From positions 41,331 to 105,330 of the IMG/VR virus record IMGVR_UViG_3300044491_002068: a stretch of DNA of 64,000 nucleotides. One strand, written 5' to 3'. Positions 1-64,000 of the stretch are shown here, piece after piece. The DNA is from a virus. Below the pieces are notes generated by a model that saw only the letters and a program-made list of their open reading frames with translations, was not told the DNA's origin and ran no database searches. Numbering within the stretch: the stretch's first letter is position 1; every line of letters starts with the position of its first letter. The position numbers were made by a program, and so were the translations under genes.

Positions 1-693
1 ATCGTTCTGTATTAACTGCATTTGAGCAGTCACCGCACTTTTGCCGTCAGTAGTTCTCCTCGTGCTTAAGTTGGTAACATAAAATGGATCAGTGTTATTT
101 GAAGGAATTGTGACTTCGAAACTATCTTGGTTTTTAACAATAAAATCCTGCGAAGCAAAATACAGTGTACCATTGGCTTCAAAAAATCTGAAGTCTAAAT
201 CTTTAGCCAACCGCTGTAAAACGTCGAAAGTTGACTCGTCTTTGTTGTCTGTGCTTTCCCGCACAATTGCGCCGTTGGCCGGAGAATCTTCAGCAAAAAT
301 TCTTAAACCAAACTTTGCTGCCATGTTAGCGGCAAACACGGACGGTGAGATGTTACCAAAATTGTATTGGCCCTTATCTCTACGCATCCTTTGTGTGGCC
401 TGCAATCTAGCAGTAACTTCACATGTGTCACTAGTGGCATGGCGCACCGCTATTGCGGCTATCTCAAATTTTAAGTCTTCACTCAAAAAGGTTACAGTGC
501 GACCAACCATGAAATAGTTATTGTTGTGCATGTAGAAGTAAGGGTCGGCCACAGTGAAACGGATTTCACTAACAAGATCAGCAGACAAATCGTAAGAAAA
601 ATTTGTTATAGAGTTACGTATTTCAACGTTTTTCTCTCCAACCTCACCAACCGTCACACTATTTAAAATATTTCTGATAGCATTAGAACTCAT
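1..693 (-). CDS. Baseplate hub / late control gpD-like protein (partial, runs off the window edge)
   Basis: Not in the ORF track. ATG at 693 overlaps the upstream TAA (TAATG) and the frame reads MSSNAIRNILNSVTVGEVG...ESTFDVLQRLAKDLDFRFFEANGTLYF. The ES-F-L-RLA motif is typical of hub proteins, and it lies after the TMP and tube initiator. Confidence 0.7.
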   Translation of the reverse strand, partial: MSSNAIRNILNSVTVGEVGEKNVEIRNSITNFSYDLSADLVSEIRFTVADPYFYMHNNNYFMVGRTVTFLSEDLKFEIAAIAVRHATSDTCEVTARLQATQRMRRDKGQYNFGNISPSVFAANMAAKFGLRIFAEDSPANGAIVRESTDNKDESTFDVLQRLAKDLDFRFFEANGTLYFASQDFIVKNQDSFEVTIPSNNTDPFYVTNLSTRRTTDGKSAVTAQMQLIQND

Positions 694-1436
694 TATAAAC
701 CGTAACCCATTACTTGTTGAGCAGCCCGTGCTGCCTCACTATCTGGCATACCTGCCGCAAGATACCCTTCATACAACTGCTCATATCTAGACGCTGCCGT
801 ATTAGCGCTGGCTGTTAAACCATCATAAGCAGGGTTGTCATCATCAATGGGGGCAACCACATTGGGCTGCGTGGAAATAGTAGGCTGACGATACACTGCT
901 TCAAGCAGGTACAAATCCTGCCTCGCAGATGAACTCTCAGTCAATTGAATACTTACCTGCGCCCGAACAGGGAACCCTTCAGCATCACGATACTTTACAG
1001 TATACGAAAACTGACTCATAACACACGTATAGTTGAGTTTATGCGTGCCATACGAAAACACACACTCCCAACCAAGATCAGCAATCTCCTCCAAACTATC
1101 TAAGTAGTCCGTAATCGGTGTAACACCACCAGACGGCTTGTCCGCCAAAACAGCCTGAAAAGAAACAGTCCGTAACTGCTGGCCCTCAAGAATAAGCAAA
1201 GGCTTGTTGTACGGGCGAGAAGTCTGAGTAAACCTACTAGCATAATTGTCAAACTGCATATCACTAGGACCAAACGGGAACTCAACGGTAATCTGACGAT
1301 TCTCGTATGAAGTGCCATTCCAATACTGTCCAGATGCATCAATTTTTGCACGCTTAGGATTAGCAGACCTGAAATTTCTTTCCAAAGTCTGATTAGTAAA
1401 CGCAGATTTAAACTGTGTCTTTACGGCACCGGCCAT
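693..1436 (-). CDS. Tail tube initiator / baseplate protein (GpU / CIS-tube-like)
   Basis: Directly after the TMP; FPFGP...RTVSF...G.PVRAQVSIQLTE pattern. Confidence 0.65.
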   Translation of the reverse strand: MAGAVKTQFKSAFTNQTLERNFRSANPKRAKIDASGQYWNGTSYENRQITVEFPFGPSDMQFDNYASRFTQTSRPYNKPLLILEGQQLRTVSFQAVLADKPSGGVTPITDYLDSLEEIADLGWECVFSYGTHKLNYTCVMSQFSYTVKYRDAEGFPVRAQVSIQLTESSSARQDLYLLEAVYRQPTISTQPNVVAPIDDDNPAYDGLTASANTAASRYEQLYEGYLAAGMPDSEAARAAQQVMGYGL

Positions 1437-1458
1437 GACAACAACTCCTTATTGAAAA

Positions 1459-4400
1459 TTATTCTTCACTCTTTGGGTCAATAGTAATCTGATAAATAAC
1501 CCCACCACGTTCTTCCGTGGTTTGGCCATTAACGCTAATCATGGGCTTAGCAAGATTGTCGCTAATAGTTTGCAGAAGCATTGTCTGCGCTCCCATGTCG
1601 TCACCACTGGCTGTCAAGTAGTCAATCATGATTCGTTTAGATTCATCCTCGCCTACAGCAGCAACCAGACTTCTCTGGAACTCTTCGGCGCTAGCAGGAT
1701 TAGCAAGGCTACGTTGCGTCGCCATGTATCCGCCGATACCCCGCCGAATCTTTCCATCAGCAAACTTGTCTTTATACACCTCGCTTGCTCTACCGCCAGC
1801 GTACGCTCTGAAATCTTCAAAACCTGCACCAGAGATGTCTACCCCACCCTGAGCCAAAGCACCAAAGTCCCCAGAGACAATACCAGTGCGCAAACTCTCT
1901 CGCTGGAAAGACGTACGATTAATCAAATTAGACACAGCATCAATATTTCCACTACCGTACGCTTCCCTAAGGTCTCCAACAGAAATACCGTACGCTTCCG
2001 ACATGCGCTTAAACAATCCAGTTTCCATATCGCTAATACCGAACTGTTGCATGAATTTATCAGCGTCACCAAACGCACCGGCCTGTGCCTGCTGGCGCAA
2101 CTCCAACACACCGCTCAGACCGGCAATATCAGCATCAGCCCCAAACGCCATCTCTGCCGCAGCAAACCTGTCAACAAAATCAGAAGCAAGACTAACATCA
2201 TACGTTCCGCCCCTAGTGGACTCCGCCAATGCATTTAAAGCGGCATCGCTGCTAGCCATCTTGTTGGCCCTGCCAGCAATAGTATTCGCAAAATCGGGTA
2301 AAAACGTTTGAGTTCTATCAATCTCTGGAGCAAAGAAAATTTCGGCCAAACCGGCTAAACCTTCTAGACCCAAGTTTTTCTGCAGGTCAATCCCTAGAGC
2401 AGTAGTGAACTGTTGAATTTGTTGTTCAGACAACCCTAATTCATTAGTCAAAAGTGCAGTATTAGTGTTTAAACGGTTAATAGCGTTATCAATCGCCAAA
2501 ATTGCGGTTTCGGCCTCCGACAAATATTCAGGTAAACGACTAAACACTTCGTCAGCATCAAACTTTTCACCAAGAATGCCCAACTCTTGGAACATGTCGG
2601 TCATCTTTGTGAACTCTTCGCTATCTTTACCTACAGTCTCCGCCAATACTACGTCTAGGGGTATTCGTCTCCTAGCGCTTTGGCGCCTAGCCTCAGCAGC
2701 AGTAAATTTACTGGCCTTGCCAGCGGAAATAGCGTCACCCACAGCAACATACTGCTCTACTAAACTAGCACGAGTAGACATTTTCTCATCACTGCTCATA
2801 CCCAAAACATCTAAATTAGCAAGAGTATCCAACTGCTTATCCATCGCCTCTTCGGTGGCTTTACGAATCTTTTCTTTACCCTTACGTCCAGCAAACCACG
2901 TGGCGACACCGCCTACAACGGCACCCACCGCAGCACCTACCGCAGTACCGACAACAGGAATTACCGAGCCAATAGCGGCCCCAGTCAAAGCGCCACCACC
3001 AATGCCCGCCGCCATACTGCCAACGCCACCACCATTATCGTAGGCGCTTTTAATGCCCATACCCATAATAGCCGCCCCCGCAATCCCCATTCCGGCAACT
3101 GCCGTGCCGGTTCCAGCGGCAGCAAAACCCGGACCAATCCTTGTTTTTCCGAGCAAATTCTTACTCAACTGACTACCGACACCGCCACGCATACTTTGCC
3201 GCATAAAGCCTGCGCCTGTTTTAATCCCTCCACCAACTTTAGATAACATGCCGCCTGCACCTTTGAAGCCAAGCGCTTTTACGGCACCAAAACCACCAAG
3301 AAGCATCATGCCAGTAACCACATCTGGAATGATACCAACTAGCGCAGCAATTGCCTTAGCCAACACCTCAACAACAGGAGCCAGCGTGCTAATTGCGTCA
3401 GCAAGACCAGAAATAATGTCCGGTACTTTTTCAAACAAAGGCATCATTGCTGACAAAACTTTACCTAAAGCCGGAACAAGTTCAGAAGCGACACGATTCA
3501 AAGCATCAATAATAGTAGGTAACTTCGCAAAGAAGCCTCCCTGACCAGCACTACCCAAATCCAACAAAGCGCCAACAACATTACCGATAGCCGCACCAAA
3601 CTCTTTAAAGTTCTCTGCATTCCCCTCAATAAGACCAGAAAACTCTCTAAAAAGACCACGCCCGCCAGCCGTACCGGCCATCGCCTTAAACATGTCAATA
3701 ACAACATCCGCAGCAGGCTCAAACTGGCGTAAAAAGTTTCCAACATTATAGAAAAAATGACTAATCGCTTTGAAGAAGCCGACAAACTTCTCGGCAGTAT
3801 TTTCTATCGTATCTAAATGTCCAATAATATTACTACGGACAAACTCACTGACCGTATCGACAATAGTTACAAGCGTGGGAGCAAACGACTCGGAGCCAAA
3901 ACGCTGAACCACAGCCGTCAGGCTGAGAATATCCTCACGAAGAATCTTAGAAATCTGCAAGAAAGCATTACGGAAAGGTCCAAGAAGCGGCTCACCAACA
4001 TCGGCAAAAATGCCTTTAATCCCAGCAAACTCAGTCTTAATAGTGCCAACAAACGTTTGTGCAATCGCCTCACCGGCACCTTGGAAAGCGTCCGCAGTAG
4101 CACCGCCACCAGAAACAGCAGACACAAGACCACTCATGGTACTAATGCCAGTAAGAGAATCCTTTTTGAAACCGACAGCGCCCTGAGTGGCCTGAATCGC
4201 TTTCTTTACATCACCGCCAGCAAACGCCGCCGCTAAAGACTGCGCCGCTTTAGCATCCCCACCAGTTATATTGTACAACTGGCTAACAAGCGAATTGGCT
4301 TGAGAACCACGTACACCTGCACGGGCAAGCGAACCAGTGATAGCAGTAGTTGCTTCACCACCAAGCAAGCCCGTCATGCGAGAGCCAATACCACGACTTA

Positions 4401-4884
4401 AAGCAATAGCGCTTTTCTTCCCAGCCGCACCACCACCAAGAAGCGGAGCCAACTGGGCCTCCTGAAACTCACGCATAGCAGCCGCAGCCACAGCCAGACC
4501 AGTAGCAACGGCGGCAGCAGCAATAGACAACCCCTTAAGTGCTATCTGATACGATTTAACAGCAACACGGCCAGTAACCAACGCAGCCTTAGCCGCTAAC
4601 AAACCGGCAGTAAACAAACCGATCTGGCCAGCAAGCGCAATAAACGAAAACTTTCCTAAAGTCTTTAGGAACTTTCCGAACGTGGAGCCGAACTTCATGA
4701 GCGCTTTATTCACACGATCAAAACTCTTCTCGGTGCGCCTATTGTTTCTATCTAAGTCACGAGACTCACGGTTGAACGAACGGGTACGATCCTCTAAAGA
4801 TTTAATACGGCGCTCAATGCCAGCCAAATCGCCGCCAATATCGGCGTCGATTTCAACCTTAATTACAACTCTTTCTTCAGTCAT
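1459..4884 (-). CDS. Tape measure protein
   Basis: 1141 aa, Ala/Gly-rich and helical with a GAAIGSVIPVVGTAVGA glycine zipper; follows the tail assembly chaperone. Confidence 0.9.
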   Translation of the reverse strand: MTEERVVIKVEIDADIGGDLAGIERRIKSLEDRTRSFNRESRDLDRNNRRTEKSFDRVNKALMKFGSTFGKFLKTLGKFSFIALAGQIGLFTAGLLAAKAALVTGRVAVKSYQIALKGLSIAAAAVATGLAVAAAAMREFQEAQLAPLLGGGAAGKKSAIALSRGIGSRMTGLLGGEATTAITGSLARAGVRGSQANSLVSQLYNITGGDAKAAQSLAAAFAGGDVKKAIQATQGAVGFKKDSLTGISTMSGLVSAVSGGGATADAFQGAGEAIAQTFVGTIKTEFAGIKGIFADVGEPLLGPFRNAFLQISKILREDILSLTAVVQRFGSESFAPTLVTIVDTVSEFVRSNIIGHLDTIENTAEKFVGFFKAISHFFYNVGNFLRQFEPAADVVIDMFKAMAGTAGGRGLFREFSGLIEGNAENFKEFGAAIGNVVGALLDLGSAGQGGFFAKLPTIIDALNRVASELVPALGKVLSAMMPLFEKVPDIISGLADAISTLAPVVEVLAKAIAALVGIIPDVVTGMMLLGGFGAVKALGFKGAGGMLSKVGGGIKTGAGFMRQSMRGGVGSQLSKNLLGKTRIGPGFAAAGTGTAVAGMGIAGAAIMGMGIKSAYDNGGGVGSMAAGIGGGALTGAAIGSVIPVVGTAVGAAVGAVVGGVATWFAGRKGKEKIRKATEEAMDKQLDTLANLDVLGMSSDEKMSTRASLVEQYVAVGDAISAGKASKFTAAEARRQSARRRIPLDVVLAETVGKDSEEFTKMTDMFQELGILGEKFDADEVFSRLPEYLSEAETAILAIDNAINRLNTNTALLTNELGLSEQQIQQFTTALGIDLQKNLGLEGLAGLAEIFFAPEIDRTQTFLPDFANTIAGRANKMASSDAALNALAESTRGGTYDVSLASDFVDRFAAAEMAFGADADIAGLSGVLELRQQAQAGAFGDADKFMQQFGISDMETGLFKRMSEAYGISVGDLREAYGSGNIDAVSNLINRTSFQRESLRTGIVSGDFGALAQGGVDISGAGFEDFRAYAGGRASEVYKDKFADGKIRRGIGGYMATQRSLANPASAEEFQRSLVAAVGEDESKRIMIDYLTASGDDMGAQTMLLQTISDNLAKPMISVNGQTTEERGGVIYQITIDPKSEE

Positions 4885-4900
4885 AAACGCCCCTAAGCAC

Positions 4901-4946
4901 AGAAAAACCGGGAATCCCTATAGAGTTATTCTATAGAAATTCCCGG
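4901..4946 (-). terminator. Long hairpin plus U-tract between chaperone and TMP
   Basis: CCGGGAAT..CTATAG / CTATAG..ATTCCCGG inverted repeat (4908-4946), followed by TTTTTCT on the minus strand. Confidence 0.6.
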
Positions 4947-4949
4947 CTC

Positions 4950-5156
4950 TCAGTAACCACCTCGTGAACCTCTTCGTTGTCTTTCTCGCTCAGCATGATC
5001 AGTAGCAAGCGCTTTAGCCGCCGCTAATCGGATGAGCCACTCATCATAATCGCAGTTCAAGATGTCTAAAGGATCGACATGGAATGTTTCGGCAAGCCTT
5101 GCTGCTGAACGTATCCTAACGTCTTGGGCTAGTTCATCAACTAGCCCTTCGTAGGG
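4950..5156 (-). CDS. Frameshifted C-terminal extension of the tail assembly chaperone (gpGT-like)
   Basis: The -1 frame is open from GAC CCT ACG and reads PYEGLVDELAQDVRIRSAARLAETFHVDPLDILNCDYDEWLIRLAAAKAL...GGY*. It has no ATG or SD of its own and sits just before the TMP. Confidence 0.75.
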   Translation of the reverse strand, partial: PYEGLVDELAQDVRIRSAARLAETFHVDPLDILNCDYDEWLIRLAAAKALATDHAERERQRRGSRGGY

Positions 5157-5656
5157 TCCTCAGCCTCAACATCGTCACCGTAACCAGCGTAATCAAGAAT
5201 CTTGAGAGCCACAGACTCCAAGTGCGGATCAACACCGTAAAACGCACGAATAGCGTCAGGTAACGGACGATCAGTGTTGGTCATCTCCATAACAACCGGA
5301 GACGCAAACGTAATCGCATTACCGTTATCGTCTAAAACTAACTCGTCGTTGTAGTAAATGCCGGTAACAGTCTGGCCAACAACGTAGCACGAAAACTTGA
5401 TGGAATCAAGTTCGTCAGTCTTTCGGTTCGTGGCATTACGACGCCACGACTTCAACTGCTCATTAGTAATATTGGGTGAGAACCTAACAGTCACACCCTT
5501 ACGCTCCGGCACAGGCATCTCAATTTCGGGACGAGTAACTTCCTTAGAAATCTCTTCCTTCAACTGATCTAGAACGGTAAGCCTACCGCCAGTCTTACGC
5601 TTCGGAGTTACCTCGTCAGCACTTGCTACTTCAATAATTTCGTTTTCGTCACTCAT
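5141..5656 (-). CDS. Tail assembly chaperone (gpG-like)
   Basis: Position upstream of the TMP; ends EDPTKG* with an overlapping -1 ORF. Confidence 0.75.
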   Translation of the reverse strand: MSDENEIIEVASADEVTPKRKTGGRLTVLDQLKEEISKEVTRPEIEMPVPERKGVTVRFSPNITNEQLKSWRRNATNRKTDELDSIKFSCYVVGQTVTGIYYNDELVLDDNGNAITFASPVVMEMTNTDRPLPDAIRAFYGVDPHLESVALKILDYAGYGDDVEAEDPTKG

Positions 5657-5691
5657 AGAGTTATGATAGTAATTTCCATCAATCCTGTCAA
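5657..5691 (-). promoter_or_regulatory. Sigma-A promoter, leaderless
   Basis: TTGACA-N17-TATCAT-N6-ATG. Confidence 0.8.
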
Positions 5692-5704
5692 CTACTTAGA
5701 AAAA

Positions 5705-6454
5705 TTAATCGGCTAGCGCTTCCCAAGTGCGCTTACCAACAACGCCGTCCACAGTCAGCCCCTCATCCTTCTGAAACTGACACACAGCATTATAGGTAAC
5801 CTTGCCAAAAACCCCGTCAATACCGGAACTAGTCTTAGGGCGCTTAGACAACTTGTACCCATTCTTATCCAGCAATTTTTGTAAAAACTCCACTACTACG
5901 CCACGGTCACCACGGCGCAATGTAGTGTCAAAACAAGCGGAAATGAACTTAAGAACGCCAGCCTGTTCTGACTTGACAGAAGCCGCACGAGGTATCTTAA
6001 CCTCACCCTTAACCGGGAACCACTCCATCTTTGTTCCGCTAACCTTGCACGGTTGATGATGCCACCACTCAGAAGAAACTGTCTTAACAATACCATATTC
6101 TGCGGCAATAGCATTAATTTCAGAAGTAGACAAAGTTTTATCCATCTGACGGAAATCTACAGCATACCCGTATCCTTCAAAACTGGGCTGAGACATATGA
6201 TACGACCCCTGAAACCCTGCACTGTTTCTGCGGTCAGGATTAGCGGCCAAATTAAAACCACGCTTACGAGACTTGTAGCCGTCATACAAATACTTCTGCT
6301 GCTGATACGACCTTACTCCAGAACTCACACGCACACGATGACCCTTGGCCAAATTAGTGATACGTGGGTCGTTGAAGAACGCCTCAAGTCGTGCCTTGAA
6401 CTTAGGATGAAGGTCTTTCACATTAACGTGATTGCCTGTCGTCGGAATACTCAT
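5705..6454 (-). CDS. Endolysin: M15/VanY-type Zn peptidase plus C-terminal peptidoglycan-binding domain
   Basis: SGVRSYQQQ..LY, SYH, AVD and EWWH motifs; LRRGDRG..V..LQ..L...IDGVFG...FQ..GL.VDGVVG..TW resembles PG_binding_1. Confidence 0.85.
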   Translation of the reverse strand: MSIPTTGNHVNVKDLHPKFKARLEAFFNDPRITNLAKGHRVRVSSGVRSYQQQKYLYDGYKSRKRGFNLAANPDRRNSAGFQGSYHMSQPSFEGYGYAVDFRQMDKTLSTSEINAIAAEYGIVKTVSSEWWHHQPCKVSGTKMEWFPVKGEVKIPRAASVKSEQAGVLKFISACFDTTLRRGDRGVVVEFLQKLLDKNGYKLSKRPKTSSGIDGVFGKVTYNAVCQFQKDEGLTVDGVVGKRTWEALAD

Positions 6455-6527
6455 AACTTTACCTTTTGTAGAAAATACGTTACGTATCTACAGTATAACA
6501 AAACAGAATGGAAATCAACCACTGCAC

Positions 6528-6555
6528 AAAAGAAAAAGCGCTACCTAAGTAGCGC
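6528..6555 (-). terminator. Intrinsic terminator after the tail tube gene
   Basis: GCGCTAC-TTAG-GTAGCGC followed by TTTTTCTTTT. Confidence 0.8.
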
Positions 6556-6586
6556 CCTTCCTTTAAATTGTTTATGTGTTAGTTTA

Positions 6587-7036
6587 TTACGCCGCCGAAA
6601 CAGTGCTGACAGAGAAAGTCAGCGAGTATGACGCAGGCGCACCCGAAGATGCGTCGCCGTCAGGCTCCGTAAGTCCAACAAGCAGAGTCTTAGCATACAC
6701 ACGCTCTGACCCCGGCTCTTTAAGTTCACAGTTAAGCGTGAGAATAGTCAAGTCATAGTAAGTCATACCAACCAACTGACGAAGATTGTTCAACTTTGGA
6801 CCATCTTCGTCAGGATCGTAAAACTTGCTAATCGTGATATCACCAATCTCTGAGGGAGCACAAAGAACCTCAGGGAACGTGCTGTTACCATCATAAACTT
6901 TTTCTACAGCAGCACTGATTTCTCCGCCGCTAACAGTTGCAAAGTACTTCGGGAAAATCGGGCCGGGAGCGTGCCCCGGAACGTTTCCTGTCGGTTCGAT
7001 TGTTGCAACAATTTGCCTTTGAGTTGCCTTAGCCAT
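6587..7036 (-). CDS. Tail tube protein
   Basis: 149 aa immediately after the sheath; F.T.SGG...I.ISK pattern. Confidence 0.8.
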   Translation of the reverse strand: MAKATQRQIVATIEPTGNVPGHAPGPIFPKYFATVSGGEISAAVEKVYDGNSTFPEVLCAPSEIGDITISKFYDPDEDGPKLNNLRQLVGMTYYDLTILTLNCELKEPGSERVYAKTLLVGLTEPDGDASSGAPASYSLTFSVSTVSAA

Positions 7037-7048
7037 TTAAATATCTCC

Positions 7049-8566
7049 TTAGATTACGGGGGCCGAGAGATTGCTCTTAGTGATAACAATATCAATTAGG
7101 TCCGCAACACCGGAAACCCGGACACCGACCTGAGCCTTAACAAGCCCAGTAGCAAGTTGCGTAGTGGGGTTGATTGTGCTATCAACCACAACGTTGTAAC
7201 CGGGGTCAATGAGGACACCAGTCTCGTCGTATGCCTCAAACAATCCGCCAGCCACACGAATGGGCTCAAGGAATGCTTTGAGGGAGCCACGGATTTTACC
7301 GAACAGCCCGCCACGACCATCAATGGTCGAAAACACATACTGCTCCATGCGCTCCTCAGCACCGACAACAATGTAATTCAGAGTGTCACGCTGAGTAATA
7401 TAACGCCAGTTAGCCTCATCGTTAGAAGCAGAGCGAGCACCATACACACGGAAAGTGTTACCAATCTTACGGATAGCGTTCACACGAGCCTCATCAAGTG
7501 CATCACCAGTAGCAGGTGTCACATCGTAAGCAAGTGCTCTGACAGTACTGGCCTGAGAAATCTGACCAGCACCCGCACGCCATGGGCCACCCGCCTCTTG
7601 AATAGCACGGGCACGAGCACCCGCCGCATACGCATCAGCAGTAATCGTAATTGTAGAACCCTGCACAGGGTTTGTACCCGTAGCAAGTTCTGGAGCAGAC
7701 GGAGCCGCAACCTTAATCTGTGGCCAATAAAATGCCATGTAACTAGCCTTAGGATCAGCCGCATAATCAGCAGCCGCAGACTTAGCGGCAGACGCTGTAG
7801 TTGAGTCTAAACCAATAATTGCAATCCGATTATTAGCAGCAGCATGATCACGCAAATCATCCCACACCGCAGACTTGTTCTCTGCAGAAAAACTGCTTAA
7901 AAGCGCAGGAGCGCAAATAGCACCACTCTTAAAGTTAGGGCTAATCGGAGTAGTGTCTGGGTGAATAGCAGCAGAATACTCTGAAGGAGTTACGTCAGAA
8001 CCATCTGATCCTCCAGCGAGAGTGTAGTCCGCAACCTTAGGCACTAACTCTGTTGAAGAAGAATGCAAAGACAACTCCACCAAATGGCTGACAGCCGAAG
8101 AATTTATAACATTAATCGCATCAGTGACGCTAGTCAAGTCACGGGTCGTGAGAAGAACAACATCATCCAAAACAACCTTAATCTTGAAACCAGAAACATC
8201 AGCCGCAACGACATTCACATCCAGATATGCAGCCCACGCTCCAGCATTCTTCGCTGTAGCAGTCAAAGTTTCAGCATCGTCAGCATCAAGAAGATCAATA
8301 GTTCCTGTTGCGTTAGACGCACCAATAATACGCATCACATAACAACGTGAGCCACCCTCATCAAAGAAAGCCTTCACATGAGGATAAAGTGATCCTGATT
8401 CGTAGTTTCCGTAGTAGGTCGTATAGTCGCTGAACGAACGAAGAAGCGTGGGCTCATCCAAAGGACCACGCTCAGTCTCGCCAACCATAAATACTTGACC
8501 TGCCACGATATCTCCAGTACCCACAGGACCAGTGCGGACTGCAGTAGTGACGTTAACTCCCGGCAT
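7049..8566 (-). CDS. Contractile tail sheath protein
   Basis: MPGV start, G.TERGP, KNAGAW, VNAIR...VYGARS, NWRYI..R sheath motifs. Confidence 0.93.
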   Translation of the reverse strand: MPGVNVTTAVRTGPVGTGDIVAGQVFMVGETERGPLDEPTLLRSFSDYTTYYGNYESGSLYPHVKAFFDEGGSRCYVMRIIGASNATGTIDLLDADDAETLTATAKNAGAWAAYLDVNVVAADVSGFKIKVVLDDVVLLTTRDLTSVTDAINVINSSAVSHLVELSLHSSSTELVPKVADYTLAGGSDGSDVTPSEYSAAIHPDTTPISPNFKSGAICAPALLSSFSAENKSAVWDDLRDHAAANNRIAIIGLDSTTASAAKSAAADYAADPKASYMAFYWPQIKVAAPSAPELATGTNPVQGSTITITADAYAAGARARAIQEAGGPWRAGAGQISQASTVRALAYDVTPATGDALDEARVNAIRKIGNTFRVYGARSASNDEANWRYITQRDTLNYIVVGAEERMEQYVFSTIDGRGGLFGKIRGSLKAFLEPIRVAGGLFEAYDETGVLIDPGYNVVVDSTINPTTQLATGLVKAQVGVRVSGVADLIDIVITKSNLSAPVI

Positions 8567-8688
8567 GTTTAGCCTCCATTTTCCTTGTTTCTATCAATAC
8601 CGTATTGATTTGCCCTGCGGGGCTAAGACCAAAAAAGTCTTCTCTATCAACTATTATATTACCATGATACGTCTACGTGTGAAGGTAA

Positions 8689-9558
8689 CTATATCGTAGA
8701 AGATTTAAATGGAATCCCATACGTGGGCAGTACATCTTCCATCCAGCCCTGAGAACTATTCAAAGCCAGCGCTTCTGAAAGATTCTTAGGTGACTTATCA
8801 TCAGCAGGCGCAGGATCATACCCAAACTCGTAAATATAGTTTCCATCTGTAAACAGATCGCCTGCACGCACCCTCTGCTCAATGATTCTATAACGGCCAC
8901 GCATCGGACCTTCTCCATGCTCCTGAGCATACGACCTAGACGGCGTAACCCAGTCACCCGAATTGATAGCATCAACACCTTCCTCAGGCACCGCACGATA
9001 CATGATCACTTCGGCATCCGGATTGCCACGGGCCGCAGATATAATCGAAAATAGTTCTCTATCTCGTCGGGCGTCTGCGGGATCACCAGAACCGTACAAC
9101 CGCATTCCCATTGGAGAATAAACATCTTCAGGATATATTGCACTTAAATCATGTAATGCTGCACCAGTGTCTCGTGTAGGAGCAGAGTGGAGGCCACGGT
9201 AATCCTCGATAGTAGGTCCCTTATCGACAGTACCTAAAGTTGTAGTAATATTTCCCATTGAATCGCCAATGGTACCCAAACGATCACCAATAGAAAGGTT
9301 TTCAGTTCTCCACGTCTGAGAATACGAAACGTCATTACCATCAGCATCAACTAGACGTAACCCGTCTAACTGTGAAATATTAGTACCAGTAAGCAGATCA
9401 GAAATTTCTTCGCCAGCCGCATTAATGTACTTAGCGCCAGCAGGTCGTTCAAATGCCGTACCCTCCTGAACAACACCGTCATTATCGGCATCCTTAGGGT
9501 TACGATTATACGGCTCTGCCCGTAAACCACCCCATCGTGTAGCGCCACCAATAGCCAT
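8689..9558 (-). CDS. ADP-ribosyltransferase-like protein (ART-PolyVal type) with an N-terminal DADNDGVVQEGT.FERP module
   Basis: YRGLHSAP...MYRAVP...INSGDWVT.S.SYA..HG...V.A.DL...GN..YE.GY, an R-S/T-E ART-like pattern. Confidence 0.55.
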   Translation of the reverse strand: MAIGGATRWGGLRAEPYNRNPKDADNDGVVQEGTAFERPAGAKYINAAGEEISDLLTGTNISQLDGLRLVDADGNDVSYSQTWRTENLSIGDRLGTIGDSMGNITTTLGTVDKGPTIEDYRGLHSAPTRDTGAALHDLSAIYPEDVYSPMGMRLYGSGDPADARRDRELFSIISAARGNPDAEVIMYRAVPEEGVDAINSGDWVTPSRSYAQEHGEGPMRGRYRIIEQRVRAGDLFTDGNYIYEFGYDPAPADDKSPKNLSEALALNSSQGWMEDVLPTYGIPFKSSTI

Positions 9559-9570
9559 ACTACTATCCTA

Positions 9571-10443
9571 TCATGCAGACGGAGTTACTTCAAGGCTGCT
9601 AGCCGAATATGCTCCAGTACCCGCAGAGTTTAGCGCTGCTACTCTGAACTGATATCCTACACCATTAGTTAGACCAGTAACCGTGTAAAACCCCTGAGTA
9701 GAGGATGTATCGGCTACAGCAGTCGTCCACGTAGCACCTGAATCGGTACTCTGCTGAATAACGTAACCAGTAATATTATGGACGCCGCCATTCCATGTAG
9801 ACTCATTCCAATTCAGCACCACTTCAGTATTGCTAGCCACAGCAACCAAACTAGTCGGTGCATTCGCAGTAACAGGCATCTTTGTAACAGTAACTTCACT
9901 GCTCTGCTGAATACCTAACGGATCAACGTCAACAACTTCTTCAAGTGACAAATCGTAAGCAATATATGCGCCTGCCAACAATCGCTCACCCTTGATTAAA
10001 GTTAAATCTGAAAACTCTTCTCTAATTGTACCCTCATCAATTTTCGGGTAACACGGAACAGACGAATCATACCTAGACAGCGACGGACCGTCCATCAACG
10101 CTTCACGAACCACCGTTGTCAAGTTGTCACGCTGCTCAGTTACCGTCTCAGCACCAGACGCACGAGTCCACACATATGTGCGCATCTCGTAAGTTACACG
10201 AAAATTAGGGTCAGCATCCGGCTCATAATCAGTCCGAGTAACAGAACGTGTGTTGATTACCATAGTAATAATCGTTGGCCAAGCATCCAGCGCAAATGGC
10301 TCGTAACTCAAGTAACGACGTGGATCAGGTAACTGAGAACTGCTCAAATTCCAATAGTTTCTATACGTAATCAAACGAGGAGGCATATCATTAGCCAAAT
10401 AATTTGACACATAGTTTTTTGCTAATCTAGGACCCGACATCAT
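9571..10443 (-). CDS. Tail terminator / neck protein with a C-terminal fibronectin type III domain
   Basis: Position in the neck block; the C-terminus P..L.A...V.L.W...ITGY.IQ.S.D.G.TW...YTVTGLTNG..YQFRVAA.N.AG.G..S is FN3-like. Confidence 0.7.
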   Translation of the reverse strand: MMSGPRLAKNYVSNYLANDMPPRLITYRNYWNLSSSQLPDPRRYLSYEPFALDAWPTIITMVINTRSVTRTDYEPDADPNFRVTYEMRTYVWTRASGAETVTEQRDNLTTVVREALMDGPSLSRYDSSVPCYPKIDEGTIREEFSDLTLIKGERLLAGAYIAYDLSLEEVVDVDPLGIQQSSEVTVTKMPVTANAPTSLVAVASNTEVVLNWNESTWNGGVHNITGYVIQQSTDSGATWTTAVADTSSTQGFYTVTGLTNGVGYQFRVAALNSAGTGAYSASSLEVTPSA

Positions 10444-10444
10444 T

Positions 10445-10939
10445 TTAGATCATAAACCCTCTCATGGCATCGGCGTACTTAACCCCGATAGAACCATGTA
10501 CGATGTACTCTGCCACAACGTTACCCGTACGCTGCTTCATCAGGTTTGGCACAAACACAGGCTTACGCTGAGCCATGTTGCGAGTACCCGACTGATGCCA
10601 CCTTGCGTAAGGAATATCAGTACCGAACGTTGCGGTACTCAATCCTATGTCCCTGATCGAACCACGAGCACTGTTCATAGTTAAACTGCGCTCTAAATCA
10701 CCAGTCCTGACTAGGATGCCGTTTGCGCCATAATTCTCAGTCTTCCACGATGCGTACTGTGGGTCAAGAGGCGACCACGGGAAGCCTCTATCAGACATAC
10801 CCTCACGACGAAAGTTGTCTCTATGGGACTTTTGTAACTCCTGCATGACCCAGCGTAACACTGGCCTAAAATCACGAGAACGACGAGTCATAGCAGCGAA
10901 CTTGCGCTTCAAAGCGCTGGTATCAACCTTGACGGTCAT
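10445..10939 (-). CDS. Neck / virion morphogenesis protein (P2 gpS / Mu gpG-like)
   Basis: W.PL...Y...K.....ILVRTG.L..S....FGT..PYA..HQ.GT..M..R motif. Confidence 0.8.
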   Translation of the reverse strand: MTVKVDTSALKRKFAAMTRRSRDFRPVLRWVMQELQKSHRDNFRREGMSDRGFPWSPLDPQYASWKTENYGANGILVRTGDLERSLTMNSARGSIRDIGLSTATFGTDIPYARWHQSGTRNMAQRKPVFVPNLMKQRTGNVVAEYIVHGSIGVKYADAMRGFMI

Positions 10940-10940
10940 A

Positions 10941-11582
10941 TCAGGCCACCCTTACTCTTCGGTACCTCTTAATGCTCATGAGTTCACGCTCGCTGAACCC
11001 AGTCTCTAAAGGAGCGACATTTCTAGTAGTCAAATCCTTCAAACCTACAACATCATCATGCATATTCTGCATCTCACGAGTAGCAGCACGCAACAACAAC
11101 AACTTGAACGCTTTAATATTCGCACCGTCCAAACCGGCAGTGTACGTGATTGAAACACGATCATTTGCAAAGGCATTGAACAACTCAACACCGAAATCAC
11201 GAGTAATGTAGTCTCGCTCGGCCACCTGAACTGTAGTACTTCCAGTAGGGCTAGCGGGTGTGATAGAAATAGACGATACAGAAATCACAGGACTGTTCTC
11301 TAAGTACAAAGTGTACATTGGCGTATACACGATCCCCGGACCAGTAAGAGTCGTGGCGGGATCAGTCGCATAATTGTAGTAGTACTGATTGTTATTTACA
11401 CCACGACCGTAGTCGGGAATACGATAAGATTCAGTAAACTCGGTTTGCTCAATCGGACGACGCAAATACGCTTCTAACTCTGCCTGCAGACCGTCGATCA
11501 CAAACTGTGCAGCATCTTCCTGCACATTTGTTAGCGTAATGTCCATGTATGTTGTAATGTCAGATACAGTTATAAGCGCCAT
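10941..11582 (-). CDS. Head-tail adaptor
   Basis: ALIT..D...Y, LE.YLRR, V.ITYTAG, ...I.RYRR C-terminus. Confidence 0.75.
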   Translation of the reverse strand: MALITVSDITTYMDITLTNVQEDAAQFVIDGLQAELEAYLRRPIEQTEFTESYRIPDYGRGVNNNQYYYNYATDPATTLTGPGIVYTPMYTLYLENSPVISVSSISITPASPTGSTTVQVAERDYITRDFGVELFNAFANDRVSITYTAGLDGANIKAFKLLLLRAATREMQNMHDDVVGLKDLTTRNVAPLETGFSERELMSIKRYRRVRVA

Positions 11583-11618
11583 CTCAGTCCCACAAAGTCA
11601 AATTAAAAATTATATCAA

Positions 11619-11768
11619 TCAGCCCTGAGTACGAGCGCCCGGACCAGCAGTACCTCTAGGAGTCCTACCCTGCTCACGCAACCTGCGGCGGATACGCTCT
11701 CTAACACGGTTAATTAAGCCACGCTCTTCTCTAGTTTCGCTATCTTTGATAGTAATTGGCTCAGGCAT
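11619..11768 (-). CDS. Small Arg-rich protein (49 aa)
   Basis: Below the track cutoff; GGAGG SD; MPEPITIKDSETREERGLINRVRERIRRRLREQGRTPRG... Confidence 0.6.
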   Translation of the reverse strand: MPEPITIKDSETREERGLINRVRERIRRRLREQGRTPRGTAGPGARTQG

Positions 11769-11839
11769 CGAAAACCTCCAAAAGTTCATTCTTCCACTAC
11801 TTATAATACCGCAATATATGGGTGGTTTGAGATTACTCC

Positions 11840-12331
11840 TTACTCATCTCCCATAGGGAAAAAGAAACTCCCATCTAACAACATCATACCAATGACCGAA
11901 TACCCGATAATATCCATGTAGGTATCCTCTAACGCCTCATTTTTTGCAGAAGCGCCAGACGCCAACAAGTTCTCTAGACGAGCAACTTTATCGTGAAGGC
12001 GCAGAATCAGACCTTTATGCGAAAATCTGGCAATATTTTCTGGACCGTAGTCTCGCTGCTTGTCGCACAAAGTATTAGCCACAAACACCTGATCCATTGA
12101 AGGATTTGCATTTAGAGACATGCACGCAAGTTGCGACCACAACGACGAACTAGTCAACTCTTCAGTACCCAGAAAATAAGTTTCGATTAGCATATCTACA
12201 TGCTCACGGATATCTCTAGTTATATCTTCAGACTTTACAAGGGGAGCCATTTCCCACACGAACTTTGTATGGATATGGGCTGAGGACTCCCAAGTCTTTG
12301 ATAGTTGGTCAGTTACCACGTTGACCTCCAA
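11840..12331 (-). CDS. Nucleotide-modification-associated (DUF1599/Nmad1-like) protein
   Basis: KQ.DYG..NI....GL..R..DK..RL.NL....NE.LEDT..DI.GY motif. Confidence 0.75.
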   Translation of the reverse strand: MEVNVVTDQLSKTWESSAHIHTKFVWEMAPLVKSEDITRDIREHVDMLIETYFLGTEELTSSSLWSQLACMSLNANPSMDQVFVANTLCDKQRDYGPENIARFSHKGLILRLHDKVARLENLLASGASAKNEALEDTYMDIIGYSVIGMMLLDGSFFFPMGDE

Positions 12332-12614
12332 CGGCGTGGGAAATCATGACCTTCAGCATGTAAAACATCCAGAATGTTCCGGTTACCGCAAACGCTTGAC
12401 CATAGCCGATTCCCGGCTCAAAGATGTCTAAATTTGGCCAAGCAGAATTCACTGCCATGTTTGAAAGCATCACAGAAAGTGCTGTCATTCCATTAAAAAT
12501 ACCAAAGACAAAAATGCCGTTAAGTAATGACAGTGCTGGGCCCATGCGATCAGGTTTACTTTCTTGAGTGAGTTTACCGAGAATTGTTTCCCAGTCGTTT
12601 CTATCGTTGTTCAT
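12309..12614 (-). CDS. Hypothetical membrane protein
   Basis: Two hydrophobic segments; coupled to its neighbours. Confidence 0.6.
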   Translation of the reverse strand: MNNDRNDWETILGKLTQESKPDRMGPALSLLNGIFVFGIFNGMTALSVMLSNMAVNSAWPNLDIFEPGIGYGQAFAVTGTFWMFYMLKVMISHAVGGQRGN

Positions 12615-12990
12615 TTTTCTCCTTAACTATTTGATGAATTCGCTGACGAGACAAACCGTAAGCCTTGGCAATTTCAGAAAGCGACGAGCCTTTGGAATAT
12701 GCGACACGGATTTTGTTGTTGCGTAGAACAACCAACGCATGTGATTGGGGCCCCGGTCTCAATGGCCCCCAGTCCCAAGTCGGTATACTTGCTAGTAGCC
12801 GTACCCTATCATCTGACAGTGCATTCTGTCTGTATCTTGTACGCATATAACTGACCCAGTTACCCAAGTTAATTTCTTCACCAGAGTCTAAGAACTCTAT
12901 GTGCCCACTAGGAACTGCTGCGTCGCCATACCGCTGCTGATACTGTACTAGGGCACTATAGTGCTTCTTCCATCGTGCGTTATGGTTCAT
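12601..12990 (-). CDS. Helicase-associated (HA) domain plus sigma-region-4-like HTH regulator
   Basis: W...Y.AL..Y....G...VP....LG.WV...R..Y....LS..R...L is HA-like; SLSEIAK.YGLSRQRI.QI is an HTH. Leaderless promoter TTGACA-N17-TAACAT-N6-ATG at 12991-13025. Confidence 0.75.
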   Translation of the reverse strand: MNHNARWKKHYSALVQYQQRYGDAAVPSGHIEFLDSGEEINLGNWVSYMRTRYRQNALSDDRVRLLASIPTWDWGPLRPGPQSHALVVLRNNKIRVAYSKGSSLSEIAKAYGLSRQRIHQIVKEKNEQR

Positions 12991-13042
12991 AATTGTATGT
13001 TATTAAAAATCGTCTTCCGTGTCAAGTTGTCGTTGCGAGAAT

Positions 13043-13396
13043 TTATGCAAACTCAATCGTTTTAGACAACGCACGAATTGTTGCAATAGTCTCAGAAAGC
13101 CCTGCGGCCTCAGACCATACAACTAAATCATCACCTACTTCTGCTTCCAGCGCTTCCCAACAGTAAATAAACCGCTTCCTGTAACTCGCCGGAATTGATT
13201 CCACAATTAAATAGAAATCATCGCACTCAGGTACGCCAGACAAACCAAAAATGGCACCAAGTGCATATGGTAAAGAAACTGAGCCGAACTCATCAACAGC
13301 GACAGTGTAAGAAAGCCCGCAGTAGTCGATCATATCAGCCAAATACGATAAATCAACAAAAATCTTTTGCTCTTGATATTTCTTTAACATCGACAT
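13043..13396 (-). CDS. Hypothetical protein (start revised to the leaderless ATG at 13396)
   Basis: TTGCAC-N18-TATACT-N6-ATG. Confidence 0.6.
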   Translation of the reverse strand: MSMLKKYQEQKIFVDLSYLADMIDYCGLSYTVAVDEFGSVSLPYALGAIFGLSGVPECDDFYLIVESIPASYRKRFIYCWEALEAEVGDDLVVWSEAAGLSETIATIRALSKTIEFA

Positions 13397-13410
13397 AACA
13401 TTAGTATAAA

Positions 13411-13540
13411 TACAAAGCGGGGTCCGGTGCAAGTGACCAGACCCCGCCTAGATAATTCGATTGTATAATCGGTTACCGGCTTCTTAACCGATCTCCACAA
13501 TCTCCTCCTTCGGGGTTAGCCTACTTGCCGGTACAAGTAT
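13411..13540 (-). ncRNA. Candidate sRNA / minigene transcript
   Basis: Two hairpins, a strong SD followed by GTG GAG ATC GGT TAA, and a GC-rich terminator at 13417-13447. Confidence 0.4.
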
Positions 13541-13595
13541 TAATCTATACCCCTAACTTGCGCCAAAACGCAACTCTCTTAACTATAATACCAAA

Positions 13596-14108
13596 TCACC
13601 CGAGCAGAGAATCTCCGGGCTTCCATGCGCAACCAGTAAGTCCACCTGTCTGAAGTGCCTTGAGAGTACGAAGTATTTCATCAACGTTTCGACCAGTATC
13701 CAAATCGTTCACAGTCAAAGAACGAATCATTCCATCTTCGTCTAAGATGAACGTGGCACGCAAAGCGACATTTTCCCACTCATCATCAACACCAATCATT
13801 CTAGCCAAAGACAGTCCTGTATCGGCGCAAAGATTATGACGGATACCAGAAATCATAGCATTTTGGTTCTTCCACGCTAACTTGCAATACTCATTGTCCC
13901 CACTAAAACCAAGAACAGTTACGCCTTCATCAACAAGGCGATCCATCTCGGCAATTTCAGTGGGACAAATGAAAGTAAAGTCCTTAGGGTAGAAATAAAT
14001 TACACTCCACCCACCTAGAATGTCATCTAGGCAAATATCAACAATGTTGTTATCCCTATCAATGGACTTAACTCCAAAAGGCGGGAACGGTTCTGCTACT
14101 CCAATCAT
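13596..14108 (-). CDS. ahpC: Typical 2-Cys peroxiredoxin
   Basis: FYPKDFTFICPTE, RATFI.D, GRNVDE.LR...ALQ; leaderless promoter TTGACA-N17-TATCAT-N6-ATG at 14109-14143. Confidence 0.92.
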   Translation of the reverse strand: MIGVAEPFPPFGVKSIDRDNNIVDICLDDILGGWSVIYFYPKDFTFICPTEIAEMDRLVDEGVTVLGFSGDNEYCKLAWKNQNAMISGIRHNLCADTGLSLARMIGVDDEWENVALRATFILDEDGMIRSLTVNDLDTGRNVDEILRTLKALQTGGLTGCAWKPGDSLLG

Positions 14109-14144
14109 ATGGGTATGATACAAAGAATGGTAGAACTTGTCAAG

Positions 14145-16094
14145 TTATCGAATGGGACAACTTCCTGTTGAACAGTCCGCATCGAATTCGTCGTCTGACA
14201 TGATAGTTGAACCCGTCAACTTCTCACCAAGAGGAGAAGTAGCATCAATCATAGCAGTATACTCTTCTAAAGACAACTCGCCCATCGGAGCCTGATCGAA
14301 ACCATGCTCGCTATGAAGCAGGAACGAAACAGACTTCATCTCACCCCAGTTCTCGGAAAGATACTCACGAATCTCATCCAACTCTTCCTTACGGTAGTAC
14401 ACAGTCACTGAAATAGCATTGTCTGCCCAAACCTTCTGCAACAGTCGAACAAGGTCCATCTGTTGAACAGCGGACATGCTTTCAGCAAGAATAGTGTTCT
14501 CTGGGAAAGCACACGGGAACTCAACCACAACAGTCCTATGGTCCTCAGAACCATCGAAGTTCCGCAGGGGCTCAACATGGAATCCCTTGTTGCGGCAATA
14601 ATTAACAAGAATATCTCCGGATGCCATACGCATACGCTTAACGAAGTACTGACTGAAGCCCGGATGCACGCCCGGAGTCACACCCGGAAGCAGGCTCAAA
14701 GTACCTGAAGGCTTAATGGTCGTGAGACGAACAGACTCTGGCCAGCCACGCTCTGCAGACCACTCTGCATCAAAAGCACGCAAAGACTTGTATGTTTCAT
14801 CCAACCATTCGATCTTATCCATCGCCTGAGCAACACCAGTGATACCCAAACCCAGACGCATATTTGACGAAGTGATCCTATCCGAAGCAGGGTCAAGATA
14901 AGACAAAGCAGACGTAGCCTTCTGAACCTTATACAGCAACCTAGCAATATCAACCAACTCTTCCTTCGAAGAAATCATAGGCAAGAAAATCTCTGAAAGG
15001 TTACACGACTCACGATTAGCCAACGGAATCTCAGCGCAAGGATTAACGCCAACAATAGACGGATCAGGGCGCTCCTCGCCCATACGCCCAAACTTGCGAG
15101 AGTTGTCAAGGTTGAAGAAACCGTACGGCTCCCCATTCCCCTTATACCCCTCCCAAATAATGTCTGGCATATCCTTCATCTGCTCATTAGAAACAAACAC
15201 AGTGTTGTTTGACATGGCCCGCTCAATAGGGATATTGCCAAGGTCCCAGCGCTTAGCCATCAAATACTGCTCGTCGTCCAAACGGCCAACGGCTATCTCT
15301 GCGCTACGACGAACATTACCAGCAACAACAATAGAGCCGATAATGTTCATGCAATCCAGAACTTCAACCGAAGTAAGCGTACGACCAACAGCGCCATCCA
15401 GAACGGCGCAAATCTTTTCAATACCAGAAATAAGAATATTCGGGCCAGAAGCAGTACCGCCAAACGTCTTGATCGGTACACCAGCAGGGCGAATCAGATG
15501 AGTGGCATAAGTCATCTTACGAGGGAAGTCATCATCACCAAGATAGCACTCAAAAACCTTACGAATGACATTACCCCAACCCTCACGAGTATCTGGAACA
15601 ATGAAGTCGGAATCGTTAGCATCCTGATTATCTACCCACGCCGCACGAACAACACCCAAACGCTCAGGCTTATCACACGAGAAGCCAACACCGCCTCCAA
15701 GCATTAGGCGCTCAACGGCCCAAGAAAAATCACTGGGCTTCTCTACATCAACAAACCAGCAGTTAACAAGACTATCGCCACCAAGACGCTTATTGTTAGG
15801 AGTACCCAACTGCCACAACATCCTACCAGCCACAGAACCCTTCAAATTGAAAAGGTAGTCGTACAGCCTGATTGCCTCGTCTTCTGACAACTGAGCACCA
15901 ATCTCCTGTGCACCATTAACCACACGCTGAATAGTTTCATGCCACTCCTCGGTACGAACGATAGTATCACCCTCAAATATAGGTCGGGCATAGGTTCGCT
16001 TATAAGTCACATACCCTAAGCCACTGAATCCCCACGGGGGCATCTTGTCTTCGTACGAAGCGGCGTATGTGTCTGAAATGAGGAAATGGCTCAC
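14145..16094 (-). CDS. nrdJ: Class II (B12-dependent, monomeric RTPR-type) ribonucleotide reductase
   Basis: YKRTYAR, VVAGNVRRSAEI, NPCAEI, KPSGT and a C-terminal C..GSCPIR. Confidence 0.92.
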   Translation of the reverse strand: MSHFLISDTYAASYEDKMPPWGFSGLGYVTYKRTYARPIFEGDTIVRTEEWHETIQRVVNGAQEIGAQLSEDEAIRLYDYLFNLKGSVAGRMLWQLGTPNNKRLGGDSLVNCWFVDVEKPSDFSWAVERLMLGGGVGFSCDKPERLGVVRAAWVDNQDANDSDFIVPDTREGWGNVIRKVFECYLGDDDFPRKMTYATHLIRPAGVPIKTFGGTASGPNILISGIEKICAVLDGAVGRTLTSVEVLDCMNIIGSIVVAGNVRRSAEIAVGRLDDEQYLMAKRWDLGNIPIERAMSNNTVFVSNEQMKDMPDIIWEGYKGNGEPYGFFNLDNSRKFGRMGEERPDPSIVGVNPCAEIPLANRESCNLSEIFLPMISSKEELVDIARLLYKVQKATSALSYLDPASDRITSSNMRLGLGITGVAQAMDKIEWLDETYKSLRAFDAEWSAERGWPESVRLTTIKPSGTLSLLPGVTPGVHPGFSQYFVKRMRMASGDILVNYCRNKGFHVEPLRNFDGSEDHRTVVVEFPCAFPENTILAESMSAVQQMDLVRLLQKVWADNAISVTVYYRKEELDEIREYLSENWGEMKSVSFLLHSEHGFDQAPMGELSLEEYTAMIDATSPLGEKLTGSTIMSDDEFDADCSTGSCPIR

Positions 16095-16247
16095 TGAAAA
16101 TTCTCCTTGTATAAAGTGTGTGTGTACTATTAAAAATGGTGGTTTTAGTATTCTAACCGGTGGGACAAAATGAAAAGCGTCAAGTTGTCGTGAGACTCAA
16201 ACAAATTTGAGTTCTCATCATACCACAGTCCTAGATGTCTGTCAAAA

Positions 16248-16973
16248 TCAGAGTTCTGCTAACTTCCTAGCCAACTCAGTCTCGCCACAGAACAACAAAA
16301 AAAGTCCAGCAGGCTGTTTGTTTATCGAAACAACTGCTTTTTCACGTTTGCTGATGTTCACGGAGAACAAACCAGCCGCAGACAACTTCCGGATAGAGTC
16401 AACAAAACTTAAAGTAGAATCAATCTCTAAACCGTGTGTCTTTGCTTTTTTCATTAGGAGGCTTATACTACCAGACAACTTACCTTCAGTCAACAGGGAA
16501 TATAGCAACACCGTCGCAAACGCTTCCCAACTACCAAAAAGTGACAAAGATGGTCTAGTTGAAATGTTGGATAGCAGGGAATCGCTCCTAGACGACAGGC
16601 ACACCGCTGCTTCCAAAGCATAGTCAAACTCATCGTGGATAGCAAAAAATAATACGGCATTGTCACGCACCTCCACCATGCTCAACACTTGATTCTCAAA
16701 AACACAATCAATCAAGCAGAATTCACTCGCAACGGAAACTACAGTCTCAGCCTGATCAAAAGAATACGTCTCAGTCCCAGAATTAACTATGGAGTGAAAA
16801 ACTAAAGCAAGGTCAAGGGTTTGGTCGTGTACCACACCTTGCTCATGAACAATAAACTTTAAAAGATTAGATATGCCAAAAATTAAATCGTCATCAATAG
16901 AGTCCAGTACCTCTACATCGTCATTTGTCCACGTAGGTATAGGGAAATCTGTGTCGTCTTCAAATATGGGCAT
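16248..16973 (-). CDS. Hypothetical protein
   Basis: 241-aa ORF; extended -10 TGcTATACT-N5-ATG embedded in the capsid terminator. Confidence 0.65.
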   Translation of the reverse strand: MPIFEDDTDFPIPTWTNDDVEVLDSIDDDLIFGISNLLKFIVHEQGVVHDQTLDLALVFHSIVNSGTETYSFDQAETVVSVASEFCLIDCVFENQVLSMVEVRDNAVLFFAIHDEFDYALEAAVCLSSRSDSLLSNISTRPSLSLFGSWEAFATVLLYSLLTEGKLSGSISLLMKKAKTHGLEIDSTLSFVDSIRKLSAAGLFSVNISKREKAVVSINKQPAGLFLLFCGETELARKLAEL

Positions 16974-16985
16974 ACCCTAGTATAG

Positions 16986-17015
16986 CAAAAGCCCCCCAGC
17001 CGAAGCCGGGGGGCC
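16986..17015 (-). terminator. Intrinsic terminator after the major capsid gene
   Basis: GCCCCCCGGC-TTCG-GCTGGGGGGC-TTTT. Confidence 0.9.
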
Positions 17016-17048
17016 CTTGAACTAATTACTGTTTTTAATTACAGATTA

Positions 17049-18335
17049 TCAGGACGGCTCAGCGTCAAAGTCAACATAAACGAATGACTCTGGGCGCTTC
17101 ACAGCGAGAGCAAGACGCTCTTCAGCAAGCACCACGATGGCGTTGCGAGTGAAGAAGTCCTCATGATTCTCTGAAATACGGATAGATGCAGCCTCACGGT
17201 CATACAACTGAGCACCGGTACCGAACGCACCAACGAGAGCCTTGCCCTCGGTCATGGCCGGAGTGTCGATGACAGGAATACGCCAGACACGTGACTCAGC
17301 GCCACCAGCAACTGACATGGCAAGCAGGTAAGTACCCTGCGAGTTCTTCGTCAGTTCGATGTCTTCCCAGTCTGACGGGTGGACGATGATGCCGGTCGGC
17401 TCGTAGTAGGCGAGGTACGCCAGAGTAGCCGCACGACGGAGAGCATCCGCCTTTGTGTCAGCAACAGGCGAAGTTGCACCTGTTGACCATGCGTACGTCT
17501 GGATTCCAGACGTAACCGTGATACCAGTAAGGTCCTCGCCGGTACCAGTACCGTTGAGAATCTGAGCATCCTCAGTCAGACGCAGACCGTAAAGCAGTTC
17601 GTTGTCGATGATCGACCGCAACTGCGGCTCATCAGCAAGAACGTTACGGTGAGCGGCTTCCCAGTGAGCGATGGTCCGAACTGGAGCCTGCTCACCCGTG
17701 AAGGTCATTGATGACTGTGGCTTCTGACCGAAGGCGCTACCTGAATACTCAGGAACCACCGAAGCGGCGTTTGTAAAGCCAGTCTGACGGAAGTACTCAA
17801 TGACAGCAGCATTCGTGGTACGTGCCGGGAAAAGGTCACGAACACGGCTACGACGCTGTGCAATTGGGACAATACCGTCACGCTCAACACCACCAAAAGC
17901 AGAAGGTGTGCCTGAAGGAAGACCTGAATAGATGTCCTTCGTGTGAAGTGACTTCGCCTCGAAAGGAGCAGTCATGTTCACGCCAGCCTTACCACCCTGA
18001 AGTGACTTGAACTCGTTTGAGTTGAGGAATGCCTCACCGACTGAACGGCTACGGGCAACTTCACGCTCAACACCTGCAGCAACTTCTGCTGCAACTGACT
18101 TGTACTCGGCCTCTGAGGACCAAGCCGACACGTCACGAAGTGTGGTCATGTCATCAATAAGACCCTTGATTTCACGAATCTGGGTCATGTTATTCTGGAA
18201 TGCTGACTTCTTCTCGTCATCAGCGATGAGGGTTGTGCCCTCAAACTGCATCGAATCAGCGATCTGCTGCTGCTCTGACATCTTCGAAGTCAGAGCGGTC
18301 TTCAGTTCGTTGAGCCGACTCTCATCAAAACTCAT
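17049..18335 (-). CDS. HK97-fold major capsid protein with N-terminal delta domain
   Basis: KP.S...F......V.TIAHW, L.D.PQL.S.I...L.YGL...ED.QILNG.G, F.RN...V.AEERLALAV.RP. Confidence 0.95.
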   Translation of the reverse strand: MSFDESRLNELKTALTSKMSEQQQIADSMQFEGTTLIADDEKKSAFQNNMTQIREIKGLIDDMTTLRDVSAWSSEAEYKSVAAEVAAGVEREVARSRSVGEAFLNSNEFKSLQGGKAGVNMTAPFEAKSLHTKDIYSGLPSGTPSAFGGVERDGIVPIAQRRSRVRDLFPARTTNAAVIEYFRQTGFTNAASVVPEYSGSAFGQKPQSSMTFTGEQAPVRTIAHWEAAHRNVLADEPQLRSIIDNELLYGLRLTEDAQILNGTGTGEDLTGITVTSGIQTYAWSTGATSPVADTKADALRRAATLAYLAYYEPTGIIVHPSDWEDIELTKNSQGTYLLAMSVAGGAESRVWRIPVIDTPAMTEGKALVGAFGTGAQLYDREAASIRISENHEDFFTRNAIVVLAEERLALAVKRPESFVYVDFDAEPS

Positions 18336-18526
18336 GTTCAGTCTCCTTAAAGTTTGAGTTTAACATGTTTACTGTTTAATGACAGGCGACCCAACGAAAT
18401 TGTTGAACACCAGTCAAGTATTATGCTAGCACCTGCGTAAAGACAATCACGGAAACTTTTGCAATAATCTATTGAAGGGCTAACAATTTATAGTCTACTG
18501 TATATACCTAGGATAGATCAAGTAGT

Positions 18527-20041
18527 CTACTTGCGAGTACTGCGAGGATGCTTCTTGGGGAGAAGATCATTGTCCGTAGTGTACTTTGGATTAGCAGGCT
18601 TACCGCTAGACGTTAGTTTCAAGAACGCATTGACACGCCCCATCGCCCACTGTTGCCTATTCATTTTAGGTCTATGCGTCTGAGAGAAAGCCCCTGCACC
18701 ACGGCGCCACACTGCTTTAAGCATCCCTAAAGTCACCTTGCGTTCCTCTTTACCACGCTTAACCATTCGCTCATTATGCTCTGTAACCTTGCCCTTTAGC
18801 GCATTCTCAACAGCATCAGATAGCGCTATGCCCCCACGTGTGCTTGCAGCCGAACCCGGCTTATTCTTATCTGACCCACGTACACGCTCTGAAGGCTTAG
18901 CAGGTGTTTTAGGGTCATTAGGACCATACGCCTTTGCTGATTTCTCTCGCTTCTTCCAAGACTCTGGAATAATATCAAGCCGACCAAGAGCACGAGCACG
19001 CTTCAAAATATGTCGCTTAGCGGCATCAGGGTCCTTCCCTAACCCAAACGCCTGAATCGCATTACGCAAATCCCCAACATCACGAATAGGGTACGACCCA
19101 TCAGGAAGTGCCCATCCACGCTTAGCATACTCGTCTCGGCGGCGGTCCGTATAGACACGCTTCTCTTCTATAGAATCGAACGACTTTGAAGTCCCCTCCA
19201 CCCTAGCAACAATATCCTTAGACCACGTATATCCAGCGTCACCGCCCCACAACGCCCAAGCAATTCGACCATTGGACGGGAAACCTTTCTCACCCGGACG
19301 ATAGCCTTCAGCCTTGGAATCACTTTGGTGCCTATCAAAAAACGCTTTCATACGTTTTACCGTTCGATAAGGAAGGTCTTTGCCATTCTTTATATCACGA
19401 GCACGAGCAATACCTACCATTGTCCCACCACGACCAAACTCTTTACGCCACTTAAGGGCACGCTCTGCCTCATCCACCATACCTGACGTGGGTTTAAAAG
19501 AATCGCTTGCTGCAGCCTTGGCGGAAACTAAACCACCGCCCGGAAGAGTCTCAATGCCACGAGGGCCACGCTCACGCAAATTTTCCCAAGTCTGACTATC
19601 CGTAACAACACGACGGGCGGGGCGAGCGGCACGAATAATACGGGAATTCCTACGGCCACCAGAGTTCCCGTGCGCCGCATTATGTTCCTCTGGAGTCCCA
19701 CACGGAGCCCATACACCTTGACGTGGCTGGTGAGCGCCAACACACCCTAAACGAACAGCAGCCATCTCAGCCTCCGCACGAGTAGAGAACATGGCTTTAT
19801 CCTTAACAGCCTTTAAATTAAAGAACTCTTCAACAACCTTCTTGCCCCGCTGCTTTTTCTTCCACTCCCTAAAAGCAGGATTACCTAATTCAATTAATTT
19901 TTGTAAGTCACGAGAAGACTCGCACGGACCCCAAGCGTCCTCGCTGACACGATGCGCCCCAGAACACCCCAATATTTCAGAAAGTTGCTCAGCAAGTTCC
20001 TTAGTTGGTACGGTCTGTTCTAAAATAGGGTCCTTTGCCAT
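18527..20041 (-). CDS. Modular head-associated protein (2x GCxGxH..PC modules, WALWGGD domain, LPDGSYPI domain, LKAVWRRG..WAMGRVN domain)
   Basis: Modules shared with the 27991 and 29838 ORFs; located just upstream of the MCP. Confidence 0.7.
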   Translation of the reverse strand: MAKDPILEQTVPTKELAEQLSEILGCSGAHRVSEDAWGPCESSRDLQKLIELGNPAFREWKKKQRGKKVVEEFFNLKAVKDKAMFSTRAEAEMAAVRLGCVGAHQPRQGVWAPCGTPEEHNAAHGNSGGRRNSRIIRAARPARRVVTDSQTWENLRERGPRGIETLPGGGLVSAKAAASDSFKPTSGMVDEAERALKWRKEFGRGGTMVGIARARDIKNGKDLPYRTVKRMKAFFDRHQSDSKAEGYRPGEKGFPSNGRIAWALWGGDAGYTWSKDIVARVEGTSKSFDSIEEKRVYTDRRRDEYAKRGWALPDGSYPIRDVGDLRNAIQAFGLGKDPDAAKRHILKRARALGRLDIIPESWKKREKSAKAYGPNDPKTPAKPSERVRGSDKNKPGSAASTRGGIALSDAVENALKGKVTEHNERMVKRGKEERKVTLGMLKAVWRRGAGAFSQTHRPKMNRQQWAMGRVNAFLKLTSSGKPANPKYTTDNDLLPKKHPRSTRK

Positions 20042-20592
20042 TACAACCCTCCAACTACTTTCAAAATTTGAGTAATAGCGGTAGTATCTTTCGTGGTTTC
20101 AGCAGACTTCAACAACGCATAAACTGCTTTAATGTCATCAACATAGGAGTCCGGTATATCGTCAGGGTCAACGTCTGGATTAGTTTCTAAGTCTTCACGT
20201 AAATCTGTGAACGCCTGAATAAGCCTACTTATCTGAGCAAACGAAACCAAGCCCGGATTAGCCGTGGGAAACATAGTGATATATGTTTGCAAATCTGCTT
20301 CAGATAAAGAATCAATATGCTTTTCCATCTTTTCCGACTCAGCATTATACTCTTTAATATCAGTTAACATAGAGTCATACTGATCTTCAGAAATCTCGGA
20401 AGCGTCAGGAAAAAAATGAAGAAGACGCTCGTCAGTGTAAATAGGGACATCGAAATCCCTCAACAACTCAAATTGCTCTACAATCTCTCGTGCCTCGTCT
20501 TCCCAACCACTGCGAGCAGTGAACTCTGCGGTTCTTTCATCAGACAACTTCAAAATAATAGCAGACTTTCCTTTTAGCAGAAAATATTTCAT
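20041..20592 (-). CDS. Hypothetical acidic protein (candidate immunity or partner of the giant protein)
   Basis: Translationally coupled downstream of the kinase-tipped giant ORF. Confidence 0.6.
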   Translation of the reverse strand: MKYFLLKGKSAIILKLSDERTAEFTARSGWEDEAREIVEQFELLRDFDVPIYTDERLLHFFPDASEISEDQYDSMLTDIKEYNAESEKMEKHIDSLSEADLQTYITMFPTANPGLVSFAQISRLIQAFTDLREDLETNPDVDPDDIPDSYVDDIKAVYALLKSAETTKDTTAITQILKVVGGL

Positions 20593-20792
20593 GACTTGTC
20601 CTCACGCATGATGTCCCAATATGAGTATCCGGAACGAACCAACTCTTCGATGGTTTTTGGAGATAGGATGGCAATCTCGCTAAGAAAATGTGCCTGATCT
20701 GCAGGTCGTAAGAAATCGGCTGTCGCTACACCGTCAACAAACGATACTGTTCCCCGCTTTTTGTTGTTTAAGTAAAATGTATATTTTTCCAT
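20589..20792 (-). CDS. Small hypothetical protein (candidate HipS-like antitoxin)
   Basis: 67 aa directly after the kinase domain; N-terminal beta-strand pattern YTFYLN.KKRGTV.F. Confidence 0.5.
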   Translation of the reverse strand: MEKYTFYLNNKKRGTVSFVDGVATADFLRPADQAHFLSEIAILSPKTIEELVRSGYSYWDIMREDKS

Positions 20793-20804
20793 AATAACCC
20801 TACT

Positions 20805-23800
20805 CTACCGTCTCCTGAGAATCATTGCAAGAACATCGTCAGTGCTAGCATTGAGTAACCACTCATAATTTTGATTTACTCTTCCAGCACCAACACTGAA
20901 CGTTGCGGTTGGCTGATGATTATCGAGACCACCTACAACCCCTTGTACATCATCATTGAAACTTCCTAAGTTTCGGTGGTTTTCACGCAAAGTTTCAAGA
21001 GCAGCCTCAACTTCACGGCGAACTCTTTGTCGGGATGCCGCACTGCGTGCTGCAGTTAGTCTAAGACCCGCAAGGAGATTATTTCGGGATGAACTCTCTG
21101 TCACCCATGCACGCATTCTTTCGGCTGGATCGTCCGCTACATTAGCGACACTGCCCCCGAACTTGCCCCCATTGAGACCGAAACCGTTATCAATCGGTAC
21201 AAGCGCCCATGGCGAATTATCGTTTCTCCGAGAAAACAAGAAGTTGTTTCTATGCCTATCAGTGTTTCCAGAAACCATGTCAAGTAGGGTTAAGCGAACA
21301 TGATCCCTAACAGAACCCGTATTAAGAGGAACGTCTACCGCCTGCTCAACCTGACCACCATGGTAGTTCTGAGCCAAATCTACAACAATTGTCGGAGTTT
21401 GTGTTCCCCTATTATTAGCCCGAGCAGCAGGACCGTCAAACCTGATTTGCCCCTGAGCAAAACCGAATCTTTCTCCTAAAGCAGCACCCAACGCCTCATT
21501 ATATGCCTCATCAGGAACAGCACCTCTACCACCGGAATATTTAACTCCAAAGAATTGACCAGTGTCACGATCACGGTATCGGTCCATACCATTAATTCCA
21601 CCACCCTGCGCAATAATCTCAAACCTTTTGTCAGGTCCTCCCGCATTTTGTTCAATTGCATCACGCAAGAACAAGTCAGGAACGTCGGCTAAATTGCCGC
21701 CTCCGGGGGCCATGAACTGCACGGCATCATCTTTAGTGTTTATGTTCTTGTTACCAATCTCAACCTGAGTGGTAATTAGTGCACGATTGTTATTATCTCC
21801 ACGCCCAAGGAACCTACGATAACCCCTTCGAACTGCCTGAACACGCTTAACTACGTTTCTACGAACGGGAGCACCGGGAGCATCGGGAGCATCGGGAGCA
21901 CCGGGGACATCGGGAGCATCGGGAGCACCGACAGGCTTGGGAGCAGACAACCCAGAAATATCAAGTCTTGCATCTCCGAGTGTCTCACCGATGGACAGGA
22001 AAACCCCTTCAGCCGGAGTAATTTGCAAGTCGTTCATTTCTAAATCAGGAATTCCGGCGTCATTCACTTCGGTCTTGAGCACGTCAAAATTTCTACTCGC
22101 CTCCTCGGAACTTAACCCCTTATTCCACGCAGCCCCTTGTATCCAGTTGTAAGCCGGAGTATTTCTACCCTTTGACCCGTCAGCAGAAGTAGGTAGCAAC
22201 CCATTAAGGAAATCAAAATGGCCCGGAACATTATCATAGTCGTCGTTGGCTATACCAACTTTTCCGCTCTCAACCAAAGCACGCAAACGATTACCACTAT
22301 CCTTATCGCCTACTACTAAACGAGCGGAAATCTGGAGTTTGGTGGGCTTGACCCCATTCGCTAAACTCTCGTAGTACTTGTCGTACTCTGTTAGGAGCCG
22401 TTGCGCACCATTATTTATGCCCTGTAAGTTACGAGGCTCTACCGCCCTAAATCCTTGTGCAGCCCATGCCGCTTTTCCTACATCAGCAGGACTAGTCTTA
22501 ACATTATCTATACCGATGCCCCTGTAAAACAGGAAAGCATTACTGTTAAACTCACTAGCAAAGCCTCCACCAACACTGAAGCCAACCATATTTTCGTCAG
22601 GCGCACCTCGTTGTGGGCCAAACCTGCCAGTATTAGGGTCGAAGACGGTCTTAGTCCCCAACGTAGCGTGGTAGACTTCAGTGTCGTCAGTGAAGGACCT
22701 ACTGAAACTATCATTAGGCCAGCCAGATCGTCTCAACTCATTGCCGACTAAAGTTTCGCTACCATCATCATTTAGACGATAAACCTTGAAACGTGATGAT
22801 CCACTAACACGAGAAGGTGCGCCGTCATTGGTAAAACGGATGTCTCCTTCATCTATAACAGGGGTAACAGTCTTTCTATAAGTCACGCCATTAATAGTTT
22901 GTGTACCAGCCGCTACCTCCACATTATGTGAAAACATCTTCTTGACGTACGCACGGCGCTCCTCAAGAGACTTCTTTTTGAAAGCCTCAAGACCAGTCAA
23001 AACTTGTCCGTCAGGCATGGTGTGAGTTACTTCGTATGGTCTATCATCACCATAACGGGCAGCAGCAATCTTATCCATCTGTGCTTGCCGTTGACGAGTT
23101 TTGCGGGCACGCTGACCTTTCCAGTCAAACGAAAGCAACTTCTTAATTCTGCTAGTAGAAGAAGACGAAGCAGGAATACTCTCTACCTGATCCTCCACGC
23201 TAGCAACAACGCCACGCCTGCGCTCCTCTTCTGCCTCTAAATCCCGAATTTGTTGTACAATGCCGCCCTCAAACTCTTCGGGTACGGCAGCAGCCAACGC
23301 CTCAAGATCATTTATCTGTCTAGCAATTGCGGAATCGTCACGATCTTCAATAGGTCGGTCATTTTGATAAACATTGTTAAGCCTTCGCCTCTCCCGCTCA
23401 TCACGAAGTGTTTGCCTGACCTTAAGTAGGTCGTCGTCTACCCCATTGATGCCAACCTGCAAGACATGCTGGTCAAGTGCAACCAACTCACCAACTACGT
23501 CGTCATCGCTCAGATTTTGTATGTCCGACTCGTTCAAAGCCTTAAGACGCTGAACTCTATCAGAAATGTTTTCGTCTGGGTCACCACCGTTCTCCAACAA
23601 ATCTCTGCGACGAGACTCTGCTCTCAACTTATCTATGGCTTGAGCGAGCCTGCGTGGGGGAGGACCGTTCCTATCCCTGCCCCAATTTCTATACTCACTA
23701 TCAAGGCGACCTAAATCACGAGCCAGATCATCGGGAGACATGTTACGAATGTCTGTATCACTCAACGCACGGATTCTTTCAATCTTGTCGTCAACATCCT

Positions 23801-26800
23801 CTACATCGCTAGCCTGCCTGACACTAGACTTAGGGTCATTATTGATAACCCTTTTTACGCTAGCACCATCCAAATTGCGTGCATTTGCAATAGCGTCACG
23901 ACGGTTAGGAGAAAGTCTCATCAAATGATCGCTAGCAGCCGCCTGAATTTCTTCATCAGAATTAGCGACCTCAACTTTACGAGAAAACTCGTTCAACTCT
24001 AAGAAGTCGTTAAGCCTGCGTTGCCACAGCCTACCCCTATCTGGCGCTGACTCACTATCGTCAACAAGGAGTTCTCTAATACGCCTACGCATATCGCTCA
24101 CACTGAAGTCGTTTGGATTAGAAACACCCAACTCTGTAGCCCACTGCTGTGCCAATTCGTCAAACTCGTTAAGAGCCTGATTTACGACATTTATTTGCTC
24201 ATCCCCAGTAAGCATATCAAAACGGTCTTCATCTTCTACTTGAGCGTGTCTACCATTCCAGAAGTCTCTTAACATATCGACATCAACAGGTATACGAGCA
24301 TCGGGAGAGACAGGACCATTGCGTTCTTCCCGCTCAGCCTTAAGTCGCTCTAATAGTTCCTTCTCTTCATCATCCAAATCTTTAATATTGTCCAAAGCAC
24401 GAATGAAGCGAGACAAATCATTATCATCAAGATTGTTGACGAAATCTCCAGTCATACCACCCTGCCGCAAATCGAAATCTTGCTGGCGCTCTTGCAATTC
24501 GTCTAACACATCTAGCGCTTCCTGATCTGGATCAGGAGAGACACTATCCGGAACAATATCTACACCATCAGCAGGGCCCCTATTGTCACGCTCAGCACGC
24601 AACTTATTGAGAATCTCTTGACCCTCTGTCCCCAGAATATCGTTGTCTAAGCCTTCTATAACATTGATGTACTTATCTAACTCATCATCATTCAAATTCT
24701 GAATAAAGTCACCGGTCATGCCGCCCTGTCGCATATCAAAGTCTTGCGCACGCTCCTGAAATTCGTCAAGCCCACGTAACCCTCGCTCCGTCCGAAGCCG
24801 CTGCAAAAGTTCTTGTTCCTCTTTGTCAGGATCAGGAATCTGCTCTAACGCATTAACAAACCTATCAAGATCGTTATCTTTCAGATTTTCAACAAAGTCA
24901 CCGGTCTTGCCGCCCCGACGCACGTCAAAGTCTTCCTGCATCTTCTGCATCTCGTCTAGAACCGCAAGGTAATCTTCATCTCCTGCATCACCCGGAACAC
25001 GAGGACGCTCGCCCGGAACGTCCATATCATTACCTAAATCAAGGTTTTCACTAAGATTACGGCGACGAATTTCATCCTCAATCATCTGGCTACGTGCAGC
25101 ACGGGTAGTATCGCCATCAAATCGTGGCGCCTCACGAGACCTTAGCAATTCTTCATCCGACATGTTTCGGATTTCTTTAGCCATACGACGCCTATCCTCG
25201 TCGCTCGTCGCCTCTCCCGGAACACGACGCCGCCCGCCCGGAACAAAGGGACGCCCGTCACCTTCATCACGAGGACGCCCGCCCGGAACACGAGGACGAC
25301 CGTCTCCGTCATCACGAGGACGCCCACCCGGAACACGAGGACGACCACCCGGAACATTGGCATCGCCATCCCCCGGACGACGATCACGACCACGCCGATT
25401 ACCCTGCATGGCATCACCAAGGCGCTCCAGCAATTCACCAAGTTTCTCAATACCAGCCAAGATAGCGTCAACAATTCGTGCACCAATATTACGACCGTCC
25501 TGATCCCTAGGAGGGTTATCAGTCATTCGACCAGCCTCAATATTAGCAGCCTTCTCCAAACGCTGAAAAGCATTGCGGATATCAGAAATATCGGCGTCGG
25601 CAAAATCATCACCGTTTACAACATCACGTAAATTCTCAAGAGCATCAGCAAACTCTTCGCCATTTAGAAGATTTTTTTCCTCGTCAGTTAAATCAGCATC
25701 GGAAACCTGCTCCCCTAGCGTCCTTCCAAGCCTACCCGGACGCCTATCTTCAGTCTTATCAAAAACATCAGACAATTTGCCCATAGTATCATCTAGGCGA
25801 GTTGTTGCTTCAGACAACTTGGACTTGGTATCAGGAGTTAAACGGCTCCCACCATCTCCGGGCTTTACATCCCGACGACGCTTGCGCCTATCCATAGCGT
25901 CTTCAATAGTTACACCTAAATCAACCAGACCATTAATTACACGCCTATTCAAAGAATAGCCACAATTGCGACCAAACTTGTCACTAATACGACCACCATA
26001 CCTAGTGCCCGGAGGGCAGCGATACCTGCTGATGTTTGTGTCAAAGATAGCACGAGTACGCCCACTAGTGATAACCTTAGGCTTCTTACGGGCTTTAAAG
26101 TCGTAATTAGCCTGATCTACAGATTGTACAAAAATATTTGTACGGGCCTCAATACTCTTTTTGTAATTCAAGTTATGAACATTTACAAATGTATCAGTCT
26201 TAGTAGAAACAAAGAAAGGATTCAATGACTTTGCTTCACCGGAAATCTCGTATACTGGAGCGTCCTTTGCACGTCGTGGTGCAGAGCGAGACAGGAACGT
26301 TTCATACACCCAGCGAGGAACTGTCAACATTTTCCCACCAGCCGCAACAACCTGAATCAACTCATTGTCAGCCTTTACCGGCTTGTAACTGTTATTAGTT
26401 ACACGACCAAATGAAACTTCAAACCTTCCTGAAGAATTAGTAACATACTCGTAAATAGCGGCAGAAGGATCAGGCAGATCAGCGGCCCGCCGAATAGAAG
26501 TTGGGAAAACTCTGCGTAAACTATCAATTTCTTCAGGTGACAACTCGCCACCAACTCGGCTAATCTTTAATGCACCAATTTCAGGGAACCCAATATAAAC
26601 ATCACGAAGTCCAGTAGAAAGCGCAGGGAAAGCCTCCCTACCAATCTGGCCAGAAGTGTAAACATCAATTAAAGAACCGTCAACAAGGTCATCAAACTCG
26701 TCAAGTTTCCCTAGAGCAGCAACAGAAACAACCGGCTCAAGAATAACTCCATCACGTCGCACTGTCCTAGCGGAAAAATCACTCTCAGCAATACGAGAAA

Positions 26801-27809
26801 GAACTAAATCTACAGAAGTCTCTCGTCTAGTGGGACTACCCTTCTTTGGAGCAACAGGAATCTGAGCAGCACGAATTATATCGTAAGCGCTCCTATTCTG
26901 ACGAAGATCACCAATCTCCCGCACCAACGTAGCATTCCTCGCTAACTGGGCCAAAGCACGCTGTGCACCAGCGGAAGGAGAACCGGGACCAATTTTAGGG
27001 ATACCTAAAATCTGAGCACCGCAAGTGCTGAACTGAGAATTGGTAAACGTGCCGCCCTTTTCAAAACCCGGAGGACAACGGTACTGATTACGTGCCCCAC
27101 GCCCAGCACCACTCAACAGACGACGACCCATACCACGAGCGCTTGGAAGACCACGCCCACCCCCCGGAGTCAGCGTCTCATAAATCTGTGATCGCACAGG
27201 ACTACGCACATCAGACAAGTCACCCGGAGCAAGCATAGTACCAACAGCCTGAATACCCTGAGCGGTACCCGAACTGCTACCAAATATTCCTACTCTCTTC
27301 TCCTCAAGACCGTCAGACATGGGTACACGCATGGAAGACGTGGCAAATAAAGCGGCCTTAAGATCGACAGCATTTTGTCTACCTGCAATGGGTTGAACTA
27401 AAACCCCATTGAAATCACGAGACTGCCGAACAACTAACCTAAACGCAGAGACATCAGTTATTTCCTGTGGAACGTATGCTGACTTCGCCCTGCGTGCACC
27501 AGTACGTACACTTCTGCGGACACTTCTACGCTTCCCGCCACGGCGACCATGGTGATTTCCTTCGTTTGGCCACTTCCCTGTAATCTCATGGTGAAGCCAT
27601 GCGCAAATACGCTGAGGCTTGCCACCAAACTGGGGCTTGTCCATTAGTGTTATAACGCAGCGTCGAAAGCCCCCCGGCTTCTTCATTATTGGACGCCAGT
27701 ACTTTATCAGTTTCTCTAGATTACCACGACGAGGACCACGCCCACGGAGAACTTCACCAGTAATTGCTTCCTGTGGAACACCCACTACTTCTTTAACGTC
27801 AATCGTCAT
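20805..27809 (-). CDS. Giant polyvalent head/internal protein with GNAT-like and C-terminal HipA/PI3-4K-like kinase domains
   Basis: Kinase motifs GVKY..E..NEALGA.L, NTDRHRNNFL and LVPIDNG; GNAT-like GGGFASEF...YR..G......DVGKAAWAAQGF; internal repeats. Likely start MTIDVKEV at 27809. Confidence 0.7.
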   Translation of the reverse strand: MTIDVKEVVGVPQEAITGEVLRGRGPRRGNLEKLIKYWRPIMKKPGGFRRCVITLMDKPQFGGKPQRICAWLHHEITGKWPNEGNHHGRRGGKRRSVRRSVRTGARRAKSAYVPQEITDVSAFRLVVRQSRDFNGVLVQPIAGRQNAVDLKAALFATSSMRVPMSDGLEEKRVGIFGSSSGTAQGIQAVGTMLAPGDLSDVRSPVRSQIYETLTPGGGRGLPSARGMGRRLLSGAGRGARNQYRCPPGFEKGGTFTNSQFSTCGAQILGIPKIGPGSPSAGAQRALAQLARNATLVREIGDLRQNRSAYDIIRAAQIPVAPKKGSPTRRETSVDLVLSRIAESDFSARTVRRDGVILEPVVSVAALGKLDEFDDLVDGSLIDVYTSGQIGREAFPALSTGLRDVYIGFPEIGALKISRVGGELSPEEIDSLRRVFPTSIRRAADLPDPSAAIYEYVTNSSGRFEVSFGRVTNNSYKPVKADNELIQVVAAGGKMLTVPRWVYETFLSRSAPRRAKDAPVYEISGEAKSLNPFFVSTKTDTFVNVHNLNYKKSIEARTNIFVQSVDQANYDFKARKKPKVITSGRTRAIFDTNISRYRCPPGTRYGGRISDKFGRNCGYSLNRRVINGLVDLGVTIEDAMDRRKRRRDVKPGDGGSRLTPDTKSKLSEATTRLDDTMGKLSDVFDKTEDRRPGRLGRTLGEQVSDADLTDEEKNLLNGEEFADALENLRDVVNGDDFADADISDIRNAFQRLEKAANIEAGRMTDNPPRDQDGRNIGARIVDAILAGIEKLGELLERLGDAMQGNRRGRDRRPGDGDANVPGGRPRVPGGRPRDDGDGRPRVPGGRPRDEGDGRPFVPGGRRRVPGEATSDEDRRRMAKEIRNMSDEELLRSREAPRFDGDTTRAARSQMIEDEIRRRNLSENLDLGNDMDVPGERPRVPGDAGDEDYLAVLDEMQKMQEDFDVRRGGKTGDFVENLKDNDLDRFVNALEQIPDPDKEEQELLQRLRTERGLRGLDEFQERAQDFDMRQGGMTGDFIQNLNDDELDKYINVIEGLDNDILGTEGQEILNKLRAERDNRGPADGVDIVPDSVSPDPDQEALDVLDELQERQQDFDLRQGGMTGDFVNNLDDNDLSRFIRALDNIKDLDDEEKELLERLKAEREERNGPVSPDARIPVDVDMLRDFWNGRHAQVEDEDRFDMLTGDEQINVVNQALNEFDELAQQWATELGVSNPNDFSVSDMRRRIRELLVDDSESAPDRGRLWQRRLNDFLELNEFSRKVEVANSDEEIQAAASDHLMRLSPNRRDAIANARNLDGASVKRVINNDPKSSVRQASDVEDVDDKIERIRALSDTDIRNMSPDDLARDLGRLDSEYRNWGRDRNGPPPRRLAQAIDKLRAESRRRDLLENGGDPDENISDRVQRLKALNESDIQNLSDDDVVGELVALDQHVLQVGINGVDDDLLKVRQTLRDERERRRLNNVYQNDRPIEDRDDSAIARQINDLEALAAAVPEEFEGGIVQQIRDLEAEEERRRGVVASVEDQVESIPASSSSTSRIKKLLSFDWKGQRARKTRQRQAQMDKIAAARYGDDRPYEVTHTMPDGQVLTGLEAFKKKSLEERRAYVKKMFSHNVEVAAGTQTINGVTYRKTVTPVIDEGDIRFTNDGAPSRVSGSSRFKVYRLNDDGSETLVGNELRRSGWPNDSFSRSFTDDTEVYHATLGTKTVFDPNTGRFGPQRGAPDENMVGFSVGGGFASEFNSNAFLFYRGIGIDNVKTSPADVGKAAWAAQGFRAVEPRNLQGINNGAQRLLTEYDKYYESLANGVKPTKLQISARLVVGDKDSGNRLRALVESGKVGIANDDYDNVPGHFDFLNGLLPTSADGSKGRNTPAYNWIQGAAWNKGLSSEEASRNFDVLKTEVNDAGIPDLEMNDLQITPAEGVFLSIGETLGDARLDISGLSAPKPVGAPDAPDVPGAPDAPDAPGAPVRRNVVKRVQAVRRGYRRFLGRGDNNNRALITTQVEIGNKNINTKDDAVQFMAPGGGNLADVPDLFLRDAIEQNAGGPDKRFEIIAQGGGINGMDRYRDRDTGQFFGVKYSGGRGAVPDEAYNEALGAALGERFGFAQGQIRFDGPAARANNRGTQTPTIVVDLAQNYHGGQVEQAVDVPLNTGSVRDHVRLTLLDMVSGNTDRHRNNFLFSRRNDNSPWALVPIDNGFGLNGGKFGGSVANVADDPAERMRAWVTESSSRNNLLAGLRLTAARSAASRQRVRREVEAALETLRENHRNLGSFNDDVQGVVGGLDNHQPTATFSVGAGRVNQNYEWLLNASTDDVLAMILRRR

Positions 27810-27978
27810 TAGAGTCCCCGTCATTCTTAAGCGGCTCAAAGACGTGAATTAAGCCGTCCTCATCTACATATTCTACAGGCTTTTTGTGTGCCGTGCTACC
27901 AAGAAACGCAGTCGCTCCAATATTTAGCAACGCTTCGTTTGCTAATATGACTCTTTTCGCAACGGATGATGGAGTCAT
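27799..27978 (-). CDS. Small hypothetical protein (59 aa)
   Basis: Below the track cutoff; GGAGG SD; MTPSSVAKRVILANEALLNIGA...DSNDD*; stop overlaps the giant gene start. Confidence 0.65.
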   Translation of the reverse strand: MTPSSVAKRVILANEALLNIGATAFLGSTAHKKPVEYVDEDGLIHVFEPLKNDGDSNDD

Positions 27979-27990
27979 TTAAGCCTCCGC

Positions 27991-29805
27991 TCAGGAAAGC
28001 CCTTCCTCCATCAAACTCTGGAATTCTTGAAGGGCGTTTACAATATCAGCGTCAAGTGACTTCTCTTCGTCGCCTGATTCCTGCCCAGAGTCCATCGACC
28101 AGTCTTCTGGGATCATGTCTTCAAGGCCAAGTTCTTTTGCTCGCTTAGTAATATGAGCCTTTGCGGCTTCAACGTCGCTTGCACGCCCATGTGCTTGAAT
28201 TGCATTCTGCAAATCGGCTTCATCAGCAATAGGGAATGAACCGTCAGGCATTGCTTCACCAGACTCTGACATCGACTCACGCTGTTCACGTGAATACATT
28301 CGCTTAATCTGAAGTTCAGCCTCTAATGCCTTAATCTCGTCCTCTTCGGTCATTTCGTACTTAACTTCGTCAATGAGGTCATATTCGTCATAGCCAAGAA
28401 CCTTGCCCTCAACGGAGATGAAGAAGTCGTAACTCTTTTCGCTAGCCTCAACCTCAACAACATATACGTCCTCATCAGCGAAAACGTCAACCATAACACC
28501 CATGACTTCTCCCTTTGCCTCAACATCCATATATGCGAATGCTGTGACAGCGGCCTGCTCTGCGTCAGATTTAGAAATGATGTTAATCTGCTCAAGCGAC
28601 TTGCCCTCAAGCGCATTCTCATCAATCTTCAACCAACCCAGTTCCTGACCATCACCGGAAAGGAAAACTTCAATACAGGAGCCATCAGCACGCTTAACAT
28701 CAACAACGAACATGTCGTCAGCAACTGAATAGCCCGAACCCACAACCTCAGAGCCTTCATAGGCACTCTTAACTTGCGATTCAATATCACCCAATCCGGG
28801 GAGACCATCTTCGGGTGAGCAGCCACCGTGGCAGAATTCGCAAGGCTGATTAACCGACTTGCGTTGGAATCCGCACAAGAAGTCCTCTTCAGACTTCATA
28901 CCGCCTGCAGCAGCAGGAGCAGCAGGAGCAGTAGGAGCAGCGGGAGCAGGAGCAGCGTCTGGAGTCTCGTCAACATCGCTCTTAGCCAAATCAAGCCACT
29001 CTTCATGCGTGGCGCATGGCATGAACTTAACGCCAGCACGGTGCACACCCTCGCAACCTAGAACTGCGGCACGCTCAATCGCTTCTGCCTCAGTGTCAAA
29101 CATGTCCACATTTGATTCGCCATCTTCAGCCTTTTCGCCATTATCGGCCATCTTGCGCATGGCAACAACTTCCATTGGGCTACGGCGACGGTAACTCATA
29201 CCGTAGCCCTTCCCTGTACCCTCTTCGTAAACCGCAACTTCCTCGAATGCGGACTTAGCGTCTTCATCTAGACCGTCGTAATCTTCTGATGAAATAAGTT
29301 CGCCTTCTTCCATCATTTCCTTAAAACGAGTGTCAGTTAGGAACATAGAGGGCTTATCAACGGTGGCCGGATTCATCATAGACATGATCTTAGCGGCCTT
29401 TTCACTTACAACAGAGTTGTCCACCGACTTCTCTTCTGCATCTTCCTCGCCAGAAACTTCATCAGCGGTTTCTTCTACCTCTGCGTCGCCAGAAACGTCT
29501 GCCTCAGCATCCTCTTCCTCAGAATCATCTTCTGCCTTGAAACGGAACATCCAGCCCATTGGCTCCTTAGTTTCCTCATTCATGACATTGATCATCTCGT
29601 ATCCTTTTTGATCTTCTTCATCAAGAACGGAAAATGCGGCCTCGTCTAAGAGTTCACCAGCATCGACAGACTCCTTGAATCGAATGTCAGTCATGAATAC
29701 AGAAGGTGCGCCCTTCTCGTCCACATTAGCACTCTTTTCCTCAGAAGAAAGCAGAGCATCCATATCCTCAAACTTCTTAAGATCGTCATTCATGTTTTCA
29801 CTCAT
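27991..29805 (-). CDS. Acidic modular head protein (internal repeat, GCxGxH..PC module, PepSY-like repeats, MPDGSFPI domain)
   Basis: P.(V/M)F.TD.RFKE repeat x2; modules shared with neighbours; AGGAG SD before ATG 29805. Confidence 0.65.
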   Translation of the reverse strand: MSENMNDDLKKFEDMDALLSSEEKSANVDEKGAPSVFMTDIRFKESVDAGELLDEAAFSVLDEEDQKGYEMINVMNEETKEPMGWMFRFKAEDDSEEEDAEADVSGDAEVEETADEVSGEEDAEEKSVDNSVVSEKAAKIMSMMNPATVDKPSMFLTDTRFKEMMEEGELISSEDYDGLDEDAKSAFEEVAVYEEGTGKGYGMSYRRRSPMEVVAMRKMADNGEKAEDGESNVDMFDTEAEAIERAAVLGCEGVHRAGVKFMPCATHEEWLDLAKSDVDETPDAAPAPAAPTAPAAPAAAGGMKSEEDFLCGFQRKSVNQPCEFCHGGCSPEDGLPGLGDIESQVKSAYEGSEVVGSGYSVADDMFVVDVKRADGSCIEVFLSGDGQELGWLKIDENALEGKSLEQINIISKSDAEQAAVTAFAYMDVEAKGEVMGVMVDVFADEDVYVVEVEASEKSYDFFISVEGKVLGYDEYDLIDEVKYEMTEEDEIKALEAELQIKRMYSREQRESMSESGEAMPDGSFPIADEADLQNAIQAHGRASDVEAAKAHITKRAKELGLEDMIPEDWSMDSGQESGDEEKSLDADIVNALQEFQSLMEEGLS

Positions 29806-29837
29806 TTTTTGAACTCCTAAATCCTTCAAAGAGTATA

Positions 29838-31433
29838 CTACTCAACACCGTTATCGGTGTCAAGGTCTGTGTTCTGGGTAATAGAAATCTGAGGATCGAA
29901 CTCAAGGTTGGCTAAAGCGCTAGCGACCTTAATCATCAGTTCCTCGTGATTCATCTTAGTGGAAAAGTGTAGATCGACACCATCAATTGTTTTGAAGGCA
30001 AAAACCGGCACATCCACCATAGCCTTGCTGACATCAAACGCATGGCTATCAGCACACTTGACATGTACGATAAAGCCAGACGTGATCTTCTCATTCTGCT
30101 CGGCAGGAAGAGACATTGGTGCTGAAGTCAAGAACTTCTCAACTTCGTCAATAAGACCTAGAGTCGCCTCACGTAATTCGCCAGCGCCACGAAGTTTAAG
30201 CATCTCGTTGTATGCCATAAGTAGCAGAGTCATTGGGTCCTTCAAGTGATCTTTGTCCCCATACGAGCGGCGCTGATCATCGTCATAGTCGCCACCCTTT
30301 ACGCTATCGCATGAGCAGCCACTCTTGGACTCTTCAACACTAACCCCTGCTAGGTAGTTATTATGTGAGTTGATGTTTGCGTTACCGTCAAACTTTTCCA
30401 CAGCCTCCAAGTACTCGGCATGTGTTTCACACGGCAGGAAACCACCTCCGTGCGAGTGCCAACCGGAGCAACCGAAAGTCTTTGACCACGCCAGAGCGAT
30501 ATCAGGAGTAGCCCAAGTACCCTCTTCATTATTACCGTCACGGATACCTTCAGGCTCATCGGCGTCTTTGGCCTCTGGCTCTTTAACCATCATTGCGGGA
30601 GGAGCACCCTCTCCTACTGGAGCGTAAGTCATAGTAGGCTTAACACGAGTTGGCTTACCTAACGCTATCTGATCTCCTTCTGTGGAAAATGTCGCCATCC
30701 ACACCATGTCCTCACCGGTCTGGAAAATAACGTTGTTGTCTTCAATGTTTAAAATCTGTACAGGCTTATTCAACGCACGAGATATCAAGCGTCCCATCAT
30801 GGACGACATGGCATCTACGTCGTTTGACGCCCCGCCCTTATAATCATTCATTGTGATTGTGACTTCCTTTGCTTGTGCATTTTTCTCGTCATCTTTTACA
30901 GAAATGGTGCCGGTCAACTGATTGGCCCCGTGCAGCACTGGTGAAATTTCATAAAGTTCAACTTCTTTGAGAATGTTAGCCTGCTTAACTGCATCAAAGT
31001 CAGCGTCTAAAGTCTTGTAACCAATAGACCACTCTTGGTCATGCCCGTAGAAAGCAACATTAGCAAAAGCCTCACGGCCACGCTCTGTGTTCAAATTGAA
31101 CTGAACCTTGGCAAATAGCCCACCTACTCCTGCCTGCTTCATCTTATCAGGAAGCCGGGGGTCAGTCTTGGGTACTTCATAGATTTCAATAACTTTACCG
31201 ATTGGTTGATTCCAGTCGTGACCCCATACAACTCTAGGCTTGCGACGCTTTAAGGAACCAGAAAATGCGCCGGAGATAACAATATCCCCAACTGAGTCTT
31301 TATTACCGATGCCTGATACGAACGCTTCTACGATTCCTTGCGCTTTATCAATCCCGATTTGGCCTGAAATAGCCTTAAAATCAAAAGCCTCGTCGGTTTC
31401 TGATGCTTGATTTTGTGAAACTAGAGTAGTCAT
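29838..31433 (-). CDS. HK97-family prohead protease with C-terminal extension
   Basis: DSVGDIV..GAF, WGHD..QPIG, WSIGY, LYEISPV..GAN; AAGGAG SD before ATG 31433. Confidence 0.9.
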   Translation of the reverse strand: MTTLVSQNQASETDEAFDFKAISGQIGIDKAQGIVEAFVSGIGNKDSVGDIVISGAFSGSLKRRKPRVVWGHDWNQPIGKVIEIYEVPKTDPRLPDKMKQAGVGGLFAKVQFNLNTERGREAFANVAFYGHDQEWSIGYKTLDADFDAVKQANILKEVELYEISPVLHGANQLTGTISVKDDEKNAQAKEVTITMNDYKGGASNDVDAMSSMMGRLISRALNKPVQILNIEDNNVIFQTGEDMVWMATFSTEGDQIALGKPTRVKPTMTYAPVGEGAPPAMMVKEPEAKDADEPEGIRDGNNEEGTWATPDIALAWSKTFGCSGWHSHGGGFLPCETHAEYLEAVEKFDGNANINSHNNYLAGVSVEESKSGCSCDSVKGGDYDDDQRRSYGDKDHLKDPMTLLLMAYNEMLKLRGAGELREATLGLIDEVEKFLTSAPMSLPAEQNEKITSGFIVHVKCADSHAFDVSKAMVDVPVFAFKTIDGVDLHFSTKMNHEELMIKVASALANLEFDPQISITQNTDLDTDNGVE

Positions 31434-31531
31434 GACTCTCCTTAAGTACCATTGCAACATTCATATGATACACCCCTCCAGTAGATGATGATGAAGTGTT
31501 TATATAAACATGCTATTTTCTTTTTATATAA

Positions 31532-32290
31532 TTATACGCCGAACTTTAATACACACCTACAGTTTATAGTCAGCGGCGGCGGAGCAAGAGGGTCTTTAGG
31601 GAACCTGATAGCCACACCGTCCACGAAAAATGCGGAACCTACAGGTACTTTATCCCCGTGTAACTTGCGATGATCGGTCCGAACACGCTCATCACGAAGC
31701 GACACCCACTGCTTATAAACACTTAAACCGTCCCTTGACTCCTTTACGGAATCCTGTAAGCCCTGATTGTACGGACCTAATACAGCAGAATCAATAATTA
31801 AAGGCTTACGCTTTGATCGCAGTTTATTGAAAACACTTTTAACTAAAGAATAGGCTAAAGCGACTTTGAGAGCAATGTCAACATCTCTGCCATCTTCGTC
31901 AGTAAGTGCTGCTGCGACACCAAGTGCTGCAATAACTTGATCACGAGTCGTGGAATTGAAAGAGTTAACTACAGATGCCTGATTTGCTAATGCAGCGGAT
32001 CGCTCTTCACCACTTACCTGTCGTCCATAACCCTCGGTGATATTGTCAGAAATGGCCTTGTCATAAACTGCGCCCATTGCCTCAACTAGTTGGTTTGTCT
32101 GAAGAGACAGCATATACACAGAAAGGATTCCCGCTACAGCGCCAGCGCCAAAAAGGGCCTTACCTTCGTCGCTATTCAATCTATCTAAAACTAATTGCTC
32201 TTGTGTATCAAAAATTTCCTCTAAAGCCGAAGACACTTCGTCTTCCATCGAATCTACACGATAAAGTGTTTTCTCTTCCCAAGTAGGCAA
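31532..32290 (-). CDS. MuF / SPP1 gp7-like minor head protein (probably translated as a portal fusion)
   Basis: KQW....DERVR..H..LHG......F......RFP.DP......INCRC; no SD at the TTG, and the frame stays open back to a slippery site at 32341. Confidence 0.88.
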   Translation of the reverse strand: MPTWEEKTLYRVDSMEDEVSSALEEIFDTQEQLVLDRLNSDEGKALFGAGAVAGILSVYMLSLQTNQLVEAMGAVYDKAISDNITEGYGRQVSGEERSAALANQASVVNSFNSTTRDQVIAALGVAAALTDEDGRDVDIALKVALAYSLVKSVFNKLRSKRKPLIIDSAVLGPYNQGLQDSVKESRDGLSVYKQWVSLRDERVRTDHRKLHGDKVPVGSAFFVDGVAIRFPKDPLAPPPLTINCRCVLKFGV

Positions 32291-32316
32291 AAGACTTAAA
32301 TTAGTTTGGCTATCTA

Positions 32317-33780
32317 CTAAGGAGATTGATTTTGTAAAGGGCGGCTCTGCTCACCCTCCGCTTCACTTAACTCACTAGGTACTTGAGCGGCGCTAGCCTC
32401 AATCCGCTGTGTCCCTTGAACCGTCCCCGTGGGAACAAATGCCCCTTGTTCCGGACTAAATTCTGTGACCTGCTGTTGCTGTGCTTCTGAAGCCTGCACG
32501 TCTAAGGGAACGCCTCCCTGAACGTCTGCCCCCTCATTCATTGGCTTTTCTGTGTTGGCAATTGGTGTCTGGTTGGGGTTAGACAACAACGAGTCAGCAA
32601 TGTCTGAAACAACTTTCTTTCTTCCAGACGCCTCTCGGTACTCATTGGTGCTAATGAGACCCTGCTGGTATTCTGTCAAATAGTGACGCTCACGCTCCTG
32701 TTTTGCAAGAACAAGGATGGGGACGTTTGACGTATCGAAATCAATGAAGTAGGTGTCATCAAGTCTATCAAATGAACGAGCAATCAAATCCAAGTGGGGT
32801 GACATCGTTTCCATCCAGAACACCTTGCCCTCTTCCATGGCGTTAGAGAATGTTCTATTTGAGGAGTTACCAATAATCGACTCTGGTACACCAAATGCCG
32901 CTAGAATCTCCTCTTTTGTAACAGTACGCATTTGAATATATGCCGCATCCCGTGGGCTGGCAGCAGTATCAACGAAGTCGGCACCATCGTCAGATGAAAT
33001 CACGCCTACCGAACCAACACGTCCAATATTCCCACGAAACCTTGAGCGCAACTCCTCTTTATCCTCGTCAGCAATCTCGCTACGAAGGACAAGGAGACCA
33101 CCCGGACGGCCATCGTTAATCAAAAAGTTTCGGTTATAAATTTTTGCTAAGTTCTCTAATTCAATAGCAACGCCTGCAGCCTCCATTGGGGTCATGGATA
33201 GGTACGGGTCTAATGGGTGTGGGCGTCTAATCCAAATAACATTCTTAGGTGGGATAGTGCGCTTTTCCATTGCGCTTATCTTTACCTCAAACCCTTTAAC
33301 AAAGTTGTTCACATCGGGAATAGGGGAGGTATTCTGAGGAGGAAGTAGGTGCAAAGCAATTGGTACACCACTACGTCCACGAACAATTTCGACAAAAGCA
33401 CCCCGGCTGCTCATTAACAACTGAGAAGATAGTCGATAGCGGAAAGCGAAAGCGTTTTCCCCAGCATTCGCTGTGTTATTGAATAGACGTAGTAATGAGT
33501 GGTCGTCTACAATTTCACCAAATGGATTATTGTCTTTTCTGAATATCATGGGTAGACGTGCTTGGTTGGAAGCAATAACGTCTATAGCCCGGAAAACCCA
33601 TGTTACTTTAGCCACACCTTCACGGTATGCTTTAACAATATCCCAACCGTCATGGTACCCTTCGTTTCTTCCCTGAATTGAAGGACTGTACGAAATGGGT
33701 GCACCGACTGAGACGGGAGCCGCTTTCTGACCAGTTACAATATTTTCAAGAGATTTACTAGACGTATTGTTCCAAGCCAT
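32317..33780 (-). CDS. HK97-family portal protein
   Basis: WVFRAIDVIA...A.LP, N.F.NDGRPGG.L, EI.AAFGVP..IIG.....TF.N motifs. Confidence 0.93.
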   Translation of the reverse strand: MAWNNTSSKSLENIVTGQKAAPVSVGAPISYSPSIQGRNEGYHDGWDIVKAYREGVAKVTWVFRAIDVIASNQARLPMIFRKDNNPFGEIVDDHSLLRLFNNTANAGENAFAFRYRLSSQLLMSSRGAFVEIVRGRSGVPIALHLLPPQNTSPIPDVNNFVKGFEVKISAMEKRTIPPKNVIWIRRPHPLDPYLSMTPMEAAGVAIELENLAKIYNRNFLINDGRPGGLLVLRSEIADEDKEELRSRFRGNIGRVGSVGVISSDDGADFVDTAASPRDAAYIQMRTVTKEEILAAFGVPESIIGNSSNRTFSNAMEEGKVFWMETMSPHLDLIARSFDRLDDTYFIDFDTSNVPILVLAKQERERHYLTEYQQGLISTNEYREASGRKKVVSDIADSLLSNPNQTPIANTEKPMNEGADVQGGVPLDVQASEAQQQQVTEFSPEQGAFVPTGTVQGTQRIEASAAQVPSELSEAEGEQSRPLQNQSP

Positions 33781-33938
33781 TACTCAGCCCCTAATAGATA
33801 GCCGTACGCACCGCAAGCGAATCCAGCACTTGCCAGACCCCATCCTAAACTTAGTATACTAACACCAAAGCCTATTAATAGTATACCAGCGCACATAAGA
33901 ATATGTGCCGCTGCAGATCGATTTACAAGATTCTTCAT
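33780..33938 (-). CDS. Small membrane protein upstream of the portal (52 aa)
   Basis: MKNLVNRSAAAHILMCAGILLIGFGVSILSLGWGLASAGFACGAYGYLLGAE; TAATG-coupled to the portal; leaderless promoter TTGTCT-N17-TAAAGT-N6-ATG. Confidence 0.75.
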   Translation of the reverse strand: MKNLVNRSAAAHILMCAGILLIGFGVSILSLGWGLASAGFACGAYGYLLGAE

Positions 33939-33979
33939 GAATATACTTTACCGTGAATTTGTCTAGGAGACAAGCACAT

Positions 33980-35296
33980 ATGTCCAACGAAACAGCCGAC
34001 TGGCAGAAAATCAAAGAATATCTTGAGCCAAAGCGCTCAGAGTATTGGGTGGAGGAGCCATCTCTGACACAAAAGGTATTCTTGAAAGCAACAACTCAGG
34101 AAGTATTATTTGGTGGTGCCGCTGGTGGGGGAAAGTCATCTGCCCTTATTATGGCGGCACTCCAATATGTGGACGTTCCGGGCTATAGCGCTATCCTTTT
34201 CCGACGAACTTACGCCGACCTTGCTCTACCCGGAGCACTCATGGACCGATTTAGGGACTGGATAATGCAGTATGACGATGTTAACTGGAACGCTAACCAG
34301 TATACTGCAACATTCCCAAGCGGAGCACGAATCACATTCGGCTACTTGAATAACGTTAACGACTATCTGAGATACAAAGGTTCCGAATTCCAATTCATCG
34401 GAATGGACGAGGTTACTGAAATTAGAGAATCAGACTATCGCTATATGTTCTCTCGTCTCCGCCGACCGGCATCAGGGCCACTGGCACAAGTACCTCTGCG
34501 TATGAGGGCAGCGACAAACCCTGCGCCCAACTGGGTGAGGCAACGGTTCTTGGTGGAAGGTAAAAAGACAGGAAGAATATTTATTCCTTCAATGCTTACA
34601 GACAACCCCGGAATCGACCCAGACTCCTACCGAGCCATGCTGGCAGAACTAGACCCCGTGGAAAGAAAGAGGCTGGAGTTTGGAGACTGGTGGTCAACCA
34701 CGCTTGGGTCAATGTTTGATAGGAACAACTTTGAGGTTGTAGAACCATCAGAGATACCTACATTCTCAAAAGACACATCCATTATCAGATTCTGGGATTT
34801 GGCTGGAACAGAGCCATCACAATCAAACCCCGACCCTGACTGGACTGTTGGCTGTCTCGGCGCATTCGATAACGGAGTTTTCTATATTCTTGACGTGCGT
34901 AGAATTCGTGCTAAAGGTGAAAAAATTGAAAAGTTTATTAGAGACACTGCGGAAGAAGACGGTGTAGAAATAGCAATTCAAATGGAGCAAGAACCCGGCT
35001 CTGCGGGAAAGAACCTAATCGACCAATATGCTAGATACGTATTGCCCGGATATGCGTTCTCTGGTCAGAGAGCAACAGGAGACAAGGTTACACGAGCAAA
35101 ACCGTTTGCCGCAGCAGTGGCTAATGGAAACGTCCGACTCGTTCAGGCAGACTGGAACACAGACTTTATTGATGAAATGTCAGCATTCCCAGAAGCACGA
35201 GTCCACGACGACCAAGTTGACGCAGCGACACATGCATTCAATGTTTGCGCAGGGCTTGGAATGGGGCTCAAGCGAAAGATAGAAATTATCTGCTAA
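33980..35296 (+). CDS. terL: Terminase large subunit
   Basis: Walker A FGGAAGGGKS, Walker B IGMDE, ATNP, nuclease WDLA...HDDQVDA; AGGAG SD. Confidence 0.95.
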   Translation: MSNETADWQKIKEYLEPKRSEYWVEEPSLTQKVFLKATTQEVLFGGAAGGGKSSALIMAALQYVDVPGYSAILFRRTYADLALPGALMDRFRDWIMQYDDVNWNANQYTATFPSGARITFGYLNNVNDYLRYKGSEFQFIGMDEVTEIRESDYRYMFSRLRRPASGPLAQVPLRMRAATNPAPNWVRQRFLVEGKKTGRIFIPSMLTDNPGIDPDSYRAMLAELDPVERKRLEFGDWWSTTLGSMFDRNNFEVVEPSEIPTFSKDTSIIRFWDLAGTEPSQSNPDPDWTVGCLGAFDNGVFYILDVRRIRAKGEKIEKFIRDTAEEDGVEIAIQMEQEPGSAGKNLIDQYARYVLPGYAFSGQRATGDKVTRAKPFAAAVANGNVRLVQADWNTDFIDEMSAFPEARVHDDQVDAATHAFNVCAGLGMGLKRKIEIIC

Positions 35297-35874
35297 AGAG
35301 TTTCCCAACTCAAATGCTTGCGGTATACATCGGGCTTGACCACTGTCGGGTCTACCCACCAATCCTCATGAATTGTTCTAGCAACAAGAGTGTATCCTAA
35401 CGCATCAAGAATTTCTCTTTGAGCGTCACGTATAGATGTATTCCTAAAATACATGTTAGCATCATGCTCAAACGTTATGACAGTAAACCTGTACAAAGTC
35501 AGCGGTAGGGCAATGAGTCCCAACAACGAAGTGTACGGGCTTCCGTTAGGGCGCATTTCCTCAGTATACCCAGCATCAATATCTACCTGTAAAAAGTCGA
35601 TCTGGTTAGGGAACCCTGCAGACTTAAAGTAATCAGTGTAATCGAAATCAAGCGCATCACCATAACAAGGATTGCTTCTGTTCGCAGTAAACTGTTCCCT
35701 GCGGTCTTTCTCAATTTCAAAAGAAACTCCACGCCAATTGAAATCTTGTTCCAACACACGAGTGTTGCTACCCTCATGGGAGTTAAACGCACCCAACTCA
35801 ACGTAGTAGCCGTCGTGCTTCTGCTCAGTAATATCAATTACGAAGTTCTCTTGTAGGCTTTCACTGAACTGCAT
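35293..35874 (-). CDS. FkbM-like SAM methyltransferase
   Basis: GYYVELGA....SNT..LE..F.W.G..E; IDFLQVDID; F.VITFEH; EDWWV. Confidence 0.75.
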   Translation of the reverse strand: MQFSESLQENFVIDITEQKHDGYYVELGAFNSHEGSNTRVLEQDFNWRGVSFEIEKDRREQFTANRSNPCYGDALDFDYTDYFKSAGFPNQIDFLQVDIDAGYTEEMRPNGSPYTSLLGLIALPLTLYRFTVITFEHDANMYFRNTSIRDAQREILDALGYTLVARTIHEDWWVDPTVVKPDVYRKHLSWETL

Positions 35875-36406
35875 TTTTATCTCTCCAAAACTTTGTAGAT
35901 GAATACTTCACTCCTGAGGTTATAGTCTCGGAGCGGTGGACGTGCTCGCACCCAAACATAACAAGCATGTTGCTTTCTGGCTGAATAACAAGACCGAGAT
36001 TGGGAAAAACTAAATCTCCTCCGCTATAACCATTGTTTAAAAAATGAACAGTGCTGTAAACGTGCACATTTTCTCTCAACTCAGGGTCGCTGGCGTTATG
36101 GTACATATCGTCGTGGTCAGGCATACTCTGACCAACTCTGTACATTACAGCAGGCACGCTAATGTTCTCAACACCATTAAATCCATAGGTACCTAATAGT
36201 GCCAGTGCAATGTCTTCAACATACTCGGAAACAACCTCAAACATTTTAGGATCGCTAGCATGGTCTGGAGCATACGTTAAAAATGTATGATGTGGGGTGA
36301 CCTGAATATTATTTTGGTCCACATTTATAAGTGCCCCCAGTAGCATCTCATAATTAGTACTAAACTCACGAAACACATATATATTGTCGGCTAGGTGCTC
36401 AACCAT
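35861..36406 (-). CDS. 2OG-Fe(II) oxygenase (prolyl-4-hydroxylase-like)
   Basis: Y..GQ.M..H.D, FLN..Y.GG.L.F, H....IT.G.KY. Confidence 0.8.
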   Translation of the reverse strand: MVEHLADNIYVFREFSTNYEMLLGALINVDQNNIQVTPHHTFLTYAPDHASDPKMFEVVSEYVEDIALALLGTYGFNGVENISVPAVMYRVGQSMPDHDDMYHNASDPELRENVHVYSTVHFLNNGYSGGDLVFPNLGLVIQPESNMLVMFGCEHVHRSETITSGVKYSSTKFWRDKNAVQ

Positions 36407-37344
36407 TTAAACACATCAACTTTTAATCTATGGCTATAGTTGTCAACTTCAAACATCTGCTGTGCGGCTTCATCCTCTGCAACATTCCTGTGGAAGTCAA
36501 TGTACTCGCAAATTCCATTAAATGTTGCCCACCTACAATTCCCAAAACATCCTTGATTGTGTTGGGACTTAATTAACTTCCTGATAGTGTCGTGTACACT
36601 TTCAGCGTGTTCTCGTCTTTTCTCAGTTGTCGCTGAATTAACGGGCCAGAATTTCTCTAACGTCTCGTTGTCATAATTACTGCTACTGGGGCGAAATAGA
36701 TTTCTGATACTAGTACCTAAATACTTAGACCACTCTTTTCGCATCTGTAAAACTTCCACTGCTTGCTTGTCTAAGTCGGCCTCACTTGGTGTGTGGCGCT
36801 TCCGTATGCTGAAATCAACAGCAGGTGTTGAGGCAACTCTGTAAATTGTTCCGGTCAGCCTACGGGCATCTAGGTTGTAGTAGCAAATGGGAATACTTCC
36901 GTCATGGGACGACATTACAACTATGTATGAGTCAATGAAGTCATCTCTGCCAGTACTACATCTAACACTTATAGCGCCAGTATGAACTACAGCAAAAAAC
37001 TTTCTTCCCTCGTCAAGAGTTCCACAGCCCAGTAATCTTGCCGACGAGCCTGCTTTATTAACTATCCCTATTGCACGATTTAGGATTTTCTGGTTCTGCT
37101 CTATTTCGTATCGGTCCTTAACGACTTCCCAGTTTTCAAGGAATCCACCAGAATCAGAAAGTACCTCCCGGCCAGTAACGAACCGATTAGGTACCTCAAC
37201 AAATTCTGACTTGAACTTGTCGAATACAAACACCTGATTTACTACTACTAAATAGTCTGCTGCGGCATTAGCGAGTAGAGAGTCAGCGGAAGCAGACTCA
37301 TCATTAAATGCGGATATTAAAGACTGCCAAGGTTTAGCGGTCAT
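36391..37344 (-). CDS. DUF932 / LGT_TIGR03299-like protein
   Basis: Y.I.QN, G.L.EGR.FF, SSHDGS, RHT, W..FN.I.EY.D.HR. Confidence 0.65.
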   Translation of the reverse strand: MTAKPWQSLISAFNDESASADSLLANAAADYLVVVNQVFVFDKFKSEFVEVPNRFVTGREVLSDSGGFLENWEVVKDRYEIEQNQKILNRAIGIVNKAGSSARLLGCGTLDEGRKFFAVVHTGAISVRCSTGRDDFIDSYIVVMSSHDGSIPICYYNLDARRLTGTIYRVASTPAVDFSIRKRHTPSEADLDKQAVEVLQMRKEWSKYLGTSIRNLFRPSSSNYDNETLEKFWPVNSATTEKRREHAESVHDTIRKLIKSQHNQGCFGNCRWATFNGICEYIDFHRNVAEDEAAQQMFEVDNYSHRLKVDVFKWLST

Positions 37345-37660
37345 CCCCAGAGCCACCGATCTTGCCTCGCTCTTTACGGCTAGATAACTTGCTAATATTC
37401 ATGTCGGCAACATTATCAAGGGTATAACCTAGTTCCCAAGCGAGACTAGACACATACCACAACACATCGCCAAGTTCCTTAACGATATCCGCTTTGTGCT
37501 GTTCCGAAAACTCTCCGTTATTGTCACGGATAACTTTCTTCACCTTGTCAGCAACCTCACCTGCCTCACTCGTAAGACCAAGTGTAGTGTACTCAACACC
37601 ACGTGTAGGCGGGAAAACAGCGGTCTCATTTGCCGCCACCTGATAAGCGTTCATTTCCAT
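37334..37660 (-). CDS. mazG: MazG-like NTP pyrophosphohydrolase
   Basis: LGL.SEAGEVADKVKK, ELGDVLWY, N..KL..R..RG.I.GSGD.R. Confidence 0.88.
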   Translation of the reverse strand: MEMNAYQVAANETAVFPPTRGVEYTTLGLTSEAGEVADKVKKVIRDNNGEFSEQHKADIVKELGDVLWYVSSLAWELGYTLDNVADMNISKLSSRKERGKIGGSGDDR

Positions 37661-37674
37661 TTTATACCTCTTTC

Positions 37675-38196
37675 TCACACCTGCTCGGCGTGTCCTGTCA
37701 CTCTCTCAACGGTAATGTCTTCACCAGTGTTGGACTCAATCGGTACCCACGCAGGAGAATAAGAGTGTTGCTTGATTTTACGCATTTTAATTAAAGAGCC
37801 GTCAGCGAGAATATCAAACTCATCTTTAGTCATAGACATACGTTTACGTAAAGAATCGTGGTCGTAACTTCCGGACGACAATATTCTCTGAATCATTCGT
37901 GACAGATACTTGGCTATAACGATGCCTCTATACCTGTTCATGTCGATGTGTAGCAGCATGGCGGCAATATCGTCAACGTCCACTACTACAACAGGGACCT
38001 TGCTTATTGACTGCTCGTTTGCAATTAGCCACCTATGGTAACCGTCCACAATCGTTCCGTCAGGTTGAATTACAATTGGTGACAAAATACCATACGTGCC
38101 GATTGACTCTGAAAGTCTCTTATAGTCAGGTGTTACAATATAACACGCAGACGCCCATTTGGCGGGTCTAAGTTCTGATACTTTCGTGTAGTCCAT
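37675..38196 (-). CDS. ParB/Srx-like nuclease (IbrB-like)
   Basis: L.ESI..YG..SPIV....IVDGYHRW, ..MNR.RG; leaderless promoter TTGACA-N17-TAAAGT-N6-ATG at 38197-38231. Confidence 0.8.
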   Translation of the reverse strand: MDYTKVSELRPAKWASACYIVTPDYKRLSESIGTYGILSPIVIQPDGTIVDGYHRWLIANEQSISKVPVVVVDVDDIAAMLLHIDMNRYRGIVIAKYLSRMIQRILSSGSYDHDSLRKRMSMTKDEFDILADGSLIKMRKIKQHSYSPAWVPIESNTGEDITVERVTGHAEQV

Positions 38197-38205
38197 CTAG
38201 ATACT

Positions 38206-39384
38206 TTACCGAGTATCGTCTTGAATGTCAAGGCTGTCAGCATCCATGAGCATCTGATGGTCTTGGTCCAGTAAGGCAACCCGCTTATTGTGTGCTTTTG
38301 TTTTTGGACCAACTGGACTTGGGGTTCCGATAAACGTGTTAAGCATGAGTGTTCTAATTAAATGGTCAACAGGGTAACCGTACGGGTCTTTGACGTGGCG
38401 CTTCTTGAATTCATTCGTATACACCATTGCCGCTTTGCGCATTCCTTGTGTCAAAATATTGTCATCAATGCAATACTTCGCTCCCTTCCAGCCCATCTCA
38501 GAGTACATGTCAATAACCTGTTCAATATCGAACTCTGACCATAACTGGCGCTGAGCGTCGATACTGGGGAAACACCTAACTAGGTTGTCGTAAAACTCTG
38601 GCTCCGTTCGAATAACATCCGTTAGCCGTCGTGCGGCCACAGAGTGTAAAGGGATACCCACACGCTGGTTTGCTCCACTCATGGCGGCGAAGTCGTAGTA
38701 CTCGCAGTACTCAGCACCATGCTCCTCTGTGATAAACTTTAGAACGTCGTCTGATGTCCAGTCGTATATTATCTTTGCGAACCTTAAAGGAACAGCCTTA
38801 GAAAGTTTGAATGGTCGATTGATATAGTTCTCGTGCAACTTCTGTGTAACAGTACGATACCTAATCATGGACTCATTAGCACGGATTCCAGTAATGAAAG
38901 CAGTGCGTCCACGCTTGCCTTGCATTGTGTATTCGTCAATTCGGCGTGGAATTGCTTCAGCAGGGTTAAGCCCGAAGTCCTCTGCACGGATTGCCCCATC
39001 AGGATAAGGTCTAAATAAGCGCCCTTCTTTCTCACGCTGCTTAGACCATAATAGGATATACTGCCTTGCCCCAAGAACCCACAGTTCTTGCCCCTGTGGT
39101 AAGCAGTACCACTCCATGTCCACCCAATCGTAGTTGCTTACACGGGTCACGTAGTCCTCAATAGAAGGTGAAAGCATCTCCTCATCTCTAAATATGACTT
39201 TGACAGGACCCAGCCCACGTTCTTCATGAACTTCTTTTGCTAGAAGTAGACATGCTGTAGAATCCTTACCGCCACTGAACTGTACGCATACAGTATCGAA
39301 CGTATCATATATATGACGAATCCGCTGCCTTGCAGCGTCAACACAGTTTATGTCAAGAAACATTCGGCGTCTAGGCATGATCAA
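38206..39384 (-). CDS. PAPS-reductase-like PP-loop protein (IbrA-like)
   Basis: A..RI..I...FD...V.FSGGKDS, F.DEE, GIRA.ES..R, IYDW...DV. Confidence 0.85.
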   Translation of the reverse strand: MIMPRRRMFLDINCVDAARQRIRHIYDTFDTVCVQFSGGKDSTACLLLAKEVHEERGLGPVKVIFRDEEMLSPSIEDYVTRVSNYDWVDMEWYCLPQGQELWVLGARQYILLWSKQREKEGRLFRPYPDGAIRAEDFGLNPAEAIPRRIDEYTMQGKRGRTAFITGIRANESMIRYRTVTQKLHENYINRPFKLSKAVPLRFAKIIYDWTSDDVLKFITEEHGAEYCEYYDFAAMSGANQRVGIPLHSVAARRLTDVIRTEPEFYDNLVRCFPSIDAQRQLWSEFDIEQVIDMYSEMGWKGAKYCIDDNILTQGMRKAAMVYTNEFKKRHVKDPYGYPVDHLIRTLMLNTFIGTPSPVGPKTKAHNKRVALLDQDHQMLMDADSLDIQDDTR

Positions 39385-40178
39385 CCACGGGGTGAATGTT
39401 GCTGAACGAAATCCAGCATCCGTTCTGCAGTCGTATCACCATCATAAGCAGGACTTTCCTTCAACCACTTTAAGAACGAATACCATTTTGACTGCTGATC
39501 TGAATTCTCAAACACAATCGTGAACTGAATCGAAGCGTTCCTTACCCCTGACGTACCAGCCGCTGTGCTTCCCTGTGTTACTATGTCTGAGGTTGTAGTA
39601 CGTGTAGGGTCCACTGTTGCCCCAGAGGTTGGAGAAGGAGCCGGAGTCCGATCCGTGTTGATAGGGGTGTGATCAGAGACATCAGAAATAACAATCTCTG
39701 GGGCGTTCCACCCACCATTAGGGTCAACTGTCTCGCCAAACTCTATAGAGATTACAGAGTTCTCTATGGCAGCAACGGAAAAGTCATCCCACCCTAGCAA
39801 CTCAAAAAAATCTTCATCATCAGTTAAGACGGAAGTTAGCATGTCGTAAAGCATCTCATTATCGGTGGTGCCTAAATCAGAAATCCTGTTATCAGCAAGA
39901 GCAAAAGCAAGTGCATCATCCGAATTCATATCGACAACAGATACAGCAATGCGATCCCAACCTAAACGCTTAGCCGCTTCCAACTGGTGATTACCAGCAA
40001 TAACAACTAAAGTTCCGTCACTGTCAGTAACTGCAACAATAGGCTTGACTTGTCCGAACTTCTTATACGAAGCCATAATGGCGTCTACATTACCACGTCT
40101 AGCATTATTCTCTAAGGGTTTCAACAAACCGATATCGACTGCTAGCACTTCGATGTTATCAGCAATATTATGTTTCAT
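39381..40178 (-). CDS. ParB-N domain protein
   Basis: N.R.G.VDAI..S...FGQ.KPIV, VIAGNH..EAA..LGW, A.A.ADNR. Confidence 0.8.
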   Translation of the reverse strand: MKHNIADNIEVLAVDIGLLKPLENNARRGNVDAIMASYKKFGQVKPIVAVTDSDGTLVVIAGNHQLEAAKRLGWDRIAVSVVDMNSDDALAFALADNRISDLGTTDNEMLYDMLTSVLTDDEDFFELLGWDDFSVAAIENSVISIEFGETVDPNGGWNAPEIVISDVSDHTPINTDRTPAPSPTSGATVDPTRTTTSDIVTQGSTAAGTSGVRNASIQFTIVFENSDQQSKWYSFLKWLKESPAYDGDTTAERMLDFVQQHSPRG

Positions 40179-40783
40179 GTCGCATACCCCATCACCGCAC
40201 ATTGCCAGTGCCAATACCCAACGACTGGCCATGTGATTCCGGTACTAGAATCCTCCCAAGATTTCATTGATACATCACACGGGATTGTATCTGAGTAAAC
40301 TGAGCAGTTATCAAACACTGACTTCATAATTGATAGCATCCTCTCCTCGTGGCAGTTCCAATGATGTGCGGCACCGTCCCACCACTCGGGAGGCTGCGCC
40401 GAATACGCATCAGAGTTAATGAAAGAAGTGTACCCTCCATATACGTCCTGATGTTCCATTACAGACTCAATCATTGACCACGGCTCAGAATTCTTTCGCC
40501 ACCGCTTAATCGTCTTGTAAACGTCAGGACCCACCGCTAAAATGGGGGCTCCCGGTTTAGCGATACGGTTCATTTCAACTAGGAATGCACCTACGTCGCT
40601 CCAATCCATATGCTCTAACACATGGCCTAGAAAAATGGCGTCGAACCTATCACTATCAAAAGGATACGGCTCGTTGGGGGTAACTACAACGTCAGGCTTG
40701 GTTTGGTGATCCTCCCAAACATCTGTGTTAATCCATCCGTTAGCATAGTGTGTACCGCACCCAACATTTAAATATTCTTTCAT
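40175..40783 (-). CDS. Class I SAM-dependent methyltransferase
   Basis: LNVGCG....GWIN.D, PF...FDAI...HVLEH, E..R..KPG. Confidence 0.8.
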   Translation of the reverse strand: MKEYLNVGCGTHYANGWINTDVWEDHQTKPDVVVTPNEPYPFDSDRFDAIFLGHVLEHMDWSDVGAFLVEMNRIAKPGAPILAVGPDVYKTIKRWRKNSEPWSMIESVMEHQDVYGGYTSFINSDAYSAQPPEWWDGAAHHWNCHEERMLSIMKSVFDNCSVYSDTIPCDVSMKSWEDSSTGITWPVVGYWHWQCAVMGYAT

Positions 40784-40792
40784 TACATGTCC

Positions 40793-41143
40793 TCAGAACT
40801 TTGTTTGTGATCTTACGTTTGCAGAAATTGTCCGTAAAGCGTCACAAGCAGTTCTTAAAGAATGCAGTCGTTCTCGCTTTGCTTTAACAAGGGCTTCTGC
40901 TACCATAGCGTCATAGTACAGATCACTAGTCTTGTAACCAGCCCAACTTTCTTTTTGTTTTACAGCGCCTTCAGCAGCGAGGTACTCTTTGAACCACTGC
41001 TTTTTGTACTCTGCCTCTTTTACAGCATGGTCTTTAGCGAGAATCTCAAACGCTTCTGTCTCGGTTTCTAGATCGCTAGTCAATCTAATTAATTCTGATT
41101 CAACCTCAACAGTGCTGATCGGTGCCGTGCGGATACTACCCAT
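40793..41143 (-). CDS. Hypothetical coiled-coil protein (possibly UvsY-like)
   Basis: Helical 116 aa; leaderless promoter TTGACC-N17-TATTAT-N6-ATG. Confidence 0.55.
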   Translation of the reverse strand: MGSIRTAPISTVEVESELIRLTSDLETETEAFEILAKDHAVKEAEYKKQWFKEYLAAEGAVKQKESWAGYKTSDLYYDAMVAEALVKAKRERLHSLRTACDALRTISANVRSQTKF

Positions 41144-41155
41144 AACCATATAATA

Positions 41156-41533
41156 CTATCCACTGACCAGTAGGTCAAGAGCGATTTGTAGACGCTTAAC
41201 CTCAGCGTCCCAATCAACTTTAACTCCGGGTACTCCAATCTCCAAAAGATGATCTAAAGCCTCTCGGCCTAACTCATCCTCTAACCAACGTGCCCACACT
41301 AAAGGGTTTTTAGACTGCTTCCAATGGCACGAAGCGCATAAGGCTACAGCATTGTTTTCGTCTGTCCTCGTGGCAGAAATACTTCTAGACAGAATGTGGG
41401 CACACTGAATTTGCTTTCCGTCATCTTTTGTTGCACCACACCATCTGCAAGTAAAGTTGTCTCTAGTCCTTACATACAGGCTATGAAGTTTAGTGGCCTT
41501 CGCTTTAGCCTGCTTACCATAACTAGCAGACAT
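41156..41533 (-). CDS. NinG/Rap-like HNH-fold nuclease
   Basis: S.YVR.RD..C..CG, QCAH..SR....TR.DE.N...LC..CH. Confidence 0.75.
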   Translation of the reverse strand: MSASYGKQAKAKATKLHSLYVRTRDNFTCRWCGATKDDGKQIQCAHILSRSISATRTDENNAVALCASCHWKQSKNPLVWARWLEDELGREALDHLLEIGVPGVKVDWDAEVKRLQIALDLLVSG

Positions 41534-41534
41534 G

Positions 41535-42434
41535 TTACAACGGTATATTTTGATTAATGGGGAAAAACCAACCAGCGTCCTCAAACTGTTCTGCCTTAGG
41601 CATGTCTGGTCTGTGCGAAACTCCTGAGTAGTGTATGATTGCGGATTCTCTCCATAGGTCAGGATTGTTTGGACTAGACCCACGATGCATTAAACGAGCG
41701 TGCCACACTAGTACGTCCCCACGCTTAGCAGTAAACTTCTCAGTTTTAAGTCCACCACGTTCCAGCAAATCCTCAAACATTGGTGTTAAAAACCGCTCTG
41801 AATACTTAGGCCACAGCGGATCGTTGCGCTCATTTGCAGATAGTCTACTTAGAGTTTTATCCTGTGTTATAATTGGTAAAACATGCGAACCCCGAACAAA
41901 CTCAAACGGGCCAGAATCTTCGTGGATGTCATCTAAAGCAATCCAAACCGCAAGGTAATGATCACGATTGGAATCAGGGTTTAAATAACCGTCTTGATGC
42001 CAATTACGCTGTGTTGATTTCCACCCAGTAAGGTTCAAATGGACACCCATATTATCGCCAATGATATGGGATAGGACATCGTGCAACGGCTTATACGTAC
42101 ACAGACGCATTAGACTTTCAACCTGAAAGTATGCGCACTCGCCGGGATACCCCATAGGGCGATCATTATTCACTCGGTTATGTTGAATCCAGTCATTACG
42201 ATAAGCGTCAATCATATCATCCGGAATAAATGACTCTAAAATTGCCACGCCGTCTCTTCTCCAAGATGTCTGCAAGTCACTCAAGAACTGCGAATTAACA
42301 TCCTCTCGGTCAAGAGGGGGCAACTCATTATCTGCGAAACTTCCAGACAAAGAATTTATTTCATCTAAAATGTCTGGATGCTCAGTCAGCGCTGAACCAA
42401 TGAGGCTTTGCAATATTTCCTTGCGACCACTCAT
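41535..42434 (-). CDS. PhyH-family 2OG-Fe(II) dioxygenase (start uncertain)
   Basis: WHQD, VWIALDD....GP...V.GSH, GDVL.WH..L.H.G. Confidence 0.85.
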   Translation of the reverse strand: MSGRKEILQSLIGSALTEHPDILDEINSLSGSFADNELPPLDREDVNSQFLSDLQTSWRRDGVAILESFIPDDMIDAYRNDWIQHNRVNNDRPMGYPGECAYFQVESLMRLCTYKPLHDVLSHIIGDNMGVHLNLTGWKSTQRNWHQDGYLNPDSNRDHYLAVWIALDDIHEDSGPFEFVRGSHVLPIITQDKTLSRLSANERNDPLWPKYSERFLTPMFEDLLERGGLKTEKFTAKRGDVLVWHARLMHRGSSPNNPDLWRESAIIHYSGVSHRPDMPKAEQFEDAGWFFPINQNIPL

Positions 42435-42915
42435 ACCTAACCCTTTCTGCTTCCTTGAAGCCGTCTTCATTGTTGCACCAACTCTCCAGATGCAAACCTA
42501 ATCGCTCGGCATTCTTCGGGTCAGTGGTTATTCTGTTATGGCATGGACGGCAGACGGCAAGAAGATTTCGTAAATCTATAATCGACCCTCCCTGCGACCT
42601 GTTGACTATCTCATGGATATCACGGGTTTTATTTGGCGTGTAAACCAAAGAATCGTTAGCCTTCCTTGATAAATCAAACATTACTTTATTTGGCGTGTAA
42701 ACCAAAGAATCGTTAGCGTTCCTTGCTATATCAAACATTATCCAAAGCAGGCACGCCTCACAATAGTTGCGCTCCTGTACAAGAGTTTTAACTATCTCTC
42801 TTCGCTCAACATAGGTATCGCTCATTTTCTTTGAGCGATTCTGTAAGGGTGATCTTTTTAAAGTACTATCACCACGCTTAATAGGACTTCTCTTCAAAGG
42901 CTTACCTCTTTTCAC
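42382..42915 (-). CDS. HNH endonuclease with a basic N-terminus and an internal 19-aa duplication
   Basis: KR..LKR..; CEAC...HE...RS.GG.....NL..VCR.CH..I. Confidence 0.75.
   Translation of the reverse strand: MKRGKPLKRSPIKRGDSTLKRSPLQNRSKKMSDTYVERREIVKTLVQERNYCEACLLWIMFDIARNANDSLVYTPNKVMFDLSRKANDSLVYTPNKTRDIHEIVNRSQGGSIIDLRNLLAVCRPCHNRITTDPKNAERLGLHLESWCNNEDGFKEAERVRYEWSQGNIAKPHWFSAD
42628..42740. repeat. 57-bp tandem duplication
   Basis: TTTATTTGGCGTGTAAACCAAAGAATCGTTAGC..TCAAACATTA at 42628 and 42685. Confidence 0.95.
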
Positions 42916-44014
42916 GGCGTGCCTCCTTTACTAGGGTAGCGATATTTTCAGCAAGCCTCTCAGCACCAATAGTTACATCGAACTTTTTGGCCTTTTGCTT
43001 GAACTCTAATCCTTTTTCGACACGGTAGTCGCCATCACTGAAGACCTTAAGTAATTTAACGTAGTCCTTTTCAGACTTTGCCAAAAAGCCAATCCCATGC
43101 TCTTCCACTAACTCCTCGTATTGTGGAGACCAAGAAGCAACAAATGGAATACCTGAAGCGGCATACTCTAATCCCTTAATATAGGACTTTGCGTGGTTGA
43201 AGGGAATATTAGTAAGTGGCACTATACCTGCGTTAAACAACATGCCATTCTGTAACTCGTAAGGGGGTAAGAAAGGACTAGTAGAGACCGCCCCAGAAGA
43301 CACCCCAACTTCCTTGTAGAATCTGGGATGATTAGGAGCAACGATATCTCCGGTATGATGCCATGTGGCAAACTGTGAAATCTGATTAGCAACCGGACGA
43401 AGTATCTCTAAATCACCGCTTCTATGAGCAGTGGACCCCATCCAACCAACAGTAAACTTTGTGGCATTCCGTGGTTCAAATGGTTTAACTTTACTAAACT
43501 GATTAGTGTTAACGTAGTTGGTCTGAAGCACCACATTCTCGTTCCACCGTTTAACCTGATTAAATAAAAACGGAGTAGAAGTCAACACACCATCTGAAGC
43601 AATCAATATATCCTTATACCAGTTGATGTTTTCTTTTACATTTTTACTTGGATCAGACAAACGGTGTGCGGCATTCTTCTCACTAAGCCCCCAATACCAA
43701 TCGTCTAAATCGTTCAATACGACTTGACCAGAAGCCTGCGCTGAACGCATGTCAGGCAAAACGTCCATATGCATAAACCGCTGTAAAACCATTACATCAC
43801 AATCAAAATGTGTCTTATTGTGGAAAGATGCTACACCGAAAGTTTTTGCTCTGTTATCAAAAGCCAAACCGCCCAGAACACAATCATAACCACTCTCAGA
43901 CAAGACACGAATAAACTGCCCTAGTCTAATATGGCCTGACCCTCCCATTACGGGATTACCAAAAGGGTCCCTCATAGACAGCGACCAGTCAGCAGAAGCA
44001 AAACCAATCTTCAT
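42902..44014 (-). CDS. GT-B glycosyltransferase
   Basis: DLDD, VGWMGS..H..DL, GIVPL....FN.AKS.IK.LEY.A.GIP.VAS. Confidence 0.85.
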   Translation of the reverse strand: MKIGFASADWSLSMRDPFGNPVMGGSGHIRLGQFIRVLSESGYDCVLGGLAFDNRAKTFGVASFHNKTHFDCDVMVLQRFMHMDVLPDMRSAQASGQVVLNDLDDWYWGLSEKNAAHRLSDPSKNVKENINWYKDILIASDGVLTSTPFLFNQVKRWNENVVLQTNYVNTNQFSKVKPFEPRNATKFTVGWMGSTAHRSGDLEILRPVANQISQFATWHHTGDIVAPNHPRFYKEVGVSSGAVSTSPFLPPYELQNGMLFNAGIVPLTNIPFNHAKSYIKGLEYAASGIPFVASWSPQYEELVEEHGIGFLAKSEKDYVKLLKVFSDGDYRVEKGLEFKQKAKKFDVTIGAERLAENIATLVKEARREKR

Positions 44015-44469
44015 CAGAACTTCCACTCCCCATCCAGCGACGCCCACAATGCAGTATCTGCCTCGCAGGGCTCCCTAGAATCAGATACTCTCCTTCTATG
44101 TTCAATAATACAATCACGGAGAAACGTGGCAAGGGAAACAGAGGGATCAGTAGCGTCACCTAGTGCGGACATTCTATCCAACTCGGCTAGACGCTTTTCG
44201 GCATGAAACCGAAAACGCATAGACTTACTTTTCTGATCCTCAAGTGCCGCAGCAGGATCAACAGAGAAGTCGGTGTACGTAGACCGTAGAGCAGAAATCT
44301 CTGTATCAAGCATATCAATCTTTCCTGATACGGTCTCAATTATATCTAGTAAACATGCACGCCACAAATCTCGATTTTCTTCAAGTCGCAAATAGTCTCG
44401 TGTGCGCTGATCTGCTTTATTCTTAATATCCTCAGAAACTAGTAAAGCGAAGTTATTTATTGATCCCAT
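44014..44469 (-). CDS. Hypothetical protein
   Basis: Coupled ORF in the operon. Confidence 0.6.
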   Translation of the reverse strand: MGSINNFALLVSEDIKNKADQRTRDYLRLEENRDLWRACLLDIIETVSGKIDMLDTEISALRSTYTDFSVDPAAALEDQKSKSMRFRFHAEKRLAELDRMSALGDATDPSVSLATFLRDCIIEHRRRVSDSREPCEADTALWASLDGEWKF

Positions 44470-44470
44470 A

Positions 44471-45253
44471 TCAACTCCACGCAGGACAGAAAGGCTTGTA
44501 GTCGCACCAGTTACACAATGGACCAGTGCGTGTCTCAAAATCACCAGAACTACAACTCGTAGTAACTTGATCCCATGTGTTTGTTAGTTCTACCCTTACG
44601 GCAGACTCTAACTCTTCGTCTACATTGTAGCGAGCGAACTGGCCAGACTTTACATACAGTAACTCAGCCCGACCAACATCCATACCTGTCTGCTCTTTAA
44701 GCAAAATAGCATAAATGGTGATTTGCATTTTCTTCTCCCACTCATATTGTGGGCGAGGCTTCTTGCCAGTCTTGTAGTCTGAAATGACGAGTTTGTCATC
44801 TTCAACTGACCACCTGTCAATAATACCAAAAAGAGGTACACCGTCAATAGAGCCATCCATCTTGGCTTCAATTCCGCCAGCATCAAAAGACGTTGGGTCC
44901 TCCATACCGAAATAGTTTTCTATGCACCACCACGACTTCCAGCGGAACTCGTTTTCATCACACTTGACTCTCAAAGAATGAAACTCGTCGCCCCATTTGG
45001 ACTCCCACAATTCACGTGCAAACCTGCGAGCAGTCACCTCAGTCCTCTCAGCACGCTCAACCTTGAACAACTCTTCAAGCACCTCGTGAACAAACGACCC
45101 TAGTACCTGAGCCTCCGTAGACTCAGACGGTAACTTGTCTAACCTAGAAAACTTATACTTTAACGGGCACTGCTGAAATGTGCTAATAGAACTAGGTGAC
45201 ATATACGGAGGGTCATCATATGTCATAAGCCCTGACGGCGGAAGGTTAGTCAT
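44471..45253 (-). CDS. PD-(D/E)XK RecB-like exonuclease
   Basis: SPSS...F.QCP, GS.VH.VLE, GIIDR, DYKTG, Q...Y, C.WC.Y...C. Confidence 0.88.
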   Translation of the reverse strand: MTNLPPSGLMTYDDPPYMSPSSISTFQQCPLKYKFSRLDKLPSESTEAQVLGSFVHEVLEELFKVERAERTEVTARRFARELWESKWGDEFHSLRVKCDENEFRWKSWWCIENYFGMEDPTSFDAGGIEAKMDGSIDGVPLFGIIDRWSVEDDKLVISDYKTGKKPRPQYEWEKKMQITIYAILLKEQTGMDVGRAELLYVKSGQFARYNVDEELESAVRVELTNTWDQVTTSCSSGDFETRTGPLCNWCDYKPFCPAWS

Positions 45254-45896
45254 TGCTCTCCTCAGTTGAAACAGAAACGGACTTAACGAAAGCCAACATC
45301 TGCTCCAAAAGAGTACGTGTGACATGCTCACGCTCAAACGGCAACCCGCCGCTAATATCATCCCAATGCGAACGGGCATCAGTTATGGAAGCCGGTGGCA
45401 TATTATTCAAAACCCCACGCAACTTCTCAAAATGCTCTACGCTAATTGGTTGATCTGCCTGATCCTCAACAGCCTCCAGATACATGGCCTCCTCGGAACG
45501 TGCAAGATACAAGCCTACACCTAAATGCTGTGCCGCCTTCTTCAGTGCGTCGGAAACTGCACCCTTCATCTCATCCCCAAGATCAACAATGTCTCCACCC
45601 TTAGTGCGCTTAACCTTCTGACCGCCAATACCATCCCTGATAACAGTCAAAGCAGGAGCATCATTAGTAGGTACAAAAGTGGCCTCTAACCGAACATGGG
45701 CAACAACGAAATCTGGATCACGACTATCACGCTCACACGATATGACACTATACGACCACATGTCAATGCCCAACACCTTATTCAAACGAGTAATGACCTC
45801 GCTGATAGGAATATACGTAAGGCTAGCCCCACCCTTCTTGAGTTGGCGCTCAACTTCTTTCGGAAACGGCTCCGACAAACTATTTAAAATGCTCAC
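45246..45896 (-). CDS. Rad52/Rad22-family single-strand annealing protein
   Basis: L..PF, LTYI....V..RLN.VLG...W, K.A.SDALK.AA..LGVGLYL. Confidence 0.85.
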   Translation of the reverse strand: MSILNSLSEPFPKEVERQLKKGGASLTYIPISEVITRLNKVLGIDMWSYSVISCERDSRDPDFVVAHVRLEATFVPTNDAPALTVIRDGIGGQKVKRTKGGDIVDLGDEMKGAVSDALKKAAQHLGVGLYLARSEEAMYLEAVEDQADQPISVEHFEKLRGVLNNMPPASITDARSHWDDISGGLPFEREHVTRTLLEQMLAFVKSVSVSTEESND

Positions 45897-46405
45897 TTAT
45901 CTCTCCTAATAACTAGACTTTTCTTCGACTCTCCAACTTCACAATACTCATCAGCATCCAAATGAAGTTCCTTCAACTTTGAAACCTTCCAATAAGAAAT
46001 ACCGGCAAACTGCAAAGCCTCACGAATCATATCGACAGGCGACTTAGTTATTTCACCCGTGTTCAAATCGACACTGCTATCAACAATGCGACGGCTCACA
46101 TCAGAAATGATACTCTCGTGATCCCAACTCTTGCGAGGAGCGCCAGACTTGATTTCAACAGTTGCACCGTCCACTACGACAGGTACCCCAACAAATCCAA
46201 TGTGCTCAGTCAAAATGCTCTGCAACTCATTAAACAGATCGGTGACGTAACCCTTAACGCCATGAAGATCAGTAGCCAACTGCAACAACTCTGTGTTCTC
46301 AGCAAACTCCAAATTATTTGGCAACTCCATCAAGTCAGACTCAAAACTACGAAGGCTAGTCACCACTTGTTTAAGTGCATCGGTAGGGTTCTCTAAAACA
46401 GACAT
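45893..46405 (-). CDS. Hypothetical protein of the recombination module
   Basis: AAGGAG SD; upstream TTGACT-N17-TAGAAT promoter. Confidence 0.6.
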   Translation of the reverse strand: MSVLENPTDALKQVVTSLRSFESDLMELPNNLEFAENTELLQLATDLHGVKGYVTDLFNELQSILTEHIGFVGVPVVVDGATVEIKSGAPRKSWDHESIISDVSRRIVDSSVDLNTGEITKSPVDMIREALQFAGISYWKVSKLKELHLDADEYCEVGESKKSLVIRRDK

Positions 46406-46462
46406 CTAACTCCTTAATAGATAGTAAATACATAGGTATTCTACCGAATTTCAATATAGAAG

Positions 46463-46843
46463 TCAACCCTCATCCAGCACCCTGCGGAGAGAAGCAGACA
46501 AATTAGAATCGTACGGAACGGAAGTCGAACTGATCGCCTCACGAAGAATCTCCGACAACTTTAAACCCATATACTTGCTAGCGTTATCGCTTACCGCCTC
46601 ACGAAGATCATCATTCTCAAGGCCCTCCAAATCAACCATAATTTTATTAATAACGAACTCGTCAATTTCCTCATTCATGTACTCCTCCGAAACAGCAAGC
46701 ACCATAGCACTTTCATCCCACAAAACAATATCAAAATCCTCACCATCAAGGGCAGAAGACGGTGCAACAATAAAAGTGATAGTAGCATCACCACGCTTCA
46801 ATACGGCGAGAACATCATCATCGAACTCGTAGTCCTCACTCAT
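46463..46843 (-). CDS. Hypothetical acidic protein
   Basis: ATGA-coupled to whiB. Confidence 0.6.
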   Translation of the reverse strand: MSEDYEFDDDVLAVLKRGDATITFIVAPSSALDGEDFDIVLWDESAMVLAVSEEYMNEEIDEFVINKIMVDLEGLENDDLREAVSDNASKYMGLKLSEILREAISSTSVPYDSNLSASLRRVLDEG

Positions 46844-47076
46844 GCATCAACACTATCAACTAAACGGGAAAGTTCTGGACCAGTTTTTCCTCCCCATACA
46901 CCAATCGTCAAATTGTTGCGAACAGCAAACTCAAGACACTCCGATGTGTTAGGACACTCCGAAGAACAAATACTTGACGCCAATTTCCTGCTAGCAGGCT
47001 TAGCCGAAAAAAACAATCTATCCTTACCCGCACAAGGTGCATCCTTATACCACGGGGGACAATCTATAGAAAACAT
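46840..47076 (-). CDS. whiB: WhiB-family Fe-S transcription factor
   Basis: W...A.C...LFF, A..IC...CP...ECL.FA, GVWGG. Confidence 0.92.
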   Translation of the reverse strand: MFSIDCPPWYKDAPCAGKDRLFFSAKPASRKLASSICSSECPNTSECLEFAVRNNLTIGVWGGKTGPELSRLVDSVDA

Positions 47077-47183
47077 AACACTCCTTGACTTGTAAACTAC
47101 ACATATTTTAAAACACGACTGTCAAGCAGACAACCCATAAACCGAACTTGACCACACCCCCCACGATGCTGTAACATAGCCCC

Positions 47184-47610
47184 AAACTAACAAGGAGCAA
47201 ACTACCAAAAGACTGCAACCGGGAAATCCCGATGACATACACGTTCACTGAAGGACCGGTGGGTTACACTCGTTACGCAACTGGTACTTACTGATAAGAC
47301 GGGCACGCCTGCCCAAAGAGGAACGATATGAATCACACGATACACTGGAACAACATCCTTGACGGGATGCCAGTCACTGCACGGAGAGCATCAAGCCTTG
47401 AGGAACAGGTTCGGAACAAGCAAACGCCCAAGCGGTTCCGGCACACGGGCTACTAGAGCCAAATCTAGGGAGAGTGGGCATCGCTGAAAAAATAGGCGGT
47501 GTTTGGGGTCCATGAAGTGAACAGCCTCTAATAATGCTTACGGGTTCGTCCTAAGGCTATCGTGAAGTAGCGTCAACTACCACACGATAGGGTGGGAGAG
47601 AAATACCCAA
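47184..47610 (+). ncRNA. Candidate large structured ncRNA
   Basis: Own promoter TTGACC-N18-TAACAT (47148-47177); no ORF of 60 aa or more; at least 8 hairpins plus a long-range helix pairing 47243-47257 with 47507-47522. Confidence 0.55.
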
Positions 47611-47612
47611 AA

Positions 47613-47960
47613 TCAGAGCAGACGCTTCACCTGCTGAGCATCAATGAAAACCGTCGCTGTGCCGTTGAAAAACTCAACTTGATCAATAGGGACACCAACC
47701 TTAGAGGCAATCGTCGCCTTAGCCCGAAGTTCCTCCATCGGGTCATACTCAACCCATGCATCCATCCAAGGATCATCCTGAACACTTACCGGCAGAGTAG
47801 CAAGACACGACTTACAGCACAGTTTGTCCTCCTGAACTTTAGGCTTACGTTTAGTCTCCGTAGTGTGTGTACACTCCAACTCAACATGCCAACTAGTACT
47901 GCCGTACTCACCAACTTTCACAGCGTTGACCACCATGCGCTTAGGTCCTCTTTTATCCAT
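47613..47960 (-). CDS. Zn-ribbon hypothetical protein
   Basis: LEC.H...C..C; leaderless TAAAAT-N6-ATG. Confidence 0.6.
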   Translation of the reverse strand: MDKRGPKRMVVNAVKVGEYGSTSWHVELECTHTTETKRKPKVQEDKLCCKSCLATLPVSVQDDPWMDAWVEYDPMEELRAKATIASKVGVPIDQVEFFNGTATVFIDAQQVKRLL

Positions 47961-48016
47961 AAATCTATTTTACTAGCCCCCTTGACTGTATGCCACCGTT
48001 CTCATACAATACCCTC

Positions 48017-48997
48017 ATGGACAAAGATAAACTTTTAGAAGACGCCGTAGCGCAAATTGAAAAGCAGTTTGGTGCTGGAAGCATCATGCGGCTTGGGGAC
48101 AACGCCTCCATGAAGATCGAAACCGTTTCAACCGGATCAATCGCTTTAGACTTGGCCCTAGGTGTGGGTGGATTACCTAAGGGACGAGTAACAGAAATTT
48201 ACGGACCAGAGTCATCTGGCAAGACCACTATCGCCCTGCACGTTATCGCAGAAGCACAGAAGCGTGGAGGAAGGTGCGCATTCATTGACGCAGAGCACGC
48301 ACTAGACCCAATATACGCAAAGGCAATTGGATGCGATATCGACAACCTTCTTGTTTCCCAGCCAGACACTGGCGAGCAGGCGCTCACAATTACCAACCAA
48401 CTTATCGCTTCAGGTGCGCTAGATGTCGTAGTCGTTGACTCTGTTGCCGCATTGACCCCTCGTGCAGAAATCGAAGGCGAAATGGGAGACAGCCATGTTG
48501 GCTTACACGCCCGTCTAATGTCGCAGGCAATGCGAAAGATTGTCGGAAACCTAAACAACTCAAAGACCGTTCTGATCATGATCAACCAGTTGCGAGAAAA
48601 GATTGGCGTAATGTTCGGTTCACCAGAAGTGACAACAGGTGGAAAGGCTCTAAAGTTCTACGCATCAGTCCGAATGGATATTCGCAGAATTGAGACACTC
48701 AAAGACAAGGATAACGGAGAAGCATCCGGCAACAAAACCCGTGTCAAGGTAGTCAAGAACAAGGTAGCCCCACCTTTCCGACAGGCAGAATTTGAAATTG
48801 CTTACGGTGAGGGGATTAGCAGAACTGGTGACATTGTAGATATTGCCGTAGAGATGAAGATCATCGACAAGAAGGGGGCATGGTACGCCTACAAGGGTGA
48901 GAACATCGGGCAGGGAAGGGCTAACACAAAAGTCTACTTGGATGAAAACACTGAAGTTAGAGAAGAAATTGCCGCCAAGATTTACGATTCGATTTGA
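48017..48997 (+). CDS. recA: RecA recombinase
   Basis: [41 protein letters not shown]; leaderless promoter TTGACT-N17-TACAAT-N6-ATG (47982-48016). Confidence 0.97.
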
Positions 48998-49045
48998 CAG
49001 ACGCTATCATATGTAGTATTCTTGCTAATCAAGGAGGACCTACAA

Positions 49046-49348
49046 ATGGCACGAAAGAAGAAAGAAACACAACCCGTTGGACCGCCAGAAGGCTGGCTTG
49101 TCTCTGAAGAGTATCAAATTTCCCCGCAAGTGACTCTTTCAAAGGGCGACGAGTGTCGTATCAAGGGAGAACAAGGGAAATACAAGTTCATACGCCACGT
49201 AATAAACACTAACGTGGACAGTGAATGGGTTGACCTTTGGGGAGGCTCGCACGGTCATGGTCAATGGCGATCCGTGCACATACACATGCTGAAGCACATC
49301 CCCGAGAAGCGGTCCCGAAGAAAGAAAGAACCCCAGCCACAAACGTGA
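49046..49348 (+). CDS. Hypothetical SH3-like protein
   Basis: TTGACA-N17-TATTCT promoter and AAGGAGG SD. Confidence 0.6.
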   Translation: MARKKKETQPVGPPEGWLVSEEYQISPQVTLSKGDECRIKGEQGKYKFIRHVINTNVDSEWVDLWGGSHGHGQWRSVHIHMLKHIPEKRSRRKKEPQPQT

Positions 49349-49398
49349 CTGGGGTACTTCCCTGTTAGGGAAGGTAAGAGCAAACTATTCCCCTAACA
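49322..49398 (-). ncRNA. Candidate sRNA
   Basis: TTGATT-N17-TAAGAT promoter (49404-49432), 10-bp stem-loop, then terminator ACCCCAGTCAC/GTGGCTGGGGT-TCTTTC. Confidence 0.5.
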
Positions 49399-49449
49399 AA
49401 CATATCTTATAGGACTGCTAAACCTAAATCAAGCGGTCCGGGCACTTTC

Positions 49450-49647
49450 TCAGACGAGAGAAGCGGTTGTCTTGTCACCGACCTTAGTAGCGGCGAAAGA
49501 CTTCACCACTGAAAGGGCAGCAGCAAGCGCAGCCGTAGCAGCGCCCTTGGCTGAACTGAGGTCTGCCACAACAAACATAGCCAGAAATGTCTGGGCAAAT
49601 GTCATGAGCGCACGCTCTCCAGCCTGTTTGTAGATGCTTACATCCAT
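49450..49647 (-). CDS. Holin (r1t-like)
   Basis: ERA..TFAQ.F....A.AA.LSV.KS with two TM segments. Confidence 0.75.
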   Translation of the reverse strand: MDVSIYKQAGERALMTFAQTFLAMFVVADLSSAKGAATAALAAALSVVKSFAATKVGDKTTASLV

Positions 49648-49744
49648 AAGTTTCTCCTTGTTAGGGGATAATTAAAAGGCAAATTGCCTCTCTTTTATTG
49701 TACCACAAGGATAATATCGCTCAGGAACTACCTTTATACAAAAG

Positions 49745-50005
49745 TTAGTCTAGGTTTTTCTTAGGCTGAGACAAGGTGAATGCAGAATCAATCTCTTCGG
49801 CAGTAATCTTACCATCATCGGCATAAGCAGCCGCCAACTTCTGGAGAACAGTAGCCGCACTTGTGACACCCGCCAAGAACGCCGCCTTCCACGGATCAAT
49901 TCCACCAATAAGACTAGAGCCACCAATAATAGCCATAGCATTCATCATAAAGACGGCCATGATTCTGCCAGCAGTATTCCATACGAGTTTACTTGTCTGA
50001 GTCAT
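49745..50005 (-). CDS. Holin-like membrane protein
   Basis: Two TM segments; C-terminal DDGKIT.EEI..AF. Confidence 0.55.
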   Translation of the reverse strand: MTQTSKLVWNTAGRIMAVFMMNAMAIIGGSSLIGGIDPWKAAFLAGVTSAATVLQKLAAAYADDGKITAEEIDSAFTLSQPKKNLD

Positions 50006-50213
50006 CGCTTCTCTCATCATCTACATAGTCTAATACCGTACCAACAAGATGCAGTGCAAGACCGGCTACAGAAATATATATTCCTTGCTTTAACGTGGTT
50101 GACGATAAAGTTATCAGAACCAGTCCTGTGCCTGCCAAAGTCCAACCGAGATAAAACATCTCTCTAACGATGCGCCGCAATGAACCTATAATAGTTTTAA
50201 ATATTGTTCTCAT
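49989..50213 (-). CDS. Small membrane protein
   Basis: WTLAGTGLVLITLS; two TM segments. Confidence 0.55.
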   Translation of the reverse strand: MRTIFKTIIGSLRRIVREMFYLGWTLAGTGLVLITLSSTTLKQGIYISVAGLALHLVGTVLDYVDDERSDDSDK

Positions 50214-50227
50214 AGTGCCTCCATTCA

Positions 50228-52297
50228 CTAAGAACGCCTCTTTCTAGAAGAAGCCTTTTTCTTGTCTCCTCCGCCAGTGTCACCACCACCAGCGCTACCA
50301 CCACCGGAGCCTCCACCGCTTGGCCCGCCACCGCTAGCCCCAGATGCCGCAACCGCCACCGTCACTGCTGCTGTTGCGGCAACAACTGTACGACGAGTTT
50401 CAGTATCGACCGTCGAACCCTCAGCCACATACTGATTAAACGCCTCATCATCAAAAATATCAACCGCCGACTCAAACTCCTTTTTGACTTCATCGTCCGC
50501 ATCGTTAATTGCTGCAACCAGAATCACCTTAGCGGTGTCAGAAATCTTATCAAAGTTATCGTCAGTCACTAGACTTTCTATTTCGTCAACAGTTACGTCA
50601 CCGTCAACAACACCCAAAAACTCTTCTGCCAAATCTTCATCTAAAGTATCTAGTTCCTCAACTATTTTAACTTCTGCAGGGTCAACTTCAAGTAAGTCTA
50701 CGCCTTGAGTATTAATACCAAGTTGTTTAAACTCAACTTCAGTTTCAGCCGCTCGTTCTTCTTCTAGCGTCGGCGGCACGGTGGTTGTTGTAGGCGGTGT
50801 CCTCGGGATCGTCGTACTCGTTGTTGTACTCGTAGTGGGGGCGACTGTCGTCGTAGTCGTTGTCGATGTGGACGATGTGGTGGTTGTCGTGGTAGTACTT
50901 GTTGATGTAGTTGTAGTCGGGGTTACCGTAGTCGTCGTAGCCGGTACGGTTGTCGTTGTCGTTGATGGCGGTGCCTCCGTTGTCGTTGTTGTAGGCGCTA
51001 CCGTCGTCGTAGTCGTTGGCGGCAACGTCGTTGTTGTCGTTACAGGTATTGTAGTGGTTGTGGTTGTCGTTGGAGGCAAGGTCGTAGTCGTTGTTGTCGT
51101 CGTTGTAGTCGGAGGAACGGTGGTTGTCGTCGTTGTCGTCGGAGGAGTACCTTCTGAAACTTGAATTTCCATAGTCTCACCAACATGACAATCATTCTCA
51201 GAACCACAAGCAAGAATGTTAAAGTACCATACTGCCGTTCCTAAATCATCGTAAGCAACCGTGTAAGAAGTCGAAGAAATGTTTTGAGTGTAAGTAATGT
51301 TAGACTCATCTATCTCCCACGGATCACCAAGTTGGTTCCAAGCGATCTTGTAATGCGCAGGATCAACAAAACCATCGCTAGAAGCATCCCAACTAAACGT
51401 GAGGTCGCCAGTAGCGTCATCCCGCTCGTAACTCTGATTGTCTACTACGTCAGGCATGTTCATGATAGAAGTTGAGGCTATGGATGTCCAACTAGAGTAT
51501 AAAGCGTTCGTGTCGTTATCCGAACGGACCTTAACATTGAACAAACCATGTGCTTCGTTGAACAACTGCTCAATGTAAGAAGCACTGAACGTGTACTCAG
51601 CAACTAAAGCATTTTCGTCTCCGACGTTACCAGTTGCCACGCCATATGGTCCAGCGTTCCCATCGTCGTTCAGGCCAAACCCGATAGCGTAACGTTCTGG
51701 ATCAACGTTTCCGTCAGTTGGGGCATCCCAATCGGCCTTTACCGTACCGTTGTAGTAGTCAACGGTTAAAGTCAAGTTGGTAGGATCGCCTATCGTTTGA
51801 GGAATTGTCGTCGTGGTCGTCGTCGTGCTGGTCGTTGTTGGTGTACCGCCAGAAAGTTCATAGTTCTGGATCACCAACTCGTAGGTACCATCTCCCCAAT
51901 TTGAAGTACCGCCAATACCAAACTGTTGGCAGCAATATCCAGCCCTAATTCGATACTCGCCGGGGTCAAGGTCGATAACAATTTTCGATGAAACACACTG
52001 CCCTTGCCCGTGGTTACCGTCATCGTTTTCAGTTATCAGTGCGCCCGTCGATTCAGGATTATCGTCATACAGCCACAAGTACGGATCGGTAGTAAGAACC
52101 TCGCAGTTCTCGTTAGAGTTACCATAAATGTAAACAGTCTCAGTTTCCGATACCGTAAAGTACCAGTCAGACTCTTCAACCACCTCATACGACGAAGCCG
52201 AGGCCGTAGGGGAAAACCAAGCCAGTAACAGCAACCACACAAACATTGCTTTAGCAGCACGCCTGTACGTCCTACCACGTCTCCACATAACTTTCAC
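50228..52297 (-). CDS. Exported surface protein with PPC/FN3-like domains and a long Thr-rich linker
   Basis: Signal peptide ending ASA; DPYLWLY..ENDD..G.Y.I (PPC-like); poly-Thr at 50780-51150; hydrophobic and basic tail. Confidence 0.7.
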   Translation of the reverse strand: MKVMWRRGRTYRRAAKAMFVWLLLLAWFSPTASASSYEVVEESDWYFTVSETETVYIYGNSNENCEVLTTDPYLWLYDDNPESTGALITENDDGNHGQGQCVSSKIVIDLDPGEYRIRAGYCCQQFGIGGTSNWGDGTYELVIQNYELSGGTPTTTSTTTTTTTIPQTIGDPTNLTLTVDYYNGTVKADWDAPTDGNVDPERYAIGFGLNDDGNAGPYGVATGNVGDENALVAEYTFSASYIEQLFNEAHGLFNVKVRSDNDTNALYSSWTSIASTSIMNMPDVVDNQSYERDDATGDLTFSWDASSDGFVDPAHYKIAWNQLGDPWEIDESNITYTQNISSTSYTVAYDDLGTAVWYFNILACGSENDCHVGETMEIQVSEGTPPTTTTTTTVPPTTTTTTTTTTLPPTTTTTTTIPVTTTTTLPPTTTTTVAPTTTTTEAPPSTTTTTVPATTTTVTPTTTTSTSTTTTTTTSSTSTTTTTTVAPTTSTTTSTTIPRTPPTTTTVPPTLEEERAAETEVEFKQLGINTQGVDLLEVDPAEVKIVEELDTLDEDLAEEFLGVVDGDVTVDEIESLVTDDNFDKISDTAKVILVAAINDADDEVKKEFESAVDIFDDEAFNQYVAEGSTVDTETRRTVVAATAAVTVAVAASGASGGGPSGGGSGGGSAGGGDTGGGDKKKASSRKRRS

Positions 52298-52379
52298 CCC
52301 AAATACACAGTAACACCTTCTACTATTGTACCAGCCACAAAGACTTGCTAAATTCAGAGAATGCAGTATAATAGTGATT

Positions 52380-52598
52380 ATGCCTACATACGACTACAAA
52401 TGTGAAACATGTGGCGTGTTTGAACGCTTCCAGAAAATATCTGAGGCAAACCTGTCCGAATGCCCTACCTGTGGCAGTGGTGTAAAGAAACTTTTCAGCC
52501 CTCCGGGCGTAGTTGGGATGCCAAACGGACCTAAAAACACTGCCCCAACGTACAGGGGAGACAGGTCCCCTGTATGGAATAGCGCTCAGGCCGAGTGA
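52380..52598 (+). CDS. FmdB-like zinc-ribbon protein
   Basis: MPTYDYKC..CG..E......CP.CG..V.K; leaderless TTGCTA-N16-TATAAT-N7-ATG. Confidence 0.8.
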   Translation: MPTYDYKCETCGVFERFQKISEANLSECPTCGSGVKKLFSPPGVVGMPNGPKNTAPTYRGDRSPVWNSAQAE

Positions 52599-52599
52599 A

Positions 52600-53202
52600 A
52601 TGGGTACGTTCACCTTCATAACAGGAACAATGTCATCTGGAAAGACAACGCATCTACTTCAAACACACTTCAACATTGAATCGGCATTCCCCGGTCAAGT
52701 AATGCTTCTAAACAAAAACGATAGATCAGGCGAATCAGTATGCAGCAACCGAACAGGAGGCGCATCGCTATCTACTGGCCTAACTGACGACAGCAGCATA
52801 GTTGACATTATAACCAACGAAGAGCAGAGAACTAGGACAACCATAAGTCACGTTTTCATTGATGAAGCGCAGTTCTTGTCAAAAGACCAAGTTGAGTCAC
52901 TAGCCTACTTAGCGGATGTCCACGACATAAACGTTTATGCCTACGGTCTAATGACATCATACAAAGGAAAACTGTTCGACGCCACAATCCGAATATTAGA
53001 ATTGTGTGATAGGGTTATTCAAGTTAGCAACGGTATGCGATGTTGGTGCGGCAAAAGAGCCACACACAATGCACTATTCGTTGCTGGCGCTAAAGCATCA
53101 TCTGGTGCCACAACAATCGTTGACAACTCTGATATGATTGACTATCAGGTTATGTGTCGAAGACATTTCTTAGAGCACATAGAAAACACTTCTAAACCTT
53201 AG
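52600..53202 (+). CDS. tdk: Thymidine kinase
   Basis: GTMSSGKTT, FIDEAQFL, YGL.T.Y.G.LF, C.CG..ATHN, Y...CRRH. Confidence 0.88.
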   Translation: MGTFTFITGTMSSGKTTHLLQTHFNIESAFPGQVMLLNKNDRSGESVCSNRTGGASLSTGLTDDSSIVDIITNEEQRTRTTISHVFIDEAQFLSKDQVESLAYLADVHDINVYAYGLMTSYKGKLFDATIRILELCDRVIQVSNGMRCWCGKRATHNALFVAGAKASSGATTIVDNSDMIDYQVMCRRHFLEHIENTSKP

Positions 53203-53398
53203 CAGTGAAAGTAATAGTCTCTCCATCGTAAGAGACAACTTCCATACTGATCCCTTCAAACAAAATGTTGACCACCTGAATCATGTCATCAATAGTCAAC
53301 TCTTTGTCATCATCCTCAGGGTCAGCCAAATCAACAAGGGTGTCCACGAAATAGTCGAACACCGCCATGCGTGCTTCATAAATGTTTTTGTCAGACAT
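53192..53398 (-). CDS. Small acidic hypothetical protein
   Basis: Leaderless TTGATT-N17-TATACT-N6-ATG. Confidence 0.6.
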   Translation of the reverse strand: MSDKNIYEARMAVFDYFVDTLVDLADPEDDDKELTIDDMIQVVNILFEGISMEVVSYDGETITFTAKV

Positions 53399-53514
53399 GT
53401 AAGTAGTATAATCGGAAAAAACTTGACAATCAAGCAATTCAGTCTTGACAGCCTAACCCACACTAATGTATACTACGTGAGTACAGCAAATAGACAAACA
53501 TGATAGGAGACTCA

Positions 53515-53955
53515 ATGAGCAATGCTGACATTACAGTAACCGGAAATCTTACGGTTGACCCCGAACTCAAGTTTGGTGCAAATGGAAATGCCCGACTTGG
53601 ATTCTCAATCGCTTCCAATAAGCGATATCAGGTCAACGGAGAATGGAAGGAAGAGACATCCTTCTTCAACGTCACAGCGTGGCGGACACTTGCAGAGAGC
53701 GCCGCAAGCGTTCTTGAAAAGGGAATGCCAATCATCGTCAAGGGACGACTGGAACAGCGAAGTTGGGAAGACAGTGAAGGAAACAAGAAGTCCACTGTCG
53801 AAATTGTTGCAGATACCATCGGGGTGAACACCTTCGGTATCGAAAGTCTGGAGCGCCGACGAGGTGGTGCAGGAAACTCAGGGGGCAATGAGCGCCCACG
53901 AGTTCCGGCAAAGGCTGCTGCAGTACCGTCTAGCGATCCTTTCGAAGACTTTTAA
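53515..53955 (+). CDS. ssb: Single-stranded DNA-binding protein
   Basis: GNLT.DPEL.F, F..V.AWR.LAE, GRLEQRSWE, acidic PF tail. Confidence 0.95.
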   Translation: MSNADITVTGNLTVDPELKFGANGNARLGFSIASNKRYQVNGEWKEETSFFNVTAWRTLAESAASVLEKGMPIIVKGRLEQRSWEDSEGNKKSTVEIVADTIGVNTFGIESLERRRGGAGNSGGNERPRVPAKAAAVPSSDPFEDF

Positions 53956-53997
53956 GTAAAGTTTTCAACTGAAACATTTCGTTGAAAGGAGTTGAGA

Positions 53998-54021
53998 GTG
54001 GCCCCGAAAGGGGTCATTTTC
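53998..54021 (+). terminator. Intrinsic terminator after ssb
   Basis: GTGGCCCC-GAAA-GGGGTCAT-TTTC. Confidence 0.8.
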
Positions 54022-54056
54022 GTTTGAGCATGTTATACTATATGTATAACCTGTTC

Positions 54057-54120
54057 TGCTGAGTGGGGTGTGTGGAAGTAGAGAGCCATGCACCCCACAC
54101 AGCACTCTCTACATAGGAGT
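54057..54120 (+). promoter_or_regulatory. Structured 5' leader of the HNH gene
   Basis: 19-bp stem; loop GTAGAGAG is complementary to the adjacent CTCTCTAC next to the SD. Confidence 0.6.
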
Positions 54121-54126
54121 TTCACG

Positions 54127-54723
54127 ATGAAGACGTGTTCAGACTGTCAGTTAAGTCAGCCTTACACTAACTACTACAAGGATAAGGCAGGCCGAGACGG
54201 TTTTAAGGCTAGATGCAAATCATGTATCAAGCGATATGCAGAAAGAAACCGTGAGCACATAAAGGCTTACAAAGCCGCATACCGTGAAAAGAACCGTGAG
54301 GCTATCCACGTTGCCCAACGAGAGTGGTACGTTGCTAACGCTGACTATGCTAAAGCAAAAAATAAACAGTACCGGCGAGACAACCCCGAAAAGGTATCTC
54401 ATAGTGAACGTCACCAAACGCACAAGCGTCGGGCAAGAATGAAATACACGGTGCCCCAACGTTGGCGTAAAAGTGCGGAAACACCCAACCGCTGCTACTG
54501 GTGTGGAGGTGACATCTCCGAATACCATGAGATTGACCACATCATGCCAATCTCGTTAGGTGGTCCTGTTAAAGATTACAACGAAGTACGGGCCTGCCAA
54601 GACTGCAACGGAGCCAAATGGAACAAGCACCCACTAGTGTGGATTGCAGACCAATTTGACAACCGTCCACTCAATGAGGTATGCTTAGGAGATGGACAAA
54701 CACGAATGCAAGTCAATTATTGA
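54127..54723 (+). CDS. Free-standing HNH homing-type endonuclease
   Basis: KTC..C...Y.....DG....CK.C Zn finger; C.WCG...DHIMP.S.GG.....N....C..CN..K. Confidence 0.85.
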   Translation: MKTCSDCQLSQPYTNYYKDKAGRDGFKARCKSCIKRYAERNREHIKAYKAAYREKNREAIHVAQREWYVANADYAKAKNKQYRRDNPEKVSHSERHQTHKRRARMKYTVPQRWRKSAETPNRCYWCGGDISEYHEIDHIMPISLGGPVKDYNEVRACQDCNGAKWNKHPLVWIADQFDNRPLNEVCLGDGQTRMQVNY

Positions 54724-55153
54724 ACTTCTAAGCGTAACATGGGACAAGCCGCTAGACACAACCGCACTTACAGTCAGGGCAAAGGGTTACTGGGAATACC
54801 TTAGCGATATTCCATACGAAGAAACAAAGTCAACCATCAAGAAGATGGGTGTGGCTGGTAGAAAATGGATGCCCAAACCCGGAGAACTAAGAATTGCCAC
54901 GATAGCAGAAATGCGTGACGAGCAACTACCTCCTGAACCTGAAGAGGCGTGGACAGTTCTACAATCTATAGGTCAGAAAATCTACAGCGGCACTTACGAC
55001 TACGACAAGCCACACCCAGTGCTTGCTGAAACTATCAAAAGGCTAGGAACAAACGCCACAGCCTTGACAACCAACTCAGACCGTGCTATGTTTATATCTC
55101 TTTACGAGAAGACACGGGAGTCATACATTTTGGAGAACTATGGAACCGATTGA
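54692..55153 (+). CDS. Replication protein (helicase loader/inhibitor G39P-like)
   Basis: W..L.D..Y......K......P.PGELR, PEEAW; precedes the primase-helicase. Confidence 0.55.
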   Translation: MDKHECKSIIELLSVTWDKPLDTTALTVRAKGYWEYLSDIPYEETKSTIKKMGVAGRKWMPKPGELRIATIAEMRDEQLPPEPEEAWTVLQSIGQKIYSGTYDYDKPHPVLAETIKRLGTNATALTTNSDRAMFISLYEKTRESYILENYGTD

Positions 55154-56939
55154 TAACGTACTATCACGACTAAACCACACAACATCAGGAAAAGAACAAT
55201 GGGACGCAACCTGCCCATGTCGCAATGACGACGAGAACCCTTCACTACGTGTTTCTGTAGGCAAGCAAGGTCAAGTACTCATGAAGTGCCTACGGGGCGG
55301 AGGATGCGACCTTAACGAAATTTGTGACTCTATCGGTTTAGAGATGGGTGACCTTTTTCCTAAGGACACCAAAAAGCCAAAGAAGAGTAAACTGGAACTA
55401 GTAGAAGCCTACCCATACTTTGATGCTGACGGAATACTAGTCATGGAAGTTTTGAGGTATGCCGACGAAACAGGTAAGAAGACATTCAGACAGCGGCGAC
55501 CAAACGAAAGTGGAGGTTGGGAATGGTCAACCTCAGACATTGTAAAGCCACTTTATCGTTTACCTCAAGTTATTGCCGCAAAAGAAAACGGTCTACCAAT
55601 CTATGTAGTCGAAGGTGAGAAAGACGTACACAGCCTAGAAGCAGTAGGTAAGGTTGCAACAACTAATCCGGGTGGTGCAGGAGCAGAGGGCCAAAACAAG
55701 TGGATGCCTCATCACACAGAAGCGCTCGCTGGAGCAAAAGTAATCATTATTTGCGATAACGACGAACCGGGATACCTGCACGCCAGAGCAGTAAACAAGA
55801 CGTTGACAGAAGCCGGTTGTAAGGTTAAGGTCTTTAAGCCGGGGAAACACAAAGACGTAAGCGACATGCTTGCAGCAGGGGAAGACTTGACAAATGGACT
55901 TGTGCCATTTGATGAAACTGTTGAAATTCAAACAGAAGAAACTAGTAGCCCCCTCGCTACTTTGATTACCAATTTAAGTGAATTAAAGAACGCTAATGTA
56001 AGCAACAACGTTCTATTAGGAAGAGTCGCCGCACAGTTCGACTCATTCCTGTCAACAAAAGACGAAGAATACACAGACACCGGCAACCTTGTTGAGTGGA
56101 CACCGTTCCTTGAAACAGACGTTGACTTATCATACGATTGGGTTATCCCCAATGTACTGGAACGACAAGAGCGTGTAATTGTTGTTGCCGCCGAGGGTGC
56201 AGGTAAGACCACGCTAGCACGACAGGTTGCGCTAATGTCAGCCGCAGGCATCCATCCTTTCAGGAGGGACGCTATGCCGCCAGTACGTACTCTCATGATC
56301 GACCTAGAAAACCCAGAGCGAATTATTCGCCGTACATCCATGCGAATCTACGACAAAGTTAAATGGTTCGGTAAGCATGAGGACATGGACGCACATCTTC
56401 TCATGAAGCCAGATGGCGTGAACCTACTGACAGCAAAAGATCGTGCATTGATTGAAGAGCACGTTGCGGCAGTAGAGCCAGACATCCTGTTCTTCGGCCC
56501 ACTATACAAGTCATTCATTGACCCCGGTGGGCGCACAGCAGAATCAGTTTCAATTGAAATCGCACGGTTCTTAGATTACATTAGACACACCTATAACTGT
56601 GCTCTCTGGATTGAACACCACGCACCACTAGGTTCAGGCGGACAACGTGACCTTCGACCATTCGGGTCAGCAGTATGGTCACGATGGTCAGAATTTGGTC
56701 TAGCCCTATCCCCCGACCCTACCGATCCCGAACTTATCGAATTCAAGCACTACCGTGGACAGAGAGAAGCCCGAGAATGGCCTGCACTGTGCAAGCGGGG
56801 AGAGACATGGCCATTTGAAGTCGTAGAGTTTTCTCAATACCAAAACTCTGTCTCACCACAAGGCTCAGGGAGAAGCGACGAACAACTTAACGAGGCATAC
56901 CAAAACGAAGAGTTTGACGACGAAGTTACCCCGTGGTAA
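55140..56939 (+). CDS. Primase-helicase (Zn finger + TOPRIM + RecA-type AAA_25 ATPase)
   Basis: CPC..D.NPSL...C..GC; VVEGEKD, DNDEPG, KD.SD; AAEGAGKT, DLEN, HH, P.GS. Confidence 0.88.
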   Translation: MEPIDNVLSRLNHTTSGKEQWDATCPCRNDDENPSLRVSVGKQGQVLMKCLRGGGCDLNEICDSIGLEMGDLFPKDTKKPKKSKLELVEAYPYFDADGILVMEVLRYADETGKKTFRQRRPNESGGWEWSTSDIVKPLYRLPQVIAAKENGLPIYVVEGEKDVHSLEAVGKVATTNPGGAGAEGQNKWMPHHTEALAGAKVIIICDNDEPGYLHARAVNKTLTEAGCKVKVFKPGKHKDVSDMLAAGEDLTNGLVPFDETVEIQTEETSSPLATLITNLSELKNANVSNNVLLGRVAAQFDSFLSTKDEEYTDTGNLVEWTPFLETDVDLSYDWVIPNVLERQERVIVVAAEGAGKTTLARQVALMSAAGIHPFRRDAMPPVRTLMIDLENPERIIRRTSMRIYDKVKWFGKHEDMDAHLLMKPDGVNLLTAKDRALIEEHVAAVEPDILFFGPLYKSFIDPGGRTAESVSIEIARFLDYIRHTYNCALWIEHHAPLGSGGQRDLRPFGSAVWSRWSEFGLALSPDPTDPELIEFKHYRGQREAREWPALCKRGETWPFEVVEFSQYQNSVSPQGSGRSDEQLNEAYQNEEFDDEVTPW

Positions 56940-56987
56940 CACCCTAAATATTTGACACACCACCAAAAGAAGGTGTAAAATACAAGT

Positions 56988-57070
56988 ATCGCTCAAATAC
57001 ACAATAACACCATTGGTATTTCCTCCAGCGATGTTAGCCCCGGCAAAACCTGCTGGGGCTAACTTATTTC
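56988..57070 (+). ncRNA. Candidate sRNA with a bulged CCUCC
   Basis: TTGACA-N18-TAAAAT promoter (56952-56981), nested stem, then a 13-bp terminator hairpin at 57033-57063. Confidence 0.6.
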
Positions 57071-57153
57071 TGACATAGCAGATTTGCTAAACGCACCGAA
57101 CTGTGGTATACTGGCTGACAGCAGTAAACAACTGTCAAAACAAAAGGAGCAAA

Positions 57154-57756
57154 ATGACCACAAACGAATACGCAGTTTTTCTTGACGTTGATGGAGTAAT
57201 CAACAGCCTAAACCACCTGTATCAAGGCGGAAAAGTTAAGTTTGACTACCACACACAGCCACACGTTGCAGGACAATACACTGTATGGGTTCCAGAATAC
57301 ATGGGACCCCTCGTACAAGCCATCGAAGCAAGTTCCGACCTGTACTGGCTTACCACATGGCGAGAGAAGGCCAACGAGCACATCTCACCAATCCTAAACA
57401 TCTCTTCCAGCACCAAGGTGATTGACGACGGCACCAATATTCGCACTGTATCGTGGAAGTACAACGCATGTCTAGACATCGCCAAGCAACTCAGCGAAGA
57501 CGGAAAGACCGTACTGTGGATCGAAGACTTCGGAGGACGCCACTACGACAAGCGACACAAGCAGTACTTGACCTATGTTGACACCGACGCACGCAATGAA
57601 GGAGTATTCCTCCCTCAGCACCTGCCAGCAGACTTCATGAGTCACATCATAAAGAATGGCGGATACACCGGCCCGACACACGTCGCCGCCCCCAACGAGA
57701 CTGGTAAGCCTAGCGCATACGCAATCTACCGTGACACACACGGGGTGACCGCCTGA
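57154..57756 (+). CDS. HAD-family phosphatase (Swiss-Army-knife type)
   Basis: FLDVDGV, W.TTW, WK, WIED. Confidence 0.75.
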   Translation: MTTNEYAVFLDVDGVINSLNHLYQGGKVKFDYHTQPHVAGQYTVWVPEYMGPLVQAIEASSDLYWLTTWREKANEHISPILNISSSTKVIDDGTNIRTVSWKYNACLDIAKQLSEDGKTVLWIEDFGGRHYDKRHKQYLTYVDTDARNEGVFLPQHLPADFMSHIIKNGGYTGPTHVAAPNETGKPSAYAIYRDTHGVTA

Positions 57757-58436
57757 TGACAAACGAACTATCAGTACTATCAGGAGGATTTGTCCGACTA
57801 GATGCCGTCAACGCCGACGACCTCAGCGTAGTGAACGCCGCACGAGTAAGTTTTGGGAAAAAGTCAGACACAATGACAGACGCAGACGACGGACTCGTAG
57901 GATTCCTGATGCGAGAAAAGCATGGAACACCATTCGAACACAACTTCTTCAGGTTCCACGTAAAGGCACCAATATTTGTAGTCAGAGAATGGTTCAGGCA
58001 CCGCATCGGATGGTCATACAACGAATACTCTGGCAGATACAGCGAAATCCCCACAGAAGCATACCTCCCCACAGGAGAGCAAATGCGAACCCAAACAGGG
58101 AAACCCGGAGCATACACGTTTGAACCAATGGAAAACGGTCAGTTCTCACAAGACAGAATCAAACTGTCCTACATGCAATCATTCGGCGCATACGAAAAAC
58201 TCCTAGAAGAAGGAGTAGCAAAAGAAGTAGCACGGATGGTACTACCAGTAGCGACATACACCGAATTTTACGCCACCACAAACGCACGGGCACTAATGAA
58301 CTTTATCAGTCTCCGAGGAGACCAAACCGCACAATGGGAAATCAGGCAATACTCAAACGCCCTAGAATACTTCCTATCAGAAAACATGCCCGCAACATAC
58401 AGACACTTTAAGAACAACGAAAATCAAGCACCCTGA
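57756..58436 (+). CDS. thyX: Flavin-dependent thymidylate synthase
   Basis: NAARVSF, HGTPFEH, REWFRHR..SYNEYSGRY, EVAR.VLP, AQWEIR. Confidence 0.96.
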   Translation: MTNELSVLSGGFVRLDAVNADDLSVVNAARVSFGKKSDTMTDADDGLVGFLMREKHGTPFEHNFFRFHVKAPIFVVREWFRHRIGWSYNEYSGRYSEIPTEAYLPTGEQMRTQTGKPGAYTFEPMENGQFSQDRIKLSYMQSFGAYEKLLEEGVAKEVARMVLPVATYTEFYATTNARALMNFISLRGDQTAQWEIRQYSNALEYFLSENMPATYRHFKNNENQAP

Positions 58437-58447
58437 AAGAGAGCAAA

Positions 58448-59314
58448 ATGAAATACAACCACAAAATTTTTTGGAACGATAAATACACAGGAGCCGAATA
58501 CGCATTCGACACCACCCGCAAAAGCGCAGAAATCGTGGAAGCAATCGGAACCCAAAACATTAGCGACCCCCAAGAACAAGTAGCCGAAGCCGAAAAGCAA
58601 ATAGGCTTAGCACTAACAAACGAATACTTCGACGCATTACAATACGGAACCCCGCTTTTCCTATCAGAAAGCAACGGATTCAAGTGGGACTACGGCATCT
58701 ACCAAATGGCCATCAACTCCACAGCAGGAGTAATGTCTGCAGTCCAGCACGCCCTAGACAACAACACCGTAGCAGGAAGCCTATCGTCAGGACTGCACCA
58801 CGCAAACCACGAACGGGGAATGGGATTCTGCACAGTCAACGGACTAGGAGTAGTCGCAAACTGGCTACAAAACCTTCACATCACCATCCTAGACTTCGAC
58901 GCACACTGCGGAGGAGGCACAGTAAGCATGATTCGGCACCACGGAATGCAAGACAGAGTTGAAGAGTACGACATCTCAACTAACAAGTTTGACGACTACG
59001 AAGAAGACAGTACCCACAACATCCGCATCGCAACAAACGACGCACAGTACTTAAAGACCGTAGATCAAACACTAGACGGCATCAAGCCCGACACAGAACT
59101 CGTATTGTACAATGCGGGAACAGACCCACATCCAAGAATTACACATGATGCACTAGCAGAACGGGACCGTACAGTATTCCAATGGGCAAAAGACAACAAC
59201 AAGCCCATCGCATACGTCCTAGCAGGCGGATACACCATGTCACAAACAATGGAAGAACTCGTTCAATCACACATCAACACCCTAGATGCCGCTGACAGCA
59301 CCATTCAATTGTGA
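58448..59314 (+). CDS. Histone-deacetylase-family (Zn-dependent) deacetylase
   Basis: GLHHA....GFC..N, ILDFDAH.G.GT, YNAG.DP, VLAGGY. Confidence 0.88.
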   Translation: MKYNHKIFWNDKYTGAEYAFDTTRKSAEIVEAIGTQNISDPQEQVAEAEKQIGLALTNEYFDALQYGTPLFLSESNGFKWDYGIYQMAINSTAGVMSAVQHALDNNTVAGSLSSGLHHANHERGMGFCTVNGLGVVANWLQNLHITILDFDAHCGGGTVSMIRHHGMQDRVEEYDISTNKFDDYEEDSTHNIRIATNDAQYLKTVDQTLDGIKPDTELVLYNAGTDPHPRITHDALAERDRTVFQWAKDNNKPIAYVLAGGYTMSQTMEELVQSHINTLDAADSTIQL

Positions 59315-59326
59315 TAAACTAAAAAC

Positions 59327-60292
59327 ATGAACGAAATCACAGTCATAGACAACTACGAATACAACGGTGAAAGAACAGACACCGCCGGATTCTACGAAAA
59401 ATATGGCTTCGCAGTTATCCCCAACGCAGTCCCCGACACGTCACTAGACATGTACGGGGATTGTTGGGATGCAAACTTCAACACCCCCGACAACCCCCAC
59501 TTCGTAGGCTGGGAAGACGACAAAGCATACATGCACGTCCCAGAACTAAAAGAAGTACTCTGCCACAAAGGCGTAAACGACTTCTTCAGAAAAATCGACA
59601 TCGCAGTAGCGCTACACGTAACAAAAACACGGATGAACGTTCAACACACAGGATGGCACCACGACGCAACCCACCCACACGAAATAGGCCCAAAAAACTA
59701 TGTAGGCGGACTCGTAGCATTAGGTGACTGCAACGAAACAAACGGCGCAATCGAAGTAATCCCCGGATCACACAAATGGGACCTCAACTACCGAGAACGA
59801 TACAGCAACCCAGACAAAAGCGGATTCATCCACGGAGACGAATTCGAAGAACACCGACAAAAAATAAACGCACCCATCGTACAAATCCACGCCCAAAAAG
59901 GCGACCTGCAAGTATGGCACGGACGATCCGTACACCGAGCATCACAACCAACAGACAACACTACACGCAGACCAGCAGTAGTAGCACACTGGTGCAACAG
60001 GCTCGTAGCCGAAGAAGAAGTAGAAAAAGCAGGAGGACACGTCCCCTACGACACAATGGCAGACGACCTACTCACAAACAAATCAAGATCAAACGAACAC
60101 TTCTTCCAACGATGGGGAGAAGACGGCGGATTCTATTACCCCAACTGCACCATCACACGCACATGGCTAAGCAGAACCCACCCAGAAGTACCATACGACA
60201 AAGTACTATGGGAAGAACTACCATCATACGGAATTTACCCCACAGACGGAGACCCAAACCTCCTACTCCCAGACGGCGGCGGACAATACTAA
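59327..60292 (+). CDS. PhyH-family 2OG-Fe(II) dioxygenase
   Basis: WHHD, VALGD....NGA..VIPGSH, GDL.VWHG..VH; leaderless CTGACA-N17-TAAACT-N6-ATG. Confidence 0.82.
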   Translation: MNEITVIDNYEYNGERTDTAGFYEKYGFAVIPNAVPDTSLDMYGDCWDANFNTPDNPHFVGWEDDKAYMHVPELKEVLCHKGVNDFFRKIDIAVALHVTKTRMNVQHTGWHHDATHPHEIGPKNYVGGLVALGDCNETNGAIEVIPGSHKWDLNYRERYSNPDKSGFIHGDEFEEHRQKINAPIVQIHAQKGDLQVWHGRSVHRASQPTDNTTRRPAVVAHWCNRLVAEEEVEKAGGHVPYDTMADDLLTNKSRSNEHFFQRWGEDGGFYYPNCTITRTWLSRTHPEVPYDKVLWEELPSYGIYPTDGDPNLLLPDGGGQY

Positions 60293-60300
60293 ACTCCGAC

Positions 60301-60912
60301 ATGCACACAGAAATAACACAACACCCACTAATACAACTCAACGCCTACACACGCACACTCACAGGAATCAACAACGAAAAAATTACACAACAAATACTCA
60401 ACGACTCCACACCAGTAGACCCAAACCTACAACTACACAACCACCACAACCCACACCACACCTACTACGAAGACGTACTACCCCCACGCACCCCCGAAAT
60501 AACACAACTAGAAAACGAAATAAAAACAACAATCGAAACAATAACCAACCAACAATACAAAATAACAGAACTCTGGTCAATCACAACACACCCCGGCCAA
60601 TCAATAATCACACACAACCACAAACTCAACACACACCTACACCCCGAAGAATACTACTCATTCGCATACTACCCTTACGCCCCAAAAGGTTCAAACCCGT
60701 TACAATTCCAAATCAACCACAGCAACACAATAGACCAAATAGTTAGCATCCCAGTCGAAACAGGAAAACTCATAATATTCAACTCGTACATAAACCACCA
60801 CACACAACGCCAACACAACAACGACATACGAATAAACATAAGCGGAAACCTGTCACCACAAACACCCAGAACAACACCAAACAACGACTGGACCCCATAC
60901 CACACCCGATAA
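60301..60912 (+). CDS. Putative 2OG-Fe(II) oxygenase
   Basis: W.....PG....H.H, S..YY, G.LIIF.S...H.......RI.IS.N. The true start is ATG 60301, not the track start at 59776. Confidence 0.7.
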   Translation: MHTEITQHPLIQLNAYTRTLTGINNEKITQQILNDSTPVDPNLQLHNHHNPHHTYYEDVLPPRTPEITQLENEIKTTIETITNQQYKITELWSITTHPGQSIITHNHKLNTHLHPEEYYSFAYYPYAPKGSNPLQFQINHSNTIDQIVSIPVETGKLIIFNSYINHHTQRQHNNDIRINISGNLSPQTPRTTPNNDWTPYHTR

Positions 60913-60949
60913 ATTTGCCAACCACAACAAAATATGGTAAAATAGCGGC

Positions 60950-61270
60950 ATGGAACCATACGGAACACTCCCAACCTACACAGACACAGTAGACTACCTC
61001 ACCGAAGCAAACCCAGAAGCCCTCTACGCAGACGGCCTAGAAGAAGCCTGCATCGGACACACCGAAATCTACAAAACACACCCACGAGGCGGAAAATATA
61101 AACTACCCCTCGCCGTATACAGCAAACAAAAAATAATTAAACTACTCATCGAACGAGACGGCATGACCAACGAAGAAGCCGAAGAATACGCAGAATACAA
61201 CATTTACAGCGCATACATGGGCGACCACACACCCCTCTACCTAGACGAAACATACCACGTCAACCTGTAA
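60950..61270 (+). CDS. Conserved phage hypothetical protein
   Basis: ADG.E.A.IG, VYS..KII..L...DGMT.EEA.EY..YNI..AY.G..TP; leaderless TTGCCA-N17-TAAAAT-N6-ATG. Confidence 0.75.
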   Translation: MEPYGTLPTYTDTVDYLTEANPEALYADGLEEACIGHTEIYKTHPRGGKYKLPLAVYSKQKIIKLLIERDGMTNEEAEEYAEYNIYSAYMGDHTPLYLDETYHVNL

Positions 61271-63157
61271 ATGAAAAAACTGTACCTAGACGGCACAAAA
61301 CTCGTCCTCAAAACACCCTACAACAAAGACGAAATAACAGCCCTAAAAACATCGTTCCCCAACGCCCGCTGGGACAAACTCAACAAACACTGGACACTAC
61401 CCCTCAACACCCTGAAACAAGCAATCATCTTCGCCAACTCATGGAACATAGACGTGGACGAAGAACTCATCCACCTACAACTACCCGACCACCCAATAGG
61501 CGAAACCACCATACGACTCGAAAAAAACATCCTAAAAATCAACGTCCCCTACGACACCCTACAAATCAGCGACCTCAAATCCATCCCCGGCATCAAATGG
61601 AACCCCCAACACAACCAATGGGAAACACCATACACAAACGTCCACGAACTCATCCAATGGGCAACCAAATACAACCACCCAATACCCCAACACATCCAAA
61701 CACAAGCACAAATCGAAACCAAAAAAGCACAACACGCCCAAGAACTCACACAAGCCACCGACGCAAACATAACCATACCCACACTCCAACTAGACCTCTA
61801 CCCATACCAAAAAGCAGGCGTACAATACGCCACCGAAAAACAACGCACCTTCATCGCAGACGAAATGGGCCTCGGCAAAAGCCTCCAAGCCCTCGCCACC
61901 ACAGAACACACCAACCAATACCCAGCCCTCATCGTATGCCCAACCAGCCTCACAGAAGACTGGAAAACAAAAATCGAACAAGCCCTACCACACCGCACCA
62001 CCCAAACCATCGAAGGCCGCAAAACCCCCAACATGACCGAAACCGACTACACCATAATCGGCTACCCCAACATACACACACAAAAACAACACCTCAACAA
62101 CCAAAACTACAACACCCTCATCCTAGACGAATCACACTACTGCAAAAACCCAGACGCCCAACGAACAAAAGCCGCCAAAAACCTAGCCAAAAACATCCCA
62201 AACACCGGCAACATCCTACTCCTCACCGGCACCCCCATCACCAACATGCCAGCAGAATACGCCCCACAACTAGAAATCCTAGGCCACATAGAACAATTCG
62301 GCGGCAAATGGAACTTCTACAAACGCTACTGCGGAGCATACCGAGACAACTGGGGACACTGGCAAACCCACGGAGCCACCAACCAACAAGAACTCCTACA
62401 AAAACTACAAACAATCTGCTACATCCGCAGAGAAAAACAACACGTCCTCCCCGACCTACCCCCAATCACATACAACACCATCCACACCACAATGGACAAA
62501 AAACACCGCACCATGTACAACCACGCCCTCAACGACCTCCAAGAATGGTACACCCAACAACAAGAACAACTCGCCATCCAACAAGGCAACAACCCAAACC
62601 AAGCCCGAATCCGAGCACACTACGCCACCCAAAACTACGAAAACCTCATCCAACTCACAGAACTCAGAAAAATCGCCGCCCTCAGCAAAATCACCCACGC
62701 CCTAGAATGGACAGAAAACGCAAACAACCAAGGACAAAAAATCGTCATAGCCGCCCACCACCGCCACATAGTACAAACCCTAGCAAACGAACTCAACGCC
62801 CCAATGATCATAGGCGGACAACCACCAAAAGACACCGAAAAAGCAAAACACCAATTCCAAAACAACCCCAACACCAAAAACATCATCATCTCAATAGACG
62901 CCGCCGCACACGGACACACCCTCACCACATCACACAACATGCTATTCATCGAAGCACCATGGACCCCCGCCAAATACCACCAAACATGCGCCCGAATCCA
63001 CAGAATAGGACAAACCCAACCAGCAACAATCCACAACCTCATAAACCCAAACACAATCGACACACACATCTACCAAACCCTACAAAACAAAACCCAAAAA
63101 ACACAACCAGCCATAACACCAACAGCCATCCAAAACATACTCAACACCAAACCCTGA
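61271..63157 (+). CDS. SNF2-family helicase with two N-terminal HARP-like repeats
   Basis: LYPYQ..G, ADEMGLGKS, LDESH, LTGTP..N, RIHRIGQ; duplicated PY....LK..P..W.....W..P. Confidence 0.88.
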   Translation: MKKLYLDGTKLVLKTPYNKDEITALKTSFPNARWDKLNKHWTLPLNTLKQAIIFANSWNIDVDEELIHLQLPDHPIGETTIRLEKNILKINVPYDTLQISDLKSIPGIKWNPQHNQWETPYTNVHELIQWATKYNHPIPQHIQTQAQIETKKAQHAQELTQATDANITIPTLQLDLYPYQKAGVQYATEKQRTFIADEMGLGKSLQALATTEHTNQYPALIVCPTSLTEDWKTKIEQALPHRTTQTIEGRKTPNMTETDYTIIGYPNIHTQKQHLNNQNYNTLILDESHYCKNPDAQRTKAAKNLAKNIPNTGNILLLTGTPITNMPAEYAPQLEILGHIEQFGGKWNFYKRYCGAYRDNWGHWQTHGATNQQELLQKLQTICYIRREKQHVLPDLPPITYNTIHTTMDKKHRTMYNHALNDLQEWYTQQQEQLAIQQGNNPNQARIRAHYATQNYENLIQLTELRKIAALSKITHALEWTENANNQGQKIVIAAHHRHIVQTLANELNAPMIIGGQPPKDTEKAKHQFQNNPNTKNIIISIDAAAHGHTLTTSHNMLFIEAPWTPAKYHQTCARIHRIGQTQPATIHNLINPNTIDTHIYQTLQNKTQKTQPAITPTAIQNILNTKP

Positions 63158-63252
63158 CATAACACAAACCGAACAACACCATAAAAATATAGCACACCAG
63201 CCCCAAGGGGGTTGATTCGGGGTCGAAAAGTTTGCGGGACTACCTCGGTTTG

Positions 63253-63283
63253 TCGAACAGGTGTTCGTCGAACGTATGTTCTG
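63253..63283. promoter_or_regulatory. Two tandem actinobacterial LexA (SOS) boxes
   Basis: TCGAACAGGTGTTCGT and TCGAACGTATGTTCTG versus the consensus TCGAAC-N4-GTTCGA. Confidence 0.75.
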
Positions 63284-63552
63284 TGGATAACTCTGTTGAT
63301 AACTCGGGTGTTCTGTGGATAACTCGGTCGTTTGACTGTGGATAAGTCCCGACTTGTCCACAAGTTGGCTGTGGATAACTTAACGATTTTTAGGTGCCGG
63401 TATTCCGTTACGAGTTCGGAGTTTTCCACAGGGTTTTCCACAGGGTTGTGGACAACTTCGGGTGGTTTTCTGTGGATAATGGCCTAGTTTTCCACAAGTT
63501 TTTGTGGATAACTTTAGTAGTTTTTACTAAACTGTGGATAAGTTGGGGATAA
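63282..63552. repeat. Array of 14 DnaA boxes (oriC-like or DnaA-titrating)
   Basis: 7x TGTGGATAA, 2x TTGTCCACA-type, 3x TTTTCCACA and 2 other one-mismatch boxes. Confidence 0.92.
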
Positions 63553-63721
63553 CGTGGACTGATGATCGGTAGCGGGTGTCCGTTTCGTTCGTCATTGCCT
63601 ACATAGTGCAGCCGATATGTGACAATACCGGAAGGGTCGCCGGTTCGGTGTCGGTTGCTCTTTCGGGTGTCCGTGTCGTCTCTGCCGATTGTCTCCCGCT
63701 ATGGCGAGTGTATGGCGAGTA

Positions 63722-64000: not shown

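Follow-up and report, generated by a model that had tools for sequence, protein, structure and literature searches.

A site cluster at the end of a phage contig

What is a dense cluster of predicted DnaA boxes, headed by two LexA-type operators, doing beside the replication genes of an uncultured phage? The question is raised by the window analyzed here, a stretch of 64,000 nucleotides that makes up the last 64 kb of a 105,330-bp contig (71% complete) and stops 450 bp 3' of the cluster, within a C+T-only repeat. The initial annotation, made from the letters alone, offered two answers, either a host-type replication origin gated by the SOS response or a decoy for host DnaA and LexA. We conclude that the locus is a true regulatory element of the phage, rather than a chromosome origin taken from a host, because the same predicted combination recurs in unrelated phages including coliphage T5. 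The explanation that we prefer, tentatively, is a module of the T5 type, placed at a border between genome compartments, on which host proteins would dock.

The locus follows the last gene of a replication and nucleotide operon, an SNF2-family helicase gene whose coding strand is nearly pure A+C. Further upstream is a phage RecA gene (47990-48997; Pfam RecA, 454 bits), so the phage does encode a RecA of its own as had been supposed. Among cultured phages, those of Arthrobacter, Gordonia, and Microbacterium come nearest, but protein identity is only about 30%, which is too distant for their annotation to be used. A megablast search of the last 3 kb against cultured phages returned no match, and a sensitive blastn search of the array against them returned short box-level matches only. 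No integrase was found in the record or in four relatives, all of which are incomplete and therefore a weak guide to lifestyle.

DnaA boxes and LexA-type operators form one array

Every DnaA and LexA site listed in the initial annotation was recovered at its position (Table 1). The 14 predicted DnaA boxes comprise seven perfect and seven near-perfect copies. The perfect box TGTGGATAA occurs seven times in the 64-kb window against 0.6 expected, a count reached by 0/100 shuffles. All seven window copies fall between 63282 and 63541, and they are also all those of the 105,330-bp record. With one mismatch allowed, TTWTCCACA had 40 matches in the window, 14 of them inside 63282-63552, and the array was the sole 500-bp bin with at least three boxes across the whole record. 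The near-perfect boxes are TTGTCCACA (63354 and 63447), TTTTCCACA (63422, 63434, and 63488), TTATCAACA (63294), and TTATCCCCA (63544). Twelve of the 14 boxes vary only at position 3, which is the degenerate position of the DnaA-box consensus.

Several boxes are closely spaced, with gaps of 2-4 bp (63282/63294, 63422/63434/63447, and 63533/63544); the gap is 3 bp at 63282/63294 and 63422/63434 and 2 bp at 63533/63544. The first two pairs form an inverted repeat, I1, whose arms (63281-63305 and 63419-63443) are 84% complementary and 113 nt apart. Tandem units with a 12-bp period also occur inside the array, and no iterons besides the DnaA boxes were found at the window phage locus.

The palindrome TCGAAC-N4-GTTC was found in the 64-kb window at 63253 and 63268 only, and the looser GAAC-N4-GTTC was confined to the same two sites. 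The second operator abuts the first DnaA box with zero gap or, if taken as a 16-mer, overlaps it by 2 nt. The DnaA array and the tandem palindromes are each unique within the 105-kb record. Among 27 LexA-type boxes of the phage family, the consensus was CGAAC-RTGT-GTTCG, with the flanking C in 27/27 and the flanking G in 26/27. The form CGAAC-N4-GTTCG, common to the window and the family, is what we take to be the published actinobacterial/Gram-positive LexA (SOS/Cheo) consensus. This family consensus and a WhiB gene carried by the phage bear out the earlier assignment of the sites to the DnaA and actinobacterial LexA types. On the best reading, they are sites for host DnaA and actinobacterial LexA and the host is an actinobacterium, whose DnaA and LexA would be the proteins that bind. 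A phage-encoded DnaA or LexA was considered as ligand and rejected, as neither was found in the 71%-complete record; the search there covered dnaA, the DnaA C-terminal domain, dnaN, and the lexA DNA-binding domain, none of which was found.

Table 1. Features of the locus, in window coordinates.
Feature	Position	Strand	Remarks
SNF2-family DNA helicase gene	61271..63157	+	Pfam SNF2-rel_dom 2.4e-31 and Helicase_C; PHROG 62 DNA helicase 5e-101
Start of gene-free region	63158..63252	+	Switch from A+C-rich to G+T-rich at ~63205
Tandem LexA-type operators TCGAACAGGTGTTCGT and TCGAACGTATGTTCTG	63253..63283		15 bp start to start, one base common
Predicted DnaA-box array, n=14	63282..63552		10 boxes TGTGGATAA-like on + strand, 4 inverted
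AT-rich palindrome TTTAGTA-GTTTT-TACTAAA	63513..63531		Between two boxes; most AT-rich 20-mer of the region
G+T-rich spacer	63573..63679	+	Direct repeat CGGGTGTCCGTnTCGT at 63573-63588 and 63664-63679
Tandem TATGGCGAGTG/TATGGCGAGTA motif, 11-bp period	63700..63721	+	Family-typical; marks right flank as phage DNA
C+T-only low-complexity tandem repeat, 2% A	63722..64000	+	Continues to contig end

Both flanks carry motifs of the phage family

A family-conserved motif, GAAAAGTTTGCGGGAC, lies at 63225-63240 on the left, and the AAAAATATGTCAC and GAAAAGT motifs come after the helicase stop codon in L002, L003, L005, L010, and L012 as well. On the right, L009 and L012 also have GGCGAG pairs 11-12 bp apart 3' of the locus. 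When the right flank was compared with the relatives by BLAST, no homology could be aligned, so homology on this side is based on short motifs. The C+T repeat is the probable cause of the assembly break, and similar low-complexity tracts lie beside arrays or at contig ends in L007, L175, and L024. An exact 30-mer of the right flank had no match in IMG/VR with which to extend the contig. One weak terminator-like hairpin was found at 63639-63655. A scan for sigma-70-like promoters on both strands of 62900-64000 found none, and actinobacterial promoters are poorly caught by such a scan. Rfam gave no match on the locus or on related modules, save one unrelated tRNA.

The LexA-DnaA junction recurs in other phages

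The exact junction TCGAAC-N4-GTTC followed directly by TGTGGATAA was found in 19 metagenome contigs. It also occurs six times in five IMG/VR contigs, each with 12-15 DnaA boxes and two LexA boxes and none with dnaA. By contrast, 596 Gb of bacterial genomes held two occurrences, which is about chance level by our estimate. At least three of the five IMG/VR contigs have a primase-helicase in common with the window phage (36-42% identity), and four of the five have a second protein in common with it (49-59% identity), which makes some of the junction phages distant relatives. In more distant phages, the arrays comprise 12-18 DnaA boxes, and LexA boxes are embedded in them.

Spacing is retained along with the sites. 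L175 at 9900-9955 matches window positions 63250-63305 at 45/56 bases, ungapped and with identical spacing. The zero-gap abutment of LexA and DnaA sites is found in several lineages, and box pairs keep gaps of 2-3 bp. Other arrangements also occur. In L024, three units of a DnaA pair plus a LexA box lie about 110 bp 5' of a TTGACA-17-TACAGT promoter and a small gene. In L155, L156, and L173, a TATAAT hexamer abuts the LexA box and a DnaA pair follows 15 bp downstream. The L134/L146 metagenome group has one LexA box and two DnaA boxes only. A promoter scan near the related arrays gave few matches. Kinship of L024, L068, and L084 with the window phage is not established, since the protein in common is a ribonucleotide reductase.

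Close relatives use the same slot differently

At the array position, DnaA boxes are absent from close relatives (59-90% helicase identity). LexA-type boxes do occupy the same slot in six of the eight relatives whose contig passes the helicase gene, with 1-7 per relative, and in L012 the slot holds about nine iterons plus LexA-type boxes. The contents therefore vary from LexA only (1 to 7), to LexA plus iterons (L012), to LexA plus DnaA (window phage), and such exchangeable content would suit a block assembled from any tight-binding proteins at hand. A tandem LexA arrangement like that of the window was found in L012 (20242-20275) and L175 (9903-9934). The initial annotation had named box clusters at the same position in related phages as a check. 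Close relatives did not have DnaA boxes there, and it was in other phages that the LexA-DnaA combination was found.

By reading of the sequence, the boxes in L002 and L005 seemingly lie between convergent genes, where no promoter is expected, which argues for action on the DNA itself. In L012, a conserved leader (about 150 nt) and then a small gene come after each module. Modules are paired around blocks of small genes, which span 4.7 kb in L175/G005, 8 kb in L012, and 3.2 kb in T5. PHROG and Pfam searches assigned almost no functions to the L012 right-arm genes or to the metagenome-contig genes.

Comparison with coliphage T5

The closest known counterpart of the locus is the first-step-transfer (FST)/injection stop signal (iss) repeat region of T5, to which the initial annotation made no reference. 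The T5 modules, IRC-spacer-IRD and IRD'-spacer-IRC', have DnaA-box pairs 3 bp apart inside inverted repeats (Davison 2020, bioRxiv 10.1101/866236), and the function ascribed to them is a hypothesis. Our search of the searchable literature found no binding or genetic test of the T5 module. In the T5 genome (NC_005859), the sequence at 9411, CTGTATAAATATACAG, is a perfect LexA box of the E. coli type, with TGGGGATAA-gtc-TGTTGATAA after it. A second CTGTATAAATATACAG box, at 6213, has DnaA boxes next to it at 6121 and 6194. The copy at 9411 is within the annotated iss, both copies are within the left terminal repeat, and the first module lies between divergent annotated promoters. The DnaA-box pairs are at 9437/9449 and 9498/9510.

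The two loci share DnaA boxes in pairs with gaps of about 3 bp, the placement of those pairs in inverted repeats, the identical variant boxes TTATCAACA and TTATCCCCA, and a large gene-free, repeat-rich setting. Each also has a host-type LexA operator beside a box pair, a component absent from the published T5 description. The T5 layout of two modules around a small-gene block is seen on this side only in the relatives L012 and G005. The loci differ in that T5 has about four boxes per module, compared with 14 in the one window array, and an inverted-repeat spacer of 52 bp instead of 113 nt (bioRxiv 10.1101/866236). Its LexA motif is CTGT-N8-ACAG, whereas that of the window is the actinobacterial CGAAC-N4-GTTCG, and T5 has neither the extreme strand bias nor the palindrome contrast described below. 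A terminal repeat, nicks, and two-step injection belong to T5, and the contig of the window phage, which stops 450 bp past the array, shows no sign of them. The sole indirect hint that the locus may lie at the inner end of a first-entering terminal repeat is the palindrome-poor right arm of G006 described below, a trait not seen in the shorter flanks of other relatives. The LexA motif follows the host phylum while the DnaA box stays constant, which makes the host proteins the likely ligands. The resemblance between the two loci may be convergent.

The locus ends an extreme strand bias

At four-fold degenerate sites of the SNF2 helicase gene, the frequency of G is 0.02 and that of T is 0.00, and such sites are 98-100% A+C across the 6 kb adjoining the locus. 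This bias stops at the locus in the window phage, L002, L009, and L012. The strand asymmetry is independent of gene orientation, with minus-strand genes T-rich and plus-strand genes A-rich on their own coding strand at four-fold sites. Beside the locus the bias is graded, and its polarity is as if DNA or RNA synthesis starts there and runs leftward. To the right of the locus, the bias drops to zero without reversal.

The collinear relative G006 (65-89% nucleotide identity) reaches 16.8 kb further right. In this genome, the locus marks a drop in the strand-specific A excess at neutral sites, from about 0.13 to about 0.01. The observed/expected ratio of 6-bp palindromes is 0.59 on the left (0.51-0.66 in 64 equal-sized windows) versus 0.18 in the 15.9-kb right arm, which is palindrome-poor, consists of small genes, and begins at the locus. 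Such an arm is evident in G006 alone, with a suggestion of one in L002; it is not seen in the short right flanks of L005, L009, and L010. In G004 and G005, the more palindrome-depleted side is the one with the replication genes. The T5 ratios are 0.83 and 0.78, with no contrast, and on the basis of this control we rejected the idea that palindrome depletion generally marks first-entering DNA of the T5 type. The strand bias is also unlikely to be an anti-restriction device, since, with strand composition corrected for, palindromes are not scarcer in the biased zone (0.53-0.56) than in other parts (0.6), and the G006 right arm reaches 0.18 without the bias.

These patterns suggest that the locus lies at a border between genome compartments. 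Because the right arm of the window phage is off the contig, we infer the right side of this border from G006.

A possible docking module for host proteins

The docking module that we tentatively favor would act in cis on two host proteins that are present before the phage DNA arrives. DnaA would occupy the 14 boxes, largely as close pairs, and LexA the two tandem operators. The module would sit between the replication operon and, by analogy with G006, an arm of small early-type genes. Once this stretch is inside the cell, LexA dimers and DnaA oligomers would bind it and form a large nucleoprotein block to hold or insulate the border. With this block in place, DNA entry could be paused, transcription across the border halted, or both, and release might come from early phage products or from LexA cleavage that host or phage RecA promotes. 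We expect a second array a few kb to the right of the one in the window. Such a barrier function would not by itself explain the leftward polarity of the adjoining strand bias. The module is probably not an oriC-type DnaA-dependent origin.

Alternative explanations

A replication origin is possible but doubtful as an alternative, and it is compatible with a docking module. Synthesis would run leftward from the gene-free region, unidirectionally or from an R-loop or D-loop, with the DnaA boxes aiding DNA opening or the loading of a helicase on the displaced strand and the LexA operators gating the start by SOS state. The locus adjoins genes for a primase-helicase, SSB, and the SNF2 helicase, and it ends a genome-wide asymmetry that does not depend on gene orientation. 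The 98-100% A+C polarity would indicate that the minus strand is often single-stranded and deaminated, as expected of leftward strand displacement, and deamination-skew theory is an established basis for inferring polarity in this way. In P1 oriR, DnaA boxes act as helpers, and in pBR322, a DnaA box loads DnaB on the displaced strand. The window is similar in having DnaA boxes by replication genes, and a unidirectional start would fit its strand bias, but it has far more boxes, no Rep gene or iterons, and relatives without DnaA boxes. The iterons in the L012 slot are also in keeping with an origin, as is the geometry of the box pairs, given that DnaA prefers pairs with 2-3 bp gaps (PMC11317965).

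However, DnaA cannot be the essential initiator, since the bias boundary is also present in close relatives that lack DnaA boxes altogether. The bias sign flips at the LexA/DnaA motif of L134/L146 with the polarity of an origin, but the flip coincides with convergent genes and may therefore follow the coding strand. The lack of reversal to the right of the locus also argues against an origin, as do the presence of two modules each in L012 and G005 and the failure to identify an initiator gene, with no Rep-like gene seen at 47-63 kb. In T5, the origins map mid-genome, away from the FST/iss modules (bioRxiv 10.1101/866236).

The 63513-63531 palindrome is the sole candidate unwinding patch, and a weak one. 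In the pattern that we used, a box is followed by a spacer of at most 16 bp, (.A.)x3, and then an AT-rich stretch (basal unwinding system [BUS], Pelliciari et al. 2021, PMC8287927). Read on the minus strand, the box at 63533 is followed by 3 nt and then TAG-TAA-AAA, which fits the loose (.A.)x3 pattern once, a match easily met by chance in an AT-rich patch. No counterpart was found in the related arrays examined. The AT-rich palindrome reported in the initial annotation is present, but its resemblance to a DnaA-trio comes down to this loose match, and no unwinding element or DnaA-trio run is convincing or common to the related arrays.

A promoter operator is, in our view, unlikely. In this case, LexA would repress the adjoining genes and DnaA would tune them by host replication state, with the other features incidental. 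Simple transcriptional control may suffice, as the composite sits at evident promoters in L024, where the units are upstream of the TTGACA-17-TACAGT promoter, and in the TATAAT-LexA-DnaA class (L155/L156/L173). The leader and small gene after each L012 module and the divergent promoters around the first T5 module agree with this. GIL01, CTXphi, and coliphage 186 tum are examples of phage switches under host LexA, and colicin operators have two overlapping SOS boxes that give tight repression. The window has in common with these the presence of host LexA operators in phage or plasmid DNA and the tandem overlapping boxes. It differs from them in that no promoter was detected at the locus, its LexA boxes come together with DnaA boxes, and relatives have up to seven LexA boxes per locus. 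LexA and DnaA are known to regulate uvrB jointly in E. coli (PMC6015884). Against an operator, promoter-like sites are absent from both strands of 62900-64000 and from the surroundings of most arrays, and the boxes of L002 and L005 seemingly lie between convergent genes. Furthermore, 14 DnaA and up to seven LexA boxes far exceed known operators, and the downstream genes of the window phage are off the contig.

We consider it quite unlikely that the locus is the decoy of the initial annotation, in which amplified copies would titrate DnaA, so that host initiation stops, and LexA, so that SOS is derepressed. The many predicted high-affinity sites, with all seven perfect boxes of the record, would suit this role. 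The same is true of the promoter-free position in some relatives and of the varying content among relatives, which would be expected if different arrays targeted different host proteins. In B. subtilis and E. coli, it is established that box clusters titrate DnaA (PMC3245932 and PMC12371093). Like datA and the B. subtilis clusters (Okumura et al. 2012, PMC3245932), the array groups high-affinity boxes outside an origin and could reduce the pool of free DnaA, especially at high copy number. It differs in being phage-borne, in having LexA operators in fixed register, and in its position at a genome border. A sponge needs neither fixed geometry nor a fixed position at such a border, yet the zero-gap LexA/DnaA abutment and the 2-3 bp pair gaps persist. 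The one LexA box and two DnaA boxes of L134/L146 are too few for titration.

Lastly, it is very improbable that the array is a host oriC fragment or an assembly chimera, a reading that its place 450 bp from a contig end in low-complexity repeat might invite and that is largely refuted by the absence of dnaA and dnaN from the whole record, of dnaA from the 16.8 kb past the orthologous locus in G006, and of any sign of a chimeric junction, given that the left-flank (GAAAAGT, tandem LexA) and right-flank (GGCGAG tandem, pyrimidine tract) features are common to relatives and that the LexA-DnaA junction occurs in phage contigs and at chance level in bacterial genomes. The host-type origin of the initial annotation is not supported, given the same lack of dnaA/dnaN linkage and chance-level occurrence in bacteria and the close relatives that have the same bias boundary without DnaA boxes. 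What the array has in common with oriC and its BUS (PMC8287927) is the dense consensus DnaA boxes, the tandem pairs, and one AT-rich 19-bp patch beside a tandem pair. The array is unlike them in dnaA/dnaN linkage and in a convincing DnaA-trio run, both of which it lacks, as well as in the bacterial rarity of the composite and the box-free close relatives.

Significance

It is already known that single LexA operators let phages sense the state of the host. DnaA boxes have also been described in the injection-stop region of T5 (bioRxiv 10.1101/866236). Our search of the searchable literature found no description of a fixed DnaA and LexA combination recurring across unrelated phages of different phyla. 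If the module gates entry, early transcription, or the start of replication, it would provide a simple signature for compartment borders in uncultured phages. Gating would also offer a testable handle on the T5 injection pause, which has been open for decades, and a natural high-affinity array for actinobacterial DnaA and LexA. The strand bias next to the locus suggests that replication or transcription proceeds in an unusual way.

A broader and more speculative proposal is that composite DnaA and LexA modules are widespread across host phyla and that large lytic phages use them to stage infection. [quoted passage not shown] For the actinophage lineage studied here, the border would also start leftward strand-displacing synthesis. 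If so, this synthesis would leave an extreme mutational footprint in a coding region, with 0% T and 2% G at four-fold sites, and two-step or gated genome entry would not be peculiar to T5.

An array of LexA-type operators and DnaA boxes in phage DNA

The window covers the final 64 kb of a 105,330-bp IMG/VR virus record, classed as linear with an estimated completeness of 71%. No credible gene was found in its last 843 bases, 3' of a gene encoding an SNF2-family helicase, and pattern scans confirmed all positions of DnaA boxes and operators in the initial annotation. The perfect box TGTGGATAA occurs seven times in the window against 0.6 expected, with all seven copies inside 260 bp, and 14 of the 40 window matches with at most one mismatch fall in the array, which is the sole 500-bp bin with three boxes in the whole record. 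Twelve of the 14 boxes are TTATCCACA except at position 3, the remaining two being TTATCAACA and TTATCCCCA. In the window, GAAC-N4-GTTC is limited to the two operator sites.

Coordinates of features at the array locus and of similar motifs and tracts in other phage contigs
Contig	Feature	Position	Sequence or composition
Window	SNF2-family helicase gene	61271-63157	
Window	Motif after short A+C-rich tail	63225-63240	GAAAAGTTTGCGGGAC
Window	Two tandem palindromes (operators)	63253-63283	TCGAACAGGTGTTCGT and TCGAACGTATGTTCTG
Window	14 DnaA boxes	63282-63552	
Window	Spacer	between DnaA boxes and tandem motif	G+T-rich
Window	Tandem GGCGAG motif	63700-63721	TATGGCGAGT
Window	Tandem repeat, up to contig end	63722-64000	C+T only
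L009	Tandem GGCGAG motif	12443-12466, 13574-13596	
L012	Tandem GGCGAG motif	12491-12509	
L007	Tract	12030-12157	CTCTCCGGCC repeats
L175	Tracts	5160-5400, 9500-9780	T-free A/G/C

The array is phage DNA, neither a host origin nor a chimera. To its left lies a module for replication and nucleotide metabolism, whose genes encode RecA, thymidine kinase, SSB, an HNH endonuclease, a primase-helicase, ThyX, a deacetylase-like protein, two oxygenases and the SNF2 helicase. Searches of the 105-kb record for dnaA, dnaN, a DnaA C-terminal domain and a LexA DNA-binding domain were negative. A WhiB gene, which marks actinobacteria and their phages, is present. Relatives share the first 100 bp 3' of the helicase gene and the tandem LexA-type boxes, and the GGCGAG tandem right of the array is found again in L009 and L012, therefore the array sits in a scaffold typical of the phage family. 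According to the initial annotation, dnaA/dnaN just beyond the window or a chimeric junction would point to a host oriC. G006, the record that contains L012, is collinear with the phage record (65-89% identity at the nucleotide level); it extends 16.8 kb past the orthologous locus and has no dnaA there or elsewhere. Both flanks have features common to relatives, and nothing pointed to a chimeric junction.

LexA-type boxes are conserved and DnaA boxes vary in the phage family

In IMG/VR the helicase recurs at twelve loci of close relatives (59-90% identity), none of them with DnaA boxes 3' of the gene. Among the eight relatives whose contig extends past it, six carry CGAAC-N4-GTTCG boxes in the corresponding place (L002, four; L003, seven; L005, one and a degenerate one; L006, at least three; L007, two; L012, five), and L009 and L010 have none there. 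The 27 boxes from the relatives and the window give the consensus CGAAC-RTGT-GTTCG, with flanking C and G essentially invariant; this is the LexA operator known from actinobacteria and Firmicutes. In G006 (102 kb), eight of ten GAAC-N4-GTTC sites fall in two modules 8 kb apart, and the second repeats the window's pair of operators with their 15-bp spacing. The family's conserved feature is therefore the LexA-type array; DnaA boxes are the lineage-specific occupant of a slot that varies in content and that in L012 contains approximately nine 26-bp iterons between LexA boxes.

Counting the window, eight of 13 contigs terminate within approximately 2 kb of the locus, which suggests that repeats or low-complexity sequence break the assemblies; the L007 contig terminates in a pyrimidine-rich tandem repeat. 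Long tracts composed of just two or three kinds of base adjoin arrays in several lineages and coincide with contig ends, and H-DNA or an R-loop-prone tract are possibilities. The tandem GGCGAG copies right of the locus lie 11-12 bp apart in three lineages. In L012, a homologous element of approximately 150 nt follows each LexA/iteron module (12560-12800 and 20290-20540) and precedes a small gene, with common blocks such as CCGCCGTAGCC...GGCTAC and CCCCGACT..TCGGCGCT. These elements had no match in an Rfam search and could be a structured leader or non-coding RNA.

The LexA-DnaA composite recurs in phages

The exact junction TCGAAC-N4-GTTC abutting TGTGGATAA was scanned for in public sequence collections and was present in 19 metagenome contigs. 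In eight of these, which make up one group, an A+C-rich region precedes one LexA box and two DnaA boxes; L137 and L147 combine 17-18 DnaA boxes with two LexA boxes, and in L136 a tandem pair of LexA boxes comes before the DnaA boxes. A phi29-like podovirus fragment (L139), which encodes a protein-primed PolB and the gp16 packaging ATPase, carries at 6357-6449 a LexA-type box and then four DnaA boxes in head-to-tail order, with 35 nt left to the contig end. This end might be the genome terminus, where the origin lies in such phages. In the group of L134 and L146, a lone GGCGAGAC is immediately upstream of the LexA box.

An IMG/VR scan permitting a gap of 0-20 bp gave six zero-gap matches. These are spread over five contigs, each with 12-15 DnaA boxes, two LexA boxes and no dnaA. 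At least three of the five share a primase-helicase with the window phage (36-42% identity), and four share a second protein (49-59%). In L175, one of the IMG/VR contigs, positions 9900-9955 match window positions 63250-63305 at 45 of 56 positions ungapped, and the two operators and the first box pair are spaced identically. The junction occurs twice in 596 Gb of bacterial genomes, about our own chance estimate, so that beyond chance-level occurrences it is absent from these genomes. The composite therefore arose in phages rather than by copying of a host origin. The idea that box clusters recur in related phages held for these more distant contigs but not for the twelve close relatives.

Plain DnaA-box arrays are common in IMG/VR, with at least 120 loci having three perfect boxes close together and a maximum of 21 boxes per 400 bp. 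A second composite class (L155, L156, L173, L153, L164, L162, L171) has the LexA-type box ATCGAACAAATGTTCGAA, a 13-17 bp gap and a DnaA-box pair; in some cases a TATAAT-like hexamer directly adjoins the LexA box, and the composite is present twice per genome, approximately 0.9 kb apart. In the array contig L024 (10790-11130), a unit of DnaA box pair and LexA-type box is repeated three times with a period of approximately 44 bp. About 110 bp past the units is a TTGACA-17-TACAGT promoter with a small gene, and the contig then terminates in a G-free tandem repeat.

Coliphage T5 has a counterpart

All of 25 T5-like phages have approximately eight DnaA or DnaA-like boxes, always as pairs 3 bp apart inside inverted repeats. 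The boxes lie where the left terminal repeat is untranslated and contains the injection stop signal, and Davison proposed that membrane-bound DnaA stops injection there; T5 origins are reported to map close to mid-genome (bioRxiv 10.1101/866236). That comparison makes no mention of LexA. In T5 (NC_005859) we found a perfect E. coli LexA box, CTGTATAAATATACAG, at 9411-9426, followed by TGGGGATAA-gtc-TGTTGATAA, and a second at 6213-6228 adjoining DnaA boxes at 6121 and 6194. Both lie within the terminal repeat, the 9411 copy within the annotated injection stop signal. The window array likewise has a LexA box beside DnaA boxes, box pairs spaced 3 bp within an inverted repeat, and the same two variant boxes. 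The LexA motif is of the E. coli type in T5 and of the actinobacterial type in the actinophage, whereas the DnaA box is unchanged, the pattern expected if host LexA and DnaA are the ligands.

A compositional border coincides with the locus

Plus-strand A+C rises steadily from approximately 57 kb to 0.75, and the bias ends at approximately 63205; L002, L009 and L012 have the same gradient and stop. The coding-strand bias across 57100-63205 is extreme; it increases over approximately 6 kb and ends sharply at the gene-free locus. Four-fold degenerate sites in the helicase gene have a G frequency of 0.02 and a T frequency of 0.00. Far from the locus, these sites are T-rich in minus-strand genes and A-rich or balanced in plus-strand genes, thus part of the bias follows the DNA strand and not the direction of transcription.

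In G006 the strand-specific component is approximately 0.13 in the left 86 kb versus approximately 0.01 in the right arm. The observed/expected ratio of 6-bp palindromes falls from 0.59 on the left (0.51-0.66 across 64 windows of equal size) to 0.39 in the biased zone and 0.18 in the right arm, which comprises 15.9 kb of small unknown genes and looks like DNA exposed to host restriction differently from the remaining genome. L005, L009 and L010, whose right flanks are short, do not show this contrast there, and neither does T5; G004 and G005 have stronger depletion on the side with replication genes.

Possible roles of the array

The reading that covers most of the facts, which we favor tentatively, is a cis-acting module of the T5 kind that docks host proteins at a compartment border. 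DnaA and LexA would bind the array, their complex would work as a barrier or gate, and the window phage would have a right arm like that of G006.

A replication origin, either of oriC type or another start of DNA synthesis at the border, is possible but on balance unlikely. The host-type oriC of the initial annotation is not supported, with no dnaA or dnaN in the record and no bacterial source for the composite. A loose rule for the basal unwinding system (box, spacer, three NAN triplets; PMC8287927) gave one match, beside the AT-rich palindrome, and nothing similar is common to related arrays. A synthesis start would account for the polarity and gradient of the strand bias, which may be linked to replication, and the minus strand resembles an often single-stranded strand. 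However, relatives with the same bias lack DnaA boxes, cases with two modules occur among relatives, the bias is not reversed on the right, and by the published account the T5 modules do not serve as origins (bioRxiv 10.1101/866236). The docking and origin readings are not mutually exclusive.

A plain promoter operator would suit L024 and the class combining TATAAT, LexA box and DnaA pair, but is improbable here, as a scan of the locus for sigma-70-like promoters found none and the boxes of L002 and L005 appear to be between convergent genes. A sponge titrating DnaA and LexA accounts for site numbers and variable content but leaves the fixed register of sites and the border position unexplained, making it quite improbable. 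An artefact (host oriC fragment or chimera) is extremely improbable given the phage flanks, the lack of dnaA and the chance-level composite in bacteria.

The DnaA boxes of the T5 injection-stop region are already published; no report of LexA operators in that region, of the actinophage arrays or of a cross-phylum composite was found in the searchable literature. The array and the composite are real, recurrent and testable.
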